Part shown: positions 1 through 64,000 of the stretch, one piece after another
Position numbering within the stretch: the first letter of the stretch is position 1
How the letters are laid out: every line of letters starts with the position of its first letter
Origin: Mayamaea pseudoterrestris
Lineage: Eukaryota
Assembly: GCA_027923505.1 (NCBI GenBank)
Contig: BROI01000016.1
Location: 186,001-250,000, forward strand
Length of the DNA: 64,000 nt
Direction of reading: 5' to 3'
Program-made: the position numbers and the translations under genes
The notes under the pieces: model-generated
What the model was told of the DNA's origin: nothing
Database searches by the model: none
Seen by the model: only the letters and a program-made list of their open reading frames with translations

Positions 1-393
1 TGCCGATGATGGATGAGCGAGAAAGTCGTGATGGAACGAACGGATGCGACGCGACTGTCGCACCAGCATTAGATTGACAGTGAAACGGTTTTGAACATGT
101 CATACCGGTTTTCGAGGAAGGAGTCGTCGGCCGCTCCCCAGATTTGCATTTTGCATTCGACCGATCAATGTATTCCATTCCGTTCGTACCTCTGCTACCA
201 ACCGCAGGGCTCTTTACACCGATGAAGCTTTATTCATTGGACAGACGTTGTTAATCGATAGAGATTTACGCTGTTGGTACGTTGATGGAGGCAATGATAC
301 AATGCTTGCTCGCTTCTCGCTTCTTCACCGTTGCTTTCGACAGTAAACTCACTCACTTTTTCACTCGATCCTACTGTACAGAACTATCAGATC

Positions 394-1488
394 ATGCACT
401 TGATACTGTCTTCAATTCTTTGTCTTATTGCGACTGCCGCAGTCTTTGTCACGAGTTTGTTTCTGCTTCCAACTCCAGTCATTGACTCGGCCAAGCAAAC
501 ACTTAGAACAACATCGGCATCCACTATAGCAACTCGAGAACAATGTAACACTGCAAAGCAATTGAATGATCAGCAACCACTCTTGGATTTGCATATTTGT
601 CGTGCTAACCTTGCCAATGCTTCCAAGAATCCATACATTTGTGACGGACCGGCCTACGACGACTTTACGACGCGCATGCTCCACTATGCTAACCGGCAAG
701 ACAGTACAACCTGGGGACGCCGACCGTTTCCTCTACCGAACAATACTTATGTATTCATGCTTGGAAACTCGCATACTCGACAAGTCTTTAACACTCTACT
801 CTGCGAGTATCAAAATGTCATCTCCAGTTCGCGCAGTTATAATGATAGTGTTGGCGCTTCCAGCAAGTCTACTTTTGGATTCACCATGAGTCACCACTTT
901 GCAAACAATGCCACACTTGTGACTGTTTCAAACTCACCGCTCGTCTACAATGAGCAGCAATGGGCCAAGACCTTTGAGAATCTACTCGACCGTTCGCTCG
1001 ATTCCATGGACGCCATCATAATGGGTCGGTTCAACCACTTTGAAACCACGAGCAAATATGGGCGCGAAATAACAGCATACTCTCAGTCACATCCGGAGCT
1101 GTTTGACGATTCCTATGCGTCACCAACCATTGAAAGCTTGGCCGCCATATACAAAGGTCCCGTCATTGCCGTTCCAATGTTTGCACCGCACGGACAAGAC
1201 GTTGCGGAGAGTGCCTTGCGCGCCATACACTACTATCAAAACGAAACACTGCCGCCGCGAACCAACATTCGACTCGTCCATGCCCGCAAACATGTGGAAA
1301 TACTAGGCGAGTGCGGCTCCGACGTGCACACCGACGAGCCTGGTATCTGTCGCAACACTGGCGATAATCACAATGGTGGTAACTTGCGAGAGCCCGAAGC
1401 CATGCACCGATGTACCGGCATGAAAGGAGGACATCCCGACTTGGTGGCGTGGGATATAGTGGAGGAGTTGTATGACTTGCTGGAGTGA
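394..1488 (+). CDS. Type II membrane protein, PC-esterase/TBL (SGNH-fold acyltransferase/esterase)-like
   Basis: First ATG at 394 gives a hydrophobic anchor (MHLILSSILCLIATAAVFVTSLFLL). VFMLGNSHTRQVFNTLLC resembles the GDS..RQ.F..L.C block, and AMHRCTGMKGGHPDLVAW resembles the C-terminal HWC..G.PD block of TBL/PC-esterases. Family call is inference. Confidence 0.5.
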   Translation: MHLILSSILCLIATAAVFVTSLFLLPTPVIDSAKQTLRTTSASTIATREQCNTAKQLNDQQPLLDLHICRANLANASKNPYICDGPAYDDFTTRMLHYANRQDSTTWGRRPFPLPNNTYVFMLGNSHTRQVFNTLLCEYQNVISSSRSYNDSVGASSKSTFGFTMSHHFANNATLVTVSNSPLVYNEQQWAKTFENLLDRSLDSMDAIIMGRFNHFETTSKYGREITAYSQSHPELFDDSYASPTIESLAAIYKGPVIAVPMFAPHGQDVAESALRAIHYYQNETLPPRTNIRLVHARKHVEILGECGSDVHTDEPGICRNTGDNHNGGNLREPEAMHRCTGMKGGHPDLVAWDIVEELYDLLE

Positions 1489-1936
1489 TTCATGAGCGCA
1501 CTGTGGATTAGTTGAATATGTCAAGAGTCGACAATGTGTGTGCAACGGCGACGAGGCAGAGTATTGAGTACACAAGGCGATACAAGCACTCACGCTAGCA
1601 AATAAAAATATTATAGATTTGCGCGCAGAAGTAGCTTGTCTTGCTCGTCCACAACATTGCGACTGCTTGGCTCGTCTACGTAATGAATGCATGGTTGTCA
1701 GAGTCATGGTCATTGACACATTGGCTATAGCCTTAGCTGTTATGCAGGACACATATGACATTTAATACTATTGCCTTTGTGACCGACCATAACAAAGTGA
1801 TCGTGCCAGAAATAATAAGGGCGAGCGTTGTTCTCCCAAATCCTGTTCGAAAGTCGAGCCTCACAATCAGTCTCGCGACTGCACGGCTACCTTGAATCGA
1901 AGGCGAAGAGACGACAATTATATACCATAGAGAGGC

Positions 1937-3280
1937 ATGCTCGCTCACATGCAAAAGGTTGCCAACAAGAGTCGCCGGCGCGACTTTTACGCCGTTGCTT
2001 CGTGGATTGTCTTTGGCATGGTGTGCGGATTGTGCACCTCGCACTTGATCATGACTGGCCTTCCGCAGTTTACGTCGTCGGACGAGCACATGGCTCCTCG
2101 CAGCATCATGGCCGTCTTGGAATATCGGCGAAATCATGATGCAAAGTATGACAACCTAAATGTCCAGCAGCAACAAGAGCCGCCAACTCATCTTCGTTCG
2201 CCGACGCAAACGAAGAAGCAGCAGCCGCCGCGGCCGAAACATCAACTTGACGATCGACTTCTGTCGTTCAACAATACGACAAACATGACTGCTGCATTGG
2301 AGGAACAATTGCTCAAGCACCCTGGCCAGCGAACCTACACGCAAGAGTGTCGAAGTAGCTTTCTATTCAACAACACTTGGGGCAAGCTAAAGGCCCAATG
2401 GGCCGACAAGGATCACGTCAAGCGACTCATTCAAGACCTCAACATTCCTCATCTCAAAATTCCAAAGACGCTTGCCTTGTTTAACAAGACTGTCATGGAG
2501 AATTTAACGGTGCATGACTTGCAGTCACAGATTGAATCGCTCAATGCCACCGATTACATTATCAAGCCCACGCATACGTCGGGAGCCGTCGCCAAAGTAC
2601 TCAATGGAAGTCACTACTCTTGCTTCAAAAAGTGCAAGGAACCGGCAGACGAAATGATTCTTCCAGACGCGCTACCGACCATGCTGGAAAATATGAAATA
2701 CAGCATGGAGCACTTCTTTTCCAATCCTCGCTACGAAGCCTTTCAAAAGGGACGACAAACGCAATATCAATACATTCCTCGTCAAATCATAATGGAGGAA
2801 CATTTGAATATGGATACGTTGCGCGAGTGGCATTGGTGGGTCATTGACGGCCATCCGCTCTGGGTGTGTCGGCGGTGCGGCTTGAACGGAACCTACTACT
2901 CGAGTCGCTTCCAGCCGCTGCAAATGTCGCTTGGACACTATCCAGCCTGCGGCGATCCTCCGGCGCAGCCGAAAACGTGGAACAAAATGATGGAAATTGT
3001 CTCGCGTCTCAGCAAGCATGTGACGGGCATCATGCGGCTAGACTTGTACGCTGACGATGAAAGTGTTTACTTTTCGGAAATTACCTTTACAACTTCGAGC
3101 TGCGACCAGGAACTGAATCCGACGCGAGCGGATGCCTTGGTGTATGCCGTGGCGCATGGAACAGTCTCCCACGAGCTAGCGACAGCCGCGTTTGTGGAGC
3201 GCGTCGTCAACGATGGCGTCGTTGAGTTGCCGCAGCTCGCCACGGCTGGCAAAGAGGACCAGGTCGCCAAGACGGAGTGA
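1937..3280 (+). CDS. TupA-like ATP-grasp protein with N-terminal membrane anchor
   Basis: 447-aa intronless ORF. Motifs DKDHVKRLI, YIIKPTHTSG, YQYIPRQIIMEEHL and MRLDLY...VYFSEITFT match the TupA-like ATP-grasp family. TM segment near aa 17-38. Confidence 0.75.
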   Translation: MLAHMQKVANKSRRRDFYAVASWIVFGMVCGLCTSHLIMTGLPQFTSSDEHMAPRSIMAVLEYRRNHDAKYDNLNVQQQQEPPTHLRSPTQTKKQQPPRPKHQLDDRLLSFNNTTNMTAALEEQLLKHPGQRTYTQECRSSFLFNNTWGKLKAQWADKDHVKRLIQDLNIPHLKIPKTLALFNKTVMENLTVHDLQSQIESLNATDYIIKPTHTSGAVAKVLNGSHYSCFKKCKEPADEMILPDALPTMLENMKYSMEHFFSNPRYEAFQKGRQTQYQYIPRQIIMEEHLNMDTLREWHWWVIDGHPLWVCRRCGLNGTYYSSRFQPLQMSLGHYPACGDPPAQPKTWNKMMEIVSRLSKHVTGIMRLDLYADDESVYFSEITFTTSSCDQELNPTRADALVYAVAHGTVSHELATAAFVERVVNDGVVELPQLATAGKEDQVAKTE

Positions 3281-3490
3281 ACGAACCGCTATAAATGATC
3301 GGCATCTACTGTATGCTTTCAATCGTATGTTATCATCAATGCAATATTATAAATGATTCAATCTTTCCTTTCCATATATAAGCATACACGCATGCTTGCT
3401 TGATTTGCTTCCATTCGCCATTCCGAAAGTGTCGCTTTGCTTCTTCTTCATGTATTTGCATGTAATCATTGTATATTTCGAGCATGGACC

Positions 3491-4591
3491 CTACGCCATA
3501 CCCGCATTCGTGACGCTGAATGTGACTGATCGCTTGGTCTTACTCGTCTGAGCAAGTGCTTGCTGGAGCGACGAAAGCTTTGGCCTGGGAGCAGTATCCG
3601 CGGGAATAGCAGCAGTAGTCTTATTGCTGTCCATTGTTCGCGCCAAAGCTCGCTGCAAGGACGATGGCGGAGAGTTTGTTGTTGCGATGGCAGTAGCAGA
3701 ATGAACCGTCGTTGTCGTTAAAATGACTTCCTCCTGCAATGCAATCGTCACATCAAAGAGTCTCGACGCTTGCTGGAGGCGACTCGTGGCGGAGACTGGC
3801 GTTGCCATCGCCGCAGCAACAACGGGCTCCAACACCAATAGTTCCTGCGTTTCCTCGTCATCCCGAGCATCCAGCGTTTCGTCGTCTTTTTGGCTTGCCG
3901 CATCGTCAAAGTCAGAATCGGTGAGGTCGGACGCAACATCCGATTCGGAATCGGTTGAGCAGGTGGATGACCTGGCTGCTTGAAAATATTTGTAGAGATA
4001 GCAACCGTCGCTTTCCTTGTCGTTAACGTCCTGCTGACTCGTCATGACAATGGCTGGATCATGCTTGATGCTTTCCAGATGCTGATCATGCTCATCCGCC
4101 ATGACTTGTTCTTTAGCTTTTGCTTGATGCGACGCTTCAATTTCCGAAGCGATTCGTTCCGCCATTGCGATTTGCTCCTCGGTAAAGTTTGATGTTTCCA
4201 GTGGAACTGTAAATTCATTCTCGTCAAAGGGCGTCGAGACAATGTGAAACAAAGCTGCATTCGCTTCAAATTGCTGCCAGTCGCCAATGGTTTTGGGCAA
4301 GCGAGCCTTGTCGGCAGCCGAAGCGCCATTCGAAAATGATTCCGTCGTCGAGTCTTTCAAAGTCTTGACTGCCATGCTTGTTCCCATCACGTAATTTGGA
4401 TGATCCGAGAAAAGGTCAAAGAGAACGACATTGTCGTTCGTCTCGATGCTGCACTCGGACGTTTCAAATACGATTGCTGCTGACGGCGTCGTCCAATCCA
4501 TGGGAGTCAAGTCTTGGAGCTTCAAGACGGGCATTTTGAGTGGCTTGGTAATAAACTGACGCGTTTTGAGGCCCGGGATGATGGATGTCAT
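3491..4591 (-). CDS. LsmAD-domain protein (ataxin-2/Pbp1-associated domain)
   Basis: WQQFEANAALFHIVSTPFDENEFTVPL...EEQIAMAERIASEIE matches the LsmAD pattern WDQF..N...F...S..DE..YT..L...A.RIA.EIE. The remainder is low complexity. Confidence 0.65.
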   Translation of the reverse strand: MTSIIPGLKTRQFITKPLKMPVLKLQDLTPMDWTTPSAAIVFETSECSIETNDNVVLFDLFSDHPNYVMGTSMAVKTLKDSTTESFSNGASAADKARLPKTIGDWQQFEANAALFHIVSTPFDENEFTVPLETSNFTEEQIAMAERIASEIEASHQAKAKEQVMADEHDQHLESIKHDPAIVMTSQQDVNDKESDGCYLYKYFQAARSSTCSTDSESDVASDLTDSDFDDAASQKDDETLDARDDEETQELLVLEPVVAAAMATPVSATSRLQQASRLFDVTIALQEEVILTTTTVHSATAIATTNSPPSSLQRALARTMDSNKTTAAIPADTAPRPKLSSLQQALAQTSKTKRSVTFSVTNAGMA

Positions 4592-5010
4592 GGCAAATGA
4601 TTCGTTCGATCAAGATTAACGACGAGTAGTCTGCAGTCTAAAGGACGGACGCCTCTGGTGTCGTGATCGACTGATGCTTGCCAAGAAAGTGAACGCTTCC
4701 TCATCATGGTCAAACAACGATTCGTATCACGACTGTGATCCTCGAAACGTTACGTGCTGATGGTCAAGGAAGGGTCAGGAAGCACCTCTTGCGGCCATGG
4801 CAGAGATGAAAAAACGGACGAGCGCAACCTGACATTGTGTCACGGTGCGACTTGCTGAAAACCATATCTCGTTCCTTGATTTTACTGTGGCTTTTGTTAA
4901 TGCATTGTTTTTGCTTGTCCTGCAGCATTACCAAGCCACTGATGCAGGCCTTGTCACCAATGACATCATTCTCCTAGTTGGCACGCCAATATGTTGACAA
5001 AGTCAAAGAC

Positions 5011-6332
5011 GCGATGTTAGCGGACGGTGTTTCGTCGTTTTGCGCGTTTCATCGTTTCATCGTTTGAAACAACGCGCGCTGCGGAGTTAGCGGTCGTTTC
5101 GTTGTTTGATTGTTCAAACCAAAACGTCATTACACGTCATCAACAATTAAGCCTATCAATTTTTGGGACTGAAAACCCACGATCAAAACGACATGGAATG
5201 ATCCCGCACAAACCAGTGCATGTTTTCCTTTTTTATAGAGCTATTATCGTTCTTTTCGCCAGGTGGCTTCTCTATAGTGTTCGGTATTGCATAGTAAAAG
5301 AGCCATGCTTTCATTCTTTCTTGTTCCCGTGGCGCGCGCCATACAAGTGATGACAGATGAATGCGATTCCTTTCGCTTGTGTTGTGGTACTTGCTATCAA
5401 GACATTGTTTAATATTAGCAGGTGTAAATACGTTATGTTTTATAGTAACTATTATCTACAGAAGAAGCTTGTTGCATTACTCATAGACTCATTAAAAGGG
5501 AGCCATAAGCTCAACGTCGGCAAAGCGATTGCTTGCCGCTAAAACTTGAGATCCTTTCACCTTTTGACCAGCGTTGTCGGGACAAAACCATCAATGCTTT
5601 CAATAAAGCGCTTGACCAAACATACAATGCAAATCAAATGAGAGTCTTGCCTCCAATACAGAGTTCAATGCGACGGAATGCATGAATGATGGATGACGAA
5701 TCATTGAAAGGCATGCGTATTGAAGCGGCTCACACTGAATCTGACCAGTCTTGCTTGTTCTCGTCAGCGGAAAGAAGGACAACTAGCTGGTAGGAACCTT
5801 TGACTTGCTTCTGCCCTGCTTGGAAGGAGGAAATCTGATGGAATGTGAGCATATAGACCGAGCCGACTGCCGATCAGACCGTTCCGTGCAGGCCTCACTG
5901 GAACAACGCAAAATGCACGCAATTGCGCTACCCTTGCACACATTTTGGTCAATTATGAAGCCCTTGGAGGCCGATGAAGCAGTTGCATGTGCATTGGAAG
6001 GTACCGTGCTACTTGTCGTCGACGCGCTCGACAGTGCGTGGTGCATCGCGGTGTTTGGTGTCAAGGTGGATCTTTTGCCTTTCAAGGCTTTATAGAGCAC
6101 CCAAACGCGCAATAAGCTCCAATATATCTTCTGTATTGATACAAGTTGTTTCTGTTACATTTGGGCTGCGGGATCAACCTCCATTGTGGTGTAAATGATG
6201 ATCAAACGACGGCGCAATGAAGCAACGATGCAATGGGCGTCTCGTTGCTTGGAGCATCAAGTTTCCGGGTTCTTTGGTGTTTCATGGTGCGACGAAACGA
6301 CGAAACGACGAAACACCGTCCGCTAACATCGC
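5011..6332. mobile_element. Non-autonomous TIR DNA transposon-like element (~1.3 kb)
   Basis: GCGATGTTAGCGGACGGTGTTTCGTCGTTT (5011-5040) is the exact reverse complement of 6303-6332. Clustered subterminal CGTTTC/GAAACG repeats at both ends. No intact transposase ORF. Confidence 0.75.
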
Positions 6333-6350
6333 CCCAAAGGCAGAGATCAA

Positions 6351-6806
6351 GGCATCTGGGGCTGACACTGGTGGCAAGTTGTCACCAATCACAGTCCAGT
6401 GTACTGAGACACTAGCAAGCTTACCATCTTGTAGCGCATCCTGAAAAAAGGATGTTGGCACCATTCTGGTGTGATCTGGATGTATATATGGCATGTTATA
6501 CAGACAATTGAATGTCATGGCGCCTGCGGACTGATTGAGACTGGTGACAAGTTCTCACCAATATCATTGCCATCCCCTGAGACACCAGCCAAGTTTACCA
6601 TCTTGTAGCGCAGCCGGAATAATGATGGTGGCACCATTCTGGTGTATTTTGGGCACCTACAGGGCTTGCTGTAGGGGCGTTTGAATGTCATGGCATCTGC
6701 GGGCTGAGACTGGTGACAAGTTGTCACCAAATCCATTGCCATCCCCTGAGACACCAGCCAAGTTTACCATCATGTAGCCAGCCAAGAACAATATTATGTT
6801 GGAACC
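6351..6806 (-). repeat. ~2.7 divergent inverted copies of the 169-bp satellite
   Basis: CTGAGACTGGTGACAAGTTGTCACCAAAT...CCATCCCCTGAGACACCAGCCAAG is the reverse complement of the monomer in the 12.5-20.1 kb array. Confidence 0.9.
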
Positions 6807-7358
6807 CATGCAAGACAGGTGCCGTGGAGGCCCCTCTGTGGGTCACTTTCAATGGCATGACAGTCTGGCGCATGACAGCGGGGGTTGTCACTTGAGGAAA
6901 AGATTGAAATGCAAACCAGGGCTGCCTCATCGACCGTTTCATGAATTCAACAATATGGCTGGACTCCGCACACAATGGCGCATCTAACCATGCAAGACAG
7001 GTGCCGTGGAGGCCCTCTGTGGGTCACTTTCAATGGCATGACAGTCTGGCGCATGACAGCGGGGGTTGTCACTGGAGGAAAAGATTGAAATGCAAACCAG
7101 GGATGCCTGATTGACCGTTTCATGAATTCATCAATATGGCTGGACTCAGCACACAATGGCGCATCTAACCATGCAAGACAGGTGCCGTGGAGGCCCTCTG
7201 TGGGTCACTTTCAATGGCATGACAGTCTGGCGCAAGACAGCGGGGGTTGTCACTGGAGGAAAAGATTGAAATGCAAACCAGGGCTGCCTGATTGACCGTT
7301 TCATGAATTCAACAATTTGGCTGGACTCAGCACACAATGGTGCATCTAACCATGCAAG
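6807..7358. repeat. Tandem repeat, 181-182-bp unit, three copies plus the start of a fourth
   Basis: CATGCAAGACAGGTGCCGTGGAGGCCC starts at 6807, 6989 and 7170. The fourth unit (7351) is cut after CATGCAAG by the LTR. Confidence 0.92.
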
Positions 7359-7671
7359 TTGCAGGATGCGAACGAAAACAGCGAAAATCGGGCAAGTCAC
7401 ACCGAATGTCCGATAGGGTGACACAGCGGCACTCGCGGCTCACCACAGCCTCACGATCGCGTGATGCGTGGCAGCGACGGCTTCGAAGCGATTCAACAAG
7501 TATATTGCTGAAACTAGTGCGATATAGAGTAGAAACAAGCAGACTTACTAAGCTTGAAGAGTTAAGAAAGCGATTTATTCGTCTCTCGTATTGTAGCAAC
7601 TGCAAGCTTGGATTGGCCATCCAAGGACAGCTACAAGCGAAAGGTGCAACGATTTGATTTACAAGTTACAA
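7359..7671 (+). repeat. 5' LTR (extent shared with the 3' LTR)
   Basis: TTGCAGGATGCGAACG...GATTTACAAGTTACAA, near-identical to 12182-12495. Confidence 0.88.
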
Positions 7672-7820
7672 GATTAACACTGTCTTGAGACTCATTGCCT
7701 CGGCATAGAGACTTTATCGACGAAGAGTACTATTGATTTACGAAGTAACGTGGACGCACGTTGGTTCTTGGCCCGGAAAGTTCCGCAGGTGATAGCAAGA
7801 ACATTGTCACGACGACAACG

Positions 7821-9452
7821 ATGGCGGAAACTCGCGCGCAGAAAGACGCGGCGTTTGCGCATGTTTACGAAGAGAACGTAGGCGTTTTCCAAGATCCTCA
7901 GTTCAAGGAGTTATTCGACGAACTCGGAGTAGAATCGCTTACGCAACTGATCGAGATGGAGTACGACGATTTCGCGACGAAGTGGAACGTCACGACGACG
8001 ACAACGACGACGACTGACGATGGCGACAATGTCACGCAGGAAACGAGCGAACACTCGCTAACGAAGATGAAACAACGCACGATCACGAACGCGATCGAAT
8101 GGTATTTGGCGCAAGAGTCGCCGGACATCAAGACATGGTCGCAACTGACCACCGAAACGCTGGCGACGTTCGTCACAGCACGAGCGAAGGAACGAGTCCA
8201 AGCGCGCAACATTGCGAGCGTGGGCAGCGGAAGCGGAGCGAAACCTCCAGCGAAGGAAAGCGAAACGGAATCCAAGAAGGACGAATCCAAGGACTCCACG
8301 CTAACGAACGAAGGCAACGAGTCGAAGCCTGACTCGGCCGACAAGGTGCCACCGACGAGTGTGGACGTGGACACGAAGCAGTCACCGACATCCGTACTGG
8401 ACCTCGGCGACGACGAAGACGACGAGAAGTATTCAGACCAATTTACGAAGTCTATCAAGTTCTCGGCGAGGGATTGTAAAGAAATGAAGCTGGATTCCTC
8501 GTGGAAACAGTGGATTTCCGAGTTGAAAGTCATCGCTACATTGCATGACTTCCACGAAGTCTTTGACGACGATTATGACCCGAAGGAAAAGGGACCGAAA
8601 GAACAGAAGGCGTATGCAAAGAAGAATGTGTTTGTATACAGGATCTTTCTCACGCACTGTCGAACTCCGTCTGCATCACTCGCAGTACAGCAGTTCAAGA
8701 AGACGATGGACGGACGCGAAGTCTACCAACGATTGCGAACGCGATACGAAGAAGGCGCTACTGCTCACATCGAGAAGGAACGCGCGCGAACGGAACTGCA
8801 GGGAATGCGGCTGACCGAGAAGTGGTCACGGCCGACGATCGAATTTCTCGCACTGTTCTACAAGAAAGTCATCTGGCTGCTCGAAATGGACGCAGAAGCT
8901 CTGACAGGTTTACAACGATACGACATGCTACGCGACGCTTTCTCCGAGCACACAGGATTCAGCGCATCACTCGCAGGTTTTGACGGAATGATTGCCATCA
9001 AGAAACACATGGGGCAACACGACTCGGAAGACAATTTCGCGCAGTTGTACGCGCACTTAGAAGAGTGCTGCATCAAGTATGACAAGAAACACCCATCGAC
9101 GACGAAGACTAAGCGCACAATCAATCAAGCGCAGTCTAGTGGAACGAAAGGAGGCGGCGGCGGCAATGGCGGCGCGACTCCAAGCGGCTTATCGGCGGAA
9201 CGATTTGCAGCGATCATGAAGAAACCTCACGCGAGCGTGAAGGATGAAGTCTGGTTGGAGATGAAGTTTGATCAGCGAAAGCAGTTGAAGGACAAGCGTG
9301 CGACGGCGCCCAAGACACCCGAAAACGGATGGCGACCGCGCAACCAACGAGGCACGGCTACGACGCAGACGCGAAGTCAACGCGGCGCATCAAGAGCGTC
9401 ACGCGACGGAATCTGTAGCGAACGATCACGCAAGCGTTCCTGGCACGATTAA
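7821..9452 (+). CDS. gag: Retrotransposon Gag
   Basis: Long ORF after the 5' LTR. FTKSIK..., ATLHDFHEVFDDDYDP, KNVFVYRIF and DGREVYQRLRTRY resemble diatom copia Gag. The 3' end runs into degraded sequence. Confidence 0.8.
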   Translation: MAETRAQKDAAFAHVYEENVGVFQDPQFKELFDELGVESLTQLIEMEYDDFATKWNVTTTTTTTTDDGDNVTQETSEHSLTKMKQRTITNAIEWYLAQESPDIKTWSQLTTETLATFVTARAKERVQARNIASVGSGSGAKPPAKESETESKKDESKDSTLTNEGNESKPDSADKVPPTSVDVDTKQSPTSVLDLGDDEDDEKYSDQFTKSIKFSARDCKEMKLDSSWKQWISELKVIATLHDFHEVFDDDYDPKEKGPKEQKAYAKKNVFVYRIFLTHCRTPSASLAVQQFKKTMDGREVYQRLRTRYEEGATAHIEKERARTELQGMRLTEKWSRPTIEFLALFYKKVIWLLEMDAEALTGLQRYDMLRDAFSEHTGFSASLAGFDGMIAIKKHMGQHDSEDNFAQLYAHLEECCIKYDKKHPSTTKTKRTINQAQSSGTKGGGGGNGGATPSGLSAERFAAIMKKPHASVKDEVWLEMKFDQRKQLKDKRATAPKTPENGWRPRNQRGTATTQTRSQRGASRASRDGICSERSRKRSWHD

Positions 9453-9479
9453 TATTAAATTGTAATCAAGATTTTGAAC

Positions 9480-12170
9480 GCCTCTCGCTGATGTAAATCG
9501 CTGGATGGCGATAACGGAAGTTGCGTTCGAAATTTGCCGGATATTTCGCCTTTTGTTACATTTCGCGGTGGGAACCGGTCACGCTTGAGGCAGGGGAGCT
9601 TTCCTCGCGGTACGATCTGGCAACGCGATCAGGCATCGCAGAGAATAGCGGTCCGCACATGACTTTTCTCGTTTGACGGATCGACACGCTTTCAGGCAGG
9701 ATTCCGCGCTCCAACGTGGTCTCGCAGCTACTTGTTACCACGAGAGTTGCCTTCCTTCCCTGAGTCTGGAGGGAGATTTCTGAAGAAGCTACACGCGCAA
9801 GCGAGCGAAATTTTGAAACTCCAGATCTCGACAGACGCTATCATAGCACGAATGCGACAGAAAGTAGTCACGACAACTACGGCGAAACGACGCACGAAAT
9901 GATTCTCCGATGGCGAACCACGCCAACGCACTCAGCGAAGTTCTTCAGAAGGGCTGAGCAAGAATCAGGAATAAATGCCCTGTTCTCCAAGCGAACTCAT
10001 CGGACGCACGCTCGTAAGGGAACACGTAAAACGGTCAGAAAATGCGAGCGACTGTATGCGAATATATCGGCACGCCATAACGAGCTACCAACGCACTTTA
10101 AAGCGTTTCCTGATCCAGATGGGAGAGGAGCCAGCGAAAGACTTAATAAGTTACAACGAACTGTCGGATTTAATCGAACGACAGATGGACGGCGAAGATA
10201 TACTAAACGATCCGGGCGACTCAGGGTATTCACAAAGTAATCGGACACGAAAGCTTAATCTGAAACCGAACGATCCGCCTGATACAAGGGAAGTTCAAGT
10301 AACGTTTCGTCGAATGGACCGACGGAACGACGACGTGGAGCCTCTCGCGATTATGAAGAAGGACGATCCGATAACGATCGCAGAGTATGGACTCGCAACA
10401 CAGCTTACCGACAAGCCAGGATGGAAGCAGCTGGAACATTACACTCGGAGCAAAGAAGTTTCGGCAGATGGTGACAGCAGCGAAACGAAAATCGGAAGCA
10501 AACGGCGCTACGCGACAGCGTCCGCGCACGCAATGATAACACCATTTTTGCGCCCCACCGTCAACGGCAACACGCTGTGGACGGATGCGATTCGAACGAA
10601 TTAAATCAGATAAATGATTACACACGTTCGCAGATCAAGGAGTCGGTAAGGTTATGCCGGCGCCATGGAAACGGTAAACGCGTAATCGATATTCGATGTC
10701 AAGCACGATTTGCGACGGAAAGCACGACTCGCGGCGAGGAGGACATATGACAGAGCCGCCAAGGATTCAGTTTACTCGGGCGTTGTGTCATTCCAAGGGT
10801 CTACGAATGGTAGCGGCGTTAGCGGAACTCAACGGTCTGGAACCGTGGGCAGCTGACGTCGGCAACGCATACTTGGAAGCGAAAACGAAAGAGAAGGTTT
10901 ATATCGTGGCAGGTCCGGAGTTCGGGAGCTCGAGGGTCACACGCTTCACGATCGTTGAAGGCATTATACGGTCTTCGCACGTCAGGCTGCACGCTGGCAC
11001 GAGCACTTTGCAGACACGCTCCGCGACATTGGCTTCACGCCGTGTATCGCAGGAACCGGACGTGTGGATGCGCTTGATAAAGGCACGCACCACGAATACG
11101 TTTGTGTGTATGTCGACGATTTAGCGATAGCGATGAAGAATCCAAAGGAACTAACGGATCTTTTAATTGAGAACTACAACTACAAGTTGAAGGGGCGTCA
11201 GTCCATTGGCATATCATTTGGGGCAGACGTTTAGACGAGGACGACGGCGTACTCTGCTTCGGGCGAAGAAATACGTCACGAGGCTACTAGCGAACTACAA
11301 AGTATTGGCGAGGAAACCGCGACCGCAGACAAGTCCATTACGCGACGGCGATCATCCGGAAACTCGACGAAACGAAAGAACTTGACGAGAGGAATTGCGA
11401 AGTATCAATCGATAATTGGTGCGTTGCAATGGGCAGTAAGTTTATGTCGATTCGACATTCACTGCGCTTGTCATGACTGGGGAGATTCCGAGCTGCGCCA
11501 CGGCAGGGCACTTGGAACGGTTGAAGCATATTTGCGGATACTTACGACGATACCCGGATGGGTGCGATTCGATTCAACGTTTCGATTCCAACGGCCAGCG
11601 ACTACGCGACAGTTGACAAGATGGATTGGGACTACAGCGTGTACGGCAAGATCTGCGAAGAGCTTCCGTGGAACATGCCCACGCTGCGCGGCAAAGGCGG
11701 TGCAGAATGTCAACGTTTGAAGATGCAAACCTGTACCACGATTACACGACGGGACGGGCAGCGATGGGCATGCTACACATGTTGAATGGAACAGTCGTCG
11801 TTGGTTTGACGTAGCCGACAGTCGGCGGACGGCGATGCGGCTCGGAGTTTGTAGCAGCGAGTGACACGAGCAGATCATGGATCTCCGCTTCACGCTACGC
11901 ATGTTGGGAGTTCCGCTCGACGGACCTTCATGGATGTTTGGAGAGACAACAAGTCGGTAACGCAAAGCAGTAACTTACCGCACTCTAGTCGACGAAGCGA
12001 CACAATGCACTGGCATTTCACCCGGTACGCGAAGCGATTGCGGCGGGAATTAATTTCAACCACATCATGGGAACGACAAACCGCGGATGTACTTACCAAG
12101 TTTCTTCCCGGCAACGGCAAGCAAGCACTTAAAGAACCTGCTTTTCAAGGAATCGAACTATTAGGTATGA
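9480..12170 (+). pseudogene. pol: Frameshifted pol remnant (integrase C-terminus, chromodomain-like motif, RT, RNase H)
   Basis: Fragments in shifting frames: PDISPF..WEPV (~9537), GIAENSGPHMTFLV, VEWTDGTTTW/EPL (~10309), GGHMTEPP, WAADVGNAYLEAKTKEKVYIVAGPEFG, CVYVDDLAIA (~11104), YQSIIGALQWAVSLCRFDI, DANLYHDYTTGR, DNKSV, ADVLTK. Confidence 0.9.
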
Positions 12171-12181
12171 CTTGAGGGGAG

Positions 12182-12495
12182 TTGCAGGATGTGAACGAAA
12201 AACAAGCGAAAAATCGGGCAAGTCACACCGAATGTCCGGATAGGGTGACCAGCAGCACTCGCGGCTCACCACAGCCTCACGATCGCGTGATGCGTGGCAG
12301 CGACGGCTTCGAAGCGATTCAACAAGTATATTGCTGAAACTAGTGCGATAGAGAGTAGAAACAAGCAGAGTTACTAAGCTTGAAGAGTGAAGACAGCTAT
12401 TTATTCGCTCTCGTATTGTAGCAACTGCAAGCTTGGTTGGCCATCCAAGGACAGCTACAAGCGAAAGGTGCAACGATTTGATTTACAAGTTACAA
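12182..12495 (+). repeat. 3' LTR
   Basis: Follows the PPT at 12174-12181 and matches 7359-7671 with a few substitutions and homopolymer indels. Confidence 0.88.
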
Positions 12496-15400
12496 TCAGC
12501 CTGCAGATGCTGTGACATTCCAACGCCCTTACAGCAGGCCCTGTCGTTGCCCAAAATACACCAGAATGGTGCCAACATCATGATTCAGGCTGCGCTACAT
12601 GATGGTAAGCTTGGCTGGTGTCTCAGGGGATGGCAATGTATTTGGTGACAACTTGTCACCAGTCTCAGCCTGCAGATGCCATGACATTCCAACGCCCCTA
12701 CAACAGGCCCTGTCGGTGCCCAAAATACACCAGAATGGTGCCAACATTTTTTATTCAGCCTGGGCGACAAGATGGTAGGCTTGGCTGGTGTCTCAGGGGA
12801 TGGCAATGTATTTGGTGACAACTTGTCACCAGTCTCAGCCTGCAGATGCTGTGACATTCCAACGCCCTTACAGCAGGCCCTGTTGTTGCCCAAAATACAC
12901 CAGAATGGTGCCAACATCATGATTCAGGCTGCGCTACATGATGGTAAGCTTGGCTGGTGTCTCAGGGGATGGCAATGTATTTGGTGACAACTTGTCACCA
13001 GTCTCAGCCTGCAGATGCCATGACATTCCAACGCCCCTACAGCAGGCCCTGTCGGTGCCCAAAATACACCAGAATGGTGCCAACATTATTATTCAGGCTG
13101 CGCTACAAGATGGTAAGCTTGGCTGGTGTCTCAGGGGATGGCAATGTATTTGGTGACAACTTGTCACCAGTCTCAGCCTGCAGATGCTGTGACATTCCAA
13201 CGCCCTTACAGCAGGCCCTGTCGGTGCCCAAAATACACCAGAATGGTGGCAACATTATTAAGGCTGCGAGTACAAGATGGTAGGCTTGGCTGGTGTCTCA
13301 GGGGATGGCAATGTATTTGGTGACAACTTGTCACCAGTCTCAGCCCGTAGATGCCATGACAGTCAAACGCCCCTACAGCAAGCCCTGTCGGTGCCCAAAT
13401 TACACCAGAATTGAGCCAACATCATTATTCAGGCTGCCCTACAAGATGGTAAGCTTGGCTGGTGTCTCAGGGGATGGCAATGTATTTGGTGACAACTTGT
13501 CACCAGTCTCAGCCCGCAGATGCCATGACATTCCAATGCCCCTACAGCAGGCCCTGTAGGTGCCCAAATTACACCAGAATGGTGCCAACATCATTATTCA
13601 GGCTGCGCTACATGATGGTAGGCTTGGCTGGTGTCTCAGGGGATGGCAATGTATTTGGTGACAACTTGTCACCAGTCTCAGCCCGCAGATGCCGTGACAT
13701 TCCAGTGCCCCTACAGCAGGCCCTGTCGTGCCAAATTACAACAGAATGGTGCCAACTTTATTATTCAGGCTACAAGATGGTAAGCGGCTGGTGCCGGGAC
13801 AATTTGGTGACAACGTCACTCTCAGCCCCCGATGCTGTGACATTCAAACGCCCCTACAGCAAGGCCTGGTGCCCAAATTACACAGAATGGTAGCCAACAT
13901 CATTATTTTGGCTGCGCTACAAGATGGTAAGCTTGGCTGGTGTCTCAGGGGATGGCAATGTATTTGGTGACAACTTGTCACCAGTCTCAGCCCGTAGATG
14001 CCATGACAGTCAAACGCCCCTACAGCAAGCCCTGTCGGTGCCCAAATTACACCAGAATTGAGCCAACATCATTATTCAGGCTGCCCTACAAGATGGTAAG
14101 CTTGGCTGGTGTCTCAGGGGATGGCAATGTATTTGGTGACAACTTGTCACCAGTCTCAGCCCGCAGATGCCATGACATTCCAACGCCCCTACAGCAGGCC
14201 CTGTAGGTGCCCAAATTACACCAGAATGGTGCCAACATCATTATTCAGGCTGCGCTACAAGATGGTAAGCTTGGCTGGTGTCTCAGGGGATGGCAATGTA
14301 TTTGGTGACAACTTGTCACCAGTCTCAGCCCGCAGATGCCATGACATCCCAACGCCCCTACAGCAGGCCCTGTCGGTGCCCACATTACACCAGAAAGGTA
14401 CCAACATCATTATTCAGGCTGCGCTACATGATGGTAAGCTTGGCTGGTGTCTCAGGGGATGGCAATGTATTTGGTGACAACTTGTCACCAGTCTCAGCCC
14501 GCAGATGCCATGACATTCCAACGCCCCTACAGCAGGCCCTGTAGGTGCCCAAATTACACCAGAATGGTGCCAACATCATTATTTAGGCTGCGCTACAAGA
14601 TGGTAGGCTTGGCTGGTGTCTCAGGGGATGGCAATGTATTTGGTGACAACTTGTCACCAGTCTCAGCCCGCAGATGCCATGACATTCCAACGCCCCTACA
14701 ACAGGCCCTGTCGGTGCCCAAAATACACCAGAATGGTGCCAACATCATTATTCAGGCTGCGCAACAAGATGGTAGGCTTGGCTGGTGTCTCAGGGGATGG
14801 CAATGTATTTGGTGACAACTTGTCACCAGTCTCAGCCCGCAGATGCCATGACATTCCAACGCCCCTACAGCAGGCCCTGTTGGTGCCCAAATTACACCAG
14901 AACGGTGCCAACATCATTATTCAGGCTGCGCTACAAGATGGTAGGCTTGGCTGATGTCTCAGGGGATGGCAATGTATTTGGTGACAACTTGTCACCAGTC
15001 TCAGCCCGCAGATGCCATGACATTCCAATGCCCCTACAGCAGGCCCTGTTGGAGCCCAAATTACACCAGAATGATGCCAACATCATTATTCAGGCTGCGC
15101 TACAAGATGGTAGGCTTGGCTGGTGTCTCAGGGGATGGCAATGTATTTGGTGACAACTTGTCACCAGTCTCAGCCTGCAGATGCCGTGACATTCCAGCGC
15201 CCCTACAGCAGGCCCTGTTGGTGCCCAAAATACACCAGAATGGTGCCAACATCATTATTCAGGCTGGGCTACAAGATGGTAGGCTTGGCTGGTGTCTCAG
15301 GGGATGGCAATGTATTTGGTGACAACTTGTCACCAGTCTCAGCCCGCAGATGCCATGACATTCCAACGCCCCTACAGCAGGCCCTGTCGGTGCCCAAATT

Positions 15401-18400
15401 ACACCAGAATGGTGCCAACATCATTATTCAGGCTGGGCTACAAGATGGTAGGCTTGGCTGATGTCTCAGGGGATGGCAATGTATTTGGTGACAACTTGTC
15501 ACCAGTCTCAGCCCGCAGATGCCGTGACAGTCAAACGCCTCTACTGCAGGCCCTGTTGGTGCCCAAAATACACCAGAATGGTGGCAACATTTTTATTCAG
15601 GCTGGGCGACAAGATGGTAGGCTTGGCTGGTGTCTCAGGGGATGGCAATGTATTTGGTGACAACTTGTCACCAGTCTCAGCCCGCAGATGCCGTGACATT
15701 CAGACGCCCCTACAGCAGGCCCTGTTGGTGCCCAAATTACACCAGAAAGGTGCCAACTTCATTATTTAGGCTGCGCTACATGATGGTAAGCTTGGCTGGT
15801 GTCTCAGGGGATGCCAATGTATTTGGTGACAACTTGTCACCAGTCTCAGCCCGCAGATGCTGTGACATTCAAACGCCCCTACAGCAAGCCCTGTCGGTGC
15901 CCAAATTACACCAAAACGGTGCCAACATCATTAATCAGGCTGCGCTACAAGATGGTAAGCTTGGCTGGTGTCTCAGGGGATGGCAATGTATTTGGTGACA
16001 ACTTGTCACCAGTCTCAGCCCGCAGATGCCATGACATTCCAACGCCCCTACAGCAGGCCCTGTAGGTGCCCAAATTACAACAGAATGGTACCAACATCAT
16101 TATTCAGGCTGGGCTACAAGATGGTAGGTTTGGCTGGTGTCTCAGGGGATGCCAATGTATTTGGTGACAACTTGTCACCAGTCTCAGCCCGCAGATGCTG
16201 TGACATTCGAACGCCCCTACAGCAAGCCCTGTCGGTGCCCAAATTACACCAGAACGGTGCCAACATCATTAATCAGGCTGAGCTACAAGATGGTAGGCTT
16301 GGCTGGTGTCTCAGGGGATGGCAATGTATTTGGTGACAACTTGTCACCAGTCTCAGCCCGCAGATGCCATGACATTCCAACGCCCCTACAGCAGGCCCTG
16401 TAGGTGCCCAAATTACAACAGAATGGTACCAACATTATTATTCAGGCTGGGCTACAAGATGGTAGGCATGGCTGGTGTCTCAAGGGATGGCAATGTCTTT
16501 GGTGACAACTTGTCACCAGTCTCAGCCCGCAGATGCCGTGACATTCCAGTGCCCCTACAGCAGGCCCTGTCGGTGCCCAAAATACACCAGAATGGTGCCA
16601 ACATTATTATTCAGGCTGGGCTACAAGATGGTAGGCTTGGCTGGTGTCTCAGGGGAAGGCAATGTATTTGGTGACAACTTGTCACCAGTCTCAGCCCGCA
16701 GATGCCATGGCATTCCAACGCCCCTACAGCAGCCCCTGTCGGTGCCCAAATCACACCAGAATGGTGCCAAAATTATTATTCGGCTGGGCTACAAGATGGT
16801 AGGCTTGGCTGGTGTCTCAGGGGATGGCAATGTATTTGGTGACAACTTGTCACCAGTCTCAGCCCGCAGATGCCATGACATTCCAACGCCCCTACAGCAG
16901 GCCCTGTCGGTGCCCAAATTACACCAGAATGGTGCCAACATCATTATTCAGGCTGCGCTACATGATGGTAAGCTTGGCTGGTGTCTCAGGGGATGGCAAT
17001 GTATTTGGTGACAACTTGTCACCAGTCTCAGCCCCACGCATAACCACGCCCAGGTGCCCTCAGAGCATTTACGATGGAGGCTTGTCTCGGGGAGCATGTA
17101 TTTGGTGACAACTTGTCACCAGTCCAGCCCGTAGATGCCAGACTCAACCCCTACAGCAAGCCCTGTCGGTGCCCAAATTACACCAGAATGGTGCCAACAT
17201 CATTATTCAGGCTGCGCTACATGATGGTAAGCTTGGCTGGTGTCTCAGGGGATGGCAATGTATTTGGTGACAACTTGTCACCAGTCTCAGCCCGCAGATG
17301 CCATGACATTCCAACGCCCCTACAGCAGGCCCTGTCGGTGCCCAAATTACACCAGAATGGTGGCAACATTATTATTCAGGCTGGGCTACAAGATGGTAGG
17401 CTTGGCTGGTGTCTCAGGGGATGGCAATGTATTTGGTGACAACTTGTCACCAGTCTCAGCCCGCAGATGCCATGACATTCCAACGCCCCTACAGCAGGCC
17501 CTGTAGGTGCCCAAATTACACCATAATGGTGCCAACATCATTATTCAGGCTGCGCTACAAGATGGTAAGCTTGGCTGGTGTCTCAGGGGATGGCAATGTA
17601 TTTGGTGACAACTTGTCACCAGTCTCAGCCTGCAGATGCCGTGACATTCCAACGCCCCTACAGCAGGCCCTGTAGGTGCCCAAATTACACCAGAATGGTG
17701 GCAACATTATTATTCAGGCTGGGCTACAAGATGATAGGCTTGGCTGGTGTCTCAGGGGAAGGCAATGTATTTGGTGACAACTTGTCACCAGTCTCAGCCT
17801 GCAGATGCCATGGCATTCCAACGCCCCTACAGCAGCCCCTGTCGGTGCCCAAATCACACCAGAATGGTGCCAAAATTATTATTCGGCTGGGCTACAAGAT
17901 GGTAGGCTTGGCTGGTGTCTCAGGGGATGGCAATGTATTTGGTGACAACTTGTCACCAGTCTCAGCCCGTAGATGCCATGACAGTCAAACGCCCCTACAG
18001 CAAGCCCTGTCGGTGCCCAAATTACACCATAATGGTGCCAACATCATTATTCAGGCTGCGCTACAAGATGGTAAGCTTGGCTGGTGTCTCAGGGGATGGC
18101 AATGTATTTGGTGACAACTTGTCACCAGTCTCAGCCCGCAGATGCCATGACATTCCAACGCCCCTACAGCAGGCCCTGTCGGTGCCCAAATTACACCAGA
18201 ATGGTGCCAACATCATTATTCAGGCTGCGCTACAAGATGGTAAGCTTGGCTGGTGTCTCAGGGGATGCCAATGTATTTGGTGACAACTTGTCACCAGTCT
18301 CAGCCCGTAGATGCCATGACAGTCAAATGCCCCTACAGCAAGCCCTGTCGGTGCCCAAATTACACCAGAATTGAGCCAACATCATTCTTCAGGCTGGGCG

Positions 18401-20100
18401 ACAAGATGGTAGGCCTGGCTGGTGTCTCAGGGGATGGCAATGTATTTGGTGACAACTTGTCACCAGTCTCAGCCCGCAGATGCCATGACATTCCAACGCC
18501 CCTACAGCAGGCCCTGTAGGTGCCCAAAATACACCAGAATGGTGCCAACATCATTATTCAGGCTGGGCGACAAGATGGTAGGCCTGGCTGGTGTCTCAGG
18601 GGATGGCAATGTATTTGGTGACAACTTGTCACCAGTCTCAGCCCGCAGATGCCGTGACATTCCAACGCCCCTACAGCAGGCCCTGTCAGTGCCCAAATTA
18701 CACCAGAATGGTGCCAACATCATTATTCAGGCTGGGCTACAAGATGGTAGGCTTGGCTGATGTCTCAGGGGATGGCAATGTATTTGGTGACAACTTGTCA
18801 CCAGTCTCAGCCCGCAGATGCCATGACATTCCAATGCCCCTACAGCAGGCCCAGTTGGTGCCCAAATTACACCAGAATGGTGCCAACATCATTATTCAGG
18901 CTGCGCTACAAGATGGTAGGCTTGGCTGGTGTCTCAGGGGATGGCAATGTATTTGGTGACAACTTGTCACCAGTCTCAGCCCGCAGATGCCATGACATTC
19001 CAACGCCCCTACAGCAGGCCCTGTAGGTGCCCAAATTACACCAGAATGGTGCCAACATCATTATTCAGGCTGCGCTACATGATGGTAAGCTTGGCTGGTG
19101 TCTCAGGGGATGGCAATGTATTTGGTGACAACTTGTCACCAGTCTCAGCCCGTAGATGCCGTGACAGTTAAACGCCCCTACAGCAGGCCCTGTTGGTGCC
19201 CAAAATACACCAGAATGGTGGCAACATCATTATTCAGGCTGGGCTACAAGATGGTAGGCTTGGCTGGTGTCTCAGGGGATGGCAATGTATTTGGTGACAA
19301 CTTGTCACCAGTCTCAGCCCGCAGATGCCATGACATTCCAACGCCCCTACAACAGGCCCAGTCGGTGCCCAAAATACACCAGAATGGTGCCAACATCCTT
19401 ATTCAGGCTGGGCGACAAGATGGTAGGCCTGGCTGGTGTCTCAGGGGATGGCAATGTATTTGGTGACAACTTGTCACCAGTCTCAGCCCGCAGATGCCGT
19501 GACCTTCCAACGCCCCTACAATAGGCCCAGTCGGTGCCCAAAATACACCAGAATGGTGCCAACATCATTCTTCAGGCTGGGCGACAAGATGGTAGGCCTG
19601 GCTGGTGTCTCAGGGGATGGCAATGTATTTGGTGACAACTTGTCACCAGTCTCAGCCCGCACGCCCAATGGCCATGGTGCCAACGCCATACACCAGAATG
19701 GTGCCAACATCATTCTTCAGGCTGGGCGACAAGATGGTAGGCCTGGCTGGTGTCTCAGGGGATGGCAATGTATTTGGTGACAACTTGTCACCAGTCTCAG
19801 CCTGCAGATGCCGTGACATTCCAGCGCCCCTACAGCAGGCCCTGTCGGTGCTCAAAATACACCAGAATGGTGCCAACATTATTATTCAGGCTGGGCTACA
19901 AGATGGTAGGCTTGGCTGGTGTCTCAGGGGATGGCAATGTATTTGGTGACAACTTGTCACCGGTCTCAGCCCGCAGATGCCATGACATTCCAACGCCCCT
20001 ACAGCAAGCCATGTATACACCCAAATCACACCAGAATGGTGCCAACATCATTAGTTAGGCTGCGCTACAAGATGGTAGGCTTGGCTGGTGTCTCAGAGTG
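12496..20100 (+). repeat. Tandem satellite array, 169-bp monomer, ~45 copies
   Basis: Core GGTGTCTCAGGGGATGGCAATGTATTTGGTGACAACTTGTCACCAGTCTCAGCC recurs every 169 bp (ORF-track starts 14109, 14278, 14447...). The unit length is not a multiple of 3. Confidence 0.98.
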
Positions 20101-20372
20101 CAATGTATTGGATTTCACGGGTTAGTGACTACAATGTACGTGGAACAGTCTGTCGATCAGTCGTTCTCAAAGCGTGAAGTTTCGGGTTCATCGGGGCTAT
20201 ACAACATCTTTTCTTAGAGTCGCTCAGTTAGAAACAGCTGATGGCGCGCGCGTCGCATTGGTTCTTTCGCTCTCACGAAACCACCATGGCGGACAGCCGT
20301 CGATCTTGACACTGATTTCATTTTCTTTGACGCAGAAACCAAAGTATAGTAGCGCAGTGATACTTTACAATC

Positions 20373-21902
20373 ATGGGAATCAAGAGTCTCGCCAAGTTAC
20401 TTGCCGACGAGGCTCCGGATGTAAGTAGCAGCAAGTGATTGAATTGCGTGAACGACGAGCGGCGGTGCGCGTTGGAGAGAAGCAAGCGAACGAATGACGA
20501 AGACGGAGAGCTCGATTGTAAATATAATAGATTAATGCATTCAATCTCTGTTCATCCAATGTCTCTCATTGACTCCCTTCTCTTCATCCTTCATGCATTA
20601 CTCATTATAATTTAACAGTGCATTCGCGAAGTCGAACTCAAGTCTCTCCACGGCCGCAAGATTGCCATTGACGCTAGCATGGCCATTTACCAGTTCCTCA
20701 TTGCCGTACGAACATCTGGAGGCAATCCAAACGCACAATCCTTCATGCTCACCAATTCCGAAGGCGAAACTACCTCGCATATCCAAGGAATGTTCAATCG
20801 ATCCATTCGATTCTTGACGGAAGGCATTCGACCCGTCTTTGTCTTTGACGGAGCGCCTCCAGAAATCAAGTCGCATGAACTACTCAAGCGACGAGACAAG
20901 CGAACCAAGGCCAAGGCGGCGCTTGTCGTTGCCACCGAAGAGGCCAATGTAGCTGAACTGGACAAGCAAAACAAACGACTCGTAGTCGCTGGACGCAAGG
21001 AGAATGACGAATGTCAAAAGCTGCTGCGACTCATGGGACTACCAGTCGTTCTTGCGCCATGCGAGGCCGAGGCGCAGGCGGCCGCACTCGCCAAGGCTGG
21101 AACGGTGTACGCGACGGGTACCGAAGACATGGATGCGCTCACCTTTCAAACGCCAATATTGATACGCAAATTGACCTTTGCCAATGCCAGCAAGAGTACT
21201 ATTCAAACGATTCGATACGACAAAGCAATTGAAGGCTTGAATGTGACGCAGGAACAGTTTGTTGACTTGTGTATACTACTTGGATGCGACTATTGCGACT
21301 CCATCAAGGGAGTTGGCCCCAAGACGGCGCTGAAAATGGTGCGCGACCATGGATCGATTGAAAACATTCTCAAAACGATTGATCGCAAGCGATTCACTGT
21401 TCCGGAGAGCTGGGAGCCTGATCGCAAGCCGGCGGCCCAAGAACATGGCGAAGCAGAAGATGGGACGGACGATGATAGCCACGACGAGAGTGACAAGAAG
21501 CTATCGCCTCAACATGGTGACGACGACGGCGATGCAGACGACGAAACGACCATTATTCCAGCCTACCAGCAAGCGCGCCGTCTCTTCAACGAGCACCCCG
21601 TTCTTGACAATGTACAACTCAAGTGGACTGCTCCAAATGTGGAGGAACTCACAAAGTTTCTCGTTGACGACTGCGGTTTTAGTGCCGAGCGCGTCGCCAG
21701 CAACATTACCAAGCTCCAAGCCGCCCACAAGGCCAATAGCAAGCCGCAGATGCGCATGGACAATTTCTTTGCCGCCAAGCCAGCTGCGCCAGGAGCAGTC
21801 AAGCGCAAGCCGGATGCAAAAGCTTCAGCCAAGGATAAAAAGGCGAAGGCGGGGGGTGCCAAGGGCAAGGCTGGAGCAGCGGCGGCTGCCAAGAAGAAGT
21901 AG
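20373..21902 (+). CDS. FEN1: Flap endonuclease 1 (exons 20373-20420 and 20619-21902)
   Basis: MGIKSLAKLLADEAPD|GTAAGT...TTTAACAG|CIREVELKSLHGRKIAIDASMAIYQFL. Also PVFVFDG, EAEAQ, TEDMDAL, LGCDY...IKGVGPKTA, PIP-box QMRMDNFF and a basic tail. Confidence 0.97.
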
Positions 21903-22234
21903 TAAACTGTAGAGTCGTCTGGCGGAACAAACGTATAATAACATTTTCTTGTTGATTTCGTACAATACTTGCCAGACATTTGTGTACCTCAACATGATCA
22001 ATCCGATTTGAATCCGCGCTAACAGCACACGCGCGCTTCCATTGCGAGGAATGCTGGCTTGCGCATGGACAGTATTGTACGAATTGGTACCAGTAGTATA
22101 TTAACAGCTACAATCGGCGTGTTGATTTTCTCAGCGGCGAAAATGCTAGCGTGTCCTACACGGCTGGTGAATAATGCCAAGCAGAAGATACAAAATCATG
22201 TTACATGTATATATGCTTTACCCACGCCGTAAAA

Positions 22235-24169
22235 TTACATCTCTTTCAGCGAATCAAGATCTCTCTTCACCCCCTTGAGTTCTTCGATCGTTTCTTCAAT
22301 GTCCGCCTCAATTTCATTCAATGTTTCTTCGCCCGTAATAATGACAACCCTTTCAACACCTTCCGTGGCATCGGGCGCCGCACGTTCAGCCGAGCCAGTA
22401 ACATCCTTGGCGTCGCTGTATATGTCGCGGCCCATGCCCGCGGCTTCATCAATACCGCTCTCAGTTTCCTGCTTTGATGCTTCGCCCACTTCGTCGACAC
22501 CTTCTTGGACCTTTGTCTTTGACTCTCCGTAAACGTCTCGACCCATTCCCGCGGCTTCATCGATTGCTTGTTGACCGTATTCTGTGGCACTATCGTAAAT
22601 CTTTTGGCCCTGCTCCTTCGCTTTTTCGACACCGGACTTGACCTTGTCCTCCGCGTCATGACCTGTCTGCGTCGTCTTTTCAGCTGCCTCTTTATCGTAG
22701 TCCGCTGCAGTATCGTAAACCTCTTCTCCAGTCTCGGCTGCTGAATCGGAAACGGACTGAATACTCGATTTTGTGCCTTCGTAAACGTCCCGTCCAGTTT
22801 CAGCAGCTGTATTAACTCCCTCCTGTAGCCGTGATTTGGTCCCTTCGTACACGTCTTCTCCTGTCTTCGCCGCTGAGTCCACTCCGGACCGGATACTCGA
22901 TTGTGTGCCTTCGTAAACGTCGCGTGCAGTGCCGGTGGCAGCATCAACACCCTCCTGTATCTTTGACTTTGCTCCTTCATAGACGCTTTCGCTAGCCTGC
23001 GCCGCGGAATTTACTCCCGACTGTATGCTTGACTTTGTGCCTTCGTAAACCTCGCGTCCAGTGTCAGCAGCACTTTCAACACCTGCTTGCACTGTCGACT
23101 TTGCTCCTTCATAAACACTGCGCCCAGTCTCAGTTGCTGTATCCACTCCAGTTTGAACGTGCGACTTTGCTCCTTCGTACGCCGCTTCTCCCGTGTCTGC
23201 AGCGGAGTCCACCGCATCTTGACCGAGCTCTTTCGCCGATTCATAGGCTTGACCAGTTGTCTCAGCGACAATGTCTACGCTGGATTGAACCGATGACTTG
23301 GCACCTTCGTAAACTGCATGTCCAGTGTCCGCGACTGCATCTACGCCAGACTGCACCTTTTGCTTGGTTCCTTCGTATGCCCCATGCGCTGTTTCTGCAG
23401 CAGCGTTTACCGCATCTTGACCGAGCTCCTTTACGTTCTCATAGGCTTGCCCACTCTTGTAGGCAGCAGCATCCATGCCCGACTGCACAGTAGATTTGGT
23501 TCCTTCGTATAGATATTGTCCAGTCTCGGCTGCTGCATCGGCGGTGCTCTGTGCGCCTTCCTTGACTGCTTCATATGCGTCGTGGCTCACTTCTGATGCT
23601 GTATTTACACCTTCGCGTCCCTTGGCCTTCGCCTCTTCATATGTCGCGTGGCACTTGTGCTTCATCGCGTCATACACTGACTGGCTTTCGACTTTCGCAG
23701 CTTCCAAGGCTTCAAGGCACTTTTGCTTCACCGCTTCCAATCCGCCCGCAACTTTTCCAGTCGCCGTCGAATACCCTTCGTGAAGCTTGGCATTCGCTGC
23801 ATGGGCACCCTTTTCAACTTTTTCCATGCTCGCACTGGCAGCATCCGCAGTCTTAATCTTCACTGCTTCGTATCCATGTCCCGCCGCTTCGAGCGCTTCG
23901 TTCGCACTTGCCTTTGCCTTTTCCGTCGCAGCATTGGCATGATATGCTGCAGTGTCTTCCGCATACAAAGGATCACTATGCATGTAGTCCCCCAGCACGT
24001 TGCTCTCCTTCACGGCATCTTTGGCCGCAGCCAATACGTTCTGCGCCTTGTCCATGACTGACGGCTCAGGCTCAGGTTCGCTTTTAAGGTAGTCCATAAT
24101 GCCACCGTGCGCTGGGGTCGCGTAAGCGGTCAATATGCAGAGGATTACGAAACGAGTGCGACGGTACAT
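22235..24169 (-). CDS. Secreted LEA-like hydrophilic protein with 22-aa repeats
   Basis: Probable start MYRRTRFVILCILTAYATPAHG (signal peptide), followed by many 22-aa repeats such as ETGRDVYEGTKSSIQSGVDSAA. Rich in A/E/K/G/T. Confidence 0.7.
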   Translation of the reverse strand: MYRRTRFVILCILTAYATPAHGGIMDYLKSEPEPEPSVMDKAQNVLAAAKDAVKESNVLGDYMHSDPLYAEDTAAYHANAATEKAKASANEALEAAGHGYEAVKIKTADAASASMEKVEKGAHAANAKLHEGYSTATGKVAGGLEAVKQKCLEALEAAKVESQSVYDAMKHKCHATYEEAKAKGREGVNTASEVSHDAYEAVKEGAQSTADAAAETGQYLYEGTKSTVQSGMDAAAYKSGQAYENVKELGQDAVNAAAETAHGAYEGTKQKVQSGVDAVADTGHAVYEGAKSSVQSSVDIVAETTGQAYESAKELGQDAVDSAADTGEAAYEGAKSHVQTGVDTATETGRSVYEGAKSTVQAGVESAADTGREVYEGTKSSIQSGVNSAAQASESVYEGAKSKIQEGVDAATGTARDVYEGTQSSIRSGVDSAAKTGEDVYEGTKSRLQEGVNTAAETGRDVYEGTKSSIQSVSDSAAETGEEVYDTAADYDKEAAEKTTQTGHDAEDKVKSGVEKAKEQGQKIYDSATEYGQQAIDEAAGMGRDVYGESKTKVQEGVDEVGEASKQETESGIDEAAGMGRDIYSDAKDVTGSAERAAPDATEGVERVVIITGEETLNEIEADIEETIEELKGVKRDLDSLKEM

Positions 24170-24526
24170 GTTAACAATGGAATTTTGGTCGTCGTCTACT
24201 CGTCTCGACATCCAATTTGTGAGAACTGAATGGTCAGCTTCGCTAATCTTCGAGTATCGATGAGAACCAGACGGACGACGAGTCGTCGCGGTACGACAGA
24301 GATTGAGTCGCGGTAAGATGAGATGATCAAACATCAGTTTTCGACGAAGCATTGGCATGCAACAACAAACATTCTTCGCTTTTCAAGTAAAGCTTTAGTA
24401 CGCTGGACCGAAAGAAGCCTAGGTTTTGTCGTTATCATCGTCGAACAATGTTTCGTTGCAAGCACATAATGCTCGCAACTGCGCATGCTGGATTTGTGTG
24501 AGTATTCCATCACTTTGCAAGACAAC

Positions 24527-26722
24527 ATGAGCAAGACGCACGCCAGCACCGAGCGTTTCTGGGGTGAAGAAGCACCAAAGATGACGAAAGAAGAATATTC
24601 GAATCTCCAGAAGTTGATGGTTGAGTTCTGCAAACTTCCGCTTTTGGAGAACTTTTACGCGCCGGCAACAAAACAGTTTCCGCAGGTACGTAATCATTAG
24701 ATTAATATTACTCTGTCGACTGCAGCGACTCACAGATTTATGAACAATGTTATCATTCAGTTGGCCGAAATTAATGATTTGGGACGGATATGTCGCCGGA
24801 TCGCTGGTGGATTGTTTACAAGCACGCGAGATGTCCGCCGCGACGTTTGTCTCATGCTTGCCAACTTTATCAACTTTCATCTGCGGCAAAACCGCCACAA
24901 TCTAGTCTACTATGTTGCCATTGGCAATCATATGCGGATGCACTTCGATGTCTTATGGCTGGAGTTCATGATACCATCAGATTTGCCTGATGACGCAGAT
25001 CAATTTACAGTTGATACTCATGAGCATCGACGACAAGCCCGGGAACAGCAACTGCTATTTTCTGGCGGGATAATTCTCAATGACGAGTACCGTGTTAAGT
25101 CAGCCGAGTTAATCGAAGGATTCATAAGCAGAGATGGCCGCGTCGATCACCTCGATACAAAGCCACTCTGGAGCGGCCGGGTGGTAGCAGGTGATAGGCG
25201 CTTCAAGTCTACCATCGGATTGCTTAAGGAGGCTGTCGAGTCTTTGAAATCTGGTGATGCAACTTATAGCATCGCGGACACCTATACTCGTCTGTTGAGC
25301 TGCGGTGACTCACTGGAAAAGGAGGCGAAGAAGAGCTTTGGAAATCGAATCACTCGCCTTCTATGGAAACGATATGCTTTGCTGCACGAAGCAAATCGGC
25401 GCGGAACCGAGACATCGTCTGTGTACGGAAAAGTCATTGATGTCTTCTGGTGCCGCGAGACGAAGAAAAAGCCCTACCTCCCTTGTTTGAAGCTGGGCGT
25501 CCGCGATTCCCAAGGGCAGACAGGCAGCGCTGATACAGCTGTCACAAACCACAATCTTTCCTTATTACCCCCGCAATATCGACACGAGCTTGAGAAAAAG
25601 TATCAAAGCATCAGTTCGACTTCATGCAACAAGGGCTATCCACTTTTTCTCGTTGAATATGTGACCACTCATCAGCTCGATTGGGTTCCTCATCGGTTGA
25701 CGTTGCCATATGATGATGAGGAGTCGCAAGATACACATCATGTGATATGCACACAAACCAAATATAAAAACGCTTTGAAGGCTGCTAAAACAACTTTGGG
25801 TGAATTGAGGACTGTACTGGTGGACGCAATGTGCGACTATGAGGGTGGAAGCCGAGAAACAATGACACGGCGAGCCAAGCATTCTTATCAAAGTCTGATT
25901 GAGATGAACGAAGATGACGACGATGGTGACAAAAATGACTCAAACGCAGCTGACAATGAGTTTTCCAATGTACTGCTGTCGACCGAAGGTGGCACTGAGG
26001 AGGGGAACCAAAATGACGACGGCAGGCAGTTGTCAAGAAAGCGAAGTTCCAAGGACGAGGATGGCGCTGTTAATAACGGCAAAAAGTCGCGCGGGAGCAA
26101 TTCTGGCTCTGAACGTGGGCGTTCTGATCAGAACGACCGTGATTTGCAAAAAGTGATCGAGGAGCTTACCAGTCGACTTACCGCATTGGAGCGAAACCGC
26201 GGTGACGACCGAGCCAAGATTAAAGAACTGGAAATAGAGAACGCAAAGCTCGCCAGCCGACTTGATGGACTGCAAGAGACCAGCAATGTTGGAGGAGGAT
26301 GTGAACAAGATAAAGAAATACTTGAAAAAGTAAAGGACCAAACCAGTGACATCTTCCTGAAATTGATTGGAGAGCATCAGACGGACTTTGCCGCACAGTT
26401 CCAAAGCTTGATTGAGGGACAGGAGACACTCCGACGCAAATATGACGAAGCTGTTGTGGGGAAAGAGACGCGAAAAGAGCTTCGCGGTAGCATTGTGAGA
26501 TTGGATAAGCGGGTGACTGCAATTGCAACCAGTGCGCCCAGTTGTGTTACAGACGCTTTGTCTGGTTTGAGACGCGATGTTGAACAGCTTGCGCAAGACC
26601 AAAAAATGAACAATGAGAAAGTGAATGGCGAGGTGCAACGGCTGGATAAAGAGAACAACGACTTTCGGTCATCTTTTGTAAAGAAATTTGCGTCGTGTTT
26701 CTCGAATTTTGGCAGTGAGTGA
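24527..26722 (+). CDS. Divergent bromodomain + PWWP-like + coiled-coil protein (intron 24686-24760)
   Basis: Phase-0 intron CAG|GTACGT...TTCAG|TTG. NDLGRICRRI..GLFTSTRDVRRDVCLMLANFINF resembles bromodomain helices. VFWCRETKKKPYLPC...LVEYVTTHQLDWV resembles a PWWP domain. C-terminal heptads. Confidence 0.55.
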
Positions 26723-27312
26723 TGAGCAGTGCTTGGGCGGCAACGATCGGGTTCGACAGCGGAAGCATATCACAATGCTCCAGCGTTATATGCGTACTGG
26801 TGTGTATGAGTAGAAGTTCGTTCCGTAAACTATGCGAGTTTTACATTATCAACATTAATTTAAAAGTTCTTGGGTATTACGGCTGGTATAGTAAGACTAC
26901 AGCATAGGAGCTGGCTTCGCACATGTCGTTCGGACTTGTATGTTAGCTAATCGATCGCTGTTGGCGCCATTAACTGTAAGCCATTCAAAACAGCTGAACC
27001 ATGCAAGCACGAACCAGCACGAGTCCGCATTGGTGGCGTTCGAAGCATACGTAAAGTATACCGGTACTCCTACAGCTCCCATCTCGCGGACAAATAAATA
27101 ATAGTAATGTTGTAGGCTATCGTCCTTGCCGCCCATAGCGACATGCTTCCTCTTATGAAAGCTGCTTCAACACGTGATGAGTGGCTCACGGCCAACAAAT
27201 CGCGGGACGCCGACGCGTTTGCTCTCGCTCGATGTCACTCAATTTTCGACCGCTGCCAACCAGACGACTTGCATTCTGTACATATCAATCATTAAGCATA
27301 TAGCCAGTGATC

Positions 27313-27984
27313 ATGCGCTTCCTTTCTGGATCAACCATCCTTTCCTTATGTCTTCTATCGGCTTGCCCGCCGACACTGCTTTTCGCCCAAGAATCAAACT
27401 GTCCATTTCCATCCGGTCGACGCACACTGGTCGTCAATGACGTACTCACCATGCGCGAAGTAGTCAATCCATCCACCGACACGATAACGGTGGAAATTGT
27501 TTACCAGGGAGAGGCATGGGTTGGCTGGGCCGTGAGTCCGACGGGACGCATGGTGGGCGCCGACTCGGTGATTGGATTGCCCGACTCTGGCACAGTTGTT
27601 CAACACGACATGGCGGATGAAAACATTAACTTTGTGACTCCTTGGGAGACGCAAACTATCATTGATTCCTCCATTACGCAAGAGGATGGCGTAACGACCA
27701 TGATGTTTACCATGCCGCTTGCAAACGAGGGACAAAATGAAATCTCAGCGACAGGTCCAAACACCTTCTTGTTTGCCTATGGATCAGACAATGAGCTTGG
27801 GTTTCATCAGCTATCCCAGGCCTTTACCATTGATGGAGCATTGCAGCAATGCGATCCTGCGACAGGAACGACTCCTGACTATGCCGAAAGTGAGGCCGCG
27901 AGTAGTGGAGCGAATGTCGTCGTTAAAGGATGGTTGATGGCCGCTACTGCGCTTCTTTGGGGCGTTGCTGCTAACGTATTGTAA
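27313..27984 (+). CDS. Single DOMON-domain protein with signal peptide and GPI-like C-terminal tail
   Basis: AWVGWAVSPTGRMVGADSVIG...FLFAYG...LGFH carries the heme-binding DOMON Met/His pair. N-terminal signal peptide; small-residue site (ASSGA) plus hydrophobic C-terminus. Confidence 0.85.
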   Translation: MRFLSGSTILSLCLLSACPPTLLFAQESNCPFPSGRRTLVVNDVLTMREVVNPSTDTITVEIVYQGEAWVGWAVSPTGRMVGADSVIGLPDSGTVVQHDMADENINFVTPWETQTIIDSSITQEDGVTTMMFTMPLANEGQNEISATGPNTFLFAYGSDNELGFHQLSQAFTIDGALQQCDPATGTTPDYAESEAASSGANVVVKGWLMAATALLWGVAANVL

Positions 27985-28524
27985 TCAGGGATTACCAATT
28001 GTTTGCGAGGACTGCTTATACTCTTAGCATAGTAGAGAGTTGGCTGAGTTAGGCGATAGCTCGTTCATTCGTACGGTGTCGCGCCTCGCTCGTCGCCCTC
28101 TCGTGGATCTGCGCCTGTCCAGCCATGAAAGGGCTGGTACGACTGCAATGACGCCAGATGACTAAATTTGTGATTGTCGCAATTGTGTTGGGCTATACTA
28201 AATTCATGAAAGTGAGCTGCACAATGAGTTATAGTGTACACACGATTATTCTCGTTCAACGCCAGAATTCCGAAACGTTTCAACAAGTACACTTTTGATC
28301 CATAATAACTTTTCACACCATGGGAACCTTGACCCGCCAAGACTCACAATGGGAAGTTATCGCTGCGACGATGCTCCGAGAAGAATGTGCTCGAGCTATC
28401 GGCGTAGAGGCCAGCACAGCGCATTGATGAGCAAGACGGTGCGGACACTACGCGTCCTCTCATCTCTCATAGAGTCCAGCTGGTACATGATTGTATATTT
28501 TGCGAAACAAGAGAAGATTAGAAG

Positions 28525-30006
28525 ATGCGCGTTCCATTTAACGTTTTGAGTCTGCTGCTTTCGCTATTCTTGTGCCTTTCACTTCATCTCGCATCGGCTG
28601 ATTCTTACTATAACGGTGGCGGAAACGAGGTGGAGGATGAAAGTGACAACTCGGGTCATGGAGGAGGCGACGACGAGAATGAGACTGACAATCAAGACGG
28701 CAATTTGAACAGCGGCAATGGAGGCGGAACGACTACCACGACGGAAACATCGAATACTTTAACAACAAATTCTTCCAATGTCGCTGGCTCTTGTCCATTT
28801 CCAACCGACGCACGAACATTGACTGACGGCCTGGACATGCGCGAGGTTGTGAATCCATCCACTGGCACCATTTCTGTTCAATTCGTTTACCAAGGCGAAG
28901 CATGGGTTGGTTTTGGAGTTAATCCAGATGGCGAAATGGTTGGAGGCGATGCCGTCATTGGACTTCCCGACGAAGGCAGTGTGCAGCAGTACGATTTGAA
29001 GGGAGAAGGTATTAGCTTTGTCACGCCATGGACGACGCAAACCTTGCTGAATGCATCGGTGACGCAACAAGATGGTGTCACCACCATGACATTCACCATG
29101 CCTTTGTTGAACGAGGGACAGAATCCGATTGCAGCAAGTGGTCCAAACACCTTTTTGTACGCCATTGGCAGCAGCAACGAGCTTGGCTACCATCGCCAGC
29201 GTCACGCCTTTACCATTGACAATGCGCTGCAGTCTTGCGATACGACCACTGGCGTGACGCCAACCTACGCGTTTTCGTCGAGTGCGATTGGTGACTCGAG
29301 CGGCAGCAGCGGCGCGTCGGATGAATCGGAACAAGAGAGTCTACGAACCCGCCGCCTTTGGATGGCGCATGGATTATTAATGACTATTTCCTGGGGCATT
29401 CTTGCGCCAGTCGCCATTGGCTGCAGCGTGTTGCGCAAGGCGCTCGGCGGAGGCGGCACTTGGTTTGTTTTGCACTCCAACTTGAACACGCTGGTCTTTT
29501 TGACGACCACGGCAGGTTTTGCCATTGCCGTCTACGTTTTGACCAAGGAGGGTGACAAGCCATTCTCGGAGGAGCGACACAACAAGTTGGGACTGGTGGT
29601 CTTTTTGCTACTCTTTATACAAGTCATGACTGGATGGTTTCGTCCGCACTTGCCCAAGCATAGCAAGGCCGCCATTGCCGAGGGTGAGCATGACTGTGAT
29701 GATGATCATGCTGAAACTGGTGCTGCTGGGGCAACTACTGAAAACAACAATGAGAACGCTTACGAGCAATCGACGACGCCAAAGAAGAGCTCTCGTCGCG
29801 TCGCTTTCGAGATTGGCCATCGTATTATTGGAACGGGTCTGTTAGGCTTGTCGTGGTATCAGATTTACCTTGGCATTGAGCTCTACGACGATGAGTATGG
29901 CATGTCATTCAACGGCAACGCAGTGTTCTTTGGAGTAGCTGGAACCATTGTCGGCTTGATAATTCTGGGCAAAGTTGGAATGGTCGGTTGGGACAGGTGC
30001 AACTAA
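28525..30006 (+). CDS. DOMON + cytochrome b561 protein (CYBDOM/ferric-chelate reductase-like)
   Basis: Signal peptide, DOMON (GEMVGGDAVIG, LGYH), then AHGLLMTISWG, WFVLHSNLN, HNKLGL, FRP and FEIGHRIIG (four b561 histidines). Confidence 0.92.
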   Translation: MRVPFNVLSLLLSLFLCLSLHLASADSYYNGGGNEVEDESDNSGHGGGDDENETDNQDGNLNSGNGGGTTTTTETSNTLTTNSSNVAGSCPFPTDARTLTDGLDMREVVNPSTGTISVQFVYQGEAWVGFGVNPDGEMVGGDAVIGLPDEGSVQQYDLKGEGISFVTPWTTQTLLNASVTQQDGVTTMTFTMPLLNEGQNPIAASGPNTFLYAIGSSNELGYHRQRHAFTIDNALQSCDTTTGVTPTYAFSSSAIGDSSGSSGASDESEQESLRTRRLWMAHGLLMTISWGILAPVAIGCSVLRKALGGGGTWFVLHSNLNTLVFLTTTAGFAIAVYVLTKEGDKPFSEERHNKLGLVVFLLLFIQVMTGWFRPHLPKHSKAAIAEGEHDCDDDHAETGAAGATTENNNENAYEQSTTPKKSSRRVAFEIGHRIIGTGLLGLSWYQIYLGIELYDDEYGMSFNGNAVFFGVAGTIVGLIILGKVGMVGWDRCN

Positions 30007-30611
30007 AATATAGAGTCTGCATGTATATACCGATAATCGGTTCAATATTTGGTAGTGACTACATATATAGAGCACAAAAGTTTAATGTTTGACAGGCAGT
30101 TGAGTATTCGTCATAGCTGACTGGCATGAGCAGGTACAGTGCAATACAAAGCAACAGGCTTGCTGGAAAGTGTAGCTGGCAGTAAAGAGATGAGAAAGTG
30201 ACAGCAGTCCAGCCAATACTTGCAAGTTTACATCCCGCATTGGCCAATCCAATTTTAGCGACAGCCCGGAGCGACGCTTCATCATCTGGCCTGCTACATG
30301 CCATGCTGGATCCTACAAACTGAGCCATGTCCGTGACCTATTTCCACCAGAGAACTGCTAGCAACACTGTATAGGTTGTGTTACATGATGGAATGCCTGC
30401 TTGATACGTACCGGTAGCAAGGATCTCGCAAAATGCAATCCATCGTCTTGCGCCAATAAGTCACGGAACGACCTTTTAGTCCCACTGTGACTTGGGACGA
30501 CGGACAGACTGGCGCGGGGAACCACTCGCCGCGCCGTCGCGCCGCTTCACCATGGGCCATGGGAGAAATTACTTTTGATTCCGTCGCAAGACTTGCAAAA
30601 CTACGTATAAC

Positions 30612-32027
30612 ATGAGTGACCAACCCTCCCTAGCTGCTACAGCAGCAGAATCTGCTGCCAAATATTCACTCAAGCGAAGTCGGATATTGTTTGATCACGG
30701 AAATCCTTCCGACGTGTTCGTTCCATCCGTCCTCGTCCATCCCGAGCTGGCAGTCAAGCGCCGCAGTCGATTGCCACAAGACGCAAAGGACAAGCAGCAG
30801 ATGCAGAGTCAAATAACGAAAAAGACGCAAGCGAGCTTTACTTCTACGGCTGCTTCCGCCTTGACGCTTTACAATCAGAATAACGACGAAGGACAAGCAG
30901 CATCAGCAACTACTCTAATCGCAGACGCAGCAGACGAGAATCGCATCATTCAACGATCCTCCGCAAACTCCGCATCCAACACAAACGTTCCAACTCCAAA
31001 CTGGCATGCTCCCTGGAAGCTAGCGACAGTCTTGTCGAGTCACTTGGGTTGGGTGCGCTGCTTAGCCGTCGATCAAACATCCAACGAGCTCCTGGCGAGT
31101 GGCTCGGCCGATCGCACGATTAAAATTTGGAACCTTCCCAAGGCAACCGTGGGCGCGAGCGACGCCTTGCAACTCACACTGACGGGTCACATTAGCGCCA
31201 TTCGCGGATTGGAATTCTCGCAGAAACATCCATACTTGTTCAGTGCGGCCGAAGATAAAAAGGTACTCTGCTGGGACTTGCACACGAACCAAGTGGTGCG
31301 TCACTACCACGGCCACTTGAGCGGCGTCTACTGCCTGCAGCTGCATCCGTCACTCGATCTACTGGTGACGGGCGGCCGCGACGCCGTCGCCCGCGTCTGG
31401 GACATGCGCACCAAGCAGGCCGTGCAAATATTGGCGGGTCACTCCAACACGGTCGGGGCGCTGCTCGTGCATGCGACACATCCGCAGATTGTCACGGGAT
31501 CGCACGACACGACCATCAAGCTGTGGGACATGGTGGCGGGTAAAACAGTCACGACGCTGACGCATCACAACAAGAGTGTGCGCGCGCTGGCGTCGGCGGC
31601 GAGTGCGAGACTGGAGAATACCTTTGTGTCGGGCGCGTCGGATGCCTTGCGCAAGTGGCAGTGCAAGGACGGCAAGTATTTGCAGAAAATGACGGATCAT
31701 GGAGGCAGCATTGTTAGTTCACTCGCGTTGAATGAGGATGGCGTGATGGTGTCTGGAACGGATGATGGTGCACTCAAGTTTTACGACTACTCCAGTGGAC
31801 ATTGCTTCCAGTCGGTGCAGTCGCAGGTGCAGCCGGGGAGTTTGGAGGCGGAGAATGGCATCATGGCGCTGCAGTACGACGCCACGGGGACGAGGTTGCT
31901 AACGGGTGAGTGCGACAAGACGATCAAGATTTACAAGCAAAGTGAGGACGCGTCCGAGATGACGCATCCAATCGACATGGCCGCCTGGCGCAAAAAGTGT
32001 TTGCGGGAAGCCAAGGAAAGGTACTAG
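30612..32027 (+). CDS. PLRG1: Pleiotropic regulator 1 / Prp46 WD40 spliceosome (NTC) subunit
   Basis: PNWHAPWKL..V.SSHLGWVR, VVRHYHGHLSGVY, QPGSLEAENGI and GECDKTIKIYK are PLRG1/Prp46 signatures. Confidence 0.95.
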   Translation: MSDQPSLAATAAESAAKYSLKRSRILFDHGNPSDVFVPSVLVHPELAVKRRSRLPQDAKDKQQMQSQITKKTQASFTSTAASALTLYNQNNDEGQAASATTLIADAADENRIIQRSSANSASNTNVPTPNWHAPWKLATVLSSHLGWVRCLAVDQTSNELLASGSADRTIKIWNLPKATVGASDALQLTLTGHISAIRGLEFSQKHPYLFSAAEDKKVLCWDLHTNQVVRHYHGHLSGVYCLQLHPSLDLLVTGGRDAVARVWDMRTKQAVQILAGHSNTVGALLVHATHPQIVTGSHDTTIKLWDMVAGKTVTTLTHHNKSVRALASAASARLENTFVSGASDALRKWQCKDGKYLQKMTDHGGSIVSSLALNEDGVMVSGTDDGALKFYDYSSGHCFQSVQSQVQPGSLEAENGIMALQYDATGTRLLTGECDKTIKIYKQSEDASEMTHPIDMAAWRKKCLREAKERY

Positions 32028-32417
32028 TTAGTGAGAATGTGTAATAGTGGTAGTGGTAGTGGGTGGCCTTTGTTAGTTTTGGCATTTGACGCGGCGGCCA
32101 TTGTCGGACTGCTGTCAAGGAGCCAACGACTGGACCTGCCTGATACAGTACGACATACTAGTACATGCATGGACCTACGTTTCTATGATTAAAATGGCTT
32201 TGTAGTCTTGATTTAATTTCTTTTGCTAAAATTTTATTGTGTTTGTATTTATTGTTTTAATTTTTATGTCCATTTGCATGTACAGTTCACTGCGTCTGCA
32301 TGTATTTGATGCTCCATGTATTTTTTCAGCTGCTGCGAGTGCATGGGGAGCTCAATCGTTTGATTAGCAAACAATGAGACTTCTACCCGTTGCATCTTGC
32401 ATCTGCTGCCGCGTTTC

Positions 32418-33371
32418 TTATGCATAAAAAAATTGACTTCTTGACGCATAGCCGCCATTGTAGTTGCTATAGGTTGGTTTCGCAATGTACTGTTTGATCG
32501 GTTCTGCTGGTTTGAGCGCAGCAATGTGTTCGTATCCGCAATATTTTGGATGGTTGGCCGGGTAAATGGTAAAGCGAGGCATGTCGCTCATGTAGTAGGG
32601 CTGCTGCAGCGTGGCGGCTGACGTCGAGTCGTCGTAGTGAAAGCAGCTGCTGCTGCCAGTGCTTGGTGTGGTTGCTTTCGGTGGAACGCCAAAGTTGATT
32701 GACGCAGCAGCCTTTGGTGCCAACGTCATGGACAAGGTCGGTTCGTCACTTGTCGTAGTCACTTTGCAAACAAACAAGGCCCAAAAGGTGGCAAGCATCA
32801 TCATGACGAGTCTGGGAAGCGTGGTTTCGCCGTCAACCGACTCGTCGTCGATGCTGCTGCTCTTGCTGCTGCTCTTGCTGCGTTCACCGCGCGCTGATGC
32901 CAAATCCAAGCAGGTAAACTGGTAGTTGTGAACGTACGTCTTGGTCACGTAACGACTGACGTCGTCTTTGACCGCGTCGGACCCTTGGTAAAAGCCAACG
33001 CTGCAGACACTCAAATCGGCGAAGCAAACTTCCTGCTCGTCGCGGTCGTTCAAGTTAGTCAACATGGTGGCTTCCATCTTGTAGTTGCTGCGCGACGGGC
33101 AAACGCTCATGTACGATAGATCGCTGGTGTCGAATGGTAGTGGTTGGCGCGTCTTCTGAATCAAAGTAGTCTGCATTTCTTCGTCAGCCGGCGCTTGAAC
33201 AAGGCGCAGCGGCTGGTGATTGCTGCTGCCAATGGGAAATGGAAGCTGCAACATGCTGCTGCTGCCGCTAGTCGTAGGAGTCTCGCCGCTCGTTTCAAAC
33301 GCGCCGACGACTGCGACAGCAAGCGTCACAGTCAACGCAAAGGTCGTCTTGGAGAGGAATGGCATTGTCAT
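32418..33371 (-). CDS. Hypothetical protein with signal peptide and a possible TM segment
   Basis: 317-aa ORF with hydrophobic N-terminus (TFALTVTLAVAVVGA-F) and a second hydrophobic stretch (LVMMMLATFWALFVC). No recognised domain. Confidence 0.55.
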   Translation of the reverse strand: MTMPFLSKTTFALTVTLAVAVVGAFETSGETPTTSGSSSMLQLPFPIGSSNHQPLRLVQAPADEEMQTTLIQKTRQPLPFDTSDLSYMSVCPSRSNYKMEATMLTNLNDRDEQEVCFADLSVCSVGFYQGSDAVKDDVSRYVTKTYVHNYQFTCLDLASARGERSKSSSKSSSIDDESVDGETTLPRLVMMMLATFWALFVCKVTTTSDEPTLSMTLAPKAAASINFGVPPKATTPSTGSSSCFHYDDSTSAATLQQPYYMSDMPRFTIYPANHPKYCGYEHIAALKPAEPIKQYIAKPTYSNYNGGYASRSQFFYA

Positions 33372-33747
33372 GTTGAGTCAATTGGTAGTAATTAGTAGTA
33401 ACAGCAGTGAAACGTCTGCAGGCAAGCAAAAGTGAAATTTGTGACTGCTTTCTCCGGCGCGTTTGGAGCTCTCTTACGACTGCTTTGAGAAACGGACCCA
33501 TTTGCGACCGGTCGACTGCCGGATGCACCTCGACTGCATCGCCAGTCACGATCGATTGCTAATTGATGCAACCGTTCGTACGCAGTGAGTCACGTTGCAG
33601 CTGCAGGCTATTTATCTGCTACTGTAATCATGTTTCCTCTTTCATTGCCATTGCCGTCGACTTGCTTGCTTGCTTGATCGTTGGCCGCCTTTCTCTCCCA
33701 TGGTCGCCAACTAAGCAAGCGCTGTCACGCATCGCAGCGGTTTTTGG

Positions 33748-34062
33748 TGACGTCATTAACACTGGCATCCGTTTCGTACTATTGCCTTGAAGACGTAGTT
33801 GACACTGGCACTCGTTTCATACTATTGCCTGGATGACGTATTTGACACTGGCAGTCGTTTCATACTATTGCCTTATGACGTAATTGACACTGGCACTCGT
33901 TTCGTACTATTGCCTTTATGACGTCATTGACACTGGCACTCGTTTCACACTATTGCCTTTATGACGTCATTGACACTGGCACTCGTTTCACACTATTGCC
34001 TTTATGACGTCATTGACACTGGCACTCGTTTCACGTTAAAGCCTTATGACGTAAATGACACT
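33748..34062. repeat. Minisatellite, 42-43-bp unit, seven copies plus a partial one, carrying TGACGT motifs
   Basis: Consensus TGACGTCATTGACACTGGCACTCGTTTCAYACTATTGCCTTTA. Units start at 33748, 33791, 33834, 33876, 33919, 33962, 34005 and 34047. Confidence 0.93.
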
Positions 34063-34318
34063 TTCACTTGCTTCGTCCCGTTCGTCCGTCCACCCATCCG
34101 CTTTCACGCGATGACGCGCGCCACCATGGCCCAAAACTGCCGCTCGCTCGCTGCCTGCAACAGGATCCATTATAGTAGTGATTACTCTACTGTCCTACTA
34201 CACTTGCCTCTCTCTCTCTGCATCTCGCGCTTAACTTTACAATAGCAAGTGTTCTCGTTGCTGCTGCTAATAATTTTGTTAGCGACGGACGTACGCAGCA
34301 AATCAAAGCAACTCTAAT

Positions 34319-37300
34319 ATGCAAGAAAACAATGGCAATCCACACCATGACGACGACGACGACGCCGCCGCCAAGGCCTTGACCATTGTGGATCGCTTCC
34401 TTTCCGCTTCCAGTGGACCCGACGCGCAACTAGCGCTGGAGCAGCTAGTGGAAGGATTGGAGCAAGGACGAATTTTGCTGTGGAACGTACTGCAGCTGCA
34501 ACCGAGCAAATCCATTAGCAAGAGCAATTCCAGCAGCACCTTGACAGCCGACTCGATACTACTGCTGGAAAAGCTTTTGCAAGTACTAACGACTGCAACC
34601 TTTGACAATTTTCACTTGGATGAAGGACCATCGCTTGTCGCTCGCTTTTACACCATTGCGCTTGATAGCAAGTATGCTACTAGAAGCAACAGCAATAGCA
34701 ACATCAGCTTGGCGGAACTGCAGAAACTGCTACTGACGGAACCAAACGAGCAACTCGTCAGTGCCCTCGTCCAAGTTTCCGTGGACGCCACCAAGTCGGA
34801 CTATGCGCGCGTCTTGTGTCTGCAGCTGCTGCACTCACTGTCAGAGTCCAAATCCACCAAACGCACCATGACAAACCTATTGATTGGATCGGAAGCAACC
34901 TTGCTGGCGCAGCTACTATGTGGAAATGTTAATGATGATGATGCAAGTAATAACGCAAGTACTACTAGCATGGCCGTCTATCAGGAAGCCATGCGACTCG
35001 CGCTGCTGCTGAGCACGTGGCCCGCCGTGGCCAAGAATTGGATATTCATGAACGTTGTCGACCAAGTGTTGCTGTTTCAATTGTCCCTGCAAGACGACGA
35101 AGATAGTCACATGCACTTGACGAATGGACCGTCGGCACTGGGCGACTGGTTGCAGCTCATTCAAAACTTGCTGGAGGCGTGCGATGCCAACCTGGTGCCG
35201 CTGCTCGTCTTGGAGAGTCCCGTCTTGCCGGCCAAGCTGACGGAGCTCTTGGATTTGCGCATGGGACAAAGGTTTCGCTTTCCGAACAGTCGTTTCGATG
35301 AAGGAGGTGCCAGTAGTACCGTGTCGAAGCGAGTCGCGGCGGCGAGCGATAGTAGTAAAGTCGACGACGACCTGGACAATCTACTGCAGGCAGGTTCCAA
35401 GGCGACCAAATCAACGTCCGTCAAAACTTTATCCATGTCGAAGCCGCAAATTGATGCGCAGCAATCCGCAGGCAAAGATACCACCTTGGCGGTGCCATAC
35501 TTGACGGTTGCGGAAGAGTCCATTGTCCAAGCCGTATTGAACATTATTGCCACCATGCTGGAACACGAAACGATTCGGCAAGCCCTGCTCGCAAGTAACA
35601 GCAGCAGCAATAAGAACAAGTACGAAACATTGGTCAACTTCCTTTGGTTGCTGGGGCTATTCATTCGGCCGTCGCCAGTGTCAAGTGATGATAACACTGC
35701 AGATGTATATACTTGCGCGGTTCCGTCACTGGCGCTCCAGCAGCAGGCACTGCAAGTATTGGCAAAATATTTTTGCGTTCCAAATACGAATCAAGACGAC
35801 GCGGCGAGTCACGCGCAGCGTTTGGATCGCATTCTGTACTTGGTTTGCACGGGTGGATCGGCGGGAGAGGATAGTGGCGCGCAGCAACATTTTCGCGAGC
35901 AACTTGGATTATCGCAGTCGGCTCTGCACTGCTTTCGCAAGTCACTGAGCGCAGAGCAATGCAACGAATTGCTTTTGTATAGCTTGGCACCACCGCCGCT
36001 TCCACTGGATGATGATAATAATAATGAAGCGGATGACATGCAAATTGAGTCGACGCAAGCGGTGCAAACCTCCATTGTGGCGCGGCTGCTAAATACCGTT
36101 TTCGAGCAGCTACTAATTGTCATGGAAGCAGCAAATACAACGCCGTCACTGTCGGAGGCGACTCCAAGTATTTCCAGCCGCTGCCAAGTGCTACTTTCCG
36201 GTGCAACGGGTGCGCTCATGGTGCTATTGACGAACGAAGCGAGTCGAACCATGCTCCTGCGACTCACGCAGGAGCCGAGCCTTATGGATCAAATACTCGA
36301 AGGCTTGACAATGCTTGGAGGCATTAAAACGAACGATGAAACGAGTTCTGAGTGTGGAGTCGAGTTTTGTCTAATCGTTTTGCTGCGCTTCTTGGCACAC
36401 TGGGTGTTTGGATCGCCAGAAGTTGTTCATAAGCTCTTGCAGTCGCCTTCGAGCAGCCTTGCCGTATCCACCTTGATTTCTTCGCGACGCACCAACGTGT
36501 CAACACTGACGACCTTGTTGCTCGGCTTGATATTGAATGACATGGTGCGAATACAGAATAGTGGTGATGGTGAATTTCCAAGTGGAGTTCGATCTGGCGT
36601 GGAAAGTAAAAGTATTGACGAATCGCAATGTGGTGGCTGGACGCGAGCTTCCGTGATGGAACTGTTGACGGCACAGGGCATTTCACGAGTAACGGGTCGA
36701 CTCGAACATTTCAAAACAATTAATGAAGTGTTGCCATGGTCGCTGTGTGCGTTGGAATGGCACGTTTGGAAGGATTGGTATACAGATGCTGTGTTGGTCG
36801 TGAGAAAACGAGTGATACACGAGCTGACGGCCGGGTCTAGCGATGCGAGTGGAGTAGTAGGAGACGGTCGGGACGATGTGGACGACGCTACAACATGTGG
36901 AGACTCCAAGTCACTGCAAGGGCTGGTATCGCAACAAGCTCGAGATATGGATTTACTGCAGCAGCAATTGTCGGAGATACGGAACACAGTTGCATTCCAA
37001 GGTACGTTAATGGAGTCAGAATCAAGGTTGGGCGGACATGCGCACCGTATAATGCATTTAACACTCATTGTCTGTCACTTTGATGACAGACCAACAAATG
37101 ATCGAATGGAAAAAGCGATTGGATAGCAATCCGACTCAGCTTGATGAAATGCTTAATGACTACTCGACCAAAATTTCCGACCTCGAGCGAAAGAATGCCA
37201 ATCTGGAAGAGGACCTGCGTCGGCGGGACGTGACGATTGAGACTGTCCAAAAGCAGTTGATAGATTCGCAACTTCGATGCGACGAATCGCGACAAGAGAC

Positions 37301-40300
37301 CGAGAGTCTGCGAGATGAACTGACGGCTCTCAGCCACGCGTACTCGAATCTTGAATCCGAGTATCAGCAGCAAATGTCTCGGCCTATTGGCCCCGCTGCG
37401 GCGACAGCGGCAGGGTCAATGAGCGGTGAACAAGACGACGCGCCGCGACAGCAAGCTCAAGGCGAAGTATCTCAACAATCTCCGTCTTCCGCCGCGTCAC
37501 CGTCGACCGAAGTGGCCATGCTTCGAGCCGACAATGCGCGCCTACGACAAGATGCCCAAGCCGCCGATGAATGGATGGCCATGGCAGTTGAACGGATGAA
37601 TGAGATGGGCAGCCAGAATGCAGGCCTCGCCCAGCAAGTCGAAAACTTGCAGGATCAACTAGACAGTGCAAATACTACGGAGGATGTTGCATTTCGAGAG
37701 GAAATGCAGACACTTTTGGACGGCGAGCGAGGCTTGAAACTAGAACTGGAAAAGAAATACCTTGAGCAAATTGCCGCGCTTGGAAAATCCCTGCAAAAGG
37801 AGCAGACTATACGCCAAGAGTTGGAAGTTGTTGCCTTAAATGCAGAACAACTGTCGGGTCAGCTTGAAGCTGAGCGGTTACACGCCAAAGAGTTGCAACA
37901 GCAGCTCGAACTCATTCAGCAGGCGCAGCATGGCGTCAACAGTGAGTACATTGACCAGTCAAATTTGGTAGAGCAGCTTCAGAAAGAGCTGCAAGATGCG
38001 CGTTGTGAGATTTCACGTTTGCTGGAAGTCAGACAACTGTCGACAGATGAAGGCGAATCGTCCGTCGCCAGAGATTCTCTTGCTGATAACTTGGAACGCG
38101 TGAAGAAGGAGTTTGCAGTAGCCGGTGCTCGCGATCAGGAAGAGCTGTATAAATGTGAGGCACGAATACGAGAGTTAGAGGCGAGACTTGATGGTGGCCT
38201 TGGAAAGTATACGATGGATGACATCCGCCAACGTGACCATGACATTGCCGAACTTCAAAAGGCTAACAATGAAGCACAAGAGTGGATGGCGAATGCCGTC
38301 GAGCAGCACCAGCTTCTGACGAACCAAGTCAATTCGTTAGCACAGAAAAACAATTCCCTTAATGCACGAATACACGAACTTTCAGTACGAAATACCGACG
38401 CCACTGCTTCGTCGAGCGACGAGTATGTTGCCAAAGAATTGAAGCTCAAATTAGATGCATTACGCCAAGACATTGCTTCAAAGGAGGAAACAATTGAACA
38501 GCTGCGTGTTGGGCTAGAAGTATCGGCGAACGCTGAGAAGGAGCGACTGGCGCAATTTGAAGATCAAGTCGAATGTTTGCAACAGAAATTGAAGGAACAA
38601 GAGAAGGCAGCGATTGACGTTATCAAGCAATGGAGCGAAAGCTACGCCGCTATCGAAGCGGAGAGAAATGCTCTGCTGTCTCGCCTACCATCGGACTCTG
38701 ACAGCGCAGTGGAACTTGAGAAGAGGTTAAAGTCGTTGGAGCAACAGAGGCTGGAGGAAGAGCAGGCGGCGATTGTCGCAGTCAAGGGGTGGGAGGAGAG
38801 CTACCGCGCTTTGGAAGCAAGCAATAACGAGCTGCTAGTGCGCTTGGAATTCTTGGAGAGGGAAAATGAGAGCAGTAAGAATGTAATTACATCGGTTGAA
38901 ACGGCGGACTCTCGTCGATGCAGCCAGCTGGACGCCGACATTTCGGATTTGAGACTGCAGCTTGCCAACCAAGAAAAGGCTGCGATGGAGACTATTGCAG
39001 GCTGGCAGGAAAGCTATACAGCGCTCGAGGCAGACCGGAATGAAGTAGTCGGCCAACTCGAAGCACTCAAGCACGAGAAAGAAGACTCACTAAAAATAAA
39101 TTCTTTCGATGAGACGCGCGTAAACGAAATAACGGAACGACTTAAAGAGCAAAGCGATGAGGCACAGGAGGCTATCGCCGGCTGGCAGGAACGATATAGC
39201 GAGCTTAAAGCTGCTAATAATGAGCTGCAGTCTCAGCTGGATACTCTGACCGAAAATCACCGTAAAGTTGCGGATGTAAAACGCGATTGCGCTGAAGCGC
39301 GGGACGCTCTTTCTGAAGCGAGATTAAGCGCAGCGAGGGAATTAGATGAGGTTCATGCAAAGTTGATAGAGACTCAAGAGACAAATGCTGATTTAGTTTG
39401 TGAGTTAACGGAAGGCAAAGCGACGATTTCACGCCTCCAGACTGATTTAAGCGATCTACGCAAAGGTTTAGCAGAGAAGGAGGTCTTACTAGCTGAGCTC
39501 ACTATCGAGCGAAATGAGTTACAAGAGCGCTTGGAAGCCGTGAGAATAGCTACTGATGAAAAGTCAGCTGTCGCGGTGGTTGATGAAAGCACAGTGGATT
39601 TGGACCACCTTCGCGAGCGCATGGAGCGCCTGGAGAAGGACAAGCTTGGATTGGAGAGCGAATTGGCGATGGCTAGCGATGTGGTCTCGCAATGGGAAGC
39701 TAGTTACATTGCTATGGAAAACGAGAAGAACGAATTTGAATCTCGACTTGACGCCATTTCGTCAGCGAAGTCGCTCGCCATTCAATCCGAAGACGAAGGT
39801 GAGACGAGCGCTATGGAGATTGCGGACCTTAAATCGAAGATTGCGTATCTAGAACAGCAACACGCGCAAGAGGAAAGTGACGCCCAAGCAACAGTAAACG
39901 AGTGGCAAGAAGCTCATCAAGATCTTGAGTCAAGGCAAGATGTACTACAAACACGCCTTGATACAGTAACGGTCGAATTATCACTTCTGCACGAGAAGCA
40001 CGCGACTACAGATGCCGAGCTTGTTGAAGTTCGAGCAGCGTTACAAGTAGCGCTCATAGATAAGGCTGGTTTGGAAAGTCTGATATCTAAACGTAACGCT
40101 ATGCTCGAGGCACTAGAAGATGAACGCAACAATCTTTTGGCGCGTCTGAGTGCTCTGACCTTGAGTTCAGGTGCAACTGGACAAGAGAATGGTGATGATT
40201 GGAAAAAAGGACATATTCAAAATCGTGAAGAGGAACTGGAGAGTGAGTTAGCGATTGCTACTGACGCCGTTGCCCAATGGGAATCCAGCTACAATGTGGT

Positions 40301-43300
40301 TGAGGCAGATAGGTCTGATCTGGAAGCTCGTCTAGCAGCTGTTACAGCAGCCGACAGCAAACTGCTAAATGTTGATGGCATCTTGGCACACGAAGATAGT
40401 GCACAAATCGTTACAAAGTTAGAAGCGAGAGCGAAAGAGCTGGAAGATGAGCTGGCGAGAGAAACTGGCGACGCTCAGACAGCCATAGCCGAGTGGCAGG
40501 AGGGTTACAATGCGCTTGAGTTGGAGAAGAATAATTTACAGTCACGATTCGATGATGCCAAAGCGGAACTCGAGCGAGTTATTCAATCTCGCGACGGAGT
40601 GCATAGTCGGATGGACAAGCTACTGGAGGACGTCGCTGGCACTTCTCACGCGAACAATGATGGGTTGTGTTTGGATGACCTTCGTGGACGTTTGCAGGAG
40701 CTAGCTGAGAAAAATCGTCAGCTTGAAAGTGAATTGGCGACTGCTACAGATGTTGTCTCCCAGTGGGAAGCAAGTTACACGTCAATGGAGACCGAAAAGG
40801 CAGAGCTAGAGTCTCGCTTAGAATTATACGAAGGTATGAAGGACAAGACGTCGCAGCCATTGGATGAGAGGCATGAAGCTTCCATAGCGGAATTAAACGC
40901 GAGAATAACTGTGCTTGAATCTGACAAAGTTGACTTGCAGGTCAAGTTGACCGATGTGGACGATCAAATCAACCATGTCCGCGTCAGCTTGAGCGTCGCC
41001 GAAAAGCAAAATGAGGAACTTGTCGACTTAACAGCCGAGAAGGAGAGCAAAATAAAAATTCTTGAGTCAAAGTTGAGTGAGGTCAATAAAAGCCTTACTG
41101 ACAAGGACAAAATTGTGGTGCAGCTCCAAACAGACAACGATCATTTGCAGACACGTCTGAGTGCGCTTATTTACGAAATTAAGGAAGCAACTGCAAACAA
41201 TGATGTTAGTTCCGAGATTGAGGATCTTCAGCGGCAGATCAAGCGACTGGAAATAGAGAAAGTTGCAATATCCGACGATCTGGCCGTTGCAGGTGATGTT
41301 GTTTCGCAGTGGGCAACAAGCTTCAACGATCTGGAAGCGGAAAAGAATGAACTTAAAGCTCGTATTCATGACTTTCAAGCGTTGAAGGATGCAGCAGCAG
41401 GAGAGTTGGAAAATGAGGCTGAAACAGCTATAACGCAATGGGAGAACCTTTGTAGCGAGCTTGAAACGGAAAAAAGCGACCTTCAAGCGCGATTGAACAC
41501 GATGGACAATGAATCTCAAGCGGCTCGACGTCGCTTACTTGAGCTTGAAAACAAATACGAAATCATCAACGCAGAGCTCCAAGAAGCCAGAAGCCAGAAT
41601 GATGCAATGCGAACCCAGCAAGCCAGGCTCGCTGAAACTGAGTCCTTGCTATCCGAAGCTACTACCATTGCACGACAGCGAGATAGTGAAAATAAAACTC
41701 TGATTGACGCACTGAGCGCGAAATGTGGCGAATACGACGTGGTGTCCTTAAAACTGGATGAATCTGAGGAAGTAGTAGGGTCATTGCGAGTGGAAGTAGC
41801 GTCTCTGAAAACAACTGTAGACGACAAGGAAGCTGCCGTTTTAGTAGCTCAGAAGCATATTCAAGAGCTTCAAAATGACCATCACGTTGTGTACGACGCG
41901 TTGCAGCAATCACGCAAATCATACGACGAACTTGCCGCTCGATTGGAAGCATCTGAAGCTGCGGCCACATCAATGCACGAAGAAGTAAGTCGCCTACGAA
42001 CCTGCGCAGACGACGCGGCGGCCAACCTGGAGTTAAAGAAGCGAATTCAAGAATTGGAAAACGATCATTATGTAGTGCACGCTGAATTGCAAAATTCAAG
42101 GCGATCATGCGACGAGCTTGCTGCTCGTTTGCAAGCATCCGAAAGTGCTGCCGCTTCGCTGCGCGAAGAAGTCGGTCGCCTTCGAAATAACCAAAAGCGA
42201 ATTAAAGAACTGGAAAATGATCATCACGTGGTATACCATGAGTTGCAGCATTCTCGAAACTTATGTGATGAGGTCACCGCTCGTCTGCACGCGTCCGAGA
42301 GTGTTGCTAGTATGCTGCGAGCTGAGAATGATCGTCTTCAAACAAGTGTGAAAGATCAAGCTGCCAAAACAGAGCGCATTCAAGAGCTTCAGAATGATCA
42401 TCGCGTCGTGCACAGTCAGTTGCAGGAGGCTCGAAGAACCTGCGATGAGTTTGCCGCTCGCCTTGAAGCTTTTAACAGCATTGCAGAAAAGATGGGTGAC
42501 GAAAATGATCGACTCCGAGAGATTCATAACGGAAACGATGCCGAAACGGAGGAATTGTATAAGTTACGAGACGAACTCGCCAAGTCAAAGGAGATCATTG
42601 ACAGGCTCGATAGTGACAATAGAAAATTATGCGTTGAATTTGAAACCTTCAAACTGGAGGCCGAATCAACAATTGCGCAATGGAAAGGTAGGTGGCATGT
42701 TGTTCACCTGTATGGAAACAATTGCTAGAGCAGCCACTCACATTTTTGATTTTCATTTATCAGCGACATTGGAGGAGGCGCAAGTCGAACTTGCCTCTAC
42801 TTCCAACAATGCCGAATTAGCTATTGATCAGTGGGAGTCTCGTTGCCGGGAATTGGATACGCGTATCTTCGAGTTGACATCACAGCTGGAATTGTTGCAA
42901 GCCACAGCAAGCACAGCATCCTCGACAGCTGCACTTGACTCGGAGATTGAGCGACTCAGGAACGACAATGCGAATCTGCTCACCGAACAACAACGTCTGG
43001 TCGGGCTTATTCACGAGCGCGAGAATGATGTCAAGGAAGCAACGGCTGCAGTCGAATTTCAAATCACCAACAGCGTTTCGGAAAGAGCTACGGCACTGGC
43101 ATCAGAGGCACTTCGAAAACATGTGGACGAGCTGCGATCTAGTTTGCAGGTGACTCAGCAGGAGTATCTTGACGCACACGATGCTCGCCTTGCCGCCGAG
43201 GATGAGGCCGAGCTTCTTCGCGAGGATTTGGCTGCCTTGCTCGGAATGAAAAATACTCCCGAAACGCAAGGTGAAGTCCGAAGACAAGCTTTAAATTTGA

Positions 43301-44595
43301 AGGTGGAGTTTCGACGAAAGGAGCGAATGGAGCTAATCGAATTAAAAGACTCCCTCGCCAATGCACTGGATCGTCTTGAAGCATCACACGAAGAGCAGCT
43401 TGCTGCCGAGGAGCGTATTTCCAAAACTAGCCTCCAGGCGACAATTTACGAGCAGGAACTCGTGTCAACAAAGGGCGATTTGAACATGTTGGTGGAAACG
43501 TTGGACGAAATGCGGCAGGCTGAGTCGACGCAGCGAGAAGCCATGGAGTACCGCATCAGTGAACTGCGGAACGAGTATCAGGTTTTGCAAAAGCAAAAAC
43601 TTTTACAGGTTGGCGCGCTGCAAAATGAGCTGTCTCAAATCACAATGGAGCGTGACCGGTTGATGAAGGCACTGAAGGAGAGTGAGCGTCACAAGGATTC
43701 TTTCTTCCAGTCCACCATTGGACGCGAGTCAATGGCAAGTGGCTCACCGACAAGCTTGCAAACAGAACTCGCCAAGCTGCGTTTAGAAAAGGCACACTTG
43801 CTGAATTCATTGTCCGAGGAAGCTGCCAACGTGGAGCGTCGGGTTCGCGACGCTCGAGCCGTGTCAAAATCAGTGGCCGAGGCAGAAGTGATTATCGAAC
43901 GAGAGATGCGGATGTCGGCGGAAAAGGCACTTGATGAGCTCCGCAGCGAAATGATTGCGTCAAGACATGCCAACGGTGACGATGCGAATCACCATGCACG
44001 AGACATTGACTTTGAGCACATGGAAGCTTTGCGCCAGGAAATCCAAGCGTTGCACGAGCAAAACATGTCGCTCGCCCAAGACATTACTCGTCTCGAGGAC
44101 CAACTGCATTCCAGCCAGGAGTCTGCCCGCAATGAAAAACGCAAACTAACCGAGGAGCTCAAGACAGCCATGACGCGCAACGTGCAGTTGGAGCGTGAGG
44201 GCCGACGCGAGGCTGAATTTTGCAGCGAATTGGCTCGGCTTGGCCAGCACGAGAATGTCAACAAGCGACGAGCCGACAATCCTGCGTCTGACGACGAGAA
44301 TGAAAATGACAACCAAGACGTCAAGCGCGATGAAGCTTTGCGTCAAATCAAGCAATACTATGACGAAACGCAGCGATTGAATGAACGTCTGGCGCACGAC
44401 CGAGCAGTCTATTTGGAGTTGCTGTCTCAGCACGACGACTTGCTGGCAGTTTTAGCTCAAGAGAATGCCATGCGCAAGTGTATTGAAGCGGCGCTGGAAA
44501 AGGTGGGAGGCAAGCCTGCCTTGGAACAGGCATTGATGGAAGCATCGAGCGGGTCGATGGCCGAGCATGGCGAAAAGAAGGAGTCGGAGAGTTGA
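34319..44595 (+). CDS. Uso1/p115-like vesicle tether with a very long coiled coil (~3370 aa; introns 37002-37089 and 42688-42763)
   Basis: Both GT-AG introns keep the frame across the three long ORFs. Head motifs YARVLCLQLL and LLRFLAHWVFGSPEVVHKLL...LTTLLLGLIL, and C-terminal QHDDLLAVLAQE, resemble the Uso1_p115 head and C domains. Confidence 0.72.
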
Positions 44596-44869
44596 TAAAC
44601 CACATATATATATATATTTAAATGCATGTAAGATAACTACGCACTGCTTGTATATTATATGCATATTGTTTGACGAGCGTTGCCTTGCCCAGGACGATGG
44701 ATTAGAGGCAGCGAAACGATAGCTGAAATCGCTGAACCGCTACGATTCTTCTTTTCATGCACGCTTCTTGCGTCGAAAACCAACCAAATCGACCATGACA
44801 TAACCGGCACCTCGGATCCATCATCGCCGTCGTCGCTACTACAATCACTATTACTTTGCTACTACTACA

Positions 44870-47800
44870 ATGGGAGTCCCTAAATTCTACCGCTGGCTGT
44901 CGGAGCGTTATCCGAAGATCATGCAGCGGCGCGGCGTTCGTCCCGACGTTGATCGCGCCATGGAGCACTTGGGACGCACCGCCGTTTGGATGCCGCAGCC
45001 GCAAGGAGACCTTGATACTGCTGCGGAAGGAACTGATAAAAAATTGTCCATCGAATCACTCAACTTGAAGCAATCAAGTCTTCCGTTACCCGATCCTCTC
45101 TCCGAGTCTGGACTCTTTCCAGAGATTGATCGCTTATACATTGACATGAACGGAATCATTCACGGCTGCTCCCACAGTAACCAAACGGACACTGAAGGAA
45201 CGTCAAACGTTTCCATGCAAGAAATTTGCAGCAACGTTTGCTACTACTTGGATCGCGTCGTGAAAGAAGTTGCCAAGCCAAACGAACTAGTGTACATGGC
45301 CATTGACGGAGTGGCGCCAAGGGCAAAGTTGAATCAGCAGCGAGCGAGACGCTATCGATCCGGGAAGGAGGGAGAAATCGAACGGACTGTCTATGATGCT
45401 CATGTACAAGCCATGGAGAAGGAAAAGCTAGCGTCGCTGGAAGAGCAGAGTCTAGGGGTGGAGCAGGAGGAGCTGAGGCATGCTGCGAGTCGAATGCAGT
45501 CAGTGGATGACTACGAGACGCTCCTTGATCATGAAAGCATCGCAAACAGTCAGCAGCAGCAGGAGCATGAACAATCATCATTTACTTCATCCAATCCAGT
45601 CAAGGAACTCCAGGATGGTAGATTCACTGGAAAGTTTGAAACGCAGGCGCCGGCAGAAATTGAAAACGATGACGTGCTCGACGAATCAGCAACGGACTCT
45701 TCCACTGCCACTACCACCAACAAGTTTCACTCCAACGCCATTACACCAGGCACGCCCTTTTTCCAGGAGTGCACGGAACGCATACTGGAATTCATTCAAG
45801 ACCGCATCAAGCACGATGACGACTGGAGCAAACTTCAGGTAATATTCTCCGGTCCAAACGTTCCAGGCGAAGGCGAACACAAAATTATGCAGTTTATACG
45901 CGAGCAGCGCTCTCTGCCAGACTACAATCCCAATTTACGCCACTGCATCATGGGACAGGATGGTGACTTGATCATGCTTGGCTTGGCGACGCATGAACCA
46001 AACTTGATGCTGCTGCGCGAGCAAGTGCTGTTTGACAAGCGAGCCGTTGATCGAGACGACATGGCTGGAGAGATTCCGTCACTTGACTTTTACCTTTTTA
46101 ATGCCAACTTTGAGTTGCTTCACATGAATGTATTGCGCGACTACCTGGCGTATGAACTGGAAACAATACTACCCGACAATCCATTTTGCTTGGAGCGATC
46201 CATTGATGACTTTGTATTTTTGACGTTTTTGGTTGGAAACGACTTTTTGCCGCACATGCCGGCGCTTGACATTGCCGACGAGGCATTCGATTTGTTGTTT
46301 TATACATATCGTGCCTTGCGCAAGCAGTGGGTCAAGCAGTCGCCAAAAAATCCATACTTGACGAATACTGGTAACATTGTTTCGGGCAAGCGACTGGAAG
46401 GCTTTTTGGCGGCGATTGGTGCGCACGAAGGCAAGTACTATGACTATAAGGATAGTGTCGTCGACTTGGATGTGCGGCGGGCGCGCGAAATCAAGTATGG
46501 GCGGCCGCAAACGCCAAGCGATGCAGTGCTTGAGCGCAAGGAGGAGTCGGACCGAATGCGGTATCGCGCCATGGTCGAGTCGGCTGCTACCGGAAATGCG
46601 AGTTTGCATTCCGACTTTACGCCAGTCCTTTCGGCGGCAACACTCAGCAAGGACGACAAGGAGCATGAGCGACAAGTGGAGCAACTTCACAAACTTTTGC
46701 AACTATCCGTTTCCGATACAAAGAGCATTGCCAATGTGATTGATGACACGGACTTGAAGGGAAGATACTACGCCGACAAATTTGACTTTTCACCGTTTGA
46801 CGCCGACAAGCACATTGCTTTGCGAAAGGCATATATGGAGGGACTTGTATGGAATTTGAAGTATTATTACGAAGGCTGCGTCTCCTGGGAATGGTATTAT
46901 CCGTATCACTACGGACCCTTCATGAGTGACTTGGTCGGTTTGGACGATTTGCTCGCGGAAATCACGTTTGAGGGTAAACTGGGAGCTCCTTTGAAACCGT
47001 TTGAGCAGTTACTTGCTTGTCTGCCGCCTTCGCACGCTCACTTGCTACCAAAGCCGTATCGTCGACTAATGAGAAACAAAACGTCGCCGATTGCCGATTT
47101 TTACCCGCCATCGTTCGTGATTGACATGAATGGAAAGCGATTGCCATGGGAAGCAGTCGTCTTGCTACCATTCATCGACTCGAACCGTCTCATTAATGCG
47201 GCCAGTGCCGTCGAGGAAAATACACTGACGGACGAGGAACGCCAGCGCAATTCACTTGTTGATACCATAGTCATGTCGAGTTCCGTCACTGACGGTGGAG
47301 ATGAAAGACACTTGTCAATTGTTCCGTTTGCCACCAGCCAATGGAAGTTTAAGAAGCGAAAGAAAGCGCCAGTCTTGCATCCAAAGGTGCTTCCAGGGAC
47401 AGAAACACCACTTCCTGGCTTACCCACCCTCCGGGACGGCTCTATAACGGGTTTGTGGCGCAAATACATCCCACTGAATGTGCATGGGGGTCGGAGTCGC
47501 TATAAGATCGCTTGCTTGGAAATGCAGAATGCTATACCAGAGATTATACCGCTCGACGCAATTGCGCGACAGTTCATTGGTACAGCCGTGGTGATCAACT
47601 ATCCACACTTTATTGAAGGTTTGGTCACGGCAGTGTCGGATTCATCGGGATTTATCCGAGGAACTGAGCATCGGCTCGTATCTTGGACGGCGCAGGAGCT
47701 TGCGGATCGGAAGAATCGTGCCAGAGAAGTCGTAGCGTCGTATGTGGTTGGAGAGAAGCTTGTGGGCACTGGTGGTTTGGCGCTTGCAGCGGGGCGGACA

Positions 47801-49219
47801 GCAATGGAGGATCTGGACGTACTCATGTTTGTCAGGCCATTGAAGGAGCTCAAGACGTTGCGCGACGGCACCGTCGGCAAAGTTTATGCCAAATATGAAG
47901 TCGAGGTTCCTCTGTTCGTCACGTCATGGGCTCCGCACAAACCGGATCCTCGCCTCGCAGGTCTACCGGCATTTCTGGAGAAGGATCCGTACCATAAAGC
48001 CGAATTAGTTGTTACGCATCGACAGTCCTTGCAAGACAACCCGAATGTTACCAAAAAGGGTGGGAATGCTTACGTGTTTCCGGCTCCGAGAGGCCTGAAG
48101 AGGGACCGGAAGCGATCGACTGCTGCGCGCGGTTTGCATACGAATGCTCATGGATTGTTTAGCTTTAATGGGACAGATTCCGTGAATCATTTATGTATTG
48201 GCGCCGCTTCACCAACTCGCTATTTACAAAAAGAATTTGTACAGCATTGCCCATTGCCTCTGCGTGCTCGTCAATGGGGACCAAGAGGGCAGGCGACGAC
48301 ACCTGTCTTATTCAATCGGCCGGCTAAGCTTCGGGCTTGTGCGACGGCACCGCAAACAAGATTTTTGGCTGGTGGAATCATGCTTGCTGGATTGCTGCTC
48401 TCGTTTACATCAGGAGCAGCAGCAAGTCGAGACGTTATGACGCATGGTGGAGCGCATGCACTATTTCAACCTGCTACTCGCTTACAAAAAGGCCACGGAT
48501 ACTCGCAAGCAATTGATGATTCCAATACCTTATCGTCGTGGCCCAAGTCCTATGACGCGGCCCCGCCTTTGCAGTTTGAACATGGTACGACGACTCTTTC
48601 TTTTATTTTTGAGCATGGTATGATTGTTGCTGTCGACTCTCGCGCCAGTTTGGGATCTTTCGTAGGCAGCAAGACGGTTGAAAAGGTTCTACCCATTCAT
48701 TCGCACATGCTTGGCACCATGGCTGGTGGCGCAGCTGACTGCAGCTTTTGGATTCGCAAGATTCGAGCGCAAGCCAAACTACATGAATTACAGTACGACG
48801 GCGAACGATTGTCTGTGACCCGGGCGAGCCGCATGCTCGCCAACGCCTTGTACGAGAATCGAGCGCTGGGCTTGTCAGTGGGAACCATGATGGTCGGCTA
48901 CGATGGCAGCAAGGCCAAGATATTCTACGTGGACAATACTGGCATGCGGATGGAAGGCGACATGTTTTCCGTCGGTTCGGGCAGCACCTACGCTTTGGGT
49001 ATTTTGGACACGGAGAGGCGCTGGAACATGAGCGTCGAGGAAGCGGTGAGCTTGGGCATCAAGGCGATTCGTCACGCCACCTTTCGCGACGCTGGGTCTG
49101 GAGGATGGATTAATGTATATTTGATTACTAAGAAGGATGGATGGAAGCATGTTTTTGCTCAGGACCTTGCTGGTCTGATTGTGACGACCGACGAAGTAAG
49201 AGGCGATTCGTCAGCATAA
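44870..49219 (+). CDS. XRN1-type 5'-3' exoribonuclease fused in frame to proteasome subunit beta5
   Basis: XRN motifs: MGVPKFYRWLSERYP, LYIDMNGIIH, AIDGVAPRAKLNQQRARRY, NAITPGT, PGEGEHKIM, DGDLIML, GNDFLPH, WYYPYHYGP, PFEQLL. Beta5 motifs: HG/TTTLSF...AVDSRAS...TMAGGAADC...FSVGSGS...RDAGSGG, with Thr1 at 48587. No stop codon between the two parts. Confidence 0.92.
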   Translation: MGVPKFYRWLSERYPKIMQRRGVRPDVDRAMEHLGRTAVWMPQPQGDLDTAAEGTDKKLSIESLNLKQSSLPLPDPLSESGLFPEIDRLYIDMNGIIHGCSHSNQTDTEGTSNVSMQEICSNVCYYLDRVVKEVAKPNELVYMAIDGVAPRAKLNQQRARRYRSGKEGEIERTVYDAHVQAMEKEKLASLEEQSLGVEQEELRHAASRMQSVDDYETLLDHESIANSQQQQEHEQSSFTSSNPVKELQDGRFTGKFETQAPAEIENDDVLDESATDSSTATTTNKFHSNAITPGTPFFQECTERILEFIQDRIKHDDDWSKLQVIFSGPNVPGEGEHKIMQFIREQRSLPDYNPNLRHCIMGQDGDLIMLGLATHEPNLMLLREQVLFDKRAVDRDDMAGEIPSLDFYLFNANFELLHMNVLRDYLAYELETILPDNPFCLERSIDDFVFLTFLVGNDFLPHMPALDIADEAFDLLFYTYRALRKQWVKQSPKNPYLTNTGNIVSGKRLEGFLAAIGAHEGKYYDYKDSVVDLDVRRAREIKYGRPQTPSDAVLERKEESDRMRYRAMVESAATGNASLHSDFTPVLSAATLSKDDKEHERQVEQLHKLLQLSVSDTKSIANVIDDTDLKGRYYADKFDFSPFDADKHIALRKAYMEGLVWNLKYYYEGCVSWEWYYPYHYGPFMSDLVGLDDLLAEITFEGKLGAPLKPFEQLLACLPPSHAHLLPKPYRRLMRNKTSPIADFYPPSFVIDMNGKRLPWEAVVLLPFIDSNRLINAASAVEENTLTDEERQRNSLVDTIVMSSSVTDGGDERHLSIVPFATSQWKFKKRKKAPVLHPKVLPGTETPLPGLPTLRDGSITGLWRKYIPLNVHGGRSRYKIACLEMQNAIPEIIPLDAIARQFIGTAVVINYPHFIEGLVTAVSDSSGFIRGTEHRLVSWTAQELADRKNRAREVVASYVVGEKLVGTGGLALAAGRTAMEDLDVLMFVRPLKELKTLRDGTVGKVYAKYEVEVPLFVTSWAPHKPDPRLAGLPAFLEKDPYHKAELVVTHRQSLQDNPNVTKKGGNAYVFPAPRGLKRDRKRSTAARGLHTNAHGLFSFNGTDSVNHLCIGAASPTRYLQKEFVQHCPLPLRARQWGPRGQATTPVLFNRPAKLRACATAPQTRFLAGGIMLAGLLLSFTSGAAASRDVMTHGGAHALFQPATRLQKGHGYSQAIDDSNTLSSWPKSYDAAPPLQFEHGTTTLSFIFEHGMIVAVDSRASLGSFVGSKTVEKVLPIHSHMLGTMAGGAADCSFWIRKIRAQAKLHELQYDGERLSVTRASRMLANALYENRALGLSVGTMMVGYDGSKAKIFYVDNTGMRMEGDMFSVGSGSTYALGILDTERRWNMSVEEAVSLGIKAIRHATFRDAGSGGWINVYLITKKDGWKHVFAQDLAGLIVTTDEVRGDSSA

Positions 49220-49369
49220 GATTCACGAGAGACAACTCGAAGAAATAGTTCATAGGTTAAGTTGTTCTCAAAAATATACTGCTCGTAACGAGCAGTGTTG
49301 CTTTTGTCGTACTGAGCGTTTTACCGTACCCATTCATTCTCTTCCATTATACAAGACGCCCGAATCACT

Positions 49370-50587
49370 CTACTTTCTTTGAAACAAGTAATGCGAAACA
49401 ATCCACTCATTGCCTTGATCATATCCCCAGAGCTCTGCACACGCCATGTAGAAGAGACGCCAGTGCACGTACCACTCATATTCCTTGCCAGCTCCATAGG
49501 CTTGCGCCAAGACTGGCTGCAGCTTGCCGTTGCGCCAATTTTCATCCAACGTATTCAACCACGCCTCACTGGTGCGGCTGTAGTGCGTTCCATTGACCCG
49601 CCAATGGTTTTGAATACCAAATTCGTTGGCAAAGTACAGCAGCAAGTCGTCCGACGGCATGGTTCCGCCCGTGAAAAAGTGTTTGGCCATCCAACCATCC
49701 TCGAAATGATACGGCTGATCCTTGTGAGTGAAAATGTGGACAAACAAGCGACCGTTTGGTTTCAAAAAGGAATGAATCTTGGTGAACAATTGCTGGTAAT
49801 TCTTCATATGCTCCAAGAATTCCACCGTCATGACCAAATCGTTATTTTTGACAACGTCCAGTTTGTTTTGATCATTGCTCACATCGCAGGTAATCACATT
49901 GATATTGTCTACGTTCAAGCCACGTTCCTTGGCCGTCTTGAGAATATAGTCTCGCTGCGAATGAGAATTGGATATGCTGGTAATCTTGGTGGAGGGGTAG
50001 TGCTCGGCCAAGTATAGCGTCATACTTCCCCAACCGCAGCCCAAGTCGACAATGCTCATGTTCGAATCAGTGACTCCCGCACGCTGACAGTACAAGTCGA
50101 GCATGACTAATTCACTTTCCGCAAAGGTAGTTTCTCTGCTGGGCCAGTAGCCACTGGAATATTTTTTGCAGGGACCAAGACACAAGTCGTAAAAGGCGGC
50201 TGGCACTTCATAGTGCTGCTCATTGGCCGCCACGGTTTCAATGGCAATGGGAAGTTCCCTTAGTTGCTTGACAATGGCTAGTTTCGCAATCAAGTCTTGT
50301 TCCACGTCGCGTCCCGTAGGATGAAGCTCCACCAGGCGTCCCTTGAGTTGCATGCGAATGCCGAAACGCACCAAGAGATCGGGAAGGAGTCCCTTGTAAA
50401 CCAATGGAGTCAAGTAGTCGGATACACTGGATAACGTTTGCGCTAAAACGTCCTTGACGCGAGGAGCGAGCAGGCGGTAGGCGCCATACAAGATGACCAA
50501 GTGATGGACGCGCACGTCCGCGTAGCTTGTCGGAAAGTGCAGCTGACGGTGCGGCGAGAGCGACGTTGAGAATGGAGACGGTGACAT
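49370..50587 (-). CDS. SAM-dependent methyltransferase, CFA-synthase/coclaurine N-methyltransferase-like
   Basis: ANEQHYEVP, KYSSGYW, DLGCGWGS, SNSHSQR, EHMKNY, FFTGGTMPS, W..NGTHY..T.EAW. Confidence 0.9.
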   Translation of the reverse strand: MSPSPFSTSLSPHRQLHFPTSYADVRVHHLVILYGAYRLLAPRVKDVLAQTLSSVSDYLTPLVYKGLLPDLLVRFGIRMQLKGRLVELHPTGRDVEQDLIAKLAIVKQLRELPIAIETVAANEQHYEVPAAFYDLCLGPCKKYSSGYWPSRETTFAESELVMLDLYCQRAGVTDSNMSIVDLGCGWGSMTLYLAEHYPSTKITSISNSHSQRDYILKTAKERGLNVDNINVITCDVSNDQNKLDVVKNNDLVMTVEFLEHMKNYQQLFTKIHSFLKPNGRLFVHIFTHKDQPYHFEDGWMAKHFFTGGTMPSDDLLLYFANEFGIQNHWRVNGTHYSRTSEAWLNTLDENWRNGKLQPVLAQAYGAGKEYEWYVHWRLFYMACAELWGYDQGNEWIVSHYLFQRK

Positions 50588-51651
50588 TTTTATTGTCTGA
50601 AAGTCTCGTTCCTTTCCTGGTTAGTTGATGACAGAGTAGCTCTAGTACTTGCTTGCTTGTGTGACAGTGAAGGATTGCGTTCCTTGCTGAATGAAACGAG
50701 TCAGCGATGCACGATGGATCATGATTGGGAGGGATTATGGTGGAACGAGAAAAAGCGTTCGCGTGCGTCATTGATCGAAGCCACTACTCACACTACCGGT
50801 CCGACAAAGGTCACCGGTGCGATGAAAGTTGGGCACGCGCGCGCGCAAGGGGAGCTCCATTTATTTCATCGCTGCGATGGAAAAAGTGGCCGATGCGTGC
50901 GCAGCGAGCTATTTTGCGTCTTGCATGTTTGAAGTGTGCGATGTCCCGCGAAGCCACTTTGCTATACGACGGCAGACATTTTTAAGACGTCATAAAGTAG
51001 AGGAACATGAAAGTCACAACCCACCCAGTGAAATACAGCAAGAAGCGAAGGTCAATGGTAGCTTCCAAGTCTTCTCGCTCGTCGTTTTTATTTGCCGATC
51101 TCAGTCAAAGTTGAGCAGTTGACATTCATCACTCATCACATTCTTCCACTTTGTTGTCTGTTGTCCGGCCAGAGACAAGAAACGAAGCCATTAAATACAA
51201 GCACCGAGATGGAAACCGACCAATTTTGTAGCGCAGCAGACAGCTTATTCGAGACGAGATTCAATTGATATCGACATTGTCAGTGCCGACATGCGATCAG
51301 TGCGTTATATATACTCGCATTTACAAATCTATGTCAAGAAACTACACGACACTTGTTTAGCTGTAAGTCAATATAACAACAGTAAAATAAAGTTTGAAGC
51401 ATGCCGCTATCGTATCAATCTGTTGCAGGGCAAGTTTCGATTGCGCTGCAACGCTACATGAATGCTGCAGACTCGACTCGTTCACACCAAGCTTGCAAGT
51501 GACAGCACATTGATGCCAAGTTGACAGTGAATCAAGAGAATGAGTAGACGTCACTTTAGTAGGTATACACGTATTGCACACTTGAGTGCGATCCTGTCCC
51601 TTGCTGTCTATCGAACATGACATGACTCGAGAGTCTGCAAGTCTTCCCGGT

Positions 51652-52167
51652 TTAACATATCGTGCAGCTGTGAACCATGGGATCTGGAAACGAGTCTTCA
51701 TCATCGTCTGCAGCAAGATTGGCGCCGGATAGAGCAGGTGCGTCGTTCATGGCCGACGTAGACGATGCATGCGCAACCTTGCTCGAATCGTTCCTCCTTT
51801 CGGATGCAGCTGCTGCAGCCAAGGACTTGGCTTGACTTGCCGTCGTCGGCAGCATGAACTCCCAAACTCCAAGTCGTTCCAGTAGAATGTATCTGTGGCT
51901 GCCCGGAAGCATTTTGCCATGCAAAACATCGTTTCGTTGCCGCACAAGCCACGTGAACACTGGAGGATCGTTGCGACGAAGCGCTCTGAAGTGTTTATGC
52001 TTGGCGAAGTAAACCTCTAGCTCGGAAAAGTCTTTACGCCATTGCTTGTCCCACTTTTCTTGCTCTGCGGCTGTATGCTCTCGAATGTAGGTAGAGTGAT
52101 GAAGGCGATGCGAATATGGAGCAGCAGGTGACGATGCTGCATTCGTTTTTGCCGCAACTTTTGGCAT
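51652..52167 (-). CDS. Helicase-associated (HA) domain protein
   Basis: WRKDFSELEVYFAKHKH...FTWLVRQR...RYILLERLG matches the HA-domain pattern. First ATG at 52167. Confidence 0.65.
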   Translation of the reverse strand: MPKVAAKTNAASSPAAPYSHRLHHSTYIREHTAAEQEKWDKQWRKDFSELEVYFAKHKHFRALRRNDPPVFTWLVRQRNDVLHGKMLPGSHRYILLERLGVWEFMLPTTASQAKSLAAAAASERRNDSSKVAHASSTSAMNDAPALSGANLAADDDEDSFPDPMVHSCTIC

Positions 52168-52550
52168 GATTGTAGAACTCAATTGCTGAAATCGATGAAT
52201 CTTTATGTGGCTGTAGACCAAGTCTTTGTACTAATTGTAAAGGGCACGAGCGAGATGCAAAGGTGATTGATGACCTGACGATGGAACGATTCTGTCGGTT
52301 GAATTCGACCGCGCCGTCGCGCGCAATCCTTCGTGTGACCGTCGGTCGTTCGTCAGGTCATCAAGACATCAAGATTTTGTGACACGCTGCGACAGCGACA
52401 GCAAGTTTTTGCTACTGTACTCAAGTCAAAACGCAATGCATATTGGAGCAGCGAAGTGCTCGGTACTTGTACGCCAGGACACTCATCATGACAAAAATTA
52501 AACTAGTTTTTATTTATGCATTCAAAAGGCTACCATACAGCAGCCATTGT

Positions 52551-54037
52551 CTACCAGTATTCTGGTTTCCCAATAACTCCCGTCGTCGCCAACGTTTCGT
52601 CTACCGCTGCATCCAATGGCGGCGGCTGCAGGACAATGGCATCTCCAACGTCCCTCATGCTATTCTTCGATAGCTGATAGAGCGGCATGAGTTTGAATGG
52701 CTGCTCCAGTAGATGCGAAATCTCATCCAAACCAAGCATGGCGTAACCTACGACGGTTGTTGTAACAATCGTCCCCACTGCATTGAGCAAACCACTTCCG
52801 CGCAGCGCCAGCGGAAGACATGCCAAGTAAAAGGTCAGAAGCAATCCAGTGTGCGCCGTATAGAGCGGAGGAATGGGTGAGGCAACGATACGTTCCGTGG
52901 TGGTGATGCACTCGTTGAGTGATGAAGCAACATGATCCAAGGCAATCTCTGCCGCCGTTGACAGTTGGTGCTGCTCGGCCATGTGATGAAAGACTTGACG
53001 AAGGCGACCAACAATGGCCACGGGTGGTTTGCGATGCTTTAGTACAAAGTCAGCGTCAACTGCAGAAAGCATTGTCTTGACAATATCATCATCCATCGGT
53101 CCGCCGCGCAAAAAGTGTTTCAGCAACCATCCCACCAGTGAAACATGTCGCAAACATTTCAAGCCTAAACGCTCATCATGAGGATACACAAAGGCGGAAA
53201 TGAGCTGCGCCATGTCGCGCGTATGGAGTACAACTTTTCCAAACGCGACGCGTCCCTGATTGAGTCGATCCAATCCTTGGTTGCTTCGCAGCGTTAACAA
53301 GGCAGCGACAAAGGTTGACAGCAGCGACAATGGAGTCAATGGAAGTGAAAACTTTTGAAGTAAATTGCAGTTTCTGGAAAAGAGCCAAGTGCACAGAATA
53401 CTCCATGAAATGAGAACTGCCATTTGCGGAAAGAGTCGTTTGAAGAGTGGCGACGTTGGAAAGGCTTTGAGCGTATCCACATATCGCCATCGACTCGTAT
53501 GTTCGTCCCAGTCGTCAAGTGACCTGTAGAAGTATAACATTAAAGTGAAGAGGAGAATGATTTGATGAGCTAAAGGTTGGAACAAAAGCAGCAAATGAAT
53601 TGCTTTTGGATGCTTGCATAGCCTGCTTCCTTTCCGCTTTCTCGTCTACAATCCGTTCATCCAAGCCAATCGTGACTGCTGCTATTCTGATATTCGTACC
53701 ATGTTCGACTGAAGCAAAGCTGCGATGCGTCATTGAATGGCGGAGGAATCTGTTCGTCGCGTGGATTCTTGCGCAAATCGTTCAACACTTTGGCAAGGTC
53801 GGAACTGAAGCGAACGATCGAGTCTTTTGATGATTGCCGCTGCAATGCTGATGGATTAGTATCGGACACTCTTGCTTCTATTGCTGCTGCCGAGGAAAAC
53901 AGTAGAGACGACTTAGATACTGGTCTCGCTGTCGAAGCAGCAGGTGCAAGTGCCAATGATTCATGACAATCAAACGCGACGACGAGCAACGCGATGATGA
54001 AAACAGTCGAGCCTCTTCTATTAGCTGCAGCAGCCAT
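52551..54037 (-). CDS. Bestrophin-like (UPF0187/YneE) channel with bipartite plastid-targeting presequence (intron 53524-53699)
   Basis: Signal peptide plus Ser/Ala/Arg-rich transit peptide. Splicing gives FSRTWSLDDWDEHTSRWRY. Motifs LLTLRSNQG..R, ERIVASPIPPLYTAH and GLDEISHLLEQPF. An alternative ATG lies at 54055. Confidence 0.88.
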
Positions 54038-54230
54038 GATGAGATTTTGAATCATGCTAGTGATTCGTTTCTGGTTTAATCAATGCGTTCAGCTTGCGAT
54101 TATATACTTTCCATGCTGTTTGTGCAATGCAATCGCTTGTCATGCAAGGCCTTTCCAATCCGCATCACACGCGAGGTCGCAATGGAGCATTTCCCGCTAC
54201 GACATTATTTACAAGTCACGAGTGAGTCCA

Positions 54231-54560
54231 GCTGAGACTGGTAAGAACTTCTCACCAGTCACAATGCCATCCCCTGAGACACCAGCCAAGCATACCACCT
54301 TGTAGCTCAGCCGAAGTTATGTTGTTGGAACCACTCTGGTGTAATTTAAGCATAAACATGGCTTGCCGTAGGGGTGTCTGAATGTCAAGGCATCTTTGGG
54401 CTGAGACTGGTGACAAGTTGTCACCAAATACATTTCCATCCCTTGTGACACCAGCCAAGCCAACCATCTTGTAGCAGCAGCATAAATAATGATGTAAGCA
54501 CCAATCTGGTGTAATTTGGGTGTATACATGGCTTGCTGTAGGGTCGTTTGAATGTTCTGG
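54231..54560 (-). repeat. ~2 divergent inverted copies of the 169-bp satellite
   Basis: CTGAGACTGGTGACAAGTTGTCACCAAATACATT at 54401 and a more diverged copy at 54232. Confidence 0.88.
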
Positions 54561-55051
54561 CAGTCCCTGTCGCAGAACTTGGAGACTGCAGGGGCTAGTA
54601 ATGATTGCATTGCATTTCTGACATCATGAAACATTGCCTGTCAACTGCCAGCTATCAATTCATACTTCTCTGACTGTTGGAGTGGGTTATTACAGCCAGC
54701 TACTGCAGTCAAGTCTGGGGCCTCAAAATTCAGGCAGTCCCTGTCACAAAACTTGGAGACTGCAGGGGCTAGGGATCAAGCATTGCACTTTTGTCATATT
54801 GAAACAATGCCTGTCAACTGCCAGCTATCAATTCATATTTCTCTGGCTGCTGGAGTGGGTAATGGCAGCCAGCTACTGCGGACAAGCCTGGGGACACAAA
54901 TAGTTCTGGCAGTCCCTGTCACAGAACTTGGAGACTGCATGGGCTAGTAATGAATGCATTGCACTTTTGACATCATGAAACAATGCCTGTCAACTGCCAG
55001 CTATCAATTTATTCCTCACAGGCCGTTGAAGTGGGTAAGGGCAGCCAGCTA
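54559..55051. repeat. Tandem repeat, 174-175-bp unit, ~2.8 copies
   Basis: GGCAGTCCCTGTC...ACTTGGAGACTGCA...TGCCTGTCAACTGCCAGCTATCAATT starts at 54559, 54733 and 54908. Confidence 0.9.
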
Positions 55052-55252
55052 GTACGTGGGACAGATTCATTACCGTACCGACATGATGACTTTTTGCCTC
55101 ACCGCTTGATCGAAGAGATTCGCCTTCCATGAAACTGCATCGAAATCAAATTGATCGCTCCATTGGCATGCATGTTTGTCAGCCATCGACTCGTGTCGCT
55201 GCTTTGAAAAGTGTATTATTGATCAGATAGAAGTTGTAGGTGTGGCGACGAC

Positions 55253-56992
55253 ATGACCACGAAGCCAAAGCAACAAGCGACGCAGCTGTCGCCTCCTGCT
55301 CGCCTCCATGGATATGGTGCGATTAACGTTACGAATCAACTCGATGATTCGGTTCCTTCCATTCACAGCCAACAGCCAGAAATAGATTTTGAATCTCCAA
55401 GAAAGATCCCATTGCTGACCATGGCTGTTGCCAGCGTTGCAGCAATCCTCTTGGTGCTTCTAGCTGCTGCAGCGACTACCTCCAATCAAGCTGCAGCGTC
55501 GTCATCCATTCTTCGCTCACCAAGAAACGCCGCCATTCTCAACGACGGCCGCCATCACGTGTCGGAGGACACATGGACGCCCCTCTACTACAAGCAGCAA
55601 ACGGTGAATCACTTGGACAAGCATGACAAGCGCACCTATTCGCAAAAGTATTTTGAAGACGATTCGCATTTCCAAGGCCCTGGCAGTCCAATCTTTGTCG
55701 TTCTCGGCGGCGAAGACCCCTTGACGAATCTCATAGTTCCATTCGTCTATGTAAACATGGCCAAGGAGTATGGTGCAGCGACCATTGGCATTGAGCATCG
55801 CTACTTTGGCGATTCGTATCCGGTCAAGCACTACACTAGCAAGGATTTGCGAGCTTTGTTGACGCCACGACAAGCCATTGAAGACTTTATTCAGCTCATT
55901 CAATGGTACCGACTTTCCAAGGGATGCAGTTTAGACAAGAATTCACCAAAGTACTGTCCAGTCATTACAGTCGCTGGTTCCTATCCAGGTTTTTTGTCGG
56001 CACTCATGCGACTCAACTATCCGGACATTGTCGACATTGGCTACGCTAGTTCGGCTCCATTGACGCTGTATGGACAGCATGCCGATCCATACGCATACTT
56101 TGACTACGTTTCGCATGTTGCCGACGAAGCAGTGCCGGGATGCAAAGATGCAGTGCGAACAGCCGTCTACGCATTGCACGACTATTTGCACAAGGAGCAA
56201 GCCTCCAAAAAGACAATATCCGACTACGCCAAGGAGTTTTCCATTTGCAAAAACGGCGTTCCGAAGTACATTTACGAAAACGAAGATCCTATTCACATGT
56301 TTTGGACCGAAGTCAATGCCATTATTGTTTCGCACTTTGCCGAAGCAAACATGGGGTATTATCCACCTGGTCCAGACACGGAACTGGAGCAAGCCTGTCG
56401 CATATTCCTGCATAACGACACTATGCAAACCAAGATTGGCAACTTTTTAACCATGAGATCAGACTGGGACAAGACTGGCTGCTTTGACATGCACAGTGAA
56501 CTGCCAGCTGGTAACCACAATGCAACCATTAGTGCGAGCGACTGGTCCGGCATGGGCGACGGTGAAACGGCGCTCATGTGGGAGTTTCTATCCTGCCAGC
56601 TGCTTCCGCCCCTCTCGCAGGGACCGTCGAGCATGTTTTACCCACGCGCCTGGACACTGGAATGGATGACACAAAAGTGTCAGGCTCGCTTTGACTATAC
56701 GCCGAGCCTGCAGGCTTTGGAGGAGGAGTTTCAGTTTGACGACTTGAGTAACGTCAAGCACTTGCTGTTTGTCAATGGAATTCGCGATGCCTGGTCGCTC
56801 ATGAGCATTACCGTGCCGCCGCCAGATAGTGAGATTGTAGTGGTGAACGTTGCGCAGGGTGCTCACTGCAAGGACTTTTACGGACCGGGCTTGCTGGACA
56901 CGCCCGACATGGTGCAGGCTCACGCAAAGATTGATCAGACGATTGGAATTTGGTTAAAGGAGATTGCGGCGGATAGAAAAGCTATCAGTTAA
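55253..56992 (+). CDS. Serine carboxypeptidase family S28 (Pro-X carboxypeptidase-like)
   Basis: PIFVVLGGE, EHRYFGDSYP, QAIED, AGSYPG (Ser), ASSAP, NGIRDAWS (Asp), GAHCKD (His). N-terminal TM anchor. Confidence 0.92.
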   Translation: MTTKPKQQATQLSPPARLHGYGAINVTNQLDDSVPSIHSQQPEIDFESPRKIPLLTMAVASVAAILLVLLAAAATTSNQAAASSSILRSPRNAAILNDGRHHVSEDTWTPLYYKQQTVNHLDKHDKRTYSQKYFEDDSHFQGPGSPIFVVLGGEDPLTNLIVPFVYVNMAKEYGAATIGIEHRYFGDSYPVKHYTSKDLRALLTPRQAIEDFIQLIQWYRLSKGCSLDKNSPKYCPVITVAGSYPGFLSALMRLNYPDIVDIGYASSAPLTLYGQHADPYAYFDYVSHVADEAVPGCKDAVRTAVYALHDYLHKEQASKKTISDYAKEFSICKNGVPKYIYENEDPIHMFWTEVNAIIVSHFAEANMGYYPPGPDTELEQACRIFLHNDTMQTKIGNFLTMRSDWDKTGCFDMHSELPAGNHNATISASDWSGMGDGETALMWEFLSCQLLPPLSQGPSSMFYPRAWTLEWMTQKCQARFDYTPSLQALEEEFQFDDLSNVKHLLFVNGIRDAWSLMSITVPPPDSEIVVVNVAQGAHCKDFYGPGLLDTPDMVQAHAKIDQTIGIWLKEIAADRKAIS

Positions 56993-57270
56993 AGCAGACA
57001 AATAGAATAAATTATTACCTATACCCGCTGGGTACCTCATATAGTGCATTGATCGACTGTATCTCACAGGCTGTGCTGGGCAAGGTTGTTGGCCAGGAAC
57101 TGATAGCTATCATCACGACGGAAATCCAGCGATGAAGTCATTCATGGTGCGACTTTTAAGAACCGGACCGACATTTTAACGTCGTAACGCACGTTGCAGC
57201 GACGACCACCACAAGCAAAAGCCAACCCGAATCAAAGCAACCCACCTTCTTCTTCCTCTTTCAATCAATC

Positions 57271-57805
57271 ATGACGATTCCCGAGTACATGCAGCCTCAG
57301 TACAATGAGGTACGAGTAGATGAAGTCAATAGCATGAGGCCCGTGACGATGGTAGTCTTGCTGTCGTAGAGCCGAGTCGATGGGGTTTCTCCGCCGCTGG
57401 ATTTCGTCGGAAAGATTTAATTCTTCCTCGCAATATACAATGACTCACTTTATTCTCGCCTCTTCTCCAATTCATCTCTATATTCGTTTCGAACAGCTCT
57501 CCAAAATGCGCAGCATGATGGAAACCATGAAGAAGCAGCAAGCGCAGCGCGGCGTGGAAGGCCTCAAAGCGCGCATGGCCCACCGCGCGGCCACTCACAA
57601 CTCCTGGCGGCAAATGAAGGGAATGCAGCTGGTCATGCACGAGATTAATCATCCGGGAAACAAGCCATTCGTGATTGGTCTTGGTGTTACCGTCAGTCTA
57701 TTCATGTACGCTTATTTCAAGGGACTTGGAAGCGAAACGGCCAAGCAGGAATCCAAGTATTGGCAGCGTTACCATGCTGCTGGAGGCAGTAGTGCTGGAC
57801 ATTGA
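57271..57805 (+). CDS. Small single-pass membrane protein, possible mitochondrial ATP synthase subunit i/j (6 kDa) homologue (intron 57310-57496)
   Basis: MTIPEYMQPQYNE|GTACGA...GAACAG|LSKMRSMMETM. NKPFVIGLGVT...GL..E.AK.ESKYWQRYH recalls the plant 6-kDa ATP synthase subunit (comparison from memory). Confidence 0.55.
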
Positions 57806-57969
57806 GTTAGTATAGAGGAGGATTTTATTCAGTCTTTACTAGTTTAAGGAGTTAAATGGGTATGTAGTCGTGGAACAGAGTTGGCTGGCAGTAATGGTGC
57901 GGCAGGCTGCAAACAACGAGGACGATACATATACTCGTCGAGCTATTAACGTCGTCACTTTTATAATAG

Positions 57970-60115
57970 TCATTCGTAATCATCCTCCTCTTCGTGACTG
58001 TCCCTCTGTGCAGCATTATTGTAGAGAGAGTTGAGCGACCGATTCATCAAGTGCGTTGACCGATCCACAATGCTGGCGCCGCCAGCGCCGTCGGCCGTGA
58101 CATCCAAAATCTCCACCTGGAGCTGCTGGCAAATCTGCTTGAACAATGGGCGCTTGGACGGATCGTCGTCCCAGGCACTCGTCATCATGTTCATCAGCAT
58201 TGGTGAAACCTTGGCGGCATGCTTGTTCGGTCGCTGCTGCTTGAGTACGACTTGTTCGTAGTGCTTGCGAACGTTGTTGTTTGGAAATGGCACTTGGAGC
58301 GCAAAGATTTGCCAAAACAAAATCGAGTAGCTATAAACGTCGGCCGAGAATCCATACGGCAAGCACTTGATGCACTCGGGGCTCATGAAGCGACGACTTC
58401 CCGTCAAGCCAGTGGCGTCATACTTGTCGGGCGGTTCCACCAAGTCATGCTTTTTAAGTTCCTTGGCCAATCCAAAGTCAAATATACGAACATTGCCGCG
58501 AACGTCAAAGCCAACATTGTCTGTCAATGACAGAGGTGATAGTCGTGATGGCGTAGCGTGAGTGAGTTCGAGCGAGCGCATGAAAGAGGTTCAGTTTGGA
58601 TAAGCAATATCATTACTTGTACGCACCTGGCTTGAGATCGCGGTAAATAATCTTGTGGGCATGTAGATATCGAATTGCTCGCGCAATGTCAAAGGCCGCC
58701 AGCAATCGATCCGCATACAGCTGCTGCCAAGCCTGCATCTTGTTTTTGCGCGAACGTTTCGAAAGCAACGCCAATCCGCAACCAACAAGGCCACGTGGCC
58801 GACACTGTACGCTTCGAGCGACCCACGTGACCATGCGATCCTCCAACGTATCGGTCAATCGATCCATAATGATGCAAAAGTTGACTTGCCCAATCGTTCC
58901 AACCGTTGCTCGTAGACGAACAATGTTGGAGTGCGCCAAGCTTGCCAAAAAGGTAGCCTCGCAGGCCAAGTCAATGGCGGCATTCATAATATGCTGGTCA
59001 TGCTGCTTTTGATAATGACGCTGCTGATCATTAGGCGACCGGCTGTTATTGTCCATTTTTGGAACGCGCAGTCGCTTGAGTGCGTACCGCGCCATGCCCT
59101 CGCGATGAACGTGCTCGGAAAGGCAGTGCTTGGTCTTTTCCAGTACGGCAGCGACTTGCTGCTTTTGATTCGTCGTGGATGACGTAATGGCCGAGTCGAG
59201 AGAATCATGATCGTCCTCATGCTCTTGTTGAGCGTCATTGTCGTCTATTGTATGGTGGTGCGGCTGGTGCGTATCGCCTGGAACGGCATGCGTACCGTAT
59301 CGCGCTTGCTGCTCTGCTTCTCCTTCGTTCTCCATATACAGATTCGTCACGTCTCCCGGTTCCTGCGACGCCGCCATTAAAGCTTCCAGCTCGACCAAAC
59401 TCTTGCTCGACTGGCGCTGATGAGGTGCCGTTGGATTGTCCTGCTTCTTTTGCTTCTTAATAATGTGCGATGGAACAATGATTGACTTTGGAAGCGAGAG
59501 TGAATCGTCGGGAGTCTTTGGATCCTTGGCTAGTGACAAAGACATTGGCTGCTTGTCATTCACATGTTCAGTTTTGCCCTTGTTCTCCGCCTGTTTGCCT
59601 TGCAGCAGCAGCTGCTCATGTTCGATTAACGGAACAATGAGCTTTTGAATCGACAAGACGACTCCAAACTCTCCAATGCCCAGAAATTCTCCAACCTCCA
59701 CGTCACTCGGTTCAAACGAAGGCAAGATTCGTTTCGGATTGCGCTGAAAAAAGCTGCTCTTGTGCTGCAAATCTTTGAGCACTAGTCGCGTATTGGAGAG
59801 AATGAGTGCGGCTTGCGTCTTGGTGGGAACGTGATGCGTAATGGTGTGAGCAGCGGCTGCAGTTGGAGCAGCGCCAGCAGACGGCATGGTCACTGGAATG
59901 TTATGATCCTCATGACTAGGAATCTCATTGGAGGAGCTTTCCGTCGTTCGCTTCGTCTTGTTGCCTGCCGTGGAAACTGTTTGGTCCGAGGTGCTGCCGA
60001 AAGGCTGTTGCGGCTGCTGCGGCTGTTTTGGTCGCAGGGCGCTTCGATCGCCGCGCAAGGATGCGGCAAGATCACCTCCGCCTCCTTTTGGATTCATTAG
60101 AATCTGCATTTGCAT
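57970..60115 (-). CDS. Protein kinase, TKL-like (intron 58521-58626)
   Basis: LGIGEFGVV, YALKRL, spliced YRDLKPDNVGFD, DFGLAKE, GSRRFMSPE, ADVYSYSILFWQI. Confidence 0.93.
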
Positions 60116-60727
60116 GATAGGTCTGGTTTACTACTCTCAATGGGAAGCGAGTTGTCGAGAGGAATGATGTTGATGTTGAAATCGATCATCAATTCCCAGG
60201 GAGCGAATGGAACGCGCTCGAAAGTGTCGCTTCCACTCTTTGATCGCTGGTCACAAAACCGCGAATGACGATTGGGCAAAAGTGATGTTGTCGTAACGGG
60301 AATGACAACCTCGTGGCACGACATGGCTGGCTCGTCGACGGTTTTTCTAGCGTTATCTAATTCAAGTTGAATCATTTCAAATCATTTCATTGGCTATATT
60401 ACGTTTTCAACTGCCGATTGGGCGACGACTGGCGCGAGAAATTTCGTCCCTTTGAAATCCGATGCGACGGCTTGGTTCACCATGACACGCCAAGCGAAGG
60501 TACTAGTAAAACAACGTGCAAAAATCCATTCGCTAGTATCCTTGCGGCAACGAGCGTGAACCATTGTAGCGCTTGCTGCAGAATCTCGTCACAATATATT
60601 CGTTGAGCCTTTCCGTTAAGGAATTATAACGCAGCAATCCAAGCCATTGACTCGAAAGCGCTGCAGAAATCAGACAGCATCCAATATCAAGCCTCTCGCT
60701 CGCTCAACTCCTCTCGCACATTAGACC

Positions 60728-62027
60728 ATGATGCATGCAACGTCGGCTTCTTCGCTCATGTCCGACGACGTAACTGTTCGATGTGTAAGTGTCCTGTAGT
60801 ATTATATGCGATGAAGGAGCAGCTCTCGCGCATGCCTCTCACCTCCATTTCCCTGCTGCACCCTCTACTCGTTCGCAGCGCGTCCTTCGTCGGTCAGCTT
60901 GCAGCAATCAGCAGCAGCAACCTAACGATGAGGAACCCCAGGAAATGACTTGCACGCTGCGTCACTGGGATAAAACGTCTCCCAAGTTTCTTTCGCGGCG
61001 ACAATCGATTGCTCCTTCGCCGTCTGGACCCGAGCTGCTCTTGACGCCACTGCATGACTATTTGCCTCCAGCCATGGTTCGCCGGCGCAGCAGCAACACG
61101 GTGAATGCAAGCAGCAACAATAATCACTCAAATACAGATGATGACGTTTCTCCCAACGGCCATCGTCGACCAAGTGTTCGCAGTAGCAGTCGCACCAGAC
61201 CGTTTGCTCCCATTTCGTCCGTCTCTCTGCCCCTTTGCGATCTGCAAATGTCCCAAGTAGACGCGCAGAAGCGGGAGTTTGACTGGATGACTGGTTCGCA
61301 TGGCTGCTGGCGCATACTGGGACTGGATCGGAATGCTTTTGACATACTGCTGGCCTTTTTGACGGCGCGCATGCAGCCCGAGCGAATGGTCTACTTGACA
61401 AGCGAGGCACCAAACACTTGCGACGACAAGAAGAAGAAGAAAAAGACAAGTACCAGAAAGCCAACGTACGGGTCCAGTAGTTCCATTGGTTCGTCGTCCT
61501 GTCTTGACGTTGATACGCTGACGGCGGCACATTTAAAGGGACGAGCCAACGACGAAACGTTTTCCGAAAAGCTTTCGCGACGAGTCTCTCATGTATTGGC
61601 CGCTGTCGGAGACTGGACGCATGGCATGGGCATTGCGGCGCTCATGGAAGACTTGGATACCAAGTGCTGCAGCGAAAATACAGTATGCTGCAACACTGGA
61701 AAGAATGCCAGTGACGGCGATCCTAGCATGGCTTCGTCCGTGCCCACGAGGCAGCAGCTGCAACCACTACAGCAGCATTCTGTACACGTCATGCCGCAGC
61801 AGCAGCAGGCGAGCCATAGCGCTCGCATCGGAGACAATCACTCGCAACCGATTCAACAGCAAGTATTGCGGCCGTTTCGATATTCGGATTTGGAAATGGA
61901 CGACAATGACAGTGCTTTGACGGCAGGATTGGCAAGTGTCACTGTTCCATTGGCCAGCGCGAGTCATGCGAGTAGCATCATGGAGCAGGACGGAGCAAAC
62001 GTCGTGGCGGATACGCAGCGACTGTAA
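60728..62027 (+). CDS. Hypothetical low-complexity protein (probable intron 60785-60878)
   Basis: ATG at 60728, donor GTAAGT at 60785 and acceptor CGCAG at 60878 join in frame to the 412-codon ORF. No recognised domain. Confidence 0.5.
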
Positions 62028-62123
62028 AAGCGACTGACATGCAATCGGACATGGAGATGCATGAACGTACATCCAAGCAGACTTTCATAAAGTAGTTGCG
62101 GATTGATGATAATTAAACAAAAT

Positions 62124-63983
62124 TTAGATGAATGCACCACCTACTGGAAGGCTTTTTGGACCGTCTTGCTGTACTATGGCATCCAATGACTGAATCAAGA
62201 GTTCGACGCGGGCGTAGCAGTCGCCAGTTTCGGGTCCCAAAACAGCGTAGCCGTTAGCTAGGAAGCGACGAAGCATATCCACATCCGACTTGACGGCCTG
62301 CTCCATGGACTTGTTTGCATGATGACGCGCATTAAATTGCGTCGCCGACCCATGGAGGGCGGCAACAGACGCCTGCAAATCAGCACTCTCGACAAAACAT
62401 CTTAGTCGCGAAATGTGAATGGACATTCTCACAATGTCCTGACAAACTTCTTCGGTCAAGACACCCACATACTCTTCCTTATGAATCGTATCGTCATTTG
62501 TTTTCATGTCAGCCTCCTTTGATTGGTCTTTATCGTCATCAGCACTGAGTTTCCTTGCCCAATGTGTCAGTTCGTCGCAAAACCACTGTTCCACCCCGGG
62601 CAGCTTTTCGGTAGATTTTTGGCTACTGGAATCAGAGCTTGCAACTCGCATGACCTTGTGCAGCAACTCTATTGTGCGCATTGCAAATTCCCTTTCGTCA
62701 ATGAACGTGCCGATCGCAGTTTTCACACATGGTAACGCCAAATCTTTCCATGTGAATCGACCCATTGTTTCGCCATTTCCGGAAAGCGCCCAATAATCAT
62801 CTCTCAATCTCCGAACAGGCAGTCCATGTCGTAGCAATCGTCGCACAATGTGGAACTCGACTAACGAAACGTGCAGTCGCCGGCAACTGACCTCCACTTC
62901 GCCGGCTTTAAGAAATGGGACGAGCCTCAATTGCTGTTTAAATGGGTGTGCCTTCCGTATGGCGCGATACGTCTCCGTAAAAGTGTCCTTGCCTCCAACT
63001 GAATTTAAAGCGGACACTTTATTCGGCGACAAGCGCTTACGCGAAAGCAGCTTGGAAGATGCAGGAACAGACTGCAGTTGCGGCTGCTGCCTCGCCGAAC
63101 GACCTGTCATCGGGGCCATATCTTGGTCAAGCGCAGATTTCGCTGCTGCAATCACATCATTTTGGGAGACACTATTTGGCGTTGAGAGCTTGTGCGGTAG
63201 GTGCCCGGGAATGGCGGGGACTGACTGCGACTGCGACTGCCGTAGAGCCGAATGTCCCGACGAAGCGTTAATGTCTTGGCCAAGTCCAGCCTTCGCTGCT
63301 TCCATGACATCATCGTGGCATTTCTGAAACAATAACCTCTGCTGCGCGACCAAAGCCACTTCTGCAGAGAATGAATCTGTCGGAGACCGTTCTTCCTTGT
63401 TCTGACTGCTACTTTTTGCTCGTGCCTGCAATGGAGTTCCATCCGCAATAGCAAGTTGTAGAGCTCTCGCTGCTTCTGCGACTGCTTCCATGTTTGTCAT
63501 TTCTAGCCAGCGGACTTGGCCTGTAGTGGACAATATCTTATGCAAGAAACGGCCTCTCGTACCCTTGACGGCAGCTACGACTTCTTTGGCCACTTTATCA
63601 CTATTGTGTCGCTCACGTAGCGCTGCCACGTAGTCATTTCGTCGACTACCTGCAATCTCGTAAAAGCGTTTATTACCTGGAAGGCACCAATATGTATCGG
63701 GTTTGTCATTTCCTACCAGAACATCTTGGATATTGATGTCTGTAATTGTTTCATCGGAAAGCGGGTTTTTGAATGAGTCGTTGCCACCAATTGATGCTTT
63801 ACTGACAGAATTCCGCGACTGCGGCTCCGGCGACACGGCGACTGGATGCGAAAACATCCGATTTACTATACAAGCCGGCAATGCAGTACTTTTAACTTGG
63901 TCTGTGTCCGTTGTCGCTGCAGGTTGATCAAAATGAGGTAGCGCCGTCACCGTCGACTTTTTGCAGCGCTGCTCACGCCCCAT
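62124..63983 (-). CDS. DUF6824-like domain protein
   Basis: DVLVG...PGNKRF...Y...KVAKEVVAAV...GRFL...W.EM...A...AARAL resembles the diatom-expanded DVLxGRG/GN/GRFL domain. Confidence 0.65.
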   Translation of the reverse strand: MGREQRCKKSTVTALPHFDQPAATTDTDQVKSTALPACIVNRMFSHPVAVSPEPQSRNSVSKASIGGNDSFKNPLSDETITDINIQDVLVGNDKPDTYWCLPGNKRFYEIAGSRRNDYVAALRERHNSDKVAKEVVAAVKGTRGRFLHKILSTTGQVRWLEMTNMEAVAEAARALQLAIADGTPLQARAKSSSQNKEERSPTDSFSAEVALVAQQRLLFQKCHDDVMEAAKAGLGQDINASSGHSALRQSQSQSVPAIPGHLPHKLSTPNSVSQNDVIAAAKSALDQDMAPMTGRSARQQPQLQSVPASSKLLSRKRLSPNKVSALNSVGGKDTFTETYRAIRKAHPFKQQLRLVPFLKAGEVEVSCRRLHVSLVEFHIVRRLLRHGLPVRRLRDDYWALSGNGETMGRFTWKDLALPCVKTAIGTFIDEREFAMRTIELLHKVMRVASSDSSSQKSTEKLPGVEQWFCDELTHWARKLSADDDKDQSKEADMKTNDDTIHKEEYVGVLTEEVCQDIVRMSIHISRLRCFVESADLQASVAALHGSATQFNARHHANKSMEQAVKSDVDMLRRFLANGYAVLGPETGDCYARVELLIQSLDAIVQQDGPKSLPVGGAFI

Positions 63984-64000
63984 TGCTAAATCTCGTATAG

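Follow-up and report, generated by a model that had tools for sequence, protein, structure and literature searches.

An Xrn1-type exoribonuclease and a proteasome β5 subunit share one reading frame in diatoms, joined by a linker with a signal-like element

Results

One reading frame encodes an exoribonuclease and a proteasome subunit

Many diatoms possess a gene in which an Xrn1-type 5'-3' exoribonuclease and a proteasome β5 subunit are encoded one behind the other without an intervening stop codon. The fusion is confirmed as real, under selection and conserved in diatoms, and the linker between its halves carries an element that looks like an ER signal sequence. With a probability of about 0.5, the product is a polyprotein that would be split at this internal signal, XRN1 staying in the cytosol and β5 entering the ER lumen or the periplastid compartment (PPC).

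The gene lies in a window of 64,000 nucleotides from Mayamaea pseudoterrestris (contig BROI01000016.1, positions 186,001 to 250,000; positions below count from the first letter of this stretch). On the forward strand, the stop-to-stop frame 44804..49219 runs through 1471 codons, and from the ATG at 44870 it specifies 1449 aa without interruption (nt 44870-49219). The identical 1449-aa protein is already an annotated entry in NCBI nr. Its features are as follows.

44870..49219, + strand: XRN1-linker-β5 polyprotein gene, 1449 codons plus stop, no intron evident
44870..46024, + strand: XRN_N, aa 1-385 (Pfam E 1e-81; alignment to Xrn2, 9dso_A)
46190..47275, + strand: XRN_M helical domain, aa 441-802 (Pfam E 6e-92; alignment to Xrn2, 9dso_A)
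47411..48049, + strand: Xrn1 D1 domain (Pfam aa 848-1010, E 5e-8; AF2 model)
48050..48361, + strand: predicted disordered tether (AF2 pLDDT <50; composition)
48362..48427, + strand: signal-like element, hydrophobic core F1165-S1181 followed by small-residue GAAAS (1182-1186) (composition, hydropathy)
48428..48586, + strand: spacer/propeptide, aa 1187-1239, ending in a conserved PPL-x-F-x-HG ahead of the cleavage site
48584..48589, + strand: Gly1239/Thr1240, predicted Ntn autolysis site (alignments)
48587..49216, + strand: mature β5, aa 1240-1449, with Thr1, Asp17, Lys33, GSG and D-x-x-SGG all intact

XRN_N opens with the canonical MGVPKF and contains a low-complexity insertion of ~105 aa (about aa 178-283). 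The confidently folded part of D1 in the AF2 model extends to about aa 1060. Residues 1061-1237 have pLDDT values below 50 and are predicted to be disordered; the final 40 residues of the tether (1125-1164, nt 48242-48361) are strongly basic, with 7 K/R and 0 D/E. The Pfam match to the Proteasome domain covers aa 1237-1419 (E 5e-43). A sequence-only reading of the window had described an XRN core and a β5 in one ORF of 1449 aa, and the same frame with four Pfam domains was recovered here. Its placement of Thr1 at Thr1240 (nt 48587) agrees with our alignments, in which this residue matches residue 1 of mature β5 chains such as 1iru_L and 1g0u_K. The ~150-aa linker it proposed was too short, as 229 aa separate the end of D1 from Thr1.

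The fusion is conserved in diatoms

In principle, such a frame could be an artefact: adjacent genes may be run together by chance, through sequencing errors or in faulty gene models, and merged models do exist. A total of 135 proteins of 796-2536 aa matched the β5 part, and the same XRN-Proteasome architecture is present in 119 of the best 120 of them; the lone exception is just such a model, an unrelated fish cadherin-24/PSMB5 protein. When the precomputed Pfam assignments are counted, 85 of these best 120 of 135 (the M. pseudoterrestris protein included) carry XRN_N, XRN_M, D1 and Proteasome, and 34 are N-terminally incomplete with XRN_M, D1 and Proteasome. All named fused relatives among the matches listed are diatoms. 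They come from independent genomes, metagenomes and transcriptomes, with transcriptome-derived fused ORFs in Detonula, Skeletonema, Pseudo-nitzschia and Corethron pennatum, and in Ditylum via its cluster. In the Atlas, the fusion forms one 73-member cluster (XRN_M 100%, D1 100%, Proteasome 99%). The sequence-only reading had suggested a search for XRN_N plus Proteasome in other diatoms and stramenopiles and had named absence from related species as evidence against the fusion; the search instead revealed it in many diatoms.

Variation between strains points in the same direction. Among 40 substitutions listed, 31 are synonymous and 31 fall on codon position 3 (P = 1.3e-8); within the linker 10/15 are synonymous, which fits the codon pattern of the long frame. 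Neither a stop nor an indel was present in the linker of contigs from runs X1, X2 and X4, and 229 random codons at the base composition of the window would stay open with P = 1.35e-5. Conservation, strain-variant pattern and open-frame probability together effectively refute an artefact. Our literature search found no description of an XRN1-β5 fusion.

The exoribonuclease half retains the catalytic core and D1

XRN_N (274 bits, cut-off 22.9) and XRN_M (309 bits, cut-off 23.8) place the first half in the XRN family. MGVPKF aligns with residue 1 of Xrn2, and the acidic motifs DMNG, DGVAPRAK, GEGEHK, DGD and GNDF, which we take to contain the named XRN catalytic residues, are identical in the 9dso_A alignment and kept in an 87-sequence consensus. 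In this canonical N-terminus and in all conserved acidic core motifs the protein resembles Xrn1 (3pie, K. lactis; 2y35, Drosophila) as well as Xrn2/Rat1 (9dso, 3fqd), and the core scores about 400 bits against Xrn1 and Xrn2 chains alike. It is XRN1_D1 (PF18332; 33.4 bits, cut-off 26.2) that points to the Xrn1 subfamily. The acidic motifs and the Xrn1-type downstream segment proposed earlier are thus borne out by Pfam D1 and the 9dso_A alignment. D1 is shared with Xrn1, but the later Xrn1 domains are unmatched in the fusion: no other Pfam family at E ≤0.01, including D2-D4 and the SH3-like domain, was detected, and disorder is predicted after about aa 1060, where non-fused Xrn1 relatives have about 600-900 aa beyond D1. 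The first module (aa 1 to about 1164) is best explained as a cytosolic Xrn1-type 5'-3' exoribonuclease that would consist of the catalytic core and D1 only, with a disordered and very basic tail.

The proteasome half is a divergent β5

The equivalents of Gly-1, Thr1, Asp17, Lys33, Ser129, Asp166 and Ser169, along with GSG and D-x-x-SGG, are invariant in 87/87 aligned sequences. Judged by these residues the β5 is catalytically intact, as had been concluded from its autocleavage site, DSR, Lys33 equivalent, GSG and D..SGG, and the invariance of Gly-1/Thr1 lets self-cleavage be expected at that site. All 60 PDB sequence matches listed and all of the top 50 Foldseek matches are β5 or β5i (β type-8), so that β5 is the closest β type. 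PSMB5 and the yeast Pre2 precursor have the Ntn-hydrolase fold, the Gly-1/Thr1 site and the equivalents of Asp17, Lys33, Ser129, Asp166 and Ser169 in common with the fusion. They differ in the N-terminal extension, which comprises 1239 aa in the fusion and roughly 20-100 aa in the canonical precursors listed.

Within the β5 family, the M. pseudoterrestris subunit shares 46-59% identity (mean 51.9%) with 10 named canonical β5s, which among themselves share 60-80% (mean 66.7%); diatom-type β5s reach a mean of only 69% among themselves. In a quick ML tree, 19/19 canonical β5 rows formed one clade (SH-aLRT 99), separate from 34 diatom-type rows. By these comparisons, the β5 of the diatom fusion is a divergent outlier outside the tight canonical β5 clade; an old paralogue and an accelerated orthologue would both fit.

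The linker contains a conserved signal-like element

A conserved element within the linker had been overlooked by the sequence-only reading. It consists of a strongly basic stretch, a hydrophobic core and small residues, and lies ~60-75 aa ahead of Thr1, with the core starting at a median of 75 aa upstream of Thr1 in the 119 fused proteins. At least two basic residues occur in the 10 aa preceding the core in 117/119. The preceding 40 aa contain 20.5% K/R and 2.2% D/E (mean net charge +7.3), and the median uncharged stretch spans 20 aa. The best 11-aa hydropathy has a median of 2.39 and a minimum of 1.86 in the 119 linkers, compared with a median of 1.11 and a maximum of 1.53 in 16 canonical β5 propeptides, 16/16 of which lack a hydrophobic signal-like core. 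A crude and permissive (-3,-1) rule, applied without a control, was passed by 119/119. The residue at +1 of the crude cleavage site is aromatic or Leu in 20/119 and another residue in 99/119, and over the 25 aa that follow the core the mean net charge is just +0.5, low for a segment resembling a transit peptide. By composition and hydropathy, the element fits an n-h-c arrangement in 117-119 of 119 proteins and thus looks like an ER signal sequence, located internally in the fusions.

The same segment could be an uncleaved signal-anchor in the ER or chloroplast-ER membrane, which would make XRN1 a cytosolic nuclease bound permanently to the membrane and leave a lumenal β5 freed by Gly/Thr autolysis only. 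We consider this unlikely. The charge of +7.3 over the 40-aa N-terminal flank and the 20-aa uncharged stretch suit an N-in anchor, and the spacing of small residues within the core is semi-conserved; the cores are, however, short and Gly/Ala-rich with small residues after them, more like a cleavable signal. Moreover, β5 autolysis would normally need ring assembly, so that the precursor would have to enter a ring while still fixed in the membrane.

A further explanation, very unlikely in our view, is an internal start of transcription or translation near the hydrophobic segment, yielding a separate signal-bearing β5 and leaving the long ORF to XRN1. A Met lies between -12 and +6 of the core start in 40/119 fused proteins and is lacking in 79/119. 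In M. pseudoterrestris itself such a Met exists (M1171, nt 48380), but it sits within the core, and only about 8 hydrophobic residues would be left. The exact product from nt 48380 had no match in the protein collection searched. Short 'complete' β5 ORFs do occur in transcriptome data; most of these matches, however, are on 1-2 kb contigs and bear upstream linker sequence, which marks them as fragments. XRN1 also lacks an in-frame stop in all 119 fused proteins.

A stand-alone β5 gene with the signal-like element occurs in some diatoms

In Thalassionema nitzschioides, T. frauenfeldii, Leptocylindrus and a Proboscia-like sequence, the same signal-like element forms the N-terminus of stand-alone β5 precursors. 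The Leptocylindrus-type β5 gene (locus L001) has an in-frame stop upstream and neighbours on the opposite strand, and no XRN-like sequence was detected in the 15.8 kb of this locus (best tblastn E-value 1.8). The second module (aa 1165-1449), built from the signal-like core with its small-residue c-region, the ~53-aa spacer and a catalytically complete β5, is best explained as a diatom-specific, apparently signal-bearing β5 precursor that is an independent gene in some diatoms.

Discussion

The architecture can be explained by two fundamentally different fates of the precursor: Either β5 leaves the cytosol behind its own internal signal, or it is the only β5 of the cell and XRN1 together with the linker is a giant propeptide, released solely by autolysis at Gly1239/Thr1240 or after earlier clipping in the linker. 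In the second case, which is possible but doubtful, the hydrophobic segment would be an unusual part of the diatom β5 propeptide that serves in assembly or tethering, and XRN1 and cytosolic β5 would be produced in equal amounts from one precursor. The invariant catalytic and autolysis motifs, the alignment of Thr1 with the mature N-terminus and the uniformly β5-type Foldseek matches agree with it, as does a frame that stays open through a poorly conserved linker in all 119 fused proteins from the best 120 of 135. A canonical diatom β5 is not among the named entries in the best 120 matches listed in two further searches, which is uninformative since such a β5 would score below those. On the other hand, a hydrophobic signal-like N-terminus, with which the stand-alone orthologues begin, would misdirect a sole cytosolic β5, and the divergence of the diatom subunit is far above that of canonical β5 from any sampled supergroup. 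From what is established for 20S assembly, a folded XRN of ~130 kDa would also be too big to be enclosed when half-proteasomes join, and an additional cleavage step would be needed.

Several subunits in Phaeodactylum tricornutum bear on the first fate. The set listed as PPC-targeted by Moog et al. (2011, PMC3101018) comprises α2, two α7, β2, β3, β6 and β7, with β5 unreported in that list. Their screen applied SignalP to the N-termini of protein models and regarded cytosolic-type proteins with a signal peptide as putative PPC proteins. A further criterion of theirs is that an essential protein be present in two copies, a host and a PPC version. These subunits resemble the fusion in that a cytosolic-type subunit follows a signal-peptide-like sequence and a spacer; they differ in that the putative signal of the fusion lies internally, preceded by an entire exoribonuclease. 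Adding β5 would still leave the set reported there without β1, β4 and several α subunits. According to a review (PMC5756292), diatoms contain capless periplastid 20S proteasomes.

On the preferred reading, we infer the following route. When the internal signal leaves the ribosome, the nascent chain would be brought to the translocon of the (chloroplast-)ER and the β5 part would be translocated. Signal peptidase would cut past the c-region, around residue 1186, and XRN1 would stay on the cytosolic face, held at least transiently by the hydrophobic core. Pro-β5 would move on, most probably to the periplastid compartment, where it may serve as the missing β5 of the capless 20S and would lose the remaining propeptide at Gly1239/Thr1240 upon assembly. 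A second, canonical β5 would then be required for the cytosolic 20S, and none from a diatom was among the named entries in the best 120 matches listed, which speaks little against it as such a β5 would score lower.

Among characterised cellular proteins, we know of none whose functional signal peptide lies more than 1,100 aa from the N-terminus. An analogy is offered by viral polyproteins cleaved at internal signals by the signal peptidase of the host, such as that of flaviviruses, where at the capsid/prM junction a cytosolic N-terminal protein is likewise followed by an internal signal and remains held by the hydrophobic core of that signal after the lumenal cut. The diatom gene differs in being cellular and in having a downstream product predicted to process itself by Ntn autolysis, and its signal cut is a proposal. 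Ubiquitin-ribosomal protein fusions also yield two functionally distinct mature proteins in equal amounts from one ORF; here the ubiquitin fold is missing, and separation would be by signal peptidase and/or Ntn autolysis.

The sequence-only reading had taken XRN as a giant propeptide that couples RNA decay to proteolysis. Its single ORF, catalytic residues and autolysis site stand; the proposed coupling is less probable. Given the signal-like linker, the atypical β5 and the reported signal-bearing PPC subunits, the halves more probably act in different compartments than couple RNA decay with cytosolic proteolysis.

Each of the two main readings would amount to new cell biology. If the internal signal operates as proposed, a cellular polyprotein would have its halves in two compartments, a strategy seen chiefly in viruses. 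An Xrn1-type nuclease would then sit on the chloroplast ER surface, and the periplastid proteasome of diatoms would gain the catalytic β5 so far missing from it, which bears on the question of protein degradation by this reduced 20S. If instead, as we hold to be rather less probable, most diatoms have no β5 but this one, the key catalytic subunit of their housekeeping proteasome would be made as the last 14% of a 160-kDa XRN1 precursor, and each new proteasome half would free one molecule of XRN1, the main cytoplasmic 5'-3' exoribonuclease. The proteasomes of a major algal group would then start out from a 160-kDa precursor and follow an unprecedented assembly route, with a propeptide far too large to enclose, and the cell's capacity for mRNA decay would be hard-wired to its capacity for protein degradation. 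The fusion is widespread in centric and pennate diatoms, and the unfused versions in a few lineages provide natural controls for work in transformable diatoms.

An exoribonuclease and a proteasome subunit in one reading frame

The frame carrying both enzymes is open over 1471 codons, and translation from its ATG gives a product of 1449 amino acids that exactly matches an existing annotated protein in NCBI nr. The single stop-free frame described in the sequence-only reading was thus confirmed. The following features, the Pfam domains all above the curated cut-offs, were located:

44804..49219, forward strand: open frame from stop to stop
44870, forward strand: ATG start codon of the 1449-aa product
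aa 1-385: XRN_N domain
aa 441-802: XRN_M domain
aa 848-1010: XRN1_D1 domain
aa 1237-1419: Proteasome domain

Thr1240 (nt 48587), taken from the outset as Thr1 of the proteasome subunit, indeed aligns with residue 1 of mature β5 chains. The linker between D1 and Thr1 measures 229 aa, not about 150 aa as first estimated, and the chance that 229 codons stay open is 1.35e-5 at the base composition of the window. The neighbouring genes are unrelated to the fusion gene: a coiled-coil ORF without Pfam match lies upstream and a convergent CMAS-type methyltransferase gene follows 150 nt downstream.

The XRN half starts with the canonical MGVPKF, retains all conserved acidic motifs and aligns with Xrn2 and Xrn1 structures alike at about 400 bits, which bears out the complete nuclease core reported earlier. 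The N-terminus of XRN1 contributes to its active site. It is assigned to the Xrn1 type because the D1 domain is present, in agreement with the Xrn1-type downstream segment that had been noticed. Pfam matches to the later Xrn1 domains were not found in the window protein, whereas more distant, unfused Xrn1 relatives carry about 600-900 residues after D1. An insertion of about 105 aa (45401-45718, about aa 178-283), acidic and rich in Gln and Ser, splits XRN_N and is skipped in alignments to solved XRN structures. In an AF2 model of aa 811-1449 (87-sequence alignment, mean pLDDT 70), aa 859-1060 and the β5 domain folded confidently, while pLDDT stayed below 50 for aa 1061-1237 including the hydrophobic core of the linker, for which no structure emerged.

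Contigs of related strains from four sequence runs of one study (X1-X4) were judged to be DNA because intergenic flanks were also covered. No joint was seen in the fusion gene in any of the four. With regard to a possible stop or indel in the linker, the contigs from X1, X2 and X4 showed no indel in the gene; X3 was noisy elsewhere. Synonymous changes in the fusion frame accounted for 31 of the 40 listed substitutions, beyond which there were 43 more, and 31 of the 40 fell on codon position 3 (P = 1.3e-8). Of the 15 listed substitutions in the linker, 10 were synonymous (position bias P = 0.0085). The linker is therefore translated in the fusion frame, and purifying selection acts on it.

The fusion is conserved across diatoms

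A search with the β5 part, limited to proteins of 796-2536 aa, gave 135 matches, the best 120 of which were listed. Counted from precomputed Pfam assignments, XRN_N, XRN_M, D1 and Proteasome occur together in 85 of these 120, the window protein included, and a further 34 are N-terminally incomplete and carry XRN_M, D1 and Proteasome. The same architecture is therefore present in 119 of the best 120 long relatives, and the named ones among the matches listed are diatoms without exception. They comprise raphid pennates (Fistulifera, Seminavis, Nitzschia, Cylindrotheca, Pseudo-nitzschia, Amphora), Thalassiosirales (Thalassiosira, Conticribra, Skeletonema, Detonula), Ditylum and the radial centric Corethron pennatum. 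The one remaining match (P0109), a fish gene model named cadherin-24 isoform X1 (1734 aa) with a Proteasome domain, looks like a merger of neighbouring genes and serves as an artefact control. Several fused matches are ORFs of MMETSP transcriptome assemblies, so that both halves are joined by RNA reads in other species, and the linker frame is open in 119/119 diatom sequences though it is otherwise poorly conserved. The fusion is genuine, of old origin and found widely in diatoms; the probability that it is an artefact is negligible. A SAP domain (PF02037, precomputed Pfam) is also present in four fused relatives (P0016, P0017, P0022 and P0043), accompanied in P0016 and P0022 by PF13297.

In the Atlas collection of protein clusters, the fusion forms a single cluster of 73 members (XRN_M 100%, D1 100%, Proteasome 99%). 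The second-nearest cluster to the whole protein (score 0.75) has XRN_N/XRN_M and 427 members, 70% of its recorded taxa being viruses (Nucleocytoviricota), and is a lead only. An Atlas search with the β5 part returned just generic β5 clusters of animals and plants.

Unfused XRN1 was sought with aa 811-1175 against representatives; 85 of 113 matches were examined, 28 mostly short ones having been omitted by hand. Of the 46 matches at E <=1e-30, 35 carry β5 and 11 are fragments; none of the 85 examined matches could be identified as a clearly complete unfused XRN1 of a diatom. Five XRN-only ORF fragments (P0399, P0401, P0412, P0419 and P0430) each begin at an internal Met and stop no more than about 6 aa past a basic-plus-hydrophobic segment. 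Either some lineages have an intron directly behind the signal-like exon, or there are unfused XRN1 genes with a tail anchor.

The linker carries a signal-like element

The window linker consists of the following parts, in order:

last 40 aa before the core: disordered tail with 7 K/R and no D/E
F1165-S1181: hydrophobic core
after the core: small-residue stretch GAAAS
up to Thr1: 53-aa spacer, ending in PPLQFEHG directly before Thr1

This anatomy recurs in the fused family. At least 2 basic residues precede the core within 10 aa in 117/119 proteins, the 40 aa before the core contain on average 20.5% K/R and 2.2% D/E (net charge +7.3), and the median uncharged stretch spans 20 aa. The core starts a median of 75 aa before Thr1; Ser and Thr abound in the 25 aa after it, where the charge is close to neutral, whereas the final 25 aa are acidic. 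Canonical β5 precursors differ in this respect: the best 11-aa hydropathy reaches a median of 2.39 and a minimum of 1.86 in the 119 linkers, but a median of 1.11 and a maximum of 1.53 in 16 canonical propeptides, a complete separation. In composition and hydropathy, the element resembles an ER signal sequence in its n-h-c layout, including a flank that is strongly positive-inside. That it acts as a signal-anchor and stays uncleaved appears improbable to us. Synthesis of two separate products, the β5 part being translated from an internal start, is very improbable: a Met lies near the core in just 40/119 fused proteins, so that a conserved internal start is not the explanation and was rejected as a general mechanism. 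For the product from the internal Met at nt 48380, an exact protein record was not found.

Two further linker motifs were noted. In 51/119 fused proteins (e.g., P0004, P0005, P0010 and P0013) a [LIVMFC][RK]GG motif, with Asp or Glu frequently next in sequence, occurs 20-30 aa before Thr1; it is missing in the window (48428-48586). It is similar to the ubiquitin C-terminus, but cleavage of the ubiquitin-like type was rejected given the limited occurrence, the lack of the motif in the window protein and the lack of a ubiquitin-like fold upstream. An 'RSFST'-like motif, R-x-[FY]-[SAH]-[TSA], resides in the basic tails upstream of the core in 60/119 proteins, in surroundings with about 20% K/R and 2% D/E, and is reminiscent in sequence of presequence cleavage motifs or an RNA-binding tail.

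The β5 half keeps its catalytic residues but is divergent from canonical β5

Gly-1, Thr1, Asp17, Lys33, GSG and D-x-x-SGG are invariant in 87/87 aligned sequences, which substantiates the complete β5 with autolysis site, Lys33, GSG and SGG seen earlier. All 60 listed PDB sequence matches and the top 50/50 fold matches of a Foldseek search with the whole model are β5 or β5i; with β5 so dominant, the fold search is uninformative about D1.

Identities were calculated over the first 200 mature residues for 16 named diatom sequences and 10 named canonical, i.e., ordinary housekeeping, β5s (streptophytes, Paulinella, a euglenid, a metamonad, a fish and three Amoebozoa). Canonical β5s share 60-80% identity with each other (mean 66.7%, n=10) and diatom sequences average 69% among themselves, whereas identity between the two sets is 46-59% (mean 51.9%). 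A quick ML tree with 54 rows, for which the careful search was unfinished, groups 19/19 canonical rows in a single clade (SH-aLRT 99, stem 0.58) that excludes the 34 diatom-type rows; among the latter, fused and stand-alone forms mix without resolution. By its sequence, the diatom-type β5 is not a typical housekeeping β5. The divergence would fit an old, faster-evolving paralogue, the alternative being an accelerated orthologue. A search with P0204, a canonical β5 with a PPPL-type propeptide end, gave Amoebozoa as named neighbours, and neither an ochrophyte outgroup nor a canonical β5 of a diatom was among the matches listed. P0252 / P0195, transcriptome-derived β5 with a signal-like N-terminus and the propeptide end 'TPPLNFLHG', lies on a long branch between the two clades with 50-56% identity to everything, and may be a β5 with signal that belongs to a different lineage.

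Short high-identity β5 matches are mostly fragments of fused genes on contigs of 1-2 kb. Genuine stand-alone β5 precursors nevertheless exist in a few diatoms (Thalassionema nitzschioides, T. frauenfeldii, Leptocylindrus and a Proboscia-like sequence), and their N-termini consist precisely of a short basic stretch followed by the hydrophobic core. The module boundary therefore lies just before the hydrophobic element, which belongs to β5. At the locus of the Leptocylindrus-type gene (L001), an in-frame stop precedes the β5 gene, the upstream neighbours on the opposite strand encode a VTT-domain protein and a Ski2-like helicase, and all 15.8 kb lack XRN-like sequence (best tblastn E 1.8, vs 6e-81 for β5). 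The helicase (L001 683-4722, minus strand; DEAD and DSHCT domains) has a hydrophobic signal-like N-terminus followed by 'KASSF' in its first coding ORF, and may possibly be a plastid- or periplastid-targeted RNA helicase of a Leptocylindrus-type diatom.

In the model of the sequence-only reading, XRN is a giant propeptide, and the protein would then be the cell's single β5. We consider this possible but rather doubtful. The Gly1239/Thr1240 autolysis site is intact, and no second β5 was among the best 120 matches listed, below which a canonical β5 would score. However, the unfused orthologues have signal-like N-termini, the diatom-type β5 is divergent, and a domain of 130 kDa presumably could not be enclosed when half-proteasomes join. 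The suggested coupling between RNA decay and proteolysis is supported only in part: the single conserved ORF and the intact autolysis site stand, while the signal-like linker element and the divergence of β5 had been missed.

A possible route to the periplastid compartment

In Phaeodactylum tricornutum, versions of α2, α7 (two), β2, β3, β6 and β7 carry periplastid targeting signals, and several periplastid proteasome subunits have been localised in vivo (Moog et al. 2011, PMC3101018); in the passages of that study naming such subunits, β5 is not among them. The screen applied SignalP to the N-termini of 10,025 protein models, a cytosolic-type protein with signal peptide being classed as putatively periplastid and essential ones being needed in two copies. 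A screen of N-termini would miss a signal that lies inside a fused model. Capless periplastid 20S proteasomes have been stated for diatoms (Cavalier-Smith 2017, PMC5756292). Full-text literature searches found no description of an XRN-proteasome fusion, in keeping with the earlier remark that no characterised example was known; as far as these searches reach, the fusion is undescribed in print, though automatic database names such as '5'-3' exonuclease/20S proteasome alpha/beta subunit' exist. Gene fusion or polyproteins, Ntn autoprocessing and bipartite targeting are already known in kind.

We favour, at a probability of about one half, a polyprotein with an internal signal; expected sizes are about 160 kDa for the precursor, about 130 kDa for an XRN part ending near residue 1186 or at 1239, and about 23 kDa for β5. 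The main weakness of this model is that the cytosolic proteasome would need another β5, of the canonical kind. The internal signal would bring the nascent polyprotein to the chloroplast-ER translocon, where the β5 part would be translocated and then released by a signal peptidase cut close to residue 1186. Pro-β5 would then move on, most probably to the periplastid compartment, and undergo Gly1239/Thr1240 autolysis there upon assembly, while XRN1 would stay on the side of the cytosol, tethered at least for a time through the hydrophobic core.

Follow-up and report, generated by a model that had tools for sequence, protein, structure and literature searches.

In diatoms, a protein that carries a signal peptide followed by a transit-peptide-like domain is directed to the stroma when the +1 residue is aromatic and to the periplastidal compartment (PPC) when it is non-aromatic. 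Signal peptides can also lie inside a longer translation product, as in the polyproteins of flaviviruses, pestiviruses, and hepaciviruses, in which cutting by signal peptidase gives the upstream protein a hydrophobic anchor at its C-terminus. The bipartite topogenic signal of diatoms is the subject of PMC3017844. For Phaeodactylum tricornutum, the portion of Moog et al. 2011 (PMC3101018) used here gives PPC versions of alpha2, alpha7 (two copies), beta2, beta3, beta6, and beta7 and none of beta5, in keeping with the assumption of the original prediction for the present locus that PPC-localised 20S paralogues exist. With these seven 20S subunits and no 19S, the presence of a working PPC proteasome was left open in that portion of the paper.

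The gene described here lies in a stretch of 64,000 nucleotides of Mayamaea pseudoterrestris contig BROI01000016.1 (the window, whose numbering is used throughout). Its beta5 part resembles the PPC paralogues of P. tricornutum (s-alpha7, s-beta2, s-beta6, and s-beta7 in the same portion of PMC3101018), which are likewise extra copies with an ER-type signal beside signal-less host copies, and which have no 19S partners there. In the PhaeoNet rows used, some of the paralogues, J14449 and J43079 among them, have a basic stretch ahead of the hydrophobic core, as the Mayamaea protein does. The present gene differs from this group in that no beta5 is reported there, in that its signal-like segment comes after approximately 1165 XRN residues, and in that its PPC destination is putative.

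Fusion of an XRN1-type exoribonuclease with a beta5 paralogue

The Mayamaea ORF is an XRN1-type exoribonuclease joined to a proteasome beta5 paralogue (Table 1). The XRN half begins with MGVPKF, has no N-terminal signal, and carries XRN_N, XRN_M, and XRN1_D1 in the order of an XRN1-type exoribonuclease, and the Proteasome family PF00227 matched residues 1237-1419 with an E value of 4.6e-43. The start sequence and the three XRN domains are shared with the cytoplasmic 5'-3' exoribonuclease XRN1/Pacman, whereas in the fusion the C-terminal tail is extended by a signal-like segment followed by a protease subunit.

Table 1. Features of the fusion gene, in positions of the window
Feature	Position (nt)	Residues	Strand	Basis or remark
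XRN+beta5 fusion ORF	44870..49219	1449 codons + stop	+	translation; four Pfam families on one protein
XRN part of the fusion	44870..47899		+	Pfam
XRN_N	44870-46024	1-385	+	Pfam, E 1.1e-81
XRN_M	46190-47275	441-802	+	Pfam, E 6.3e-92
XRN1_D1	47411-47899	848-1010	+	Pfam, E 5e-08
Basic Ser/Arg-rich linker	48080..48361	1071-1164	+	stop-free; weak codon bias
Signal-peptide-like element FLAGGIMLAGLLLSFTSGAAA	48362..48424	1165-1185	+	hydrophobicity, conservation, (-3,-1) rule
In-frame ATG (Met1171)	48380..48382	1171	+	within the hydrophobic core; unconserved
Spacer and beta5 propeptide	48425..48586	1186-1239	+	translation, charge counts
Mature beta5 paralogue from catalytic Thr1	48587..49216	1240-1449	+	PF00227, solved relatives

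Over 100 protein clusters, drawn from many diatoms and including transcriptomes, contained the same fused ORF. Among the best 120 of 132 matches (length class 796-2536 aa), XRN and Proteasome Pfam domains were present in all except the protein's own entry and one fish "cadherin" entry. The named sources of the fusion among the matches listed were all diatoms, namely Cylindrotheca, Fistulifera, Amphora, Nitzschia, Conticribra, and Thalassiosira, as well as Skeletonema, Detonula, Pseudo-nitzschia, Seminavis, and Corethron, and a separate search added Ditylum. Several of the homologues come from transcriptomes, as ORFs of 1155-1662 aa, so that one mRNA spans the XRN and beta5 halves. Logan contigs of four public runs, whose kind is not on record, covered the XRN/beta5 junction, and one contig of 1179 nt ran gap-free over 47638-48816; no joints and no molecule ends were reported, and such contigs are blind to transcript starts. 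The description of beta5 as "nested in the XRN frame" in the original prediction is correct as to the single frame but falls short, because the gene fusion is diatom-wide. Database names and Phatr3 (EG02257) already show the fusion, and our full-text literature search found no paper that describes it.

The closest solved relatives of the C-terminal part were beta5 or beta5i in all 60 cases shown (beta type-5, type-8, and PRE2; best E 8.1e-65). The H-G-T-T-T sequence, D17, and K33 were invariant in the alignment (A1), and GSGS and RDAGSGG aligned with the solved beta5 chains. A beta5 of the K02737 type is recognised by its Gly-1/Thr1 processing site and by D17, K33, S129, D166, and S169 (yeast numbering), and these are present here. 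The beta5 core was modeled by AlphaFold2 with pLDDT >90 and was 51-59 % identical to the canonical beta5 of distant eukaryotes. Judged from these residues, the fused beta5 looks like a catalytically competent protease. With canonical beta5 (PSMB5/Pre2) it shares the PF00227 fold, Gly-1/Thr1, D17, K33, GSGS, and RDxxSGG, and it differs in its hydrophobic presequence, its fusion to XRN, and its own signature, G-S-K-T-[TV]-x-K-V-L-P versus the canonical G-S-G/Q-T-V-K-K-[VI]-I-E.

In P. tricornutum, a canonical signal-less beta5 (Phatr3_J20007) stands beside the fusion (Phatr3_EG02257) in the rows used of PhaeoNet Table S2, and a separate canonical beta5 (Thaps3a_5435) is given for T. pseudonana in the part used of a published supplement; in both sources the gene counts are "at least" values. 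Since Phaeodactylum and Thalassiosira have a normal signal-less beta5, the fused copy is a second paralogue. With separate canonical genes in these two species, a signature of its own, and a tree group of its own, it is not the canonical cytosolic copy, just as the original prediction had supposed that it was other than the ordinary host copy. In a quick, unrooted FastTree of 52 sequences without canonical ochrophytes, Cyanidioschyzon and Rhodochaete fell inside the canonical clade, apart from the fused/signal type. In this phylogenetic comparison, which had been proposed, the paralogue did not group with red-algal beta5, and on this tree the suggested symbiont (red-algal) origin of the fused beta5 is not supported. 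A search of the ESM Atlas returned generic proteasome clusters only and no useful taxon information.

Expression data were available for the P. tricornutum gene. Among the PhaeoNet rows listed, the fusion shared the "steelblue" module with XRN2 and with RRP41, RRP45, and RRP46 of the exosome, and the canonical 20S genes were all in "darkgrey". This distribution fits transcription from the XRN promoter. No proteasome row occurred among the rows listed of the published plastid-fraction sheet.

The hydrophobic segment and its flanking sequences

The linker between the two halves is basic and rich in Ser and Arg throughout the family. Across the fusion proteins, Ser made up 13.5 % and Arg 10.3 % of the 100 aa upstream of the segment, a stretch whose net charge had a median of +11, and the in-frame motif [RK]x[FY][SAH][ST] occurred in 63 of 119 fusion proteins versus 21 of 1353 background windows. 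The GC3 of the Mayamaea linker was 0.43 versus 0.57-0.60 in the domains, its codon-usage score was down to the intergenic level, and in the codon-usage frame test the ORF frame was no better than the other frames at 48125-48424. The linker frame was nevertheless open in all of the 119 fusion proteins, which were drawn from a search confined to long proteins, so that interrupted linkers lie outside this count, though the linker was poorly conserved. Because its codon usage is intergenic-like, we infer translation of the linker from its openness and its homologues and not from codon bias. Among the 40 of 121 allelic variants listed, 25 of the 30 inside the ORF were synonymous; three of them lay in the linker, two of which were synonymous, a number too small to draw on. 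The 2A-type motif NPGP was found in 0 of 119 fusion proteins, and 2A-like ribosome skipping is thereby ruled out.

Translation of 44870-49219 reads ...GLKRDRKRSTAARGLHT...RPAKLRACATAPQTR-FLAGGIMLAGLLLSFTSGAAA-SRDV..., and the residue string on which the original prediction was based proved exact. The uncharged stretch comprised codons 1165-1186 (22 residues, nt 48362-48427), and FLAGGIMLAGLLLSFTSGAAA within it held the top 15-residue hydrophobicity of the whole protein (Kyte-Doolittle 2.17). The element consists of a basic residue, a hydrophobic core of approximately 15 residues, and a c-region of small residues. An equivalent segment with a 15-residue Kyte-Doolittle mean (KD15) of >=1.6 was present in 112 of 119 fusion homologues, and in 109 of 119 no other 15-residue window of the protein was as hydrophobic, so that the predicted signal-peptide-like segment before beta5 is a conserved element. 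In all 119 fusion proteins, the uncharged stretch (median 20 aa) directly followed an Arg or Lys and began 51-126 aa ahead of Thr1; at least two basic residues were among the six that precede it in 113. The term signal-like is used here by our own heuristics, that is, R/K before the stretch, KD15>=1.6, and a (-3,-1) site. By these heuristics, a site according to the (-3,-1) rule was present in 119/119, and in Mayamaea the putative signal-peptidase site lay after AAA (48424/48425) with Ser at +1. The segment accordingly has the positive n-region, hydrophobic core, and small c-region of a cleavable ER signal; its position is not N-terminal, since it starts at residue 1165 with no conserved Met before it. 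In the AlphaFold2 model (aa 1140-1449, 37 sequences), the presequence had pLDDT values of 45-58, with a short helix over the hydrophobic core and no confident packing, a result that says nothing about targeting.

The distribution of the segment among beta5 proteins was narrow. Among beta5 sequences with >=60 residues upstream of Thr1, KD15>=1.6 was reached by 153 of 163 members of the fused/signal-type paralogue. In the class called "canonical" by the signature regular expression (n=109), 9 reached this value, of which 7 were misfiled fusion proteins, leaving 2 of 102 truly canonical beta5. The hydrophobic segment is not a matter of chance, and it is specific to the fused beta5 paralogue.

In its n-h-c build and its small-residue site, the segment resembles the signal peptide of the diatom bipartite signal, and the residue at +1 of the heuristic site was F, W, Y, or L in 13 of 119 fusion proteins and another residue, non-aromatic and not Leu, in 106. 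It differs from that signal in being internal and in what follows it, a weakly positive stretch and then an acidic propeptide. In Mayamaea, the 25 residues after the segment had a net charge of +2 and the 25 before Thr1 a net charge of -3; across the family, the median charge of the 25 aa past the site was +1, with positive values in 60 of 119 proteins and negative values in 41, and an acidic stretch preceded Thr1 in 104 of 119. The Ser/Arg-rich, transit-peptide-like part here lies upstream of the hydrophobic core, in reversed order. The stretch behind the putative cleavage site is only weakly transit-peptide-like, which, like the reversed order, speaks against the explanation favored below.

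Stand-alone relatives of the fused beta5 bear the same element at the N-terminus, like an ordinary signal peptide. At one locus (L001), the beta5 ORF (7995-8969) was closely preceded by a stop, its neighbours lay on the minus strand, and XRN was absent, and stand-alone beta5 with the N-terminal element was also encoded by transcripts of Thalassionema and by a transcript labelled "Heteros...". These genes show that production of such a beta5 from its own start is possible in some diatoms.

Explanations of the internal segment

The explanation that we favor, and to which we give an even chance, is a polyprotein with an internal ER signal, by which XRN would stay cytosolic and beta5 would be sent towards the PPC. 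The XRN half would be made and folded in the cytosol, and the emerging internal signal would then target the ribosome to the (chloroplast) ER, where the beta5 part would be translocated. Signal peptidase would cut behind the c-region, after AAA, leaving XRN on the cytosolic face, where the hydrophobic core, now at its C-terminus, may tether it. The precursor of beta5 would proceed to the PPC and join the signal-bearing 20S paralogues there, and its remaining propeptide would be removed autocatalytically at Gly-1/Thr1. For this protein, we infer that the signal works from inside the chain to direct it to the ER, that the chain is cleaved, that XRN is tethered to the membrane, and that beta5 reaches the PPC. 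To our knowledge, no cellular protein is known in which a cleaved signal lies so far into the chain. In this explanation, FLAGGIMLAGLLLSFTSGAAA would be the Mayamaea version of the ER signal peptide that belongs to the fused beta5 paralogue, placed, as in most diatoms, deep inside the fusion, here after approximately 1165 residues. The original prediction had offered, as an alternative to a second start, an internal segment that puts XRN on one side of a membrane and beta5 on the other, and it is this alternative that best fits the conserved open frame.

Different origins of the segment and of the fusion itself have to be weighed against the polyprotein. It is extremely improbable that the ORF is an artefact, in which a chance open frame, an overlooked intron, or a fault of assembly connects two neighbouring genes, since the same fused ORF recurs across many diatoms, in over 100 protein clusters that include transcriptomes, the public-run contigs are free of gaps and joints over 47638-48816, and approximately 100 stop-free codons would have about a 1 % chance in random sequence by our own estimate; the weak codon bias of the linker is the point in its favor. 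Unlikely, but possibly coexisting with the polyprotein, is a second start, by which an internal promoter or initiation would yield a separate beta5 with its N-terminus at or near the segment. The original prediction named the in-frame ATG at 48380, which is indeed located 69 codons ahead of Thr1 (nt 48587, GTTTL) and is followed by about 8 hydrophobic residues and AAA. With such a start, the segment would serve as a usual signal peptide at the N-terminus, and the joining to XRN would be a mere accident at the transcriptional or ORF level. The intergenic-like codon usage and low GC3 of the linker would suit a second start, as would the stand-alone genes with an N-terminal signal in some diatoms and a Met that is first in the stretch in 11 of 119 fusion proteins and within its first 8 residues in 35. 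However, the nearest relative (P0123) has Leu where Mayamaea has Met1171, Met is absent from -35 to +8 in 43 of 119, and the upstream Met frequency of about 2 % equals the background. Full-length transcripts exist, and in the PhaeoNet rows used the P. tricornutum fusion is co-expressed with RNA-decay genes. Moreover, with a beta5 that did not depend on read-through, the poorly conserved linker should have gathered stop codons, and all 119 linkers of the long-protein set are open. From these comparisons, a second start at Met1171 appears poorly supported.

The length of the uncharged stretch (median 20 residues, 22 in Mayamaea) would span a bilayer, and the basic residues lie N-terminal of it as the positive-inside rule has it; both agree with an uncleaved anchor, a stable type-II-like transmembrane helix with XRN cytosolic and beta5 lumenal or with both tethered at the membrane surface. 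We rate this as very unlikely, because a core of approximately 13-15 residues, a small polar c-region of approximately 5-7, and A/G/S at -1/-3 in 119 of 119 make up the anatomy of a cleaved signal, the same element is N-terminal in the stand-alone relatives, and a tethered lumenal beta5 would be unable to assemble into a 20S particle. It is also quite unlikely that the segment has no targeting role. The fused beta5 might in that case be an alternative cytosolic or nuclear subunit, by analogy with vertebrate beta5i/beta5t, delivered as an XRN fusion and freed by Thr1 autolysis, and the hydrophobic segment would belong to an unusual propeptide or linker, where it might serve in assembly or interaction. 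Such a subunit would suit the intact catalytic residues and the 51-59 % identity to distant canonical beta5, which is as for a working 20S subunit, and release at Gly-1/Thr1, being autocatalytic, does not call for a second protease. It would not suit the n-h-c signal anatomy and the N-terminal position in the stand-alone relatives, nor the near absence of the segment from canonical beta5 propeptides (2/102). An exposed hydrophobic core of approximately 15 residues would be unusual in a soluble cytosolic protein, and the packing of the segment on the core was not confident in AlphaFold2 (pLDDT 45-58), which is weak evidence in the same direction.

A possible internal signal and the periplastid proteasome

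The polyprotein explanation likens the fusion to the viral polyproteins, in which the upstream product of a single ORF is cytosolic and the downstream product is translocated, as is putatively the case here. In contrast to these, the fusion is a nuclear gene of a cell, not of a virus, and is conserved across diatoms, its cleavage is putative, and it has no 2A-type motif. If the explanation is true, a cellular internal signal would split an RNA exonuclease from a translocated protease, which is unusual outside viruses, and the result could further indicate an ER-anchored XRN1.

Because it lies behind XRN, the fused beta5 is invisible to a screen for N-terminal signals. A signal-bearing, catalytically intact beta5 paralogue makes the question of the PPC proteasome, as posed in the portion of Moog et al. 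2011 used here, directly testable. Tentatively, and at rather less than an even chance, one mRNA with one ORF may give both an ER-tail-anchored XRN1 and an active beta5, parted co-translationally by an internal signal peptide at the chloroplast-ER membrane. This beta5 would supply the missing catalytic subunit of a 19S-less PPC proteasome, and a stoichiometric coupling of mRNA decay at the ER to periplastid proteolysis would be what selection has favored in keeping the frame open across diatoms.

Extent and layout of the XRN-beta5 fusion

The fusion of the XRN1-type exoribonuclease with a beta5 paralogue is real and diatom-wide. Residues 1080-1449 were used as the query against proteins limited to 796-2536 aa. 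Of the matches listed (the best 120 of 132), leaving aside the protein of the window itself and a single fish entry, all contained XRN and Proteasome domains. The fish protein (P0233), annotated as cadherin-24 isoform X1 with a Proteasome domain, is probably a chimeric gene model with no relation to the diatom fusion. The named sources of the listed fusions were all diatoms (Cylindrotheca, Fistulifera, Amphora, Nitzschia, Conticribra, Thalassiosira, Skeletonema, Detonula, Pseudo-nitzschia, Seminavis, and Corethron), and a cluster look-up added Ditylum. Several matches were transcriptome ORFs of 1155-1662 aa, so a single mRNA covers both halves. The fusion of Phaeodactylum tricornutum is gene model Phatr3_EG02257, the N-terminus of which is different from that of the window protein; this marks the window as belonging to a different diatom. 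A full-text literature search for an XRN-beta5 fusion found no paper describing it.

Layout of the XRN-beta5 ORF and its neighbours (nt positions in the window)
Feature	Position	Strand	Basis
716-aa ORF rich in Glu, Leu, Ala (upstream neighbour)	42445-44595	+	Pfam: no match
Stop-free frame	44804-49219	+	single frame, ORF listing
XRN-beta5 ORF, 1449 residues	ATG 44870 to 49219	+	translation
XRN_N	aa 1-385	+	Pfam
XRN_M	aa 441-802	+	Pfam
XRN1_D1	aa 848-1010	+	Pfam; all three XRN domains within first 1010 residues
Basic Ser/Arg/Ala-rich linker	aa 1071-1164, nt 48080-48361	+	translation
Hydrophobic segment FLAGGIMLAGLLLSFTSGAAA	aa 1165-1185, nt 48362-48424	+	translation
In-frame ATG, Met1171	48380	+	69 codons upstream of Thr1
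Spacer beginning SRDV..., 54 residues, between FLAGGIMLAGLLLSFTSGAAA and HG/TTTL		+	translation
Thr1 of HG/TTTL	nt 48587	+	translation
Proteasome domain	aa 1237-1419	+	Pfam
Cyclopropane-fatty-acid-synthase-like methyltransferase (downstream neighbour)	49370-50590	-	CMAS, E 3.2e-30

The GC3 of the window linker was 0.43, compared with domain values of 0.57-0.60, and codon usage across this linker did not favour the ORF frame. Public-run contigs over 43500-50500 carried two haplotype-like variant sets, 25 of the 30 listed variants within the ORF being synonymous; one contig had 17 unmatched letters immediately before 44867, at the XRN ORF start.

The beta5 half looks like a working protease subunit. 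All 60 of its displayed solved relatives were beta5 or beta5i chains (best E 8.1e-65), GSGS and RDxxSGG motifs were found, and Gly-1/Thr1, D17, and K33, numbered as in the yeast enzyme, did not vary across the alignment made from 37 relatives. AlphaFold2 with this alignment gave a pLDDT above 90 for the beta5 core and 45-58 for the 100 residues preceding it, where just a short helix was formed over the hydrophobic core.

A conserved hydrophobic segment upstream of beta5

Translation of 44870-49219 showed that the original prediction had described the linker, FLAGGIMLAGLLLSFTSGAAA, SRDV, and the ATG at 48380, 69 codons before Thr1, exactly. No other 15-residue window in the protein is as hydrophobic as the one within the FLAGGIMLAGLLLSFTSGAAA stretch. 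Segment statistics were taken from the 119 listed fusion proteins, the window's own among them, which came from a length-restricted search of long proteins. In all 119, an uncharged stretch (median 20 aa) immediately followed Arg or Lys and started 51-126 aa (median 76) upstream of Thr1, with at least two basic residues among the preceding six in 113 and RGR in 49. The signal-like segment originally predicted is kept in homologues: the Kyte-Doolittle hydrophobicity of a 15-residue window (KD15) was ≥1.6 in 112/119, and the stretch was the protein's top hydrophobic window in 109. The seven fusions with KD15 below 1.6 retained the pattern and were richer in Ala, Gly, or Asn.

Under a simple (-3,-1) rule, a small-residue site was present 12-27 residues into the stretch in 119/119 listed fusions, and the following residue was F, W, Y, or L in just 13. 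These sites thus give an anatomy of a ~13-15-residue hydrophobic core and a small polar c-region, which, by our own heuristic rather than SignalP, fits a cleavable signal better than the plain membrane span proposed as an alternative. Downstream of the putative cleavage site the listed fusions were only weakly positive, the Ser/Arg-rich sequence being located upstream of the core, not downstream. Among collected beta5 sequences with 60 or more residues shown ahead of Thr1, KD15 was ≥1.6 in 153/163 of the paralogue type versus 2/102 truly canonical ones, the latter counted after removal of seven fusion proteins misfiled by the signature regex. That the segment truly serves to target a non-canonical beta5 is quite likely.

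A second beta5 and its origin

The fused beta5 is an extra copy rather than the only one of its host. In PhaeoNet Table S2, the canonical beta5 of P. tricornutum, Phatr3_J20007 (K02737), is predicted to be cytoplasmic without a signal, and the organelle-proteome supplement lists T. pseudonana PSB5, Thaps3a_5435, as SignalP-negative. Both bear the canonical signature ...SGTVKKVIEINP..., where the fused type instead has GSKT[TV]xKVLP. The canonical 20S genes among the PhaeoNet rows examined were all in co-expression module 'darkgrey', and the fusion was in 'steelblue' with XRN2 and exosome subunits.

The sections of Moog et al. 2011 (PMC3101018) on 20S subunits of the periplastid compartment (PPC) in P. 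tricornutum report PPC-type alpha2, two alpha7, beta2, beta3, beta6, and beta7, several localised to the PPC, with no PPC-type beta5 and no 19S found. A beta5 hidden behind XRN is beyond the reach of a screen for N-terminal signals. Other signal-bearing 20S paralogues in the PhaeoNet rows include at least EG00657, J11795, J14449, and J43079. The supplements further contained a separate XRN that bears a signal at its N-terminus and a transit-like extension, namely EG01543 (P. tricornutum), called red-algal by PhaeoNet, and Thaps3a_20608 (T. pseudonana), detected in the plastid fraction and rated 'Plastid, high confidence' by ASAFind; on these entries, diatoms therefore also seem to possess an organelle-targeted XRN.

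Stand-alone forms of the paralogue were found as well. One, from a metagenome, is locus L001, which matches P0246 at 100 % identity; the P0246 cluster contains a Leptocylindrus aporus entry. There the paralogue is encoded by ORF 7995-8969, a stop lies directly upstream, the neighbours are on the minus strand, XRN is absent, and the hydrophobic segment comes after the first Mets. Thalassionema transcripts tagged 'type:complete', a label that in TransDecoder practice means an upstream stop is present, start MMKALANNLIYISLLLACDCSVVQASS..., and transcript P0269, labelled ORGANISM="Heteros...", starts MKTTVFEIAFVVISLIL...; its source is probably Heterosigma, a raphidophyte, although the printed TAXON_ID 39354 resolves to an unrelated flowering plant. 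A protein of the brown alga Choristocarpus also has the paralogue's signature. In a quick unrooted FastTree of 52 sequences without canonical ochrophytes, stand-alone diatom forms nested among fused ones, and the fused/signal type was apart from the canonical clade holding both red-algal sequences. The paralogue with its signal thus appears to predate the fusion, itself apparently an innovation of diatoms that secondarily underwent fissions. With the red-algal sequences in the canonical clade, this tree gave no support to a red-algal origin of the fused beta5.

Proposed action of the internal segment

A second start at Met1171, originally proposed as one way to an ER/PPC-targeted beta5, is poorly supported. 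Met1171 is Leu in P0123, the nearest relative among the matches listed (64 % identity). In the 119 listed fusions, Met was the stretch's first residue in 11 and lay within 10 residues upstream in 14, no Met occurred from -35 to +8 in 43, and its frequency upstream of the stretch equalled the 2 % background. Moreover, the linker was open in 119/119 despite poor conservation, and in 63 it contained an in-frame motif, described below. The 2A-type skipping motif NPGP was found in 0/119. The XRN part lacks its own stop codon, so any ribosome that translates it must read on into the hydrophobic segment and beta5. What stands of the targeting proposal is the conserved signal-like segment before a non-canonical beta5, not the start at Met1171, and an internal ER signal with later cleavage is the simplest mechanism consistent with the data. 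Such a signal would direct the ribosome to the ER after XRN has been made, the beta5 part would then be translocated, and signal peptidase would cut behind the c-region.

Two further motifs flanked the segment. The in-frame linker motif [RK]x[FY][SAH][ST] was present in 63/119 listed fusions versus 21/1353 background windows (RSFST, RGFAT, RSFHS; median 47 aa upstream of the hydrophobic core) and resembles either an MPP R-3 site or one for a basophilic kinase/14-3-3; its window counterpart, RSTAARGLHT (~48110-48140), is a degenerate copy at best. Many homologues (P0004-P0035 and others) had h-x-h-R-G-G-[D/E] ~25-35 aa upstream of Thr1, followed by an acidic stretch (LKLRGGDF, LMLRGGEM, IQIRGGDL). 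This motif, which resembles the ubiquitin C-terminus LRLRGG, might be a presequence processing site. The loose pattern [RKH]GG occurred 12-50 aa upstream of Thr1 in 65/119 listed fusions, and the window has just THGG (HGG ~48443-48451) in its place.

The full mechanism, comprising internal signal, cleavage, and PPC destination, has in our estimate an even chance of being correct. Judged from sequence, the segment is best read as a conserved ER signal of a second beta5 within a diatom-wide XRN1-beta5 polyprotein, and this second beta5 is probably directed to the periplastid compartment.
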